From Schmidtea nova (lineage: Eukaryota), in contig CM097884.1 of the NCBI GenBank assembly GCA_044892505.1, positions 140,306,001 through 140,370,000 of the forward strand: 64,000 nt of DNA, in the 5' to 3' direction. A model generated the notes under the pieces. That model made no database searches. It saw nothing but the letters and a program-made list of their open reading frames with translations, and was not told the DNA's origin. Position 1 is the stretch's first letter, and every line of letters starts with the position of its first letter. Below, one piece after another: positions 1 through 64,000 of this stretch. The position numbers and the translations under genes are program-made.

Positions 1-1393
1 AAACGACAGTAGTTATGGATGAAGATGAAAAAGATATCTATTATGTAGAAAAACATTATGAGGACAACCTTAACGCACAGGGAGTAATGTTAGAACATGG
101 GCGAATAATAAATATTTTAAATTAAAACATTATATAGTAAGAGGCAATAGATACCGAATAAATATTAACATACAGGAATGATTCGAGAGCATTATTCGAT
201 TTATTTGACCATAATATTCATTGTGGCATTGCCAATTTATTTTGAAAATTTATTCTTATGTTATCATTTTAATTTGTGGGGTAATTATTTTTCTGTGATA
301 ATAGTTTATTTTGTTTTGTGTGATTCTAATTATTTTGTGATTTATATAATATTATGTGATCTTGACAATCATCTTTATAATTAATATTATGTAATTTTGA
401 TTATTTTGTATAAATATTTTATTTTATTTTATGTGTTCCACGATATAAACATAGCAATGATTTAATTGATGAAAAAGCACTAAGTTATATTGGGTCAGGA
501 CGCAAGGCGTCACAATAATGTACTTATTTTCAATTAACAATATTCGAATAACACTTCAAGCGCAGAATAACAAACACCTGAAGTGTTAGAAAAACCATTG
601 TTCGTCAACAAGTTAAAAATAATAATAATAAAACATAATATATAATAAAAATATAAATTATTTTATTATTATATAATAGGAGGACAAAATTATATCAATT
701 GATTCTCTAAGGTTAGCACAAATATCGGAATCAACGAAATGATAAATAAATTCACAAATATATTTCTGACTCGGATCATATCAATACCCGAAAAATCCAC
801 AAATTAAATCAGACGAATAAAATAATAATAGATGACAAATTACAAAAAGAATTAGAATTAAATTAAAACTACATTCAAAAATATAGAAATTATTTAGTTG
901 ACGATAATAATGATAAAATCAAATTCCTTATTATAAATACAGAATAATATTATTCTAAAAATATCATAAAAATCATTTTGAAATAATTAACAAGCAGAGT
1001 TATAAANNNNNNNNNNNNNNNNNNNNNNNNNNNNNNNNNNNNNNNNNNNNNNNNNNNNNNNNNNNNNNNNNNNNNNNNNNNNNNNNNNNNNNNNNNNNNN
1101 NNNNNNNNNNNNNNNNNNNNNNNNNNNNNNNNNNNNNNNNNNNNNNNNNNNNNNNNNNNNNNNNNNNNNNNNNNNNNNNNNNNNNNNNNNNNNCAAAAAA
1201 ATCAAGAAATACAATTAATATAATTTAACATAGAAAATATATGTTAAATGATACACAGGCATCAGCCCTTGATATATAGGCAAAAACCCTTACATTTTTG
1301 AGCTCAGGGATGCTGGAAATAAAGATAACTCAAAAAATAGTAACTAGTGTCTGTACTTTTAAAAATAGAAAATTGTTAATCAAAAACAAATAT

Positions 1394-1733
1394 TGTTGAC
1401 AACTGATAAGTGTTGTCACTCAAAATGAAGAGCAACAAAAAAATTACGATATATGATAATGTTTTCCTCAGTTATAGCACCCATAAAATTTCCCCTTAAG
1501 AAGAATTTCAATTGTCATCGACTATTGAAAATTAAATTCGAGCATACAACATATCGACCTCAGAAACGCAATCGAGCACACACACTCACATGCATTTATA
1601 TATAATAAAGAAATATATTGCAAAGTTGTAGTATTTATCCAGGTAATTGTAATATTGAAAAAAAAATCTTTGAACTAGTGTTATATTATTTATTTATATA
1701 AGATACCAAGTTGCGATTCTCGGAACCTCAACA
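1394..1733 (+). mobile_element. Putative solo or 3' LTR (TGTTG...CAACA)
   Basis: Starts TGTTG and ends CTCAACA. The last ~50 bp are shared with ends at 8166, 23473 and (minus strand) 34043. No TSD and no PBS found. Confidence 0.4.
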
Positions 1734-2313
1734 TAATCAATGGCACAATCGATGACGTGTTACTGATATTTTTTAATTTTTATTTTATTTTTTTAAATAC
1801 TTTTAAAAACTTTGAAATTTACTAATTTTTTAAAAGTTTTTTCAACAATTTTACAAAAATATGGAGATTTTACAAATCACTGCCAACAAATTCCCACAAT
1901 TTCTAAAAAATAAAAGAATATAGACTCATATACAAGAAAAAAAAGAAAATCATTCATACAAAATTTACTTAGAAAAACTACCACAATTGCGAAATGACAA
2001 TAATATTCTATTAGAAAAACTCTCTCAATTTCCTAATGTAAAATACAACGATAAACGAGTATCTGCCGACAAATTCCCACTTAAAAGGGTCAAAAAGGTA
2101 TCACAACAATAAAAAACTACGGAAAAAACACAAAATTTTAAAATAAATTTGTTTTTAAATAAAATTTTCGACATTTATTTTGAATTATAAATATCAGAAT
2201 AATATGCCTTTAACATTTTGACAACCAAAATATTGAAATATATTGAAATATATTAATATATTAAAATCATGACCGCAAGCGCATCCATTGGTGCATAAAA
2301 CACGCATTGTATT

Positions 2314-2696
2314 GTAGTCAATTGAATTGTTGGTTAATTAAATTGTCATAATATTTATTTAATAAATTATTAAAATTAATAACAACGAAAAAATATAATA
2401 AAAAACACGTCAANNNNNNNNNNNNNNNNNNNNNNNNNNNNNNNNNNNNNNNNNNNNNNNNNNNNNNNNNNNNNNNNNNNNNNNNNNNNNNNNNNNNNNN
2501 NNNNNNNNNNNNNNNNNNNNNNNNNNNNNNNNNNNNNNNNNNNNNNNNNNNNNNNNNNNNNNNNNNNNNNNNNNNNNNNNNNNNNNNNNNNNNNNNNNNN
2601 NNNNNNNNNNNNNNNNNNNNNNNNNNNNNNNNNNNCCTTGAAAAATAAAAAAATAAATAATCGACAATTTAATTAACCAACAATTCAATTGACTAC
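2314..2696. repeat. 34-bp inverted repeat flanking an N run
   Basis: gtagtcaattgaattgttggttaattaaattgtc (2314-2347) has its exact reverse complement at 2663-2696. Confidence 0.85.
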
Positions 2697-4024
2697 GACA
2701 CATAAAACACGCCTTATATCCTTGCATTTGACGTCAGCTTTAAGCAACATATCGTAGTGCATTTCGAGCAACTCCTCAATATTGATACCAGTGACATGTT
2801 ATATTTTATGTACCAACAATTTCGGGACACAATAATCCAGACTACTTTTTATAGTAGGATACAACTCTCGAGTAAATAAATAAAAAAATAAATTTTAATA
2901 AAAATAAAAAATAGTCAAACTTTCGTAATTATCTTTTGGTTTCACCATTGATCACTTTATTTATATAAATAATTTTCATAATTATATGAATATAAATTAA
3001 TTATGTTTTTGAGTGTTTTTTTCGATAAAGACTGTCGGAATGCAAAAAACCAAAAAAAGATTTTAAATTAGTCTTACTTTTACACATTTTCATATTTTCA
3101 CAATCAAAAAATAATATGTAATACAAACAAAATTTATTAATTAATTAACATATTTATTTCATTAATATTTCATTAATATTTCATTAATATTTCATTAATA
3201 TATCATTATTATTTTTCACATATTCAAAGTTGTAATTCCAAGCATGAAAATATATAGAATGGAGCAAATTTCTGATGGCCTAATGCTGGGAATATTTCGG
3301 TTTTGAACAAGCAACGACATCTCTTGTAGTTTATATAAATTTAAAATTTTCAAACATCAACTGCCATGGTAATTGAATCTCTAAATTTTGAATTTTGAAT
3401 TTCAAATCCCTAGATTTTAACGGTTGCTTGCTTCTAATTACCCTACACTTGCGAGATCTGAAAATATGATGGGGTACTTGTCGCTTCTATCTATAATCTG
3501 TTTCGGTTTTCCGTTTGGAAATATCATGATGCATACTAAATATGTACCGTTATAAATGATGTTGCTCAACATTTTAATTAATTAAACGAACATAATAAAT
3601 AATTATTATTAATTAAGAAATGGAATTAAGAAATGATGCCGTTTATCAAATAGTATGAACTAGCGAAAGTGGGAAAACTTTGATCGTATGCAATTTATTA
3701 CAATCCAACATGTTTAAATCAAAATTCTAATTTTTTTAACTTGGCTTTGAAAACTTTTATTTTCCCGATATTTTAATTAATAAATTAAATGAAGTAATAA
3801 ATAATTCATCATTTCAAATTCTACCAGACCTATGAGTGGTACCTTTTTAGATAAGAATATTGTTCTTTTAAAAAAATTACATAAATTATGATAAAGTGAG
3901 TAATTTGGTTATAAATAAACTCAATTAAATTAATTTCGTCTTGACTAAATATGCTCAAATTAATCATTTAAGCGGTAGTGGACATAGAAATATCCCAAAT
4001 TCCTTAAGTTCATAACATTGTACA

Positions 4025-4134
4025 TAGGGTGTCCAACTAGGGCTTCCAATACCGGTATCCCGGGAACCAAAATCACGGGATCCCAAAATCCCGGGATATT
4101 GAGGTTTTTTGCAATCCCGGTAATCCCGGGATTT
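4025..4134 (+). mobile_element. hAT-like terminus with subterminal repeats
   Basis: TAGGG-initiated end followed by clustered ATCCCGG/CCCGGGA/ACCGGT motifs typical of hAT subtermini. No partner end seen. Confidence 0.45.
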
Positions 4135-4634
4135 AAACACTTTACTAAGTTTTATTCAAATAGTATGAGAATTCTAATCTTTCAAAATATTTTATATATA
4201 AAATTTTTAACGTTAAATCAGAATTATTGTCGACAAGTAAGCCATGACTATTTTTGTTGCTAAACTGTAGAAATTTTAAATTTCAATAATTATTTTGAAA
4301 ATATTATTAATTTTATTATGTTTTCGAATTTATGAACAAAAAGTTAAAGTTAGTCGAATTTACAAAGTGAAAATTGTATTTAAAATAAAATAGTTTTTTA
4401 AGTATTCTTTGTGCAATTATAAAGTAATTCGTAAATATTATATTGAAAAGATAATGCGATATGATTAATATTTTTTGAAATAATATTTTATATTTACAGT
4501 GGCTTTTTCAGTGTTTTAAATTAAAATATTGTTTACTATTTCTAAATTGCATTGCAATACGCTGTAAGTAAGTATATTGGAAAAAACTATGTTAGTTAGA
4601 TGCGGTATTTTTAATTAATATTATTTTATATTAA

Positions 4635-6190
4635 CACTAGATTTACCGCACCAGTCAAAATGACTGGTTGGTAATGATTAGGGTAAAAATTCTATATTAA
4701 AAAATATATATCAAAAAAACTAATGTCATGACTTTTATAGATATATGTATGTAGTTAATATTATGAATATTTTTATTTTTTAATTTTAATACTAATAAAA
4801 ATAATTGTGTTATACCTATTTATACCGACACCAGTCATTTTGACTGGCGCCATTATCAAAGCGGCCGACGACAATAAAAGCGTAACCGGCGACAATAAAC
4901 ATAAACATCTTTGATGCATCTGATATCAATATATATCAATATATATCAATATATATCAATATATATATATATATCAATATATCAATATATCAATATATCA
5001 ATATATCAATATATCAATATATCAATATANNNNNNNNNNNNNNNNNNNNNNNNNNNNNNNNNNNNNNNNNNNNNNNNNNNNNNNNNNNNNNNNNNNNNNN
5101 NNNNNNNNNNNNNNNNNNNNNNNNNNNNNNNNNNNNNNNNNNNNNNNNNNNNNNNNNNNNNNNNNNNNNNNNNNNNNNNNNNNNNNNNNNNNNNNNNNNN
5201 NNNNNGTTTACATTCGTAAAACTCGTACATGCAATAACAGTTTGATATTTTTTGCTATATTTTGCATTGAATTTCTGTCCTTCAAATTTGAGGTAGGAGA
5301 AATAAAAATTACCTTTTTTATCGATTATTAGCTGTTTAGTTTATTATTTTCACAATTAATTCTATTTTTAGCATCGATCCCACAAAATGGATAAGCCGAA
5401 GAAGAGTGCCACATTATTGAGAAAAATAAATAACATTCCTATGGAATATTCTGATGTTGAAGACGATGACCTGTATGATAGTGAAGGTGAACTACTGAAT
5501 TGTGAAAGTGGACCATATGGTGAAAATAATATAGCTTTTGAGACCATAGATAGTAGTGCTTTTATCGATGAAGAGTTTATCGACGAGTCTACTGATACAG
5601 AAAGAGATAGTGATTATGAAAATATTTTGAATATTCGTAAAAGAAAAAGAAACATACAACTCTCAAGCTCTGAGGACGAAAATGATGAAGATAAACTAGA
5701 CGATCATAAGGAAATTGCAACAGATGGTACAATTTGGGAAAAATTACAAGCTGGAAATAGTAGTGGAAGAAAACCAATTCAATCTATTTTCAAAGATGTA
5801 TCCGGTCCTACAGGATATGCAAAAAGAAATATTATGAAAGGTGTAGTTAGCACCGCATTTTCACTGATAATAGATGACTCAACTGTAGAATATATAAGAA
5901 CTTGTACAGAAGAAGAAGCCTCTCGAGTCTTAGGAGATACATGGCTACTTACAAAATCAAAATTGCTAGCTTTCATTAGGATTCTATATGTTCGTGGGGC
6001 ATATGAAGCCAGAAACTTGAAGGCTTGTTATTTATGGAATAAGCAATGGGGACCAAGTTTTTTTAGTGCAGTGATGAGTAGAAAAGATTTTACTGAAATT
6101 TTGCGATTTATTCGTTTTGATAAGAAAAGTATAAGTCAAAGATTAAAAACCGATAAATTCGCGTTGATATCAACGGTATGGAACAAATTA
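4635..6190 (+). mobile_element. 5' portion of a piggyBac element
   Basis: TTAA (4631-4634) followed by TIR CACTAGATTTACCG, repeated CCAGTCAAAATGACTGG subterminal palindromes, then a transposase ORF. No right TIR seen. Confidence 0.8.
4915..5029. repeat. (ATATCAAT)n-like microsatellite running into an N run
   Basis: Direct reading of the sequence. Confidence 0.9.
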
Positions 6191-6292
6191 TTAAAATGGC
6201 TGTCTACAAAGAATATTTCACAGGAAGTAATTCAGCAGTATGGAAACATTTCCTACGCGATGAGAAAGGTGAGACTGCAATGTGTAAGGTGA
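5387..6292 (+). pseudogene. Truncated piggyBac (PGBD-like) transposase
   Basis: Acidic N-terminus plus FIRILYVRG...LW...MSRKDFTEILRFIRFD...DKFALISTVWNK. The ORF breaks off before the DDD catalytic core. Confidence 0.85.
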
Positions 6293-6351
6293 GCGATTGC
6301 AAAAAGGTTTTAAAAATTATTTTCTATACACAAAATTCAACTAAAGAATAA
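6196..6351 (+). pseudogene. BED zinc-finger fragment (hAT-type N-terminus) in an alternative frame
   Basis: Manual translation gives MAVYKEYFTGSNSAVWKHFLRDEKGETAMCKVSDCKKVLK, i.e. the BED SxVWxHF...CxxC signature. The His pair is missing. Confidence 0.65.
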
Positions 6352-7311
6352 GAACAACTCAGATGTTGGAAATTTCAACAGCTGTTAACAGAAACAGAAA
6401 AACAGCTGTTTTTTGTGAAAAACTGAAACAGAAAACAGCTGATTTTTACAACCTGTTTTCTGTTTTAGATTTTGGGTTTTTATATTATATTATTAGTACA
6501 TAAATTCATCAATTAATAATGTTTGTTAGTAATGTATTTTCATGTTATCAAACAATTCAATATAGAACTTTTATAAAAATAAAACTGGATGCTTTTAACA
6601 TTATCATAATACTTTTATATTTTGAATATAATAAGGTTGGGTTTTCAATATTGTTAAGGTTGTTTATTTATTATTATTGTTGTCATTGTTGTTATCAGGG
6701 TAGTCCTATCGGATGTAGAATGATCCCCCATTAATTTTGTGATATACAAAAGTATTTTTCTATGGAAGAATTTCAAATTTAAATAATAATGAAAATTTAA
6801 ATAAATAAAAATCAATTACTATGTTAATTAAATTACTATAGGAATTTGAAATATAATTGGAAAAAATCAATAATCGAGTAAGATTAAATATACTAATGAA
6901 ATAAAAGAATATGAAAAATAGTAATCGATAGAAAATTAACAACAAAAGAATTATCATATCAAATTAGAAAAAAATGGAGAACCAAAAAAATTGGAAGAAA
7001 ACGTAATTTCAGAACAACTAAAGAAAATAATTGAAAAATAAAATAGTATCTACAAAAATAACTGGAAAAAATTGGAAAAAATTACTTTTAAAGGAAGATT
7101 AGAATTTGATGAAAATATAATATAACTTTTTAAAGGATTATGGGGTTATTATTTACGTGAGTACACGTTTTACGCTTTATTGTTATTTATTAAATAAAAC
7201 TTGTTAAGTTAAGTGTTTTAAAAAATGTTGTTTTATTTGTTAATACTATCAAGACACATACACAACACGGACTCTAGCAATCCCGATGGAGTTTTTACTA
7301 GCGACTCGGCT

Positions 7312-7758
7312 GAGCTCAACAGTCTTCCTTTAAACGCATTATAATGACAAAACACATTCGACAATAAACATAATACAATATAATTGTATAATTTCTCAAT
7401 AAATATTATTTTAAATTCCAATATTAAATAAAATATTTAAAATAAATAAATATTTAAAAGTGTTTAATTTTATTAGATATGCAATCTGTTTGAGAATTTT
7501 CTACGAAAAAAGAAAGGATGCTGTTACAAAAAAATAGAAGAAAAAATAGAAAAAATAGAGCTCAACAGTCCTTTAAACGCATTATAATGACAAAACACAT
7601 TCGACAATAAACATAATACAATATAATTGTATAATTTCTCAATAAATATTATTTTAAATTCCAATATTAAATAAAATATTTAAAATAAATAAATATTTAA
7701 AAGCGTTTAATTTTATTAGATATGCAATCTGTTTGAGAATTTTCTACGAAAAAAGAAA
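7312..7758. repeat. About 200-bp direct duplication
   Basis: 7312-7515 and 7558-7758 are near-identical. Confidence 0.9.
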
Positions 7759-8177
7759 TAGAAGGAATTCAGAAAATCAATTAAGTGCTCAGAATGATCT
7801 ATAACGAGGCTCATTTTAAATCAAAACATGGTATTGATTTCACTCAAATCATGAATTCAGTACAAGAGCAAGTTGTAGTGGAAAAGAAAAAACAAAACAA
7901 TTTTAGATTTAATGCATCGTAAGAGTATAAATGAAATAGGTTTGGATATGGCAACAAATGGACTATCATTAGAGCAGCATTCAAACATCACATATTACAT
8001 TCACAACACATTTACACACAAACAAATTTTGATAGAAACGAAGTTGTTTGATTTTGATTTATCTTGGTAATTATCATTTTGTTATTTAATAAATATTTAG
8101 TACGAACCAGAGTTGACTATTTTATTTATATAACACCATCAAGTTGAGATTCTGAGAACCTCAACATCTATCTTGAA

Positions 8178-8696
8178 CAGGGCCGGCCCGAACAAAAGCG
8201 GGGTCCGGTGCAAAATTTCCTAGTCGGGCCAAAGAAAGAAATTTCATACAAGACTTAGTAATTTATTGCAATTAGTCATTTATTACGTTCAGAATAGTAA
8301 GGAAAACATTTATATTAATAAAAATTAAATTAACATTTCAAACAAAAAAATTTTACAATTATGACACATTTTTATTTATAATTGTTTACCCAGAAATACT
8401 TCAAGTATGAAATAAATAGCAAAGATAGATGAGAAATAGCAGAATAACATAACATATTTTTTAATTGCGTTAACCTCTTTCTCATTAAAAATTGTTATAA
8501 GTAGATTCAAAAATCACATGATATAAAACTAGAAAAACTTTTATTAACATGACTAATTATGTTTTAAATTATTATTAAGTTATTTATGGTAATTTTTTTC
8601 AAAAACAAAAGATGAAAATAATTTATTAATAAGATTTTATTTAAAAATGTGAAATATGCGGAGCCTTACCAGATCGCACCGTTTGGGTCGGCCCTA
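8178..8696. mobile_element. hAT-type MITE
   Basis: Ends CAGGGCCGGCCCGAAC and (reverse complement) TAGGGCCGACCCAAAC. Degenerate 8-bp TSD atcttgaa/atccagaa. Confidence 0.7.
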
Positions 8697-9309
8697 ATCC
8701 AGAATTTAGTGCATTGAAATCTTGAACAAAAATTCTAACATCATTTAGAAAATTTAATAGAATAAAAATTCTATTTACCCATTTAAAATATTTAAAATTG
8801 GTTTTGTTTATCACAAATATCTGAGATTATAAAAAATTTATTTAAAATAAATCTGTATTTGATCAATTTTGTCTATTTTTTAATTTGATACCAATTTTGA
8901 GTTTTTTATATATTTACACTTCTTTATTTTACAAAATTTGTATTAATCCTTTGAAATCTGCATATAAAATTCATAGAACATTTTTATCTTTATATATGAG
9001 AGTATTATTTGTATTTCTTTTCAAGTATATTTATTAAAAAATGTATAACTATCAGACTTCTAAATTTTAAATTATATTTCAAATTATATTTCAAATTGTT
9101 ATTTCAATTTTCTTATCATTTTTCTTGTCATTTAATTTGTAATAAGTTTTATTCGTCATAAATTTTATTTCTTTATTATCTTAATTTATTTACTAGAGTA
9201 ACTGAATTTTATTACAAAATTCAAATAGAAAATAAAATTCTGATATTAAAATGGTTGGGGCACTTGAATCAACTTTCTTGAATAATTTATTTATATAAGA
9301 GGCCCAGGT

Positions 9310-9580
9310 TCAAATCCAAAGTTGGACGACTTTAAACATTTTAAGTGTTATCTCTAGATTTGTATCTCGTAATCACTTAAATACAATCTCTACATCATTT
9401 AAAGCTCCTGAAAACTATTCGAAAAGATAATTATGTCATCAATAATAATTATGTCATCAATATCATATTATATAAAATTCATACCTCTCTGAAATTTAGC
9501 TAGTGCAAAGTCTGCCAAAATGGTAACAGTGAAATTCGTACAATCATTTACCATAAGAAAATGCAGTTTATTAAAATAAT
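9310..9580 (-). pseudogene. Degraded Ty3/Gypsy reverse transcriptase
   Basis: Minus-strand translation across frameshifts gives TAF...YEF..LPF...AKFQRGMN...IDDIIIFSNSFQE..NDVEIVFK*LRDTNL (YxDD region, with an 18-bp internal duplication). Confidence 0.8.
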
Positions 9581-9934
9581 TTAGAAATAGTTAAATATAA
9601 ATTTGTATAACTTTAACGAAATTTGTTTAAATAATACTAGGGTTTTTGTGAAGATTTGTGTGAAAAAAGAAAAATTGTATTTTCGGATTTAATCAAAGGT
9701 GTAGAAGTTTTGGATAATTAGAATTGATGAAACATTGATTCCTTGTGTAGTGCCTTAGATTAAGTATTCAATTTTATAAATTTCTTTTATTTTTTAAATT
9801 AATTAATTTAATTTAGTAATTATTAAATGGAGTAAAAATTAATAGACTTGTTTTAATATTTACATATTTTCATATTCACGCTTATCACAAACAAGAAATG
9901 CAAACAGCTAACAATGATACGATATTCATACAAT

Positions 9935-9948
9935 TGGTGTCAGAAGTG
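9935..9948 (+). promoter_or_regulatory. Primer-binding site complementary to the tRNA-Leu 3' end
   Basis: TGGTGTCAGAAGTG, 2 nt after the LTR-terminal CA. Confidence 0.85.
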
Positions 9949-10126
9949 ACAAACGTAAGCTTTTTGAATTTATTATGTAAATATTTAAATTCGTCTAATT
10001 GCTCCATTTATATTAATAATAATTTTAATAATATATTCAATAAAAATTTTAATAATTATTTTAATAATTTATTCATACTCCGATAACCAAAACTACAACA
10101 GTTTCCTCTACCTGTTCACAACATCC

Positions 10127-10627
10127 ATGCCCAACAAACTCATAGATCTACAGAACGAATCGTCACTAGAAGAAATCAACCTCACTCGCAATCATTTTTT
10201 GAGTCTTGATACAAATCCATCTTTCACATATTCTAGATCATACAAACCGTATATACCACAATCACTTTCCTTTGCCACCCACGCAAGGATGAAGACAATT
10301 GACTCATCAACGCTCAAACCTAGATACAAAGGCCCATTCCGCATCATAGAACTATACAAAAACACAGCGAAACTAGAAATTGATAACAATCACGTTATGG
10401 TCAACCTATCAAGAATAAAACCATCCTTTTGCACACTTGAGTATGATGAACGACCAAATTACCAAATCATGAAAGAAGATCATATAGATGAAGACATTAT
10501 AGAAGACACGGAACAACTGAAGACCCTTACAGAAACGCCCAATAGACTCCCTCAAGACAACCCGCCATTCTCTTCTAGACGAACACGTAAACTCCCTCAA
10601 TATCTCTCCGATTATAACATTCAGTGA
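10127..10627 (+). pseudogene. Gypsy integrase C-terminal (GPY/F) remnant
   Basis: LKPRYKGPFRII...VNLSRIKP motif and basic RRTRKLPQYLSDY tail just before the PPT. Confidence 0.8.
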
Positions 10628-10734
10628 CTCACCCAACACCCAAATCCACTTTGTAGCTTAGAGACGCTGTGCGTACTTCGGCGGGGCTATTGTAGTGCCT
10701 TAGGTTAAGTATTCAATATAAGTAATTAATAAAC

Positions 10735-13566
10735 GGGTATTATTATTTCGTCACTTAAATTACAAACATGGTCACTTATTTTTTATTAAATTTGTCTCTT
10801 TAATTACATAAATGTGCTCGTCATTTAATTAAATTGTCTATTAAATTTATTGAATGATCACTAGGTCTAAATGGTCTCTTTAATTAAAAAAGTTGTCTCT
10901 TAATTTGTTTATTTAGTCACTTATTTTAATTTAATGGTCTAATTTTGTGATTAACGATCACTTATTAATTTTGTCTTACAATATCCATTAGATAATTATT
11001 TTGAAAGTGAGCAAACGTAGAAAACGTTAGTTGGCCAAATTAAACTCAAAAATGATCCTGCTGCAAGTCGACGAATATCACAGTGAGGAATCAGGTGAAG
11101 AAGATGCAGAACAACAACAACCACCAACACATAAGAAGCGGAAGACACGTTTCTACGATTGCTTATGTACATTCAATAGCCACGATACAGCCAAAGAATG
11201 GATCCAGACGCAAAAATTCTGGAGCTTCCTCAAGAGAGAGAACAAAGGAAACACCGAAGTCTACAGATGTAACCATGTCAAACGAAGAGGACCACAATGT
11301 GCATCCGTTTTGAAGATCAACTACTCTGACACCGACAAGACAGTTCAAGCCATGCTATCCGCTGATAAGCATGATCATGAATTGATCAACAAAAGAGCAG
11401 CTGCAGAAGGTAAAGCGAAAATCGGAATTGATCCTCGAGCTAAAGAGTTGATCGGCGAGTACTACCAGTTAAAAGTGCGGAAACCCAACCAAATTTTGGC
11501 TAACTTGATAAAAGCGAAAAAAACTGAGCCATCAATTACTATTCCATCGGCAAGACAGCTCTATGGTTATCTCGCAAATACTTATTCAACTGGATCTACG
11601 ATGGAATTTGGAGAATTGTCTAAATTTTGCAAGGAGAATTCCAATGTCCCTTCTGAAACTGAACTTAACAAGCCGTTTGTTGTCAGTTATCAAATAAATG
11701 TCGATTCGGAGCTTGAAGATGCAGAGACCTTCCCGGAAAATTTACTCATCAACATTGAAGAAAAATGTTTCAGAATTTTCATATCAACAAGACGGCTTTT
11801 AAAAATATCTGTCGATGCTAAAACCATTCAAGCAGATTCAACTTACAAGCTGATCTGGAATGGCTTTCCTGTACTTATTGTTGGTAGAAGTGACATCAAC
11901 AAGGTTTTCCATCCAATCGGTATCTCCATCTGTACAAATGAAAATCAATTTGATTATGAATTTCTCTTTCTTTCAATTCAAATCGGTATAGAACGAACTG
12001 GCCTGACAAAATTAAATTCAGAAGAATTAACGTTATTAGCTGATGCTGCTGCGGCTATAACATGTGGATACAAAGCAGTTTTTTCTGTTCCAGGTCAACC
12101 AATCAGAAGAGGTATGTGTTGGTTTCGCATGAGAAAGGCTGTTCGACAGAAAGCATCCATTCTGAACAACACCGAATTAATTGATCAATTAATGGAGGAC
12201 ATTAATATTCTTCAATTAAGTGTATCGGATCAGCTATTTGACACTGCATCATCTCTATTTTTAATTAAATGGAGTAAGTGTGCCAATCAAAACATGCCCG
12301 ACTTTCTCGCATACTTCAAGGACCAATGTCTCTGTGAATTACGTGGATGGTACGAAGGATTTAATCCGGATGGTCCAAGCACAAACAACGGTTTGGAATC
12401 AGTGAACGGAACACTAAAAAAAGATCACACTTTCAGAAGACGTGAGCCTTTGTCCGAGTTCATCAAAACAGTACAAGAAATCGTTGTCGCCTGGTGTGTG
12501 GATCGCGATCCAACCATCCAATCTGAAAAGCATATCAAGCTGTTTCGAAAAGAACATTTCATACATGTTCCAGCTTACAGAATTGCTTACAACTGGGTCA
12601 AGAAGGGAAGAAGGACAATGAAGGATGAAGCAAGCGATCCTAAGTTTGTTCATTTCTACACAAATGCTGGCGGTGTTGAAGAGGACGAGAAAACATTCAA
12701 GGAAACAATCGAGTGTTTAAAGGAAGTCTTGAATAAACCTAATTTTTTGGACTTTGAGCAATATCACTCTATCTTGTTCAAAACCTGGCGAACTTCGTTC
12801 CCTAAGCCTCTCGAAAGTAAAACTGCTCTACTTGCTAGGTGCACTTGTCCAAAATTTTTTAAGGATCACATGTGCAAACACGTCCTTGGAATCGCTGCAC
12901 TGAACAAACTCATGAAAATTCCCAATGAGGCAAAGTCGCTACTGATTGGCAAGAAGGCTGCTCGTGGACGCCCAGCTAAAGCTGTCAAAGCTTTAGCTTT
13001 TCAGCCGGCGGATCGAGTTCAAGAACAAGAACCAACTACTTCAGCTGCGTCATCAACTGTTGCCTCAAAGGGTCCAACTTCTTCTGCTTCGTCAACTGTC
13101 ACGAAAAAGAAAGTCGGACGACCACCAAAAGAAAAAATTCCTGTTGTACCAGTGGCGCCAAGTCAAAGTACAAAACGCAAAGCATCACTGGCTAGAGGTG
13201 CAACAAAACGCCATAAAAATTAAAATAAATCATCTTCTGTTTATTTTACTCTAAAATGTTAACTTAAATTTTGTGGTTATGGTTTGTCATTTTTCTTATT
13301 AAAATTTTTTTTACATAAAAATTCAATTAAATTTCAAATAAACATTTTGAACAGCTTACATTTTTCTTATTTAAGTGACTATTAAAGTAATTTAAGTGAC
13401 CATATTTGGTAAATTTAAGTGCTCACTTATATTTAATTTTGAGTGATCAAGTTAGTAATTTAAGTGACCAAATCTGTAATTGAAGTGATCGCTTATAATT
13501 TATTAAAGTGATCAAAAATATTAAGTGATCATTTATGTAATTTAAGTGACCGGATAATCACCACCC
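10735..13566 (+). mobile_element. MULE/Mutator DNA transposon
   Basis: Imperfect TIRs (GGGT...GTCACTTAAATTACA at both ends), many GTCACTTA/TAAGTGAC subterminal repeats, 9-10 bp TSD attaataaa(c)/attattaaa(t) matching the empty site in the 5' LTR. Confidence 0.88.
11052..13223 (+). CDS. MULE transposase with SWIM finger and C-terminal AT-hooks
   Basis: Uninterrupted ORF, first ATG at 11052. N-terminal YRC...C...HDH zinc domain, ADSTYK, LADAAAAI, CWFR (normally CxxH), TNNGLESVN, SWIM CTC...CKH, GRP AT-hooks. Confidence 0.92.
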   Translation: MILLQVDEYHSEESGEEDAEQQQPPTHKKRKTRFYDCLCTFNSHDTAKEWIQTQKFWSFLKRENKGNTEVYRCNHVKRRGPQCASVLKINYSDTDKTVQAMLSADKHDHELINKRAAAEGKAKIGIDPRAKELIGEYYQLKVRKPNQILANLIKAKKTEPSITIPSARQLYGYLANTYSTGSTMEFGELSKFCKENSNVPSETELNKPFVVSYQINVDSELEDAETFPENLLINIEEKCFRIFISTRRLLKISVDAKTIQADSTYKLIWNGFPVLIVGRSDINKVFHPIGISICTNENQFDYEFLFLSIQIGIERTGLTKLNSEELTLLADAAAAITCGYKAVFSVPGQPIRRGMCWFRMRKAVRQKASILNNTELIDQLMEDINILQLSVSDQLFDTASSLFLIKWSKCANQNMPDFLAYFKDQCLCELRGWYEGFNPDGPSTNNGLESVNGTLKKDHTFRRREPLSEFIKTVQEIVVAWCVDRDPTIQSEKHIKLFRKEHFIHVPAYRIAYNWVKKGRRTMKDEASDPKFVHFYTNAGGVEEDEKTFKETIECLKEVLNKPNFLDFEQYHSILFKTWRTSFPKPLESKTALLARCTCPKFFKDHMCKHVLGIAALNKLMKIPNEAKSLLIGKKAARGRPAKAVKALAFQPADRVQEQEPTTSAASSTVASKGPTSSASSTVTKKKVGRPPKEKIPVVPVAPSQSTKRKASLARGATKRHKN

Positions 13567-13744
13567 ATTATTAAATGGAGTAAAAATTAATAGACTTGTT
13601 TTAATATTTCCATATTTTCATATTCACGCTTATCACAAACAAAAAATGCAAACAGCCAACAATGATTCGATATTCCTACACCTTGTATCTCAATACAATC
13701 AAATGAATTCATTTTTATTTCATACTTCTGATACCAATATATAA

Positions 13745-13980
13745 ATGTGGGGAAATATTTGGCATATTATCAAATACATGATTTGTTAAAATCGGTCTTA
13801 TTGCAACCATTAATTGCACTTTTCCTATACATTTTACTACGCTTCCTTCGGCGTATTTACCTTTAGTGTTGCACCATTTATGTTTTGGAAATTCTCAAAT
13901 ATTTGTTCTCTGATGGCATTTAAATTCGATCATGTATCAAACAAAACGGTAACTTTATGATTTCCAATTTATCTTTCTAC
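13745..13980 (-). pseudogene. Degraded Gypsy aspartyl protease
   Basis: Minus strand reads IGNHKVTVLFDT*SNLNAI...CIGKVQL...LYIG; the DTG motif has GGA changed to TGA. Confidence 0.75.
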
Positions 13981-14814
13981 AATTGGTTTAAATTTTACCT
14001 TTTCATTCCTTTTATTTGATTTTAAAGTGTCCTGGATTTCAGATTTGTTTCCTTGGTTATGAGGCTTTAGCATTAATAAAATTTTCAAATTTTTCTTTCA
14101 ATGTTAGTTGAAGATCAGCTCCCTTATCACCGAGGAGTAACAATGTTAGCATATTTTATTGTTATTATATTGGCAATATTAAATTACTATTATCATATAT
14201 TATTATTATTTATATCATTATTATTAAAATTAACGGGACCGCCCAATCTTTCGAATCTTATATTACGTCGCCGATCCTATAGGTTCTTGTCGATATTTGT
14301 AAGGGTTTCTTCTTTCACATTCCACTTTAGACTAGCCCACAACACGACCATATCGAAAACTATCCGCATTAATCTGCAAACGCTTATCGTACGAGGGACC
14401 GACATATATTCCCTATAATGGCGCAATATTAAGGAATCAGGACTCACTTTCAAGTTCTGGCGTATGTTCGGATTTCTTTCTATTCTGTCACGTACCATTG
14501 TATGGCGGTGCACCATCAAGTATAGACGATGACAATGATAAGAAGCCCAAACCTTTGCCTAAAAAGCCAAGAAATGTTCGATGAGCTGCTTCTTCTGACA
14601 ATAATTCGAGACAAAATATTAACTGTTCATTCTTTTTAGATGAGAACCAAACCCCATCAACTTGGTTGCTCACACTCGTAGCCCTGTTGGAAAGTTGCTG
14701 CGTTACATCTTCAAGAGATAAATTCTATAGAATACTATCTCTCATCCTACATGAACATTTAGGTCGCCTTTCTGCCGTTATTCGCCGCACAACACAGAAA
14801 ACCTTTTTAACACT

Positions 14815-17800
14815 ACTACAACTGGTGTCAGCAAAATATGCGACAGTACTATTCGTTGCAGCCATTATAACTGGTGTCAGAACTGGCAACTTTCAGTAAC
14901 AAAATATGACACAGTACCATTCGTTGCAGCCACTATAACTGGTGTCAGAACTGGCAACTTTCAGTAACAAAATATGACACAGTACCATTCGTTGCAGCCA
15001 CTATAACTGGTGTCAGAACTGGCAACTTTTAGTAACAAAATATGCGACAGTACCGTTCTTTGCAGCCATTATAACTGGTGTCAGAACTGGCAACTTTCAG
15101 TAACAAAATATGACACAGTACCATTCGTTGCAGCCACTATAACTGGTGTCAGAACTGGCAACTTTCAGTAACAAAATATGACACAGTACCATTCGTTGCA
15201 GCCACTATAACTGGTGTCAGAACTGGCAACTTTTAGTAACAAAATATGCGACAGTACCGTTCTTTGCAGCCATTATAACTGGTGTCAGAACTGGCAACTT
15301 TCAGTAACAAAATATGACACAGTACCATTCGTTGCAGCCACTATAACTGGTGTCAGAACTGACGACTTTCAGCAGCAAAATATGCGACAGTGCCATTCGT
15401 TGCAGCCACTATAACTGGTGTCAGAACTGACAACTTTCAGTAACAAAATATGACAGTACCATTCGTTGCAGCCACTACAATTGGTGTCAGAACTGGCAAC
15501 TTTCAGTAACAAAATATGCGACAGAACCATTCGTTGCAGCCACTATAACTGGTGTCAGAACTGACAACTTTCAGTAACAAAATATGACAGTACCATTCGT
15601 TGCAGCCACTACAATTGGTGTCAGAACTGGCAACTTTCAGTAACAAAATATGACACAGTACCATTCGTTGCAGCCACTACAATTGGTGTCAGAACTGGCA
15701 ACTATCAGCAACAAAATATGCGACAGTACCATTCGTTGCAGCCACTACAATTGGTGTCAGAACTGGCAACTTTCAGCAACAAAATATGCGACAGTACCAT
15801 TCGTTGCAGCCACTACAACTGGTGTCAGAACTGACGACTTTCAGCAGCAAAATATGCGACAGTACCATTCGTTGCAGCCACTATAACTGGTGTCAGAACT
15901 GACGACTTTCAGCAGCAAAATATGCGACAGTACCATTCGTTGCAGCCACTATAACTGGTGTCAGAACTGACGACTTTCAGTAACAAAATATGACACAGTA
16001 CCATTCGTTGCAGCCACTATAACTGGTGTCAGAACTGGCAACTTTTAGTAACAAAATATGCGACAGTACCGTTCTTTGCAGCCATTATAACTGGTGTCAG
16101 AACTGGCAACTTTCAGTAACAAAATATGACACAGTACCATTCGTTGCAGCCACTATAACTGGTGTCAGAACTGGCAACTTTCAGTAACAAAATATGACAC
16201 AGTACCATTCGTTGCAGCCACTATAACTGGTGTCAGAACTGGCAACTTTTAGTAACAAAATATGCGACAGTACCGTTCTTTGCAGCCATTATAACTGGTG
16301 TCAGAACTGGCAACTTTCAGTAACAAAATATGACACAGTACCATTCGTTGCAGCCACTATAACTGGTGTCAGAACTGACGACTTTCAGCAGCAAAATATG
16401 CGACAGTGCCATTCGTTGCAGCCACTATAACTGGTGTCAGAACTGACAACTTTCAGTAACAAAATATGACAGTACCATTCGTTGCAGCCACTACAATTGG
16501 TGTCAGAACTGGCAACTTTCAGTAACAAAATATGCGACAGAACCATTCGTTGCAGCCACTATAACTGGTGTCAGAACTGACAACTTTCAGTAACAAAATA
16601 TGACAGTACCATTCGTTGCAGCCACTACAATTGGTGTCAGAACTGGCAACTTTCAGTAACAAAATATGACACAGTACCATTCGTTGCAGCCACTACAATT
16701 GGTGTCAGAACTGGCAACTATCAGCAACAAAATATGCGACAGTACCATTCGTTGCAGCCACTACAATTGGTGTCAGAACTGGCAACTTTCAGCAACAAAA
16801 TATGCGACAGTACCATTCGTTGCAGCCACTACAACTGGTGTCAGAACTGACGACTTTCAGCAGCAAAATATGCGACAGTACCATTCGTTGCAGCCACTAT
16901 AACTGGTGTCAGAACTGACGACTTTCAGCAGCAAAATATGCGACAGTACCATTCGTTGCAGCCACTATAACTGGTGTCAGAACTGACAACTTTCAGCAGC
17001 AAAATATTCGACAGAAACATTCGTTGCAACCACTACAACTGGTGTCAGAACTGACAACTTTCAGCAGCAAAATATGCGACAGAAACATTCGTTGCAACCA
17101 CTACAACTGGTGTCAGAACTGACAACTTTCAGCAGCAAAATATGCGACAGAAACATTCGTTGCAACCACTACAACTGGTGTCAGAACTGACAACTTTCAG
17201 CAGCAAAATATGCGACAGAAACATTCGTTGCAGCCACTAATTAGTGTCAGAACTGACAACTTTAAGTAACAAAATATGCGACAGTACCATTCGTTGCAAC
17301 CACTACAACTGGTGTCAGAACTGACAACTTTCAGCAGCAAAATATTCGACAGAAACATTCGTTGCAACCACTACAACTGGTGTCAGAACTGACAACTTTC
17401 AGCAGCAAAATATGCGACAGAAACATTCGTTGCAGCCACTAATTAGTGTCAGAACTGACAACTTTAAGTAACAAAATATGCGACAGTACCATTCGTTGCA
17501 ACCACTACAACTGGTGTCAGAACTGACAACTTTCAGCAGCAAAATATTCGACAGAAACATTCGTTGCAACCACTACAACTGGTGTCAGAACTGACAACTT
17601 TCAGCAGCAAAAATGCGACAGAAACATTCGTTGCAACCACTACAACTGGTGTCAGAACTGACAACTTTCAGCAGCAAAATATGCGACAGAAACATTCGTT
17701 GCAACCACTACAACTGGTGTCAGAACTGACAACTTTCAGCAGCAAAATATGCGACAGAAACATTCGTTGCAGCCACTATAACTGGTGTCAGAACTGACAA

Positions 17801-17815
17801 CTTTCAGCAGCAAAA
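14815..17815 (+). repeat. 68-bp tandem array (about 43 units), each unit with TGGTGTCAGAA
   Basis: Unit actggtgtcagaactggcaactttcagtaacaaaatatgacacagtaccattcgttgcagccactata; successive starts at 14870 and 14938. No unique spacers. Confidence 0.95.
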
Positions 17816-20800
17816 CATGTTACAGGAAAGTAATATAAGAGAATTTTGGAATAAAAAAGCCTTTTCAACAATAAAAAGCAATATCCGGATTATGTATGGT
17901 TGGAAAAATAGTCTTCATAATACGGTATTATCAACTTTAGAAATAAAGTGTAGATCTAAAAATTTCTATAATCGATTTCCAGAATCAGTTGAGAAATACT
18001 CAACGTAAAGAGACTTAAGTTGTATTGACAGAATTTTGAACTCGTTAATTTGAAGAAATATTCTTGCATCATGCTTTGAGGGAAACGAATTTTTTGCAAA
18101 TCTCAGTCTTAACTAATTATAAATTATTTAAACAAACTTTTTTTATTTTATACTACTCATATTAAATTTTAAATATATTAAAAATAATTTTAATTTTATT
18201 TAATCACTAGCTTATAACCCCTTTTGAAGAACAATCTAATGTCAGTAATTGGAAATGAGAACATACGCGTTACAATATATACTTAAATGAGATGAAGAAT
18301 CTAACGTTGAACTTAGTATAATGTAATTAGGATCAAGTGACGTGCTCCAGGTGCAAATGAATTTCGAGGACGTTCCTTTCATTTTGTATACTCTATTTGT
18401 ACCACGGAGATGGCGCTCATCAAATGGAGTTAACAGCGAAGATTATGTCCGTCAGAGGAATAATGTCGGAAGCCAAACATGACCCTTGGGAATAGGCACC
18501 AATTAAACCGGAATGAAAATTTTCTTTCTGGAAAAAGATGGAGAATTTCCAGGTCAGTACTGTGGATCAAGGCTGATGATTTTATACCTTTTCTAAATTC
18601 CAGACAATGTGACGGCTCATCTTTTTGAGACGACGTCCAGAGCGAAGACCCAAATTTAATCTCAACTCTGATCAATTCAGAGAAGCATCTTGGATCCCGT
18701 GAATCGAACTAAATGTACATTTTCGTAGAAATCTTGGCTATTAGTAAAATAAAGTATATTTAGCATATCGTAATCGTTTTTATCGGCATTTCACTATTTT
18801 ATTGCGTTAGTTTGTTTTGAGATTGTGTCGATAATCCAGTGGATGTGATTCAAATCAAATAGGTTCTGAATGATAAGAGTATTGTAATAAACTTCAAGTA
18901 GCGGATAGTTATAACGAGTCTAGGGTGTAATATCTCTTGACGTCAGTAATGTTTTCGAATAGTTATTAATAGTTTCAAAGTATGAAACGATGAGAGTTGG
19001 CAGATAGCTGGACTTTGACTGTATTTTAGTGCATAAATTTCTTTATATAAGAAACCAAAATTTAACGGAAAAATCTGTCTATATGTAAATTTTCGAAATT
19101 GTTATGGAATGTCGAATTGTAACTAAAGATGATATATACAGTGATACCATATGAAATTGAGGTTAATATGATGTAGTCAGATACATAAGATGATAGGAAA
19201 TGCAATAAATAATGAAATACTCTCGAATATGAACGAAATTTAAAGTTACAGGCATTTGATTGACCGAAACAAACCCGAAGGATGTGCAACAGGTAGTAAT
19301 TCTGGAAACAGAGATCACATGTCTATACAGTACCAATATAATTATCAAGAGAGGACCTTTGTGATTTTTTGAATGACGTTAAGGAATGGAGACCCTAGTA
19401 CTTTACAACATTAATAAGAAAATATTTGATAAATACATTAAAATATTTGAAAAGTAAAATATGTTGTTTGAATGCACCAATTACACACACATTTGCCCAC
19501 GCTATATATACAAATGCATGATTCCTATGCTTATCGAAAAACTTTTCCTTTTTAGACAATTTTTCTAGAAAGATAAAGTGATTTTGTCAATTAATTTTTA
19601 AAGTTTTGGTTAATTTTTGTTGTTGATATTATTGATAGATTTTTCCGTTTATTAAATAACATATTTCAATAAATAACTGAGGTGTCATTGTAGTGAATAC
19701 AAACATTTATAGTAGCTCGCGAATATTCGGTTCGTAATAGTAATAACAGATCTAGAGATAGAGCTCATGTCGGATATCATGAAATTTTAATGAGCATGCC
19801 AAATTTTAAAAATTGTAAGAAGTGCTTTCGAGAAATAATTTCAAAAGCTTTTAATGATAATTAAAATAAATGGGCTTGTTCAAACACCCATATTAAATTA
19901 TGTGAGAAAATAATGTCTGCTAATTTCTTTATTTCTGAAGCATTTTTAGGTCAACGACACCTAAAGATTTTAAATTAAAAATAATTTTTAAAATTTCGAA
20001 AAAAATACAACTATATTTTTTATTTCAAACTATTAACAAATATATTTTGAAAATATTAAGTTGTAAATATCATAAATGATCAATATTAAAATTAGATTTT
20101 TTATAAAAAAATTGTTTTTATTCTTTTTTTGCACCAGTTTTATTTAAATAAAAAGTAGAGAAAATGGTTATATTAAAATTTAAATATAAACTAGTTTAAA
20201 AACAAAAGATAGTGTTGTTTGTAAATAATAAACTTTTAAAATATGCAAACACAAAAATAGTCATTGTCGAGACGAACGACGGGCCCACGAAGAACTACTA
20301 TGCGGTCCACTAGGTCTATAGAGAAAGATTCATAAAAGTAAATTGGAAAAAAATTGGGAAAAAATTGAAAAAAATATGGGTTAATTGTCATAAACTTTAC
20401 ATCATTAACACTAGTATAAGATCATAACATCAACGGTAATAAAGTAATTCGGCACTCATCACTTAAAGCCTCCTATACTTACAAGCCACCCTGTGACATC
20501 AGAACTAATTCCATATACACGTTTTAAATAACGAAATCAAAACACCTGAGGTTTCATTATGTAAAGGATTACACAGACTAAAACAATCGCAATAGAATTT
20601 AGGTGGTTCTGTCTTCGTCAAACAAGAACCGCCTTGTTGTGTTTATACAATACAATTATACATATGTATTAATCGAGTATACAGAGTCTGCTAACACTAA
20701 TGATCGCTACACATCACAAGTCTTCATTATTAACAGGTTTTAGTTGGTTTAGTCACATAGTTACTTTGTTTCTATTGAATAACTGAATGGTCGCGGAATT

Positions 20801-20931
20801 TTAAACAGAACCAACAGAACTATTTTATTTCATTAAACAATAATTTGTTGGAAGTAATAAAAAATCTTGAATAATTTATTTTAATAACATTAGAATTAAT
20901 TATAAATATTTATTTTAGTCATGGTAGGAAA

Positions 20932-21590
20932 ATGGCATCAAGTCTCAGTGAAAAAACTATATTTTTGGAAAATAGAGCCCTTTAAGATAAATAAACGCAT
21001 AAATATTTCTTTACCGAATATAACTCCAAATATAAATCCTTATTCTTCGTTTGCTCTGAAATTGTCGATGTAAAGAAAAAATTTAATATAAAGAGGCATT
21101 TTTAAACAAAACATGCAAATAATGATAGACTTAATTAAGCACAAAGAGTAAACAAAGTTGAGAACCTGAAAAACAAATCTCTGTTAGTTATAATAAATAA
21201 AGCGAGTTATGTTATTTTGCAAAAAGCAAAAAAAATATAAAACCATATTTAGATGGAGAATTTATCAAAGAATTTATATCTGTAGTTGTAATATAAGTCA
21301 TACCAAAAAAAGAATATTTTCAATTCAGTTTCTCTATCGCGACGAACCATGACGAAGCGGGTTAATGTAAAAATACATTAAGAGTTCGAATATTAATCGA
21401 TTAGTTCGAACGAAAGAACCAATATTAGTGACTTGGCTCAATTGTCAATATTTATTTGAGAAATGTATCAGAATATTAGCAGCTGCGTAGGACTGCTATC
21501 GTTAAATACAATGGAAAGTACAACTACTGGAGCCAACATTATTGAAGGCGTAGTTCTCTCAAAGAAAAAAATTTATCTTGATATTAGATC
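20932..21590 (+). pseudogene. hAT (SPIN/Buster, GTF2IRD2-like) transposase 5' remnant
   Basis: Broken frames give ENRA...YFF...KKKFNIKRHF..KH, DGEFIKE, SLSRRTMTKRV, DLAQLSIFI and LLSLNTMESTTTGANI. Confidence 0.75.
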
Positions 21591-21696
21591 AATGTTAATG
21601 CTGTATAATTTTCTTATTATTATTATTATTATTGTTTATGTTGTATTATCATGCTTGTTATTATCGCGGTGGGATTCGTGGGGTCCTTGTGGACAC

Positions 21697-22537
21697 ATGA
21701 TAACCCCCCTTATTTTCGGCAATTATGCCTTGAAGAGAAACGATCGAAAAAAGGCTCATGATGATATAACCAAACTACTGACCATATTTGTTAAGAGGGG
21801 GACAAGAATAGAAGCAATTGCACAGAAGATGGATAAGGATGTTTGGACGAAGTATCGGGCTCTAATCAGAGAGTATGACGTGCAGCAGACTCTCAGGAAA
21901 GGCGCAGGTTCCGATGAGATAACCCTTGGGAGACTTGCCTGCGCCTTTCCGGAAATGACTGCTATCATATTCTCAAAATTAGGGTCCAGGTATTCGACTG
22001 ATGTTGTTCCTGCGTGCTTCCACTTTCTTGGAGCTGCTAGTCTATTTCCGACTGTGATAGCAGAAGATCATAGATTGCATTTGAACTTTTGTAAGGACTT
22101 TGACAGGATTATCAATAGCACTCCGGATCCCCAGAAAGTAGAACAATTTTGGACTATTAGCCATTCTTCAAAACTTTTCACTGAAGCACAAATGGAGACC
22201 ATCATGAAGAAACTCTGATATATACATGTACTTCCCACATGGCACCGTTTTAAGACATCTCCCAGCAGTTAGGGCTAAGTCGATAGAAAAGAGAGCTGCA
22301 GCAGATTTGGAGGACTCTAGTGACATTGGTGATGAAACTAGAGCTGCAGGAAAATGGCCTTCCACAAGTAGAGGTAAAAGAGCAAGAAAGTGATTGTAAC
22401 TTGGGGCTGATCTGGATGTGTTTTTTATTGTAGTTACACCTGTTGTTATGTTAATATTGGACTATAAAAAAGAGTTTGTACTTTTGCCTTTTATTTGTTT
22501 ATATGATTATTTGTTGACTTGTCGCGCAGCTTTGTGT
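21697..22537 (+). other. Endogenous viral element: Phenuiviridae-like (tenui/phlebo) nucleoprotein plus 3' UTR
   Basis: DDITKLLTIFVKRGTR...KM...LIREY...DEITLGRLACAFP...F..AASL parallels the phlebo/tenuivirus N motifs RGNK..KM, LI..Y and D.ITLSRVAAA. GC-richer than the flanks and ends in CTTTGTGT (22530-22537). Confidence 0.85.
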
Positions 22538-22639
22538 AATATAAGTTAATTAAAAATCAAAATTCAAATACAAATCAATAATCATTGAAAAATTCAAGAG
22601 TTAACTAAGCAATAAGCCTAACAATAAGAAAAAGATTCT

Positions 22640-23473
22640 TACCGCGATAATAACAAACATGATGTTGAATGATGAGGGTAGGTCCATCGAAATATTTACG
22701 GTGAATAAATATTATCGAACGGGCAACAATAAATACCGGGTAAATGTATACCTGGAAAGAAGTAATTAACCTCTGTTCTGTCGGTCCACAAACAATTCAA
22801 AACAAATTCAATCAGACAATCCTTCATTATCCCTATGAACATTTCAGATTATTATTAATTTTCTGTCAAATCAACATTTCATCTATTATCTTTTATCATC
22901 TTTATCAACATTTTAGACTATTCTTCTTTATTTGATAACGAACATTTATGCAATAAACTGAATTTTGTTTTTTAATTAATATTGAGTTATGTAATTATTG
23001 CGTTTTATTTTAATTACACTTTTATTTTTATTAATTTTGGACTATGTATTTTATTTTAAACTAAAGTATAAATAAAATCAATATGGATTGTTTAATGAAA
23101 TATTGGAGAAAACTATAAACAAATGTTAATTTTCATAAACAAATGTTAATATTCAAATAAATTATTTTAACAAATCAGGTATATAAGGATAACACAAAAT
23201 TAGTTCTATAACCATAATTTTCAGTTAACTTTAGCGTCAACTGACTCTCTTAGGTACAAATCCTAAAGAGTCTTTAAACTGATCAGTTGATCGAAACATA
23301 AAACATAATTTGTAAAATTTTTAACTTTTGAAGATTGTAACGATTTTTGAACTTGAAACAGATTGTAAACTTTGTTTTTTTAAATAAATCTTAAAAAATT
23401 TATTGTCTTTATTATTTATATAGAACACCATCCCCAGTTGGGATTTCAAATAAAAATATTTGGAACCTCAACA
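22640..23473 (+). mobile_element. Possible Gypsy integrase tail plus LTR
   Basis: With one frameshift reads VGP(F)EIFTV...NNKYRV (GPF-like). The region ends in the recurrent LTR-end motif GAACCTCAACA. Confidence 0.35.
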
Positions 23474-23945
23474 ATAATAATACAACATCAACAATAATAA
23501 TAAAAAATTATACAGCATTAACAATCATCATGCTCTCTCAGCCAATCAGTTGCGTTTACTGCCAATTATTCGTAAGTGTATTTAATTATTTTCTTTATTT
23601 ACATTTTTAATTTCGCGGATTTCCAGCTGCTGGGTCGATATCCAACTAATGAAGTAATTACTTGTATTTTTATTAAAACGAATTTTTATGTAATTTATTT
23701 AGTTTATCTATTTTCAGGTGCACTTGCAGACCTCAAACTGATTTATGGATAAGGTATTTTAATTTCTTACTTATTTTCGTTAATATTTTATTTCATTTCA
23801 GGTATTTCTTGTCGTTATTATTTATTTACTCTTTGTATTTTTACACTTTAATAGTATTGTTATTTAATGTTTTACTTTTCAGGTTTTGTTTGGCTGGCCC
23901 AACATAGAGCAGATTTAAAAGAAAAATTTAATTTTACAACATTGC

Positions 23946-24216
23946 ATGTATTTTATAAAATCTTACTTATTTCCGAATTTAGTTGACAATGCGAAGATTA
24001 TTATTCATTATTTGTCTCAATATATCGAAATGGACAGCTGTTCTCCTAAAATTGCGTTTAAGCATCATACAAATCAAACCGGGCATCGAACTGCTATAAA
24101 ACTTTATGGAACAGTATATGTTACACAAATGAAAATGTGTCGAAGAACTACTAAGGCCCATTGCGAGACATAAAGTTTAATTTTGCAAGTATCATACAAA
24201 AGGTTGCCCACTCCTG
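23946..24216 (+). mobile_element. hAT 3' remnant with right TIR
   Basis: LYGTVYV...MK resembles the hATC FGSTY.C motif. AGGTTGCCCACTCCTG (24201-24216) is the reverse complement of a CAGG.GTGGGCAAC-type TIR. Confidence 0.7.
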
Positions 24217-24826
24217 GCCAAGTATAGGTCGGAGTTTATTTTTGCGTCTTTGCATGGAAAGTGTTATATGCACTAATTAATCTATTTGGCAATAAATTGA
24301 AAGCTAATATATAGAACTTTTACTAATTTATAGTGCACTATTTAAAGTATAAGTCTTTAATTTCTATTATTATTTTTGCAAAAATTTCATATAAATTTCT
24401 TGTGTATGAGTCAAATTATTATGTAAGTATGATTGAATTTCATTGGATACGTGTTTAAGTATGGTTGTTCTTGATATTGGGTTAAAAACACCAAAAAGTT
24501 TAAACGTAGCGATAATAAAAATTAAAAAACAGGAGCTAAAGTTAAATTAAAAAAGGACCAAAAAGGGAAGAAAACACAAATAAAACAAAAAACAAAAAAA
24601 GATAAAAGTAAGCAGAAATAAAATAATCATTAACTCAAATAAGATAATTAATAATAACAATTAATAATATTAATTATAATTAAAATAAATCTGAAAAATG
24701 TAAAAGAAAATATAAAGCAATGAAATTTAATGGAATTATTAATAAAACTGATACCAAGAAAAAGTTTGTAGGGTTATAAACGCAAAAAAAGTTGTAAGTA
24801 TTCCCTTATTATGATTTGTTTCTAAT

Positions 24827-25030
24827 TTAATAAAGATTATTCTCTCTATCCTCGATAAAATGAGAAGAGCAAAGCTCCGGTAACTCTTTGGGTCGTGAGA
24901 AAGTAAACATTTGGCTGAAGTATTCCACTTGAGCTTTTTTTCGAGTTGATGCCTTGGCCAAAAGGAACCATCTGAGAATTGGGGGAAGCCCAAATGTAAT
25001 CCGCCAGAATTTTCCAACAAGACAATGTGC
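24827..25030 (-). pseudogene. Possible THAP-domain remnant
   Basis: LCSSHF motif, with upstream C..., FP and W residues in shifted frames. Confidence 0.35.
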
Positions 25031-25259
25031 TAGTTGTTTTTGGTACCCAAAAGAGGATCTATGTAAATTTTCTTTATATGTCAAGAGTTAAAGAAAAGGT
25101 CAAGTCAGGTGACACGATTAGTCACAGAAATTTTGAAACACCTTAACTCAACATTGTCTACAAAAATTATCGATATTCCAAAACTGTACTTATATTTACA
25201 GAACTTATCTTATTAAGTTAACATGAGAACGATAAAAATCTAAAAGGTTTTTCTAGTTA

Positions 25260-25808
25260 CCCTAATTTACCGTGTATAACCCGCACCTCAATTTCTAAAA
25301 ATTTTAAATAAAGTTCCTTGTATAACCCGCACATGTTATTTTTATATTCTTTGAAATGTAATCTAAAAGCAGGATTATGCAAATTTATGTATCCATGATC
25401 GAAATAGAATAAAAAATATAGAAGAATATTTATCGAGTTAGAGTTCTTCATAATTATATTAAAATTTATTTTAAAAAGTATCTTGTTTTATTGAAAGCTG
25501 CTCATCAATGCGAAATAAAATATTTTATACATAAATTAAATTGTTGAGGTTGAAATTTTCTTATATGGCTTATTTCATTTACAGTGTAAGATCTGAAAAA
25601 CCAAAAACTAGTAACTAATTTATATTTCTTGTTTGGCTCAAGATCTTATGACTTAGCTTTGATACATCCTCTTTTTATAATAAATCAATCTTATCATTAT
25701 GTTTGTATACTAAATTGAAAAAATCAAATAATGTGCCCACGCCCAGAATTTTTTGGATAACCCATCTTTTTTCTTGTATAACCCGCGGGTTATCCACAGT
25801 AATTAGAG
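25260..25808. mobile_element. Tc1/mariner-pogo type MITE
   Basis: TA TSDs. TIRs CCCTAATTTACCGTGTATAACCCGC and (reverse complement) CTCTAATTACTGTGGATAACCCGC. Confidence 0.75.
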
Positions 25809-27425
25809 TACTAACAAGTTTGTGTCAAAGTATTTTTTAAAAATGCATATATATGATTATTGTACATAATTACAAAATTATTTCTGAAAACTTTTTATGT
25901 AATTTAATCTTACTTATTATATAAACAGTTCTTTTCAACCTTTAAATGAGTCTCAAAATATTAAATGATATTAAATAATAATATTTCTTGGATACATAAT
26001 ATATAATTATATAACCACAAATACATAATATATAATTATATAACCACGAATTCATTGATTGTTTTAAGTCAAATGAAATATTTTACCAACAACTTTTAAA
26101 AAATAAAAATTAAATTTGACAAATGTTTATTAATAATTTAATTTACTACGAATAAACAGAGTTTGACGAGGATTATTTTATAATCGAAAATTTTCTCACT
26201 TAATAAAATTGTTTTTACAGCAAAGGCATATTTTCTTATTTTCTTACTTATTTAAACAGCCATTTATAATTGATAATTACAATCACAAAATAGGATAAAT
26301 ATAATAAATTGTTTTGAAAAAAATTTTAGCATTCATATGAAGTGTAAATTTAATGTAGTTATAATACCTTAAGTCTATAAATTTTATACCATTAATGAAT
26401 GAATTTAATCTTTCAATACTGTAAGTCAAATAGTATTTCATAATTACACTTGTCGGTAAAACCTGCTACTGCGATAATAATTAAGTGGAATTCTATAAAA
26501 TAGCCATTTTTAAGATATTGTTTAAGTTCATTTAAAAATTAAAACACAATGCCAAAACAACTTAAATTAAAAACTGAAGACTTTATGTGCTAGTAAGGGA
26601 TAATGGTGCGTAATAGTTAAGGATTAATATCGAAATCATTCCAATAGACTTATTTGAAAGACAGAAAAACAAGCTTTTAAATCATTTTGAATAAGCAAAA
26701 CAACTTTTTGCCCCGTAAGAAAAATTATAATAAAACTTGTCATTTAATTTCCTTATTTTTGTAAATTTATCAGGAGACTAAAATTCGATTCAATATTTGT
26801 CAAAAGAGATAGGAAGATAGGGCATGAAACTTATAAGCACATACTTAATACAATATATTATTCTTTCCCATATTATATTTTCATACCTTTTAAGATATAT
26901 TAATCCATAACTTTTAATAAAATGTGTTAATAAAATGTGTTTATAAAAATTGTAATAGAACTGTATAAAATATGCGGGCGAAAATAACTTAATTTAAGTA
27001 AAGGAATAACTAATATTTTCAAATGAATAGTTATTTTTAAATTTTAAAGTTCCAAAAAAATTCTAATATTTAAACATGAGTTCCATTTTCACTAAGTTTG
27101 CTATTCTTCTCACATTTAAATATAAGTAAAAATATTGAATAAATAAATATTTTTTAACTTTATTATTTAATCGATTTCTTTTTTCAGTTATGAGGAATTC
27201 TAATCAGCTATCCATACATCGTAAACAAATCACGAAAATTTAAGAAATTGAACAAAATTCTTATTCATTAGCCAATTAGATATTTTATGCTTCACCACAG
27301 GGAAATTATATATTGGTTATAATTGGATAAAGAAATATAAAATTTTATATAAAACCTTAAATTTGCCTATAATTATTAGTTATTGAAAGAATAAAAAATT
27401 GTTATTAGTGTACACTTGATAATCA

Positions 27426-27428
<3 letters not shown>

Positions 27429-27490
<62 letters not shown>
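27429..27490. repeat. (TA)n microsatellite
   Basis: Direct reading. Similar tracts at about 29630-29664, 42968-43030 and 54545-54620. Confidence 0.95.
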
Positions 27491-27492
<2 letters not shown>

Positions 27493-29627
27493 CAAAATAA
27501 TAGTTATAATTAATTTATTTATAATTATTATAATTACAATAATAATAATTATTATAATTTATTATAATTATAAATTATCAGTTTATATAAAATGAGTAAC
27601 AAGAAATAAAGTAGAGTTTGAGCGAGGTCTGAAGCCGAAAGAAAATAATTAAGCGTATTATAAATATTCAGGTAATATCTAGCATCATTAAAGAAATAAA
27701 CTACAATTATAGTTCAAGTGATACATATAAACAATCATATTTATAATTGATAAATGAATACAGTGGTGAATTATATTTGCAATAGAGGATAAAAATACTG
27801 TTAGTAGTGAATACGAAGTCTAAAAGGTAATTGAAGTCTGGTCAAAATATTTACTATTTGAAAGTTTTCGATTTTAGTATCATAACCTGATTTTTTAATT
27901 CGACTTGGAAGAATTATTCAGTTTGTTTATCTGAATCAGAATTTGGTTTGTAAAAGGATTTTCTTTTAAAATAATGATTAATGTATATGGAATTGTATTT
28001 TAAATTAATAAAGGATTAATAAGGGAATTTTAGGATTTTATTTTCTCGCATCGTGGGTTGATGAAAATTAGTAGTGAATATTTACTAGACTTCATAATTT
28101 TATCGATCGATACTTTAAAAAAACTATTCCAACATCCTCGCGTCTGTGTGCGCATACCAATCACAACACAAACACCACTGTTGCACAAACAGACTTTATC
28201 ACCCATATGATAGATCGGTGCTAGATAGGTTTGTCCGTTTTCATCGCTGATCACATGATAGCTTTCACCTTCTAATCAACACGGAATCAGTAACGTCGAT
28301 TATGTCGTCTTCATTGAATAATGTCTGAACGGTGCCGTTAGCAAACAGAGTTTGCAGTGTTCATATCGTGTGTTTCTTCAGTAATGACAACCATATCTTC
28401 ACCATCATTCATACTCTGGTTGTCATTTAGCGTTAAAATACATTTCGGTCATCCATATTTAAGGTTAAATTGAATTTATCATAAATTAATTATATAGATA
28501 TTGATAAGACCGTCTAACGGTTTCCAGGCTCGCCATACTCAAAAAATATTAAATGAATTAAGTAAAAATACTGATAACCTTTTTAATTATATTCAAATTA
28601 ATTTCGATAATTTAAAAATCATTAACAATAAAGATTTCTCTAAATTATTTAATAATTACACGTTTATTTTTAATTTTAAGTGTAATAAAATTATTAATTT
28701 GTTTAAATATAAAAATTTTAATTCTTTTTTACAAAATGGCGAAAAACATGGACAACAAAAATTATTTTTTTCTCACACCAATCAAGCCCCGCCTTTAATT
28801 ATTTAATTTTTATTTTAATAATTTTTTTAAATATTTTATGAAGCGGCGCAACCACCTAAATTTAATATATAAATTGGAAAAAAATTTTAATACTACAAAA
28901 AATATTTGAATAAAGAAATTGATCGTTTCATGCTGGTTGATAAATCTAAAATTATTTATTTTAACAAAAAAAAATTATATTTAATGAGACAAAAAATAGG
29001 TTTAAGAATTAAATACAAAAATTGTGGAAAAAAATATTTTGAATGCATTGTGGATTTATTTTCAACCAATGATTAAATAAAAATAATAAAATAAACAGGA
29101 AATACAAAGGTTTATATTATGTCTCATAACGTTTGTCAAACAAATATTATATGTATAGTGCTTATTTTACAGTCAAAACAACCACTAGCTAAAGTATACC
29201 AAACTAATCAGAGAAAGTATACACAAATAAATTTATGAATACTTACCCTAGTTAGTGTATACATCTTCTACTGTAGTTAAAGTAATTCTAAAATAGTTTT
29301 CTAAAATAATGTAGTTTCGTAAAAACGATTTTCATGATATTTTGTTACGAGAAACTATCAATAATAAATTAGTGTTTTTTCATAATCTTTTTCGTAAATT
29401 TCGCAAGATTTCTATTTCCAGTAGGCACAACTAGCACAAGTCTTCATCATTCAGCTAATACTATCACTAATGCGAATCAGTGGGTGTATGTACTCACTAG
29501 TTAATGAATGCATTGACTAGATATAATGTGTATCATTTGAAATAATGTATGCTTCCACTAAAAAAATAAGTGAACGCATATATCAATTAATTAGTGTATA
29601 CACTCACTGCAATTTATGCTTTAACTG

Positions 29628-29666
<39 letters not shown>

Positions 29667-29667
<1 letters not shown>

Positions 29668-30663
29668 CGTATATACTCGCGTATAGGCCGTTGTGGTGTA
29701 CTCACTAGTTATGTATAATTTATTGTTTTCATAATTATGTGTGTCGGATATGTATTGTTTGGATTTCCCCCCCCCCTTTTTTTGCTAATTTTTATATTTT
29801 TATTATTATTTTTTTAGAATTATTAAAATTCAAATGATAAATTTGAATTTTAAGCTTACTATAGTAAATAACTATTGTAAGCTGACAAATTAATGAAATT
29901 GATTAAAAAATTATTATTTGAAAAACTATTGTGGGAAACATTCAATTAACAAATTTATTAAAAATTCTATTAACGATTCTATTAACGATTCTATTAACAA
30001 TCCTAAATTCATCCTAAAAACAAATTACAGAACAAATTAAAGAAGATTATCCTAAGAATTATCCTAGGAAGATAAATCCTAAAGAAAGTTATTTACCTTT
30101 CTAATTATAGCGAAACAAATTACATAACAAATTACAGAAGAAGATTATCCAAAGAAGATAAATTCTAAACTCATCCTAAGGAAACGAACATTATAACTCA
30201 AGTAACTTTTCGTGGTTTTAAAGTCATTTAAAAAACATTTTCTGCTATATAAAAATTTGTCTAATAATTAATTCGTTACATTATTTATTTATTTTGTTGT
30301 GTTATTTTTTGTCTTTAAAGAGCATACACTATATACACACGCACACAAAAGTATATAAGCATACACCCCGACTGTCTCCACATAATTTTGGAGGACTCTC
30401 TCGGGCACTTAAATAACTTCCTCTTATACATAAACCGACAAAATAAATAACATTATTTAACAAAAGTTAATATAATAGCCATATATATATATATGTGTGT
30501 GTGGTTCTTAGTGAATTGCATAATTCGAAATAAATTAAATATTACCCAAAATTTCATTTTTAATAGATCGGCTTATACGCAAGTCATCTATTTTGGACTT
30601 TTTTCAACCAAATTTTGGTGGGTTGGCTTATATGCGGGTCGGCTTATACGTGAGTATATGCGG
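29667..30663. mobile_element. Non-autonomous Tc2/pogo-like element inserted in (TA)n
   Basis: TIRs CCGTATATACTCGCGTATAGGCCG and (reverse complement) CCGCATATACTCACGTATAAGCCG, with TA-repeat flanks on both sides. Confidence 0.8.
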
Positions 30664-33600
30664 TGTGTATATATATATATATATATATATATTTTATAAA
30701 TCTTGGAAGGTCTGAAATATTATTCATCACACGATTCAAGAAATAAAAAATAATGAAATAGATTTATTGAAATAAATTTACTAATTTAAATGAACCTTAA
30801 TTTTTGAAAAATTCTTTATTAAGACTTTATTATTGTTAAATTACTGGTTGATTAGATATTTGGTGTTGCACTGAAAGAAGTTTCGAATTTTGAATATTTC
30901 ATTGCTTAATTTGAATTATGCAATCCATTGACTATTTATTTCAAGATTGATAACATAAGTAAACCAATGTTTGTAAACATCGTTTCAAAAGAATTTTCTG
31001 TTTGTGTTTTGATTGCAGTTTAATTTAATATTAAAATTTCGTGTTCAATTTAAGGATATACATAAACCGTATTTATGTCTTACAAAAACATTATAATTTT
31101 TTGTTTACTTTTGAATTTGTTTTATCATCAAATCATTAATGATAAGATGAGGTTCCTTATATATTTTAATATTGTCTAATAACTTTTGATTTGATTTTCG
31201 TTAAATTACTCAATTTTGTTTTTTCTTTCGATGATATTACTTTATTGTTAATATTGGAAATATAAATGGGAATTAATTGATTTTGTACTTTTACGATCTC
31301 ATCACATATAATGGTGTTTCATATTTTGCGATAAACTTCACTTCGATCATATATAAATTCGTCATTTTGAGCGTCTTTGTATTAACATAAATAACCACCT
31401 TCGAGGTAGAATATTTGATTTAAAAACATCTCTAGTTTCATAAATATGATTTAAACAGTTTGACTTGTAATTAGATTTGTTGTTTTCAAATCAGAAGAAA
31501 TTTAATGCAACTTTTTCAAATTGGCAGACAAAATGACTGGCATTATTTTGCTGCTCGGAGAAAATTTTATTACAATGTGGTTTTTGTGTTAAGAATGTTT
31601 TTTATAGTTTGTGTCAGTCGTAATTGTTTTTTAAATAAACTTATCGAGTCAATGTGTTTGAAAACAACATGTTCAAAAAGTCCTATTTTTTCGAAGCACT
31701 GTAGTAATTAACTGTAGTGTTAAATTATTTATTATATAAAAACAAACACAATTTTTACGAAGGTTTATTTTATGAATTGAGATTATCCATTCCTAATGTA
31801 GAAATATTTTTATAAAAATATTTAAGAATTCACCAAAATAGACATTTATATTTAAGAATGAATGCATAATGAGAAAGCAAATGTATTTGTTGGTTTATTT
31901 TAATTTGTTTTAAGACCGATTCAAATATCTAACTCCTCGTGTCCTTTTATCTATCGAAAATCAATAAATACCCAACACAGAATATTTTATTTGATAGTCA
32001 CCAAACAATAAAATTCGTCTTTGATAAAAAAATTACAATTTTCCAATAATTTGCACTTTCTCTCGAAATCTGATTTGACTCAACGTTAAAGCATATAACC
32101 CAAGGGGTAATAATCTTTTCTCTGAGTACACCTTACAAAATTTTTATTATTATTTTTGGATTCGTCCATACCCATTTTTCCCGATGAATATTAATTTTTA
32201 ATTTTTGATAAATTTTAATTTAATTTTTGCACTTTAATTTATTTTGATACTTTTTTCATTTTAATATTATTTTCCTTGCTTTTATGATTATAATAGTTAA
32301 ACTATAGATTCATTTTTAGTGTTCAAATCACGTAAATTTATCAATTGAAAATCCAGTTTATTCATCAGAAAGGTTTCCTTATTTCAGTAAGCACTTTTCC
32401 ATTGTTAAATATTTTAAATAAATTATATCTTAACTTGTGAAAAATAATGTAATTTTCCGTCTTCATAAATTAAACATACGGTTAAAAAATTAGTTGTTTT
32501 ATAATTCCAAAATTCAATTTTATTTTAAGAATTTTTTCTAATTTTCTTGTTTATATTTTTGTGGTCATATTTTACTACTGATTTTTCCTGAGAAGAATTT
32601 CATTTTTCGTATCTGATTAGTTATATTTAAAAATTTTTACAATAACTAATAAATGCAAGTTCTTACAAAAAAAAACAATTTACAAAATACAACTGTTTTT
32701 ATCAGATTTATAAAGCGGAGAAGCAGCCTTGCTTTTCGATGAGAATTGTGATCATTATCATAACAAATTCAGTGTACTACGCAACAAGCTTAGCCAATAA
32801 GATCTGGAATTGTATCAGACTTGCTTGATTTGACAAGATATCTTAGGATCTGATTATGATTAGGTTACTGTTGATTTAAAACTGTCTAAAACTCTACATT
32901 AACTGGAGATGAAAGCTAAACTTGCTGTTCAAAATTCCATGATTTATCGAATGTTTTTGGATTTGAATTTGAATTTGCTTGAATATTATGTGTTATGGAT
33001 TATATATAAGATAGATATAGACCGACAAACGGCCAATACATTATAGTTTTTCTATATTTTGCAGACATGTATGGGAAAAAGAAACATAACACCTAAGAAG
33101 AATAGCTAAGAATTATTCATCCCTGTTAAAATCAAAAACAGCCTAACAAAAAAATTTTAAAATACAACAAAAAGGATGCATCTATAAGTTATATACGATC
33201 TAACATACTATTATTTATTGTGGCAAATGATGATGGAAACAATCTAGAAATACTAGTAGATGTATGTAAAATGTTTCAGGAGAAAGAAGAAATTTTAAAT
33301 ACATTTAACAATTATTATGATGAAGAAATAGTAATATTAACAATATAATCAGCTATATACAAATTCAAGGCGTGAGCTTTGATTGAAAAATAGTAAATTT
33401 TAAATTTATCTGCTGCCTGGATTTTTGTATAACATTCCACCGAAAATCAATATCAGAAGCAAAGCCTTGAGAGATTAATTAGAGATCAGAGTTTATATTT
33501 AATTTCGTTCTAGAAAACACAATTATCTATAGAACTAGATAATATGTTTGTTTATGTTTATGTTTATGGATTACTTTAGAAAGTTTTTAGACTTTGGGTG

Positions 33601-34042
33601 TCTTAGCTCAATGGTTCATCTTAAAAGAAGCTAATTAAAAATCTATTAAAATTTTGATTGTATTACTTTTATGTGTAAAAGAATTGATTTTATATTTATT
33701 ACAAAATTACACAGTAAGTGGCATAATATTTGGCATTTGATTTTAACCTTATGCAGCGTATGATTGGTGTTTCATTTCTATATAACTGAAAATTTATTGA
33801 TTTTAATCTGATAATCATTTTTATACAATTGAAACTCTATTAAATATAAAATAATCAGAATACATTCGAATGCCCAACCTTTCAGGTAGGGTAAATAACA
33901 AAATTAATTATGGTAAATGATTATTAAAAAAAGTCATTCTACATTCCGGCGGATGTATATCATTTTATAAATAACAGTAATGCAACACATCAGAAATTTT
34001 CATTTTTTTATAAAGACTAGATCAATTTTTTTTAAAAAGTCG

Positions 34043-34505
34043 TGTTGAGTCTCAAATAATCTCAACTTGATGTTCTGACATAAATAACATAATTAAGACG
34101 AGTTCATAAACATTATTTATTTCTAACAAATTACATGATGAATGCCTGGTATATATAAAACATAAAATGTTCGTTTTCATTACTATATGTGTAAATCAAT
34201 ATATATATTGTGTGAATGATTCTGAATGATTCTAATATGATTCTGAACTCTGTGTACTTTATGCTCTAGTTTAAATTTCGAAAGTCTTACTTATTTATCT
34301 TGCTCTAAATTTGTGATATTATTTTTATTAAAAATTTAACATTATAGATTTTAAATTTTTGCCGCGGCCTTGACAACGGCGACAGTTATTTTATCGAAAC
34401 TGATAAGGTAAGAATCTTGTATTTCTTTTGATATTTAGAGCTAGGTGTGGATTAGTTTTAAATTTTTATATTAGATTTCCACATCTTGGCAACCCCCCCC
34501 TCCTT
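34043..34505 (-). mobile_element. Putative 3' LTR with polypurine tract
   Basis: Minus-strand PPT AAGGAGGGGGGG (34493-34505); the LTR ends in the shared ...CATCAAGTTGAGATT...CTCAACA motif. Confidence 0.45.
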
Positions 34506-36864
34506 ATCAATGCTTTCAACAATCCTACAATTATCCTCAAAACTATATAGGCGAAACTCAAAATTCGCTTAATCCGATTGCTGTTTATTTTATACCAATT
34601 CAATTATCTAGCATACCGTATCGATCAGTTTTCCTTTTCAATTTATTTTGGGGAATCTTGCCAATTTCGCAAGTAATTTAATTTTTCTTTATTTCTGATT
34701 TTTTTAATCAATTTACTTCCTATCCGATTTAGTTAGCCCTATCTCTGTTCAGGATGAATGTGCAATCAGGGACAAATGCCACAGATATCTTCTCGTGGGA
34801 TATCCTGTTTTCAGTAAGTTTGGAAATTGCTGTATTACTTTATTAAGAAATGGTTCTAATTAGATTCAGCCGATCAATAAACACAAAAGAAAAATTTTCC
34901 TACCTCAGAAGCCCATAACGGCACCTGAAATATCATCAATTTCGTGCTCTTAGGAATGGTTTTAATTCGTACAGTACATAGGATATTTCTTCCAGCAGGA
35001 TTTCGTGGAGTTAACCTTCACACTGCCAAGAAAAGCGGAACTGATACAAATTCGCAACTTATGTGGAGTTTAATTGACTGAAGATACACATTTTTATTTT
35101 AAGTAAAACATTCATTTTTTCGTTTCGTTTTAAATTTTTTAAACTTAGTTTTAACATTTAAAGCTTTCTAATATTATGTGATTCGTTTCATGTATTTCAC
35201 TTTAGCGTTTTGGAAATGCCGGTATTGTCTGGTCATTATTATACCTCCCATATGGCGGTATATTCTTTTAATTCAAAGTTAATACTCGTAATTTGCGTTT
35301 TTATTCTTGAGTTTGGAGTTTCACTACTATTCAATGGCATATAATGAGAAATTTTGCAAAAGTTAAGTTAGACTACATTTTAATATCCTTCCTTCTGCTA
35401 AATTCTTAATTCTGACTTCAATATTATGAGGGTTTAGGTAAAATTTGAATTGCAGATTGATACAGAACTCAATTTCAATGATTATTTTAGGGTTAGGTTA
35501 AATAGTGGACGTTGAATGAAATACCTTAGGGAATCGGATATTATTTATTGTAATGTGGATTGTTCTAGCAATGCAAACGAGTGGATTTTTATGGCAATTT
35601 ACTGGATGAGGTGATGCTGTTTGTATGTGACTGTAAGTTGGATAAAATGTTAAGTGAAACAAGTAATTGATCGATGGGATAAAGTGAGTGCTTGTGCAAA
35701 TTCTAGATGTATGATACAGATGGGTACCATTGAGTGAAACATTGTAGTGTATGTATTGGTAACTGAATGGATTGTCTAGAATGTTATTGAACGATATCGG
35801 TGTAATTTAATGCAAAGATTGTTTTATTGGTGGTTTTGGGTTTTTGGGTGGGGAATTTATAAAAAAGGGTTTGTATACATGAATTAATTTTCTAATTTTC
35901 GGAAATAATAAATTAAATTTTAACATTTAAAAAAAATTTCTTAATACCTAAATTGGGAATTTTATGAAGTTGTATATTTATAAATTGATTTTTACGATTT
36001 TATAAAATAATAATTTGACTTAAATTAAATTAAATTTTCCTAAAATAATTAATTCAGAATTTTATGAATTTGTACAATGATAAAATTTTTCTATTTATTA
36101 TTTTCGATGTGGATCATAAACCATTTAAATTTTATATGATTCTTAAATTTAAAAAAAATTTCTATATAATAATTAATATAAATAAAATTTTCTAAATAAA
36201 ATAAAAATAAAATAAATAAATCCAAATTATATAAAATTACACAAAATTTATAATAAGATTCTGGAATTGTAATTTTTTCACAGGAAATCGAATCTATTGA
36301 ACTAAAATTTTTATAAAATTATACAAGTTTCAAATTAAGGATCTTCATTCAATTAACATTCAAAATCAACATCAACATACAAATAAATAAATTATCATCA
36401 CTACAACTATTATAACCCAATATATTCCTAACTCAACCCTTCCAACAACTAGTTAGANNNNNNNNNNNNNNNNNNNNNNNNNNNNNNNNNNNNNNNNNNN
36501 NNNNNNNNNNNNNNNNNNNNNNNNNNNNNNNNNNNNNNNNNNNNNNNNNNNNNNNNNNNNNNNNNNNNNNNNNNNNNNNNNNNNNNNNNNNNNNNNNNNN
36601 NNNNNNNNNNNNNNNNNNNNNNNNNNNNNNNNNNNNNNNNNNNNNNNNNNNNNNNNNNNNNNNNNNNNNNNNNNNNNNNNNNNNNNNNNNNNNNNNNNNN
36701 NNNNNNNNNNNNNNNNNNNNNNNNNNNNNNNNNNNNNNNNNNNNNNNNNNNNNNNNNNNNNNNNNNNNNNNNNNNNNNNNNNNNNNNNNNNNNNNNNNNN
36801 NNNNNNNNNNNNNNNNNNNNNNNNNNNNNNNNNNNNNNNNNNNNNNNNNNNNNNNNNNNNNNNN

Positions 36865-37042
36865 ACTATAGATCAAAATTTTTTTTTTATAAACAATAAC
36901 ACAATATTTCGGCACAGCCTTTATCAAGTGTGTATTGATAAAGGCTGTGCCGAAATATTGTGTTATTGTTTATAAAAAAAAAATTTTGATCTATAGTCAT
37001 TATGAGAATTATTGATAATAATAATAAAAAAAGATCAAAGGT
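36865..37042. repeat. Perfect fold-back palindrome
   Basis: 63-bp visible arms (36865-36927 and 36935-36997) around a 7-nt loop GTGTGTA. The left arm runs into N. Confidence 0.9.
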
Positions 37043-37244
37043 NNNNNNNNNNNNNNNNNNNNNNNNNNNNNNNNNNNNNNNNNNNNNNNNNNNNNNNNNN
37101 NNNNNNNNNNNNNNNNNNNNNNNNNNNNNNNNNNNNNNNNNNNNNNNNNNNNNNNNNNNNNNNNNNNNNNNNNNNNNNNNNNNNNNNNNNNNNNNNNNNN
37201 NNNNNNNNNNNNNNNNNNNNNNNNNNNNNNNNNNNNNNNCAGAG

Positions 37245-37900
37245 ATGACGGGCAGACTCTCCAATGTATATGGCATTACACCCATTACATGAAAATTGAT
37301 ACACGAATTCAGAACAAAAACCAACTGGCGTTGGACATTTATTAGTGAACATACTGCTAACTTTGCAAGATGTGGAAACAATTCTAAATTGATCCTTGTT
37401 TACCAGTTTGAGAATCTTATGCTTAAATTCTCTGAAGTTCTCAGAATAATACAATACCAACACATTTCAGCTCAGTGCGATTAGATAGATTTTTTGTCAC
37501 TTTCCGCAAATAACAAAGTACTTTCATCAGAATTAATAGGCACCTTATATCAATACAAACTCACACCAAGGTCATTAGCATTCAACATTAATTTATCCAC
37601 AGTGGCTTTTGTCATTTTCTCAAGAAAAGATTTAGAGTAGCCATTTTTTAGTAACAATTCAACCAAAACGTCGATACTTTTTACATAATTAACAAACGTA
37701 GAAGATAAAGACCAAGAGTAAAAGACCAATTCTATGACTATATTTCCTTTATATTTAAATTCACAAAAACTCTCAGGCGTAGCATACAGGTCAGTATCAG
37801 TCGACTTTCTATATATTTCAGTCTCATAATGTTTCAGCTTGCGTTGAATGAGTAAATTCAAAAATGCAATCGATGACATTTTTCTTCCTCGCACGTGAAT
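37245..37900 (-). mobile_element. Penelope-like element fragment (RT thumb plus GIY-YIG endonuclease)
   Basis: TEIYRKSTDTDLY...LLKNGYSKSFL followed by VYQFSCNGCNAIYIGESARHL. Confidence 0.85.
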
Positions 37901-40900
37901 TTAATGTACTTCAAAAACGCCTCTACATGTTTTCNNNNNNNNNNNNNNNNNNNNNNNNNNNNNNNNNNNNNNNNNNNNNNNNNNNNNNNNNNNNNNNNNN
38001 NNNNNNNNNNNNNNNNNNNNNNNNNNNNNNNNNNNNNNNNNNNNNNNNNNNNNNNNNNNNNNNNNNNNNNNNNNNNNNNNNNNNNNNNNNNNNNNNNNNN
38101 NNNNNNNNNNNNNNNNNNNNNNNNNNNNNNNNNNNNNNNNNNNNNNNNNNNNNNNNNNNNNNNNNNNNNNNNNNTGTTAATATTATTATTACTATTATCA
38201 TTATTATCATTATTATAATTATTATTATAAATTCGTAATTTGCTTTTGAAGTGCTTCCACTTTTGTTAATTGCTCTTCAAGAGCTACTGACGACCTTAAA
38301 ATAACTTCGCTAAACACCTGTCAGTGTTAAATCAACAACAATAAAAAATAAATATAAAATAATTAATTAGCCCCTAGAGGGCTTAATCAATTATTAATTT
38401 ATATATATATATACAACAGTGTAATGTTAAATTGAAATTGATACCCCATTTATATTTATAATATATTTAAAAATGACTTTTTTTATAAAGTTCATGATTT
38501 ACAATTAGAGGAAAATTCCATGAAATATTCGCCAATGTTGACCACCAGAAAGCAAACAGCAAAAGTATTTATTTTGTGAAAGTACCATTGAAAAATACAA
38601 GCATTCAAACAAATGAATTCAAGTGTTACATTGACAGTATTTTGTGGACTATTCAATAACACTTCAACCCCTATAATATCTACTCAAAAACAACTTAATA
38701 TAATATTTATTCACTCGCATTTCATCACATTCAAATGCTATCTTAATAATAAGTATAAATCAAGATTTTTTATTTTAATTTTTCAATAATATAGGAAATT
38801 AATTTTTTTTTCAAAGTATAACGACTTTTTTTCTATCGGGACTAAAAAGTAATTAAATTCCAAACACATTCAATTGAAATATCAAATCATTAATAAAGGT
38901 AAATGAATTTTTATTGCCATACTCAAAAGATCGAATGAAATAGATGAACTGAATTATCGGATTAGATTGATAAAAGTAGAGATTATTGAATAAATATATA
39001 ATAAATATGAGAAGTTAGAAGTTATTAATGTGAGTGAATTTGAAAAATGTTACTGATAATATATCTTGTTTCCTATTCGCCATATCATAGGCCGTCCATT
39101 TCAATGGCGCCTTCATAAATAGTGCATCGGATGATGATAAATTTACAATACCAAATAGAATTGTCGAGACAAAAATTTTTGTTATCGAAGCTTAACTTAT
39201 TTAAGTTGCTTTTAATAAAATGTTGAACGTTTACTCGTAACAGCTTATCATAGTAAATAAAAAAGAACAAATTTTGACGGTTAATATTTCCGGAAATCTT
39301 CTATATATACAAATAATAAAAATAGTTATTTATAAAGCATGTCTGAACATAGGAACTGACTATAGTATTCGAGTTTATACGTCCATTACTTATACCCGAG
39401 AAATGAACACAAAACAATTTGTTTATCAATAGACAAGTTTTACTATCTCTGTCCTGGGCATGGAAGTCAATGTCAAATATCTATAAAAATTGAGAAGTCA
39501 TATTCATGAGTCGTATGGGGAAATGAGAACACGGTGCCAGGGGAGTTGTTCCCACTATATTTTTGATCATATCTTTTTCAAATATAATATTTTTTCAGAT
39601 TATAGTTTATTTATATAATTTTTTAAAAATTATATTTTTTTTATTTTTTTTGGTGAATTTTTTTTGTCGAGTATTTTTTATAGAGTATTTTTTATCGACT
39701 AATTTTGCCCNNNNNNNNNNNNNNNNNNNNNNNNNNNNNNNNNNNNNNNNNNNNNNNNNNNNNNNNNNNNNNNNNNNNNNNNNNNNNNNNNNNNNNNNNN
39801 NNNNNNNNNNNNNNNNNNNNNNNNNNNNNNNNNNNNNNNNNNNNNNNNNNNNNNNNNNNNNNNNNNNNNNNNNNNNAATTATTATTTACATTTATTGGGG
39901 AATTGCCTGCATTTTCATCCTAATCAATTACTCTGTCACCCTTTCATCCATAAATCGTTATTTGAAATACATGTGAAATGATTCATGTCATTGTTAATTG
40001 TTACTATTAATACATCAGTTTTGTTGATTATGACAAAGGAGTGAATATAGATTGTTTATTTTTACTGATTTTAAGTGGTGGAAGCAAAACAATTCATTTA
40101 ATCTGTTAAGTATATTTTAATCAAAATAGATCCTTGTATTAGAAATAAAAACCTTACTCGTATAAAAATATCGAGAATAGGCGTAATGATGTTACAGGTT
40201 CAAATATACAGTATTAGAAAGTGTTATGTTTTTACTTTTGTAGTGACATATAAATAATAATTAGTTTAAAATAAATATAAATGGAATTGTTAATGGAAAA
40301 TTACTACAAAGCTTACTAAAATTCCATAAAAGTTTTTCATTCAGTCAAAATTTACCAACAAATATTATTAAAAAACGACGAGATAAAAGGAAATAATTGT
40401 GAATTTTGAACTTAATGTTTTGAATGAAAACAAACCTTGGAATTATTTAGAATAGATTTTTCCAACAAGCTTGCAACTGATAAAGCCATGTGAGTACACC
40501 TTCCACCAATTCCTGTAGAAGACGCATTAATTTTCACTGGCATTTCACCTCCAATTAACAAACAGATTCCATCATAAACTTTGTTAGTTGCAAATAATTC
40601 CAAAAGATTATTTAGTGCCAACGAATTAAGATTTAATTCATGTGCAAAAGAATATAAATTTTGACGTATTTCTGAATGGTAGAAAAAAGTTGAAAATTTG
40701 AAATCTTTATTATTTTAACTTTAAATTTAGCTCAATTCGTATTTAAACTTCATTTGATAAAAGTTAAGGAATATATTAGAGCTTAATAAGAATTTAACTT
40801 TATTTAGTATCAACACTCAAATTTAGGAATTTTGTGACAACAGTCAGAGTCTAAGACAACTGAGTATGTTAGAATGTTTTTTTAGTTTAAAAAATTGACA

Positions 40901-40994
40901 ATAAATATTTATTACTGGAAATTCATTTTTTGAGTATAAAACCTAAATATTGATCGCTTCATTTATTATGAACGAGTGAGTTTGATATATCAGT

Positions 40995-41400
40995 AGAATG
41001 ACCATCTGCGCAGTTTTTGTCGGGACAGTAAATGTTTTACAATTTCTCGGGTTTTCGGCCAGGACAGCATTTGTTCCAAATTTTAAATATTGAAAAATCT
41101 TTTTGTTTTTTTTAGTGCAAAAAATTCATTCAATAATTAATTATGACATGTTTATCGATGAGTTATTGCTAATGAAATCATTTACGGAAGAAACGATTTC
41201 GCGGTGGAATACTCAAAAAAATTTAGATGAATCTTTTCATCCATTAGCGTAAGCAACGAAAATGTTTTGGTTGGAGAAGCTAGCAGGATATGCATTTTGC
41301 TTGTCTGGAACTTCAACTGAAGTGGAAAGAATTTCCTCGCTAGTATATCGAGCATGGGAAGATCAAAAAATGGTTTATAGAATCAATTGATACTTAGCTT
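40995..41400 (+). mobile_element. hAT remnant (TAGGGTGACCAT-type end plus hATC fragment)
   Basis: tagaatgaccat...cgggacagt terminus-like motif, and SGTSTEVERISS resembling the TS...ERxFS motif. Confidence 0.5.
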
Positions 41401-41791
41401 ATAATTTAATATAATCCAAATAAAACTTGTATACAATTTCATATTGATATTCAGCAAATCGTGGATTTTTCGAAAAAAACAATGAATTCTGCATAGAAGT
41501 ATGTGTAATAAAGGAAGAAAAATTACTTTGAAATCTTTAAAAAAATATCAAAATTTTGGTTTCGTTTAGATTTTTGAAATTAATCTTTACTATTTTGAAA
41601 ACCGTAATTTTTAAAAAGTTGTTCATAATTCTAAATTAGCAACACATTTGAATTACCAATAATCATAAAGCAATGATTTACCAATCAATTTATTGAGAAC
41701 TTGTTCAGTGCAAATAGTTCTTAACGAACATAAATCAATATTGCTACATGCTGTAGTGCTTTCATATTCAAAATATAGAAATAGGAGTGTT

Positions 41792-41815
41792 TTAACACTA
41801 GATTTACGGACTGAG
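41792..41815 (+). mobile_element. Orphan piggyBac left TIR
   Basis: TTAA plus CACTAGATTTACGG, the same TIR type as at 4635. Confidence 0.6.
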
Positions 41816-42127
41816 CCAATTATTATTTTTTAAAACATGTTACATTTTAGTTTTTTAATGAAATATATGTAAATATTAATTTCGTATCGTCGGATGTGGT
41901 ATATCTATTTTAACGGCTATGAGCCGACTTGAATTATAAAATGATTTAGCAGTTAATCGTTTTAAAAAGATGAAATAAATGGTTTTCATAAGTAATCTTC
42001 TTACCAGAATTCTTCAAACTAACTGAAGCGTAAACATTCATTTGCAATCTTGTCAATTTATCAACCGGTCTCTTTTATTATATTGCATTATACATCGCGC
42101 GTGAACAGGATATTTTTAGTGAAATTA

Positions 42128-42360
42128 TATTGGGTGTATAACTTAGTTTTTTGGATTTTATAAGAGATGACCTAAATCTTGTAGTTAACATTCTTTTACA
42201 ATGACACCTACGGCGATTTTAATGGTTGAAATTCCGCATTAAAATTAAGTATTTCATTATTCGTGAAAGCGTAAACAACATATTTTTAATCCTGTCGAAT
42301 TTCGTACCAACAAAGCAGCATTTGCAGGAGGCTTTCCTTTTTTGCTTTAATCAAAAATTA
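42128..42360 (+). mobile_element. Mos1-like mariner 5' fragment
   Basis: TIR-like attgggtgtataac, and SNFVPTKQHLQEAFLFCFNQK resembling the Mos1 N-terminus. Confidence 0.6.
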
Positions 42361-42965
42361 CCATTTCTAAGAAATAAACGTGTTTTTTTCCTAAAAAGCA
42401 AAATGCTAAGTTGCCCTAATAAAACCAATTGTTTATTTATAAAAGGTATTTTAATTGAGGTGCATTTTATATCTAATTACGTAGGGTTGCTATTATGGGG
42501 AAAAATAAGAAAAATTTTGCTTTTCCTAAAAAATATTAATCAGATAAAGAATCGAATGTAACTGATATTTAACTATGTACAAATCAAATTGAAATAAAGG
42601 AAGAAGTATATCTGAATTTTTTATCAGTGAAAATGATTTTTTTGTTATATAGATCAAAGCAAAAAAGAGGAAAGGTTATTTATGATTTTGAAACTGAAAG
42701 TGAATGACGGAATTTCAACCGAAAAATCTAATGATGGAACTTTAACGGAAAACATTTAAAGGAGGTAGAGATGTAGGCAGACCCGGATTTAAGGGGATTA
42801 GAGCGATTGGGGGCTTGAAGGGACCCGCATCACCATCAAAATTAACAAAAAGTTATTTTTCGAAATTTAATGCAAATTGCTTTTGACGTTAAAGGATAAA
42901 TTAGAAGTTTTCAAATAAATATATTTATTTTAAGTTCACATTGGTGGAATGAGATTTATTATTGT

Positions 42966-43038
<73 letters not shown>

Positions 43039-43087
43039 ATAGAAAACGAATACCCATAAGTGTCGTTTTTCACTAACGTTTAATTGA

Positions 43088-43900
43088 CCCTTTGACCAAT
43101 ATCGGGACATATGTGTCCCAGTCAAATTTTAAAAAATATAGATGCCTTATTCTCTGTGCTATTACAACCAACGCTTGTCCCACTCGTGTTTATAGTATTT
43201 TCGACTAGTTTCGTCTATACTCGTTAATATACATTCTGCCGGCTAGTAAATGTAAGATTTTATTTCATTCGTTGTCACAGTTTACAGCATGTGCTTTGTT
43301 AAATAGTGATTATAATACCTAAATTATTGTTTATTTTGGAATTATTTATATCAAAAGGTAAGCACATTTATTTTTTTGTGTATATGTTTATATTTTTTTT
43401 ATAAAACTGCATGCAATAATAGTTTTTGCCTTACATTTAGTTACATTTTTAGTGGGACTTATATGTCCCAACAGTGGCAACTGCAATGTTACAACTTTTT
43501 TATCTTTTTTATTTGCAGTATGGGTGAAAAATATCTAAGCGAAAAAGAATTAGAAGAAATTTTAAATTCATGGTCCTCTGAAATTGAGGACACTTTTCAC
43601 ACAACTGATGACGAGTCTGATAGCGATTTTGAACCTCCCGAGGCCAAGAGATCAAAAAGAAATGTGCTACACCAGCAAGATTGAGATGAAAGCGGAACTG
43701 ATTATTCTACAAATAGTGATTTGGAATTGGAAGGTGATGAAAACACTGACCCTGCAGATAATATCGCTGATTCTAAGAAACAACAAAAAGCTAAAAGCAC
43801 AAGCACTACTATTCATTGGAACGACATAGAACAGATTGCCAACTTTCAACAAAAAAAGATTATGCCTCCTTCTCATGATGCAGTCGTTACAGCAAATTGA
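43088..43900 (+). mobile_element. piggyBac-like 5' fragment
   Basis: CCCTTT-type end, GGGACATATGTGTCCC subterminal palindromes, and an acidic N-terminal ORF MGEKYLSEKELEEIL...SDSDFEP with an internal stop. Confidence 0.55.
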
Positions 43901-43967
43901 ACCATAACATGATGGTGTCAAATGAATAACAATTATATGATTTTGCTTTTCATTCGCTGTTTAACCA

Positions 43968-44002
43968 TGGTAGAAGAGCGTGGTTCCCTTCGGGGGGCCA
44001 CG
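43968..44002 (+). promoter_or_regulatory. tRNA-iMet-like PBS folded into a UUCG hairpin
   Basis: TGGTAGAAGAGCGTGGTT directly after CA; CGTGGTTCCC-TTCG-GGGGGCCACG stem-loop. Confidence 0.6.
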
Positions 44003-44689
44003 TAAAAGTTTATGGAAGTATGCTTTGTTTTATTTTGTTTGTAAAATTTAAATTATTATTAAACATTCTCTTCCCTTCCCTAGGGTTATTTTGGATTCTT
44101 AAAAGGTTGAGGTATATACTATTAAGGGATCGAAAAAAGTGCTGCTATGGGCCCAGCACTCCTTTTATTTGAAAAATATGACTACACAGAAAGACTCTGT
44201 TGTTTTCTATAAATCCTTAACGAATGATTGGGAGGATAATTGTTCATTTAAATACTTCTTTGTTGAAAGTCAATTGAAATCTGGGGCTACGATGTTTTGT
44301 TTTAAGTGGACTCCATTTGATAGTACTATCTTCCTCAATTATTCAATTTATATGCGTTTTACTCGGCACACTCACATTCGTTTTTTGGGCATTAGTCATT
44401 GTTGCGCTGCGCTCGCTATGAAGTAGATGTAGTTTATTGTTATTTGCAGTTTGCATTTGCAGTTCTCTATTCTTCTTATCGTTTTAATTATTTTGTGACT
44501 ACAATTACTAATTGTTATTGTTAAAAAAGATAAGTACTAATTATGATCCATGACATTTGATTTATATATATATATATATTTGCATTTTTAAATATTTAAT
44601 ATATAGAGGGACACGCAAAAAAAAATCCAATCGAGCACCGCACTTATTGGATCCGGGTCTGGGTGTAGGTAGATTAAGATGTTATACTA

Positions 44690-45991
44690 CAGGATAAACC
44701 AATAAGTTTTTTCCGCTGCTCATACTCAGCTTTCCAATACTGTAATGAGTGTATAGGTCTGCAACTTTGTGTTTGTCTATGATATATATGTTGTAGATTT
44801 GTAAAATTAAAAGAATCACTTATTAATAATTTTTAACATTGCTATTAACTTTGATATGCTTACATGGATTAGGCACTTTTAATAAATTTCTTGTTTGACT
44901 GAAATACTTTTTGTTTTCATTAGAATACGTCGATTTGAAATGAATTTCGCACGAGAGGATATTCGCAAGTTAATCTACTACAATTGGAAATGTGGATTAG
45001 CGCCTTCCCAGATTGCAAATGAAATAAATTTGACACTGGGGAAGGACACAACAAATGAGCGCACTTGTCGACGCTGGGTTGCGAACATCAAGGAAGAAAA
45101 CTTTGATGTTGAAGACAAAGAGCGATGTTGGAGGCTTTCTCTTGATATCAACGACAAAATTCTAGCTATTTTGGAGGAGCAAAACAGTACTGTGGAAATG
45201 AGCGTGGAACTTGGAGTTTGTCAGCAGACAATTCAAAATCATCTGCTTGCAACGGGCATGAATTACCTGTGCAACAACTGGGTCCCACACAAGTTGTCCG
45301 AGCAACAAATGGCCAACCGTGAGAAAATATGCAACGAGCTGCTGTGCAAGTATTCTACTAATGACTTCCTCAGTCTTCTCATTACAATGGACGAAGTCTG
45401 GATCTATTGGAACAACGACGGAACCTATCACCACCCTGATGTGGAAGTTCGCCGCACACTCTCACCCAGGAAACATGTCATGTCCGTCTTTTGGGACTGT
45501 AAAGGTGTGATTATGATGGATATTCTGCCGCAGGGTGCTACAATCACTGCCGATGTTTACTGCGAACAGCTGTTCCGTCTGGTGACGGCAATACAACAAA
45601 AGCGACGCGGTGACGGTTGGTTTTGGTGGTGGGTTTCATCAAATTCACTATCTCTACGACAATGCACGACCCCGTACGGCAGCCAAATCTGTGCAAAATT
45701 TTACGACACTGGTTTTACTGTTCTGCCACATCCCCCTTACTCTCCATACCTCGCAACATCCGATTTTTATTTGTTTTTCCCTTTGAAAGAGATTTCAACG
45801 GAGTTGATGAAATTCAAGTGGTTCTGGAAGCTTGGTTGGACAGTAAACCACGCAGCTTCTTCGCCGATGGAATGAGAAAACTGCCAGATCGATGGTGCAT
45901 ATTTTGAACATCTCGGACACAGATGATTGACATTTTTGATGTTTTGAAATTTATACATGTTTCACCGAACAAAACTTATTGGTTAATCCTG
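44690..45991 (+). mobile_element. Full-length (1302 bp) defective mariner
   Basis: TA TSDs; TIRs CAGGATAAACCAATAAGTTTT and AAAACTTATTGGTTAATCCTG. Confidence 0.92.
44940..45875 (+). pseudogene. mariner (DD34D-type) transposase, frameshifted
   Basis: HTH region, WVPHKL and ITMDEVW in frame. DNARP lies in another frame near 45655, and YSPYLATSDF follows. Confidence 0.9.
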
Positions 45992-46275
45992 TATATCCAA
46001 AGAGGTTTCAAGTCAAACTGCCTATACTAAAATGCATATTTTGTTTGATTAGGTAAGTAGCGCTCTCAAATTAATAATTGACGGGCGTATGATAAAATTT
46101 ATAAAATCATGTACTCGTAAAGTTTAGAATAAGGAATGATCAGTTACAAAATCACAATTATGGACCTTTGAAGCAGTTTTGTAAAAATTTTAATATTCAT
46201 ATCACTGTTCTGCGTTGAGGGGTCAAGCTTTTTCCTAAAAACAATGTCTAGACATTTTATAGACAATTTATAGAC

Positions 46276-46570
46276 ATGCTTCGGTTCGTACGTTTCGATA
46301 AAAAAAATGAAAGCAGTGAAAGACTGAAAACAGATAAAGCTGCCTTGATTTCAAAAATATGGGACACATTTATAGAGAATAGCAAGGTTTGTTATAAATG
46401 TGACAAAAACATAACAATCGATGAGCAATCGTTCCCAAATAAAGGTAGATGCCGATTATCACAAAATATGCTAAATAAGTCTGATAAATTTGGCATCAAA
46501 TTTTGACTGGCATTCGATATTAGAAATAAGAATCTTGTAAATGACTTTTTATACTTCGGCAAGGATGAAA
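46276..46570 (+). pseudogene. piggyBac transposase core fragment
   Basis: LRFVRFD...TDK..LIS..W...TIDEQ...KGRC...KSDKFGIKF; same family as 5387-6292. Confidence 0.85.
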
Positions 46571-47018
46571 TCAGAAGATCGAACATTCCCCGAGCATTTT
46601 TGTAGTGACTTAGCTTACAGAGTCATATTTAGGTTGTGGATGAAGTAAAACCACAGACAATTTTTATATTTTGGTTTTTTTGTGTCTTAACATCACTTAA
46701 ATCATATAGTTTTCCCGGCAATAATAACTGCCGTCTTAATTGACTTCCAGTCAACCTCAAGCTCCTAATATTGTTTCGTTATAATGGCTTATGACATTTT
46801 TACTATTTTAACATTTGCATTTCGATACTAATTTTACTTAATTTTGATTCTTTTCTTATTAACTTATTTTGTAATTTAGAAAGCTTTAATTTGTATTCTA
46901 ATCGAGAATTTATGAAATATTTCATTCGCTCTATCATATCATAAAAAATCTTCTGATATCCTGTTGAAATATTGATTAGACAAAATATTTAATTTGCTTA
47001 CTACTACTACTACTACTA

Positions 47019-48125
47019 CAGTGCTCAACATAATTATAACCGCTTTTGATTTTATAAAATATCTATGTGCTAAATAAGGTAATTCGTGAAATCGTTTTTA
47101 TTATCATCTATCATGTAGCAATGAATAAATTTGTAATGTTGTCTATGGAAACATTTTTTCTTATTATAAAATATTTTAATATATTGTAAAAACACGTGTA
47201 GTTTTAGCGTAACAAAATTATAACGGCGGTTGCATTGATATTCGATTTCGCTTGTTTACACGCTTTTGACTCACATAATTGTATTTATTCTAAATTTTTA
47301 GTATCAGCCGTCATGCCACATGGTAAACAATTGTAGAAAAAAATTGTAAAACGTGTCCAAAAAAGAGAGCCAGACGAATTTCTAGATCAGATCGATACAT
47401 GTGCAACTTTTTGAGAAATCCTCAGTAGTATTATGTGAGAAGAGGAAGCTCTCGGAGCGTGCTCAGTGAAAAGTAGTTGATGTTGCCTCAAACACTTAAA
47501 AAAGGAGTTGAACCTTGATGCCTCTCATATGGCTATTTTGATAACACTTAAACGCAATTTAAAAATCATTATATCAAAGATCCGACTTGTTCCTTGTCTT
47601 AAGAATCGACATAAAGCAGCTAGATTTGATTTCTGTCGAGTCAACATGGGTAGCGATTGGGCTTAAGTAAGTTTTGCAATGAATTTCAGCCTTTCATGCA
47701 AATTCATGCAGTCTTCCCATATTTTTACTTTGCTAGGTAATATTTAGCGACGAAAAAAATTCAACTTGGATGGTCCTGATCGGTTGAACGGGTTTTGGCG
47801 TGACCCGCGTAAGGAACCCCTGTTTTTTTATCTCGCTAGAAGTTTTGTGGCGGTAGTGTTGTGGCATGGAGAGCCTTTTGCAAGGAAAAAAACACTTCCA
47901 TTGTCTTTCCCTTCGCCCAATATGGATAACGAGGATTATCAGTGCGTACTTCAAGAAAACCTCCTTCCATTTATTCAACATTATCGACGACGGGGGATGA
48001 TTTTTTAACAAGACAATGCCAGTAGAAGCACCAAAACTTGGCTGTTGGAGAAAAATATTGCCGTGTTGGATTGACAAGCTTGTTCGTCAGACTTGCAGCC
48101 CTATAGAAAACTTGTGGGGCATCTT
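47019..48125 (+). mobile_element. Tc3-like element remnant with intron
   Basis: TA plus CAGTG end, MPHGKQL start, IFSDEKKFNLDGPD...WRDPRKEP, QDNA, PIENLWG, and a GTAAGT...AG intron before the first catalytic D. Confidence 0.85.
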
Positions 48126-61913: not shown

Positions 61914-62379
61914 TACGGAAAGTCACAACTGTGTATATAAAAGCTTTGTATTTAATTTGTATGTTTTTTTAATTTACTATGCTCAATCTATACTCAAAAA
62001 TGGTTTGTTTGAAGTGTGCTCAAATTTAATTCATTCATTCATAATTTTTTATATTTTAAATTATATAGAAAAAAATAAATAAATATATTATTATAAAATT
62101 CTGGCATTATATTAAGCGTGACAGTTTGCCGGTGGTCGCCTGAGACCTTCTGAAAAAAATAATTTTTACGCGAGTCAGTGGTTCCTTACTATCATTTTAA
62201 ATTTAAGCGATACTTCTACTGACGTACTCTGACTACACTGGGCCAGTGTCACTGGCACTACAGTCACAACACTGATCGACAGATGTCAGGAGCCTATATA
62301 ATTTAATAATTTTAGCCATTTAAATTCTTGCATCTTCAACTCCTTACGAAATTACCTACGTACTTAGTCAAGTAAAATG

Positions 62380-62670
62380 AAATCATATTCTGTTTGCGGC
62401 AAAACAGTGTTTTCAGCTATTATTAAAATTAGTCAAGCACGTGCTTCATATTCTCTAATAATTAGAGAATTAATAAAAATATGGTCCATATAAAATTATA
62501 AAATTAGATTAAATCAGATAATTAGAAGCCAAAACATAGTTATCATAATATTTGGCTGCAAAAATGCTACAACTGAAGTGCAACCCGATTGATTTTATTG
62601 TTTGGGCCGCCACAAATTGGCAAAAATTGTTATCATGGGGTCACAGCACCAGAAAGGTTGGGAACCGCTG
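62380..62670 (+). mobile_element. hAT (Charlie/Buster-type) right end
   Basis: Terminal AAAGGTTGGGAACCGCTG (reverse complement CAGCGGTTCCCAACC), with GGGCCGCCA/GGGGTCAC subterminal motifs. Confidence 0.6.
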
Positions 62671-62944
62671 GTTTAAATGGTTATATGTAACCATTTGTGT
62701 AAACAATAGTAATAAAAGTAATAGTTATGAAAATTTTTCTACTTAATTTAAATTTTCACTTGAAATATTTTTTAACATTTTTATATACTTTATATGGTTT
62801 TGCATAACTTAAATATTCATAAAATGAATTTATAATTGTGACATTATCTAAATTGTTTTTGGCTTTTTTCCCGTGGCTTGGATTCCATAATGTCAGGATG
62901 CTTAAAATAAGTTTAGGAAATTTATCCATTTTTATCCATGTAGT

Positions 62945-64000
62945 AGGGGAAATCATTGTGAGATATCTCGACTATTGATCGGGTTTTCGGACCAGTAAAT
63001 AAATGGAAAACTCGTACCAAAATAAGGATAACAATTTGGTAAAAATCGTTATATATTTTTCACGGGTAACTCGGTTAGATGAAATGGCCGAGAAGCAGAC
63101 GAATAGTTAGGAAATCTGGCCGAGATTAAGGACAGGTAGAAATGTACCGATTAATTGCTCCGTAATTAATATTCACATACCGATAGCAATTTCCTGAAGT
63201 AGCGATGAGAGGAGTCACAGCGCGAATTAACTAATAACCGGCATGGAAATGGGAGAGATTGGTTGTAAATGTAAACCCGACTTAATCTTCTACTGTTATT
63301 ACTTGCAATTAATTACAGATGTCGTACAACATAACCAAATTTTAGGACCGAGGGCGACGAACTCCTTCAAATTATTGAAGCCATACCGACAATCTTTGTC
63401 CACATCAGTAACCCTCCTCCCTGGTTATTAGAAGATTGTACGGAACAACTTTTGCGGTAAATTGAAGAGCAAAACCCGGAGAAGATGCTGAAATGGAACG
63501 AACGAGGCTATACGGAAACATTATTGCACGGAAGTGCCAAGTGGCTAATAAATGTGGATTTAAACGTCTCAGCTTTGCCAACCATTTCAAGCGAACGAAG
63601 AGATTCAAGGAAATAACCTACGAATGAACAATTCCCCATTCGGGATCTCTCGACTTAGGGATATCAGTCACTCCTACTCGATACCTTCGAATCGGTTATT
63701 GATATGTTTATAAAATTGTTATCAGCTAATGAATTGTCGTAGCTTAATTATTGTAGTTGATGATCTTATGTCTGTGTGCTGTATATTTGTGATATTTGAG
63801 TGCAATAGGACTCAATTATGATATAGAAAATACGAGGAAAGAGTATTAGTATATGCTTGCGTAAACAAGATTTATGGGCGATACATAAGAAGGGTAACTG
63901 AAGCGGAGGATTTTAGAATCGGAGAGTACCTTCCAGAAAGTACTACGCGTTACAGAGTTATACAAGACCCCCAAAGTGAATTAGCGGCAGCCCTTATCGA
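62945..64000 (+). mobile_element. Possible LTR-like GC-richer block
   Basis: Purine tract AGGGGAAA followed by TGTGAG and a rise in GC. The other end is not in the window. Confidence 0.25.

What the first reader, a model, noticed from the sequence alone, without database searches (positions are those of the whole stretch)
14815..17815. 3-kb satellite built from an LTR-end/tRNA-Leu PBS junction
Seen: every 68-bp unit contains TA(C/T)AA(C/T)TGGTGTCAGAACTG(A/G)CAA, nearly identical to the real LTR/PBS junction at 9929-9953 (TACAATTGGTGTCAGAAGTGACAA). The unit can be parsed as PBS, an A-rich spacer and a 31-bp TG...CA segment. Known: TGGTGTCAGAA is complementary to the tRNA-Leu 3' end, and 3' tRNA fragments target PBSs. 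Inference: about 43 tandem priming sites could be an ultra-small tandem TRIM, an amplified retrotransposon leader, or, if transcribed, a sponge or target for Leu 3'-tRFs.
Basis: partly seen in the sequence, partly recalled or inferred. Interest (0 to 1): 0.7.

Follow-up and report, generated by a model that had tools for sequence, protein, structure and literature searches.

The report
Minisatellite born from retrotransposon priming site
This 3-kb array is 44 head-to-tail copies of a 68-base piece of a decayed retrotransposon family that happens to include its tRNA priming site; it is likely a functionless minisatellite of a kind already described in maize, not a new mobile element.

Summary
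The array is real: 68-bp unit, 44 copies, with the tandem joint also in raw-data contigs. Its source is not the neighbouring element at 9929-9953 but a dispersed, decayed Ty3/gypsy family, with 39 single-unit matches elsewhere. The unit is 15 nt of LTR end, a 2-nt spacer, an 11-nt tRNA-Leu PBS, 23 nt of leader and 17 nt of the predicted gag start, cut at a 2-bp GT microhomology. Host tRNA-Leu(CAA) pairs over 11 nt. The PBS is not significantly more conserved than the rest (1/11 vs 19/68 variable columns, P=0.12). The array holds 42 of 7,157 genomic copies of the 11-mer and grew by stepwise duplication. Closest precedent: maize CRM1TR/CRM4TR (PMC3648361). This scan noted a related LTR-end+PBS tandem module in another genome. 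Expression is untested. Verdict: TE-derived minisatellite, low interest.

The parts
14812..17819 (+). Tandem array of a 68-bp unit, 44 seams, 45 PBS-like sites, 16 unit types among 43 full units
14923..14937 (+). Example unit, part 1: last 15 nt of the source family's LTR; the first 2 nt (GT) are the seam microhomology
14938..14950 (+). Example unit, part 2: 2-nt spacer and 11-nt PBS (14940-14950) complementary to host tRNA-Leu(CAA) 3' end; position 12 mismatches the tRNA
14951..14973 (+).
14974..14990 (+). Example unit, part 4: first 17 nt of the family's first ORF (predicted gag start; ATG at this place in 24 of 34 dispersed loci)
14957..16987 (+). Exact internal duplication, period 1016 bp (15 units), 1015 identical positions
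14812..14870 (+). Truncated first unit: starts within the LTR-end part and has a 19-bp deletion just after the PBS start
14110..14811 (+). Left flank: 702-bp internal gag fragment of a different, abundant Ty3/gypsy family, cut exactly at the array start; its continuation is absent from the window
   Evidence: junction bridged by one contig of run X1
17840..18347 (+). Right flank: unrelated old dispersed repeat (70-78% identity to 9 other places); no source-family sequence
9746..13681 (+). Neighbouring internally deleted LTR element of a sister family (PBS 9935-9948, integrase C-terminal remnant, PPT, 3' LTR split by a MULE, 5-bp TSD); not the source of the array

Best explanation
The array is a single-locus minisatellite whose 68-bp unit is the LTR-end/PBS/leader/first-codons stretch of a dispersed, decayed Ty3/gypsy family, and it likely arose by an accidental microhomology-joined duplication and likely has no function of its own. 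Shown: unit identity and anatomy, a seam unique to this locus, GT at both cut points in the source, and growth in layers (2- and 3-unit repeats, then an exact 15-unit duplication). [quoted passage not shown] Unequal exchange or slippage then expanded it, and later deletions removed the parent element on both sides. The PBSs ride along passively.
For: 39 of 60 matches in the genome search lie outside the array, each spanning at most one unit (40 of 77 candidates scored). In the 20 fetched first, the unit is preceded by LTR sequence (at least the LTR end) and followed by a shared ORF. Domain order PR(weak)-RT-RH-IN in L015; CHCC knuckles in 6 of 34 loci; LTR pairs in 4 of 34, with a perfect 5-bp TSD in L073. 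Array vs 30 dispersed copies: mean 13.6%, minimum 5.9% difference; array vs neighbour junction at least 48.5%. GT on both sides of the cut in 20 of 30 copies. Seam pattern: 44 of 44 genomic matches in this array. All 19 variable columns have minor alleles shared by 2 or more units, 17 of 19 after removing the duplicated block. L073 is a natural LTR-leader~LTR deletion of this family. PBS not significantly conserved. Close tandem pairs of the PBS 11-mer (6 other loci plus this one, of 7,157 copies) are no more frequent than pairs of a control LTR-start 11-mer (6 of 4,830).
Against: No parent-element sequence survives on either side, so the in-place origin needs further deletions; insertion of a ready-made concatemer is not excluded. 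The microhomology is only 2 bp (3 bp in 3 of 30 copies). A post-hoc 14-nt window over the PBS has 1 variable column, P=0.046, and only 6 of 68 11-column windows are as invariant as the PBS, a weak hint of constraint. Spacings of 51-57 nt were not searched genome-wide, and pair searches were exact-match only. Lack of function is inferred, not shown.
Confidence: 0.85

Rival explanations
1. A 68-nt circle (DNA microcircle, or RNA circle primed by tRNA-Leu and copied by a retrotransposon RT) was amplified by rolling circle, and the concatemer was captured at a double-strand break, with later duplications on top.
For: Both array ends fall inside units, no parent flank survives, and the left-flank gag is cut exactly at the array start with no TSD. 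One capture event would explain this. The seam has a short microhomology.
Against: Variants are shared in ordered blocks, which shows that most of today's length came from stepwise duplication. For tRNA priming the right end should stop at the PBS or carry tRNA-type bases; it runs on through element-type leader to the ORF start. Other PBS tandems in this genome that look tRNA-copied (L076, L078, 18-nt tRNA-type site) differ from this array.
Confidence: 0.08
2. The array is transcribed and acts as a decoy or target for tRNA-Leu(CAA) 3' fragments, or for the primer itself, and is kept for that reason.
For: 42 exact 11-nt sites in 3 kb; host tRNA-Leu(CAA) genes match; slight deficit of variation over the PBS. 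3' tRNA fragments do target PBSs in mammals (PMC7472051, passages).
Against: Pairing covers the fragment's 3' 11 nt plus 2-3 nt after a mismatch: -19.0 to -21.5 kcal/mol against -33.4 (18-mer) and -40.4 (22-mer) for a full-length PBS in the same genome. The 5' seed is broken (18-mer) or largely unpaired (22-mer), and PMC7472051 (passages) says seed pairing is required and mismatches relieve repression. The PBS is predicted mostly base-paired in array RNA. The array holds 0.6% of genomic copies of the 11-mer. The conservation test is not significant (P=0.12).
Confidence: 0.04
3. An ultra-small tandem TRIM: each unit is a mobile mini-element with a 31-bp terminal repeat and a PBS.
For: A PBS 2 nt after a CA/TA end in each unit; tandem TRIM arrays exist in animals (PMC6934838, passages).
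Against: The supposed terminal repeat is a seam between gag start and LTR end, found only here. No PPT (longest purine run 7 nt), no TSD, and no dispersed or solo copies of the joined form.
Confidence: 0.01
4. Assembly artefact: the array, or much of its length, is not in the genome.
For: An exact 1016-bp duplication could be an over-expansion; the right junction was not checked against reads.
Against: The tandem joint appears in contigs of 4 of 4 runs and one contig bridges the left junction; 16 distinct unit types occur in ordered patterns.
Confidence: 0.02

Closest known systems
Maize CRM1TR and CRM4TR (Sharma, Wolfgruber, Presting 2013, PMC3648361; passages and section 15 read)
   Same: Tandem repeats made entirely of the parent retrotransposon's LTR end plus downstream UTR, joined UTR-to-LTR, confined to one or two loci; proposed to start by illegitimate recombination at short homologies.
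   Different: Monomers there are about 700-820 nt and about 1370 nt and lie at (peri)centromeres; some are transcribed. Here the unit is 68 bp with only 15 nt of LTR, reaches into the first ORF, carries no LTR promoter region, and the parent is a CHCC-gag, tRNA-Leu-primed family. The paper's text has no occurrence of 'PBS' or 'primer binding'.
TE-derived mini/satellites in general, e.g. Sobo, PisTR-A, MaLR-derived Ms6-hm (listed in PMC9659126 and PMC12628747; passages read)
   Same: A fragment of an LTR element is tandemised; any part of a TE can serve.
   Different: In the passages read, none is centred on the PBS.
Tandem-array TRIMs (biv-TRIM, PMC6934838; passages read)
   Same: Head-to-tail repeats in which a repeat end is followed by an internal domain.
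   Different: TRIMs have 100-250-bp terminal direct repeats, PBS and PPT, and disperse; none of TDR, PPT, TSD or dispersal is present here.
CsRn1-like Ty3/gypsy elements (PMC2582038; passages read), for the parent family
   Same: CHCC gag signature CX2HX9CX3C; PR-RT-RH-IN order.
   Different: CsRn1-like elements have a tRNA-Trp PBS and 4-bp TSD; this family has a tRNA-Leu PBS and a 5-bp TSD.

Membership tests
LTR-UTR-derived tandem repeat (CRM1TR/CRM4TR type) | Monomer entirely derived from parent LTR end plus downstream leader | tested here: met
   68 of 68 positions map to one contiguous stretch of the dispersed family, minimum 5.9% difference
LTR-UTR-derived tandem repeat (CRM1TR/CRM4TR type) | Novel leader-to-LTR seam confined to one or few loci | tested here: met
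   44 of 44 exact seam-pattern matches are in this array
LTR-UTR-derived tandem repeat (CRM1TR/CRM4TR type) | Origin from an LTR-UTR~LTR deletion seed | tested here: inconclusive
   The family forms such deletions (L073), but parent flanks are lost here and the right end stops in the ORF part, not at an LTR end
LTR-UTR-derived tandem repeat (CRM1TR/CRM4TR type) | (Peri)centromeric position, transcription | not testable with these tools
   No centromere map; no RNA run listed
TRIM / tandem-array TRIM | Terminal direct repeats of 100-250 bp | tested here: not met
   Only 15 nt of a ~200-380-bp LTR per unit
TRIM / tandem-array TRIM | PBS just after the 5' repeat | tested here: met
   11-nt match to host tRNA-Leu(CAA), 2 nt after the LTR end
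TRIM / tandem-array TRIM | Polypurine tract before the 3' repeat | tested here: not met
   Longest purine run in the array is 7 nt; the family's own PPT lies kilobases downstream
TRIM / tandem-array TRIM | Dispersed copies with TSD | tested here: not met
   No seam outside the array; flanks are unrelated, no TSD
Ty3/gypsy (parent family) | LTR-PBS-gag-PR-RT-RH-IN-PPT-LTR order | tested here: met
   RVT_1 2.9e-15, RT_RNaseH 5.2e-17, rve 9.9e-09 in order in L015; protease only E=0.09; PPT in 3 and LTR pair in 4 of 34 loci
CsRn1 clade (parent family) | CHCC gag signature | tested here: met
   6 of 34 loci
CsRn1 clade (parent family) | tRNA-Trp PBS and 4-bp TSD | tested here: not met
   tRNA-Leu PBS; 5-bp TSD perfect in L073, 4 of 5 in L071, 3 of 5 in L016
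CsRn1 clade (parent family) | RT phylogeny | not tested
   No reference set laid; no tree built
3'-tRF target or sponge | Near-full pairing including the seed | tested here: not met
   11 nt + mismatch + 2-3 nt; seed broken or unpaired
3'-tRF target or sponge | Expressed RNA bound by Argonaute/tRF | not testable with these tools
   No RNA holder listed

The most novel reading that the evidence does not exclude
The array is a transcribed polymer of 40-odd tRNA-Leu priming sites that titrates the primer or its 3' fragments for the thousands of Leu-primed retroelements in this genome, or was seeded by tRNA-primed rolling-circle copying of a 68-nt circle: a PBS-only selfish or decoy repeat.
Probability: 0.05. 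Interest if true: 0.7.

Novelty: new member of a known kind. Interest (0 to 1): 0.2.

Why it matters
As it stands it is a clean miniature example of a satellite being born from a retrotransposon's LTR/leader junction: source family, seam and duplication layers can all be read at single-base resolution, at a tenth to a twentieth of the monomer size of the maize precedent. It changes no general picture. It would matter more if the array were transcribed, since about 7,000 sites in this genome share the same tRNA-Leu priming motif and a tandem decoy could then modulate many families at once; nothing found here supports that.

Tried and rejected
Coding repeat: 68 is not a multiple of 3, stops occur in all six frames of the stretch translated, and indels of 1-2 nt occur; rejected. 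Neighbouring element as source: rejected. Left-flank gag family as source: its leader differs and it shares nothing else with the window array. tRNA genes in the window: none. ARAGORN without the intron option found no gene in 10 of 10 loci L045-L054; 9 of these were printed and are long PBSs, not genes. With introns it found the host gene in L060/L061 but labelled it Lys(ctt); I read it as intron-containing Leu(CAA) from the CAA anticodon and long variable arm (identification from my own knowledge). PBS hot-spot for duplication: not enriched over a control 11-mer (one control motif only). Four dispersed loci (L055, L057, L059, L068: other families or indels) were dropped from the divergence and microhomology counts, leaving 30 of 34. 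Expression: no RNA holder listed; this says nothing either way. The right junction was not checked against reads. An 8-nt inverted match between the seam and the LTR just upstream of the unit could point to fold-back template switching; seen by eye, not tested. Five literature searches listed no minisatellite centred on a PBS; I saw listings only for most hits, so this is not proof of absence. No supplements were read.

Full report
Observation. The window holds a tandem array at about 14812-17819: period 68, 44.1 copies, 93% matches. It has 42 exact and 3 one-mismatch copies of TGGTGTCAGAA, against 0.72 expected by chance in the window. The 43 full units fall into 16 types; six are 66 bp, one is 67 bp, and the first unit is truncated to 49 bp. 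Contigs from 4 of 4 public runs (3 samples, 1 study, possibly including the source sample) show a joint that goes back 68 bases, and one contig bridges the left junction. The right junction was not checked against reads.

Source. A search of the 1.25-Gb own genome with three units gave 60 matches: 21 in the array and 39 elsewhere, each of the latter spanning at most one unit (40 of 77 candidates scored). I fetched 34 such loci (20, 14). In the first 20 the unit is preceded by LTR sequence and followed by a shared Gln/Asn/Pro-rich frame. An ATG sits 23 nt after the PBS in 24 of 34 loci. In L015 the downstream frames match protease (weak, E=0.09), RVT_1, RNase H and integrase in that order. CHCC knuckles occur in 6 of 34 loci. 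An LTR start is seen in 10 of 34, an LTR pair in 4, and a 5-bp TSD is perfect in L073. The parent is therefore a decayed Ty3/gypsy family. It shares the CHCC signature of CsRn1-like elements but not their tRNA-Trp PBS or 4-bp TSD (PMC2582038, passages), so I do not file it there.

Anatomy. The unit reads 15 nt LTR end + 2 nt spacer + 11 nt PBS + 23 nt leader + 17 nt of the predicted gag start = 68. Array units differ from 30 dispersed copies by 13.6% on average and 5.9% at best; 4 of the 34 loci were dropped as other families or indel-bearing. The dispersed copies differ from each other by 11.5% and array units among themselves by 8.8%. The neighbouring element's junction differs from every unit at 48.5% or more over 68 bp; it belongs to a sister family that shares only the LTR end and PBS. 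In the parent, both cut points carry GT in 20 of 30 copies and GTT in 3. The seam pattern has 44 matches in the genome, all in this array.

Flanks. To the left is a 702-bp gag fragment of another abundant family, cut exactly at 14811; its continuation is not in the window. To the right is an unrelated old repeat. With the array masked, 6 of 7 parent-family elements find nothing in the window; the seventh (L017) hits only the neighbour's integrase tail and one place near 27,400 that I did not examine. There is no TSD around the array.

tRNA match. Loci L060 and L061 hold tandem tRNA clusters with an intron-containing gene. I read it as Leu(CAA) from its anticodon and long variable arm; ARAGORN mislabelled it (the reading is from my own knowledge). 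Its 3' end plus CCA pairs with the array site over 11 nt, mismatches at 12, then pairs 2-3 more: -19.0 to -21.5 kcal/mol, against -25.3 for the neighbour's PBS and -33.4/-40.4 for a full-length PBS at L047. The mismatch is the parent family's normal state.

Is the PBS kept by selection? One of 11 PBS columns varies against 19 of 68 overall (expected 3.1, P=0.12). A post-hoc 14-nt window gives P=0.046, and 6 of 68 windows of 11 are as invariant. In 20 dispersed copies the PBS has 7 mismatches in 220 sites against 56 in 1180 elsewhere (P=0.38). This is a slight, non-significant deficit. The 11-mer occurs 7,157 times in the genome, so the array holds 0.6% of sites. The seed end of 18- and 22-nt 3' fragments pairs poorly or not at all, and the site is predicted mostly base-paired in array RNA. 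PMC7472051 (passages) reports that seed pairing is required and that mismatches relieve repression.

How it formed. Shown: unit types are ordered in 2- and 3-unit repeats and one exact 1016-bp (15-unit) duplication. All 19 variable columns have minor alleles in two or more units, 17 of 19 after removing the duplicated block. That is stepwise growth, not a single amplification followed by scattered mutation. Inferred: the first seam came from a microhomology join at GT, either a local 68-bp duplication or a deletion into the 3' LTR end as proposed for maize CRM1TR/CRM4TR (PMC3648361, section 15). L073 shows that this family makes LTR-leader~LTR deletions. Loss of both parent flanks needs further deletions, so capture of a preformed concatemer stays possible. 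A tRNA-primed version predicts a right end at the PBS or tRNA-type bases there; the end instead runs through element-type leader to the ORF start.

Recurrence. Exact pairs of the PBS 11-mer 20-50 and 58-119 nt apart occur at 6 other loci (51-57 nt not searched). These are LTR-end+PBS modules of other families, with units of 40, 56, 86, 95, 102 and 118 bp, the last in 4 copies. A control LTR-start 11-mer gives 6 pairs among 4,830 copies against 7 loci among 7,157, so there is no sign of a PBS-specific hot spot on this single control.

Comparison and verdict. It works like the maize LTR-UTR tandem repeats, whose monomers are about 700-820 and 1370 nt, and fits the broad class of TE-derived satellites (PMC9659126, PMC12628747; passages). 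It fails TRIM membership on terminal repeats, PPT, TSD and dispersal (definition from PMC6934838, passages). Five searches listed no PBS-centred minisatellite of this size, but most hits were seen as listings only. New member of a known kind; interest 0.2. The decoy or rolling-circle reading is left at about 5% because expression could not be tested.

Noticed in passing
window 21460-22218 (+): Open frame of 252 aa matching Tenui_N (tenuivirus/phlebovirus nucleocapsid, E=3e-11): likely an endogenous viral element.
   Followed up: no
window ~10733-13565 (+): Mutator-like element with a 730-aa open frame (weak MULE and SWIM hits), imperfect TIRs and a near-perfect 9-bp TSD, inserted in the neighbouring element's 3' LTR.
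   Followed up: partly
L047:1498-1550, L050, L051 (G000 C1): LTR junctions whose PBS copies about 49 nt of the tRNA-Leu(CAA) 3' half, well past the usual 18 nt, including the CCA end; suggests RT read-through of the primer fixed in some families.
   Followed up: no
L076:1500-2150 (G000:C2:29.41 Mb): Short non-coding LTR element whose LTRs each end in an extra 40-bp module of tRNA-type 18-nt PBS plus a repeat of the LTR end; L078 and L075 are similar. Looks like strong-stop DNA re-annealed to the LTR end.
   Followed up: partly
L080:1351-1825 (G000:C1:265.47 Mb): Independent 4 x 118-bp tandem of LTR end + PBS + leader from another family: a younger, smaller version of the same event.
   Followed up: partly
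L060, L061 (G000:C2:300.5 Mb onward): Large tandem array of a ~900-bp tRNA Leu/Gln/Gly cluster; the pattern has 816 genomic matches, the listed ones mostly here.
   Followed up: partly
window 13726-13736 (-): PBS-like 11-mer with one mismatch on the minus strand, 45 bp from the neighbouring element's 3' end; no LTR identified.
   Followed up: no
window 55394-57313 and 60882-61911: Two other tandem arrays (about 152/302/456-bp periods; A-rich 119/148-bp periods).
   Followed up: no
window 5372-6292 (+): piggyBac-like transposase fragment (DDE_Tnp_1_7, E=5e-08).
   Followed up: no
L064:4404, L065 (left-flank family): The PBS 11-mer also lies inside a long open frame upstream of gag in this family; whether it is the true PBS or a relic was not resolved.
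   Followed up: no
G000, control: The seam pattern read backwards has 273 genomic matches, so that control belongs to some other repeat and is not a chance baseline.
   Followed up: no
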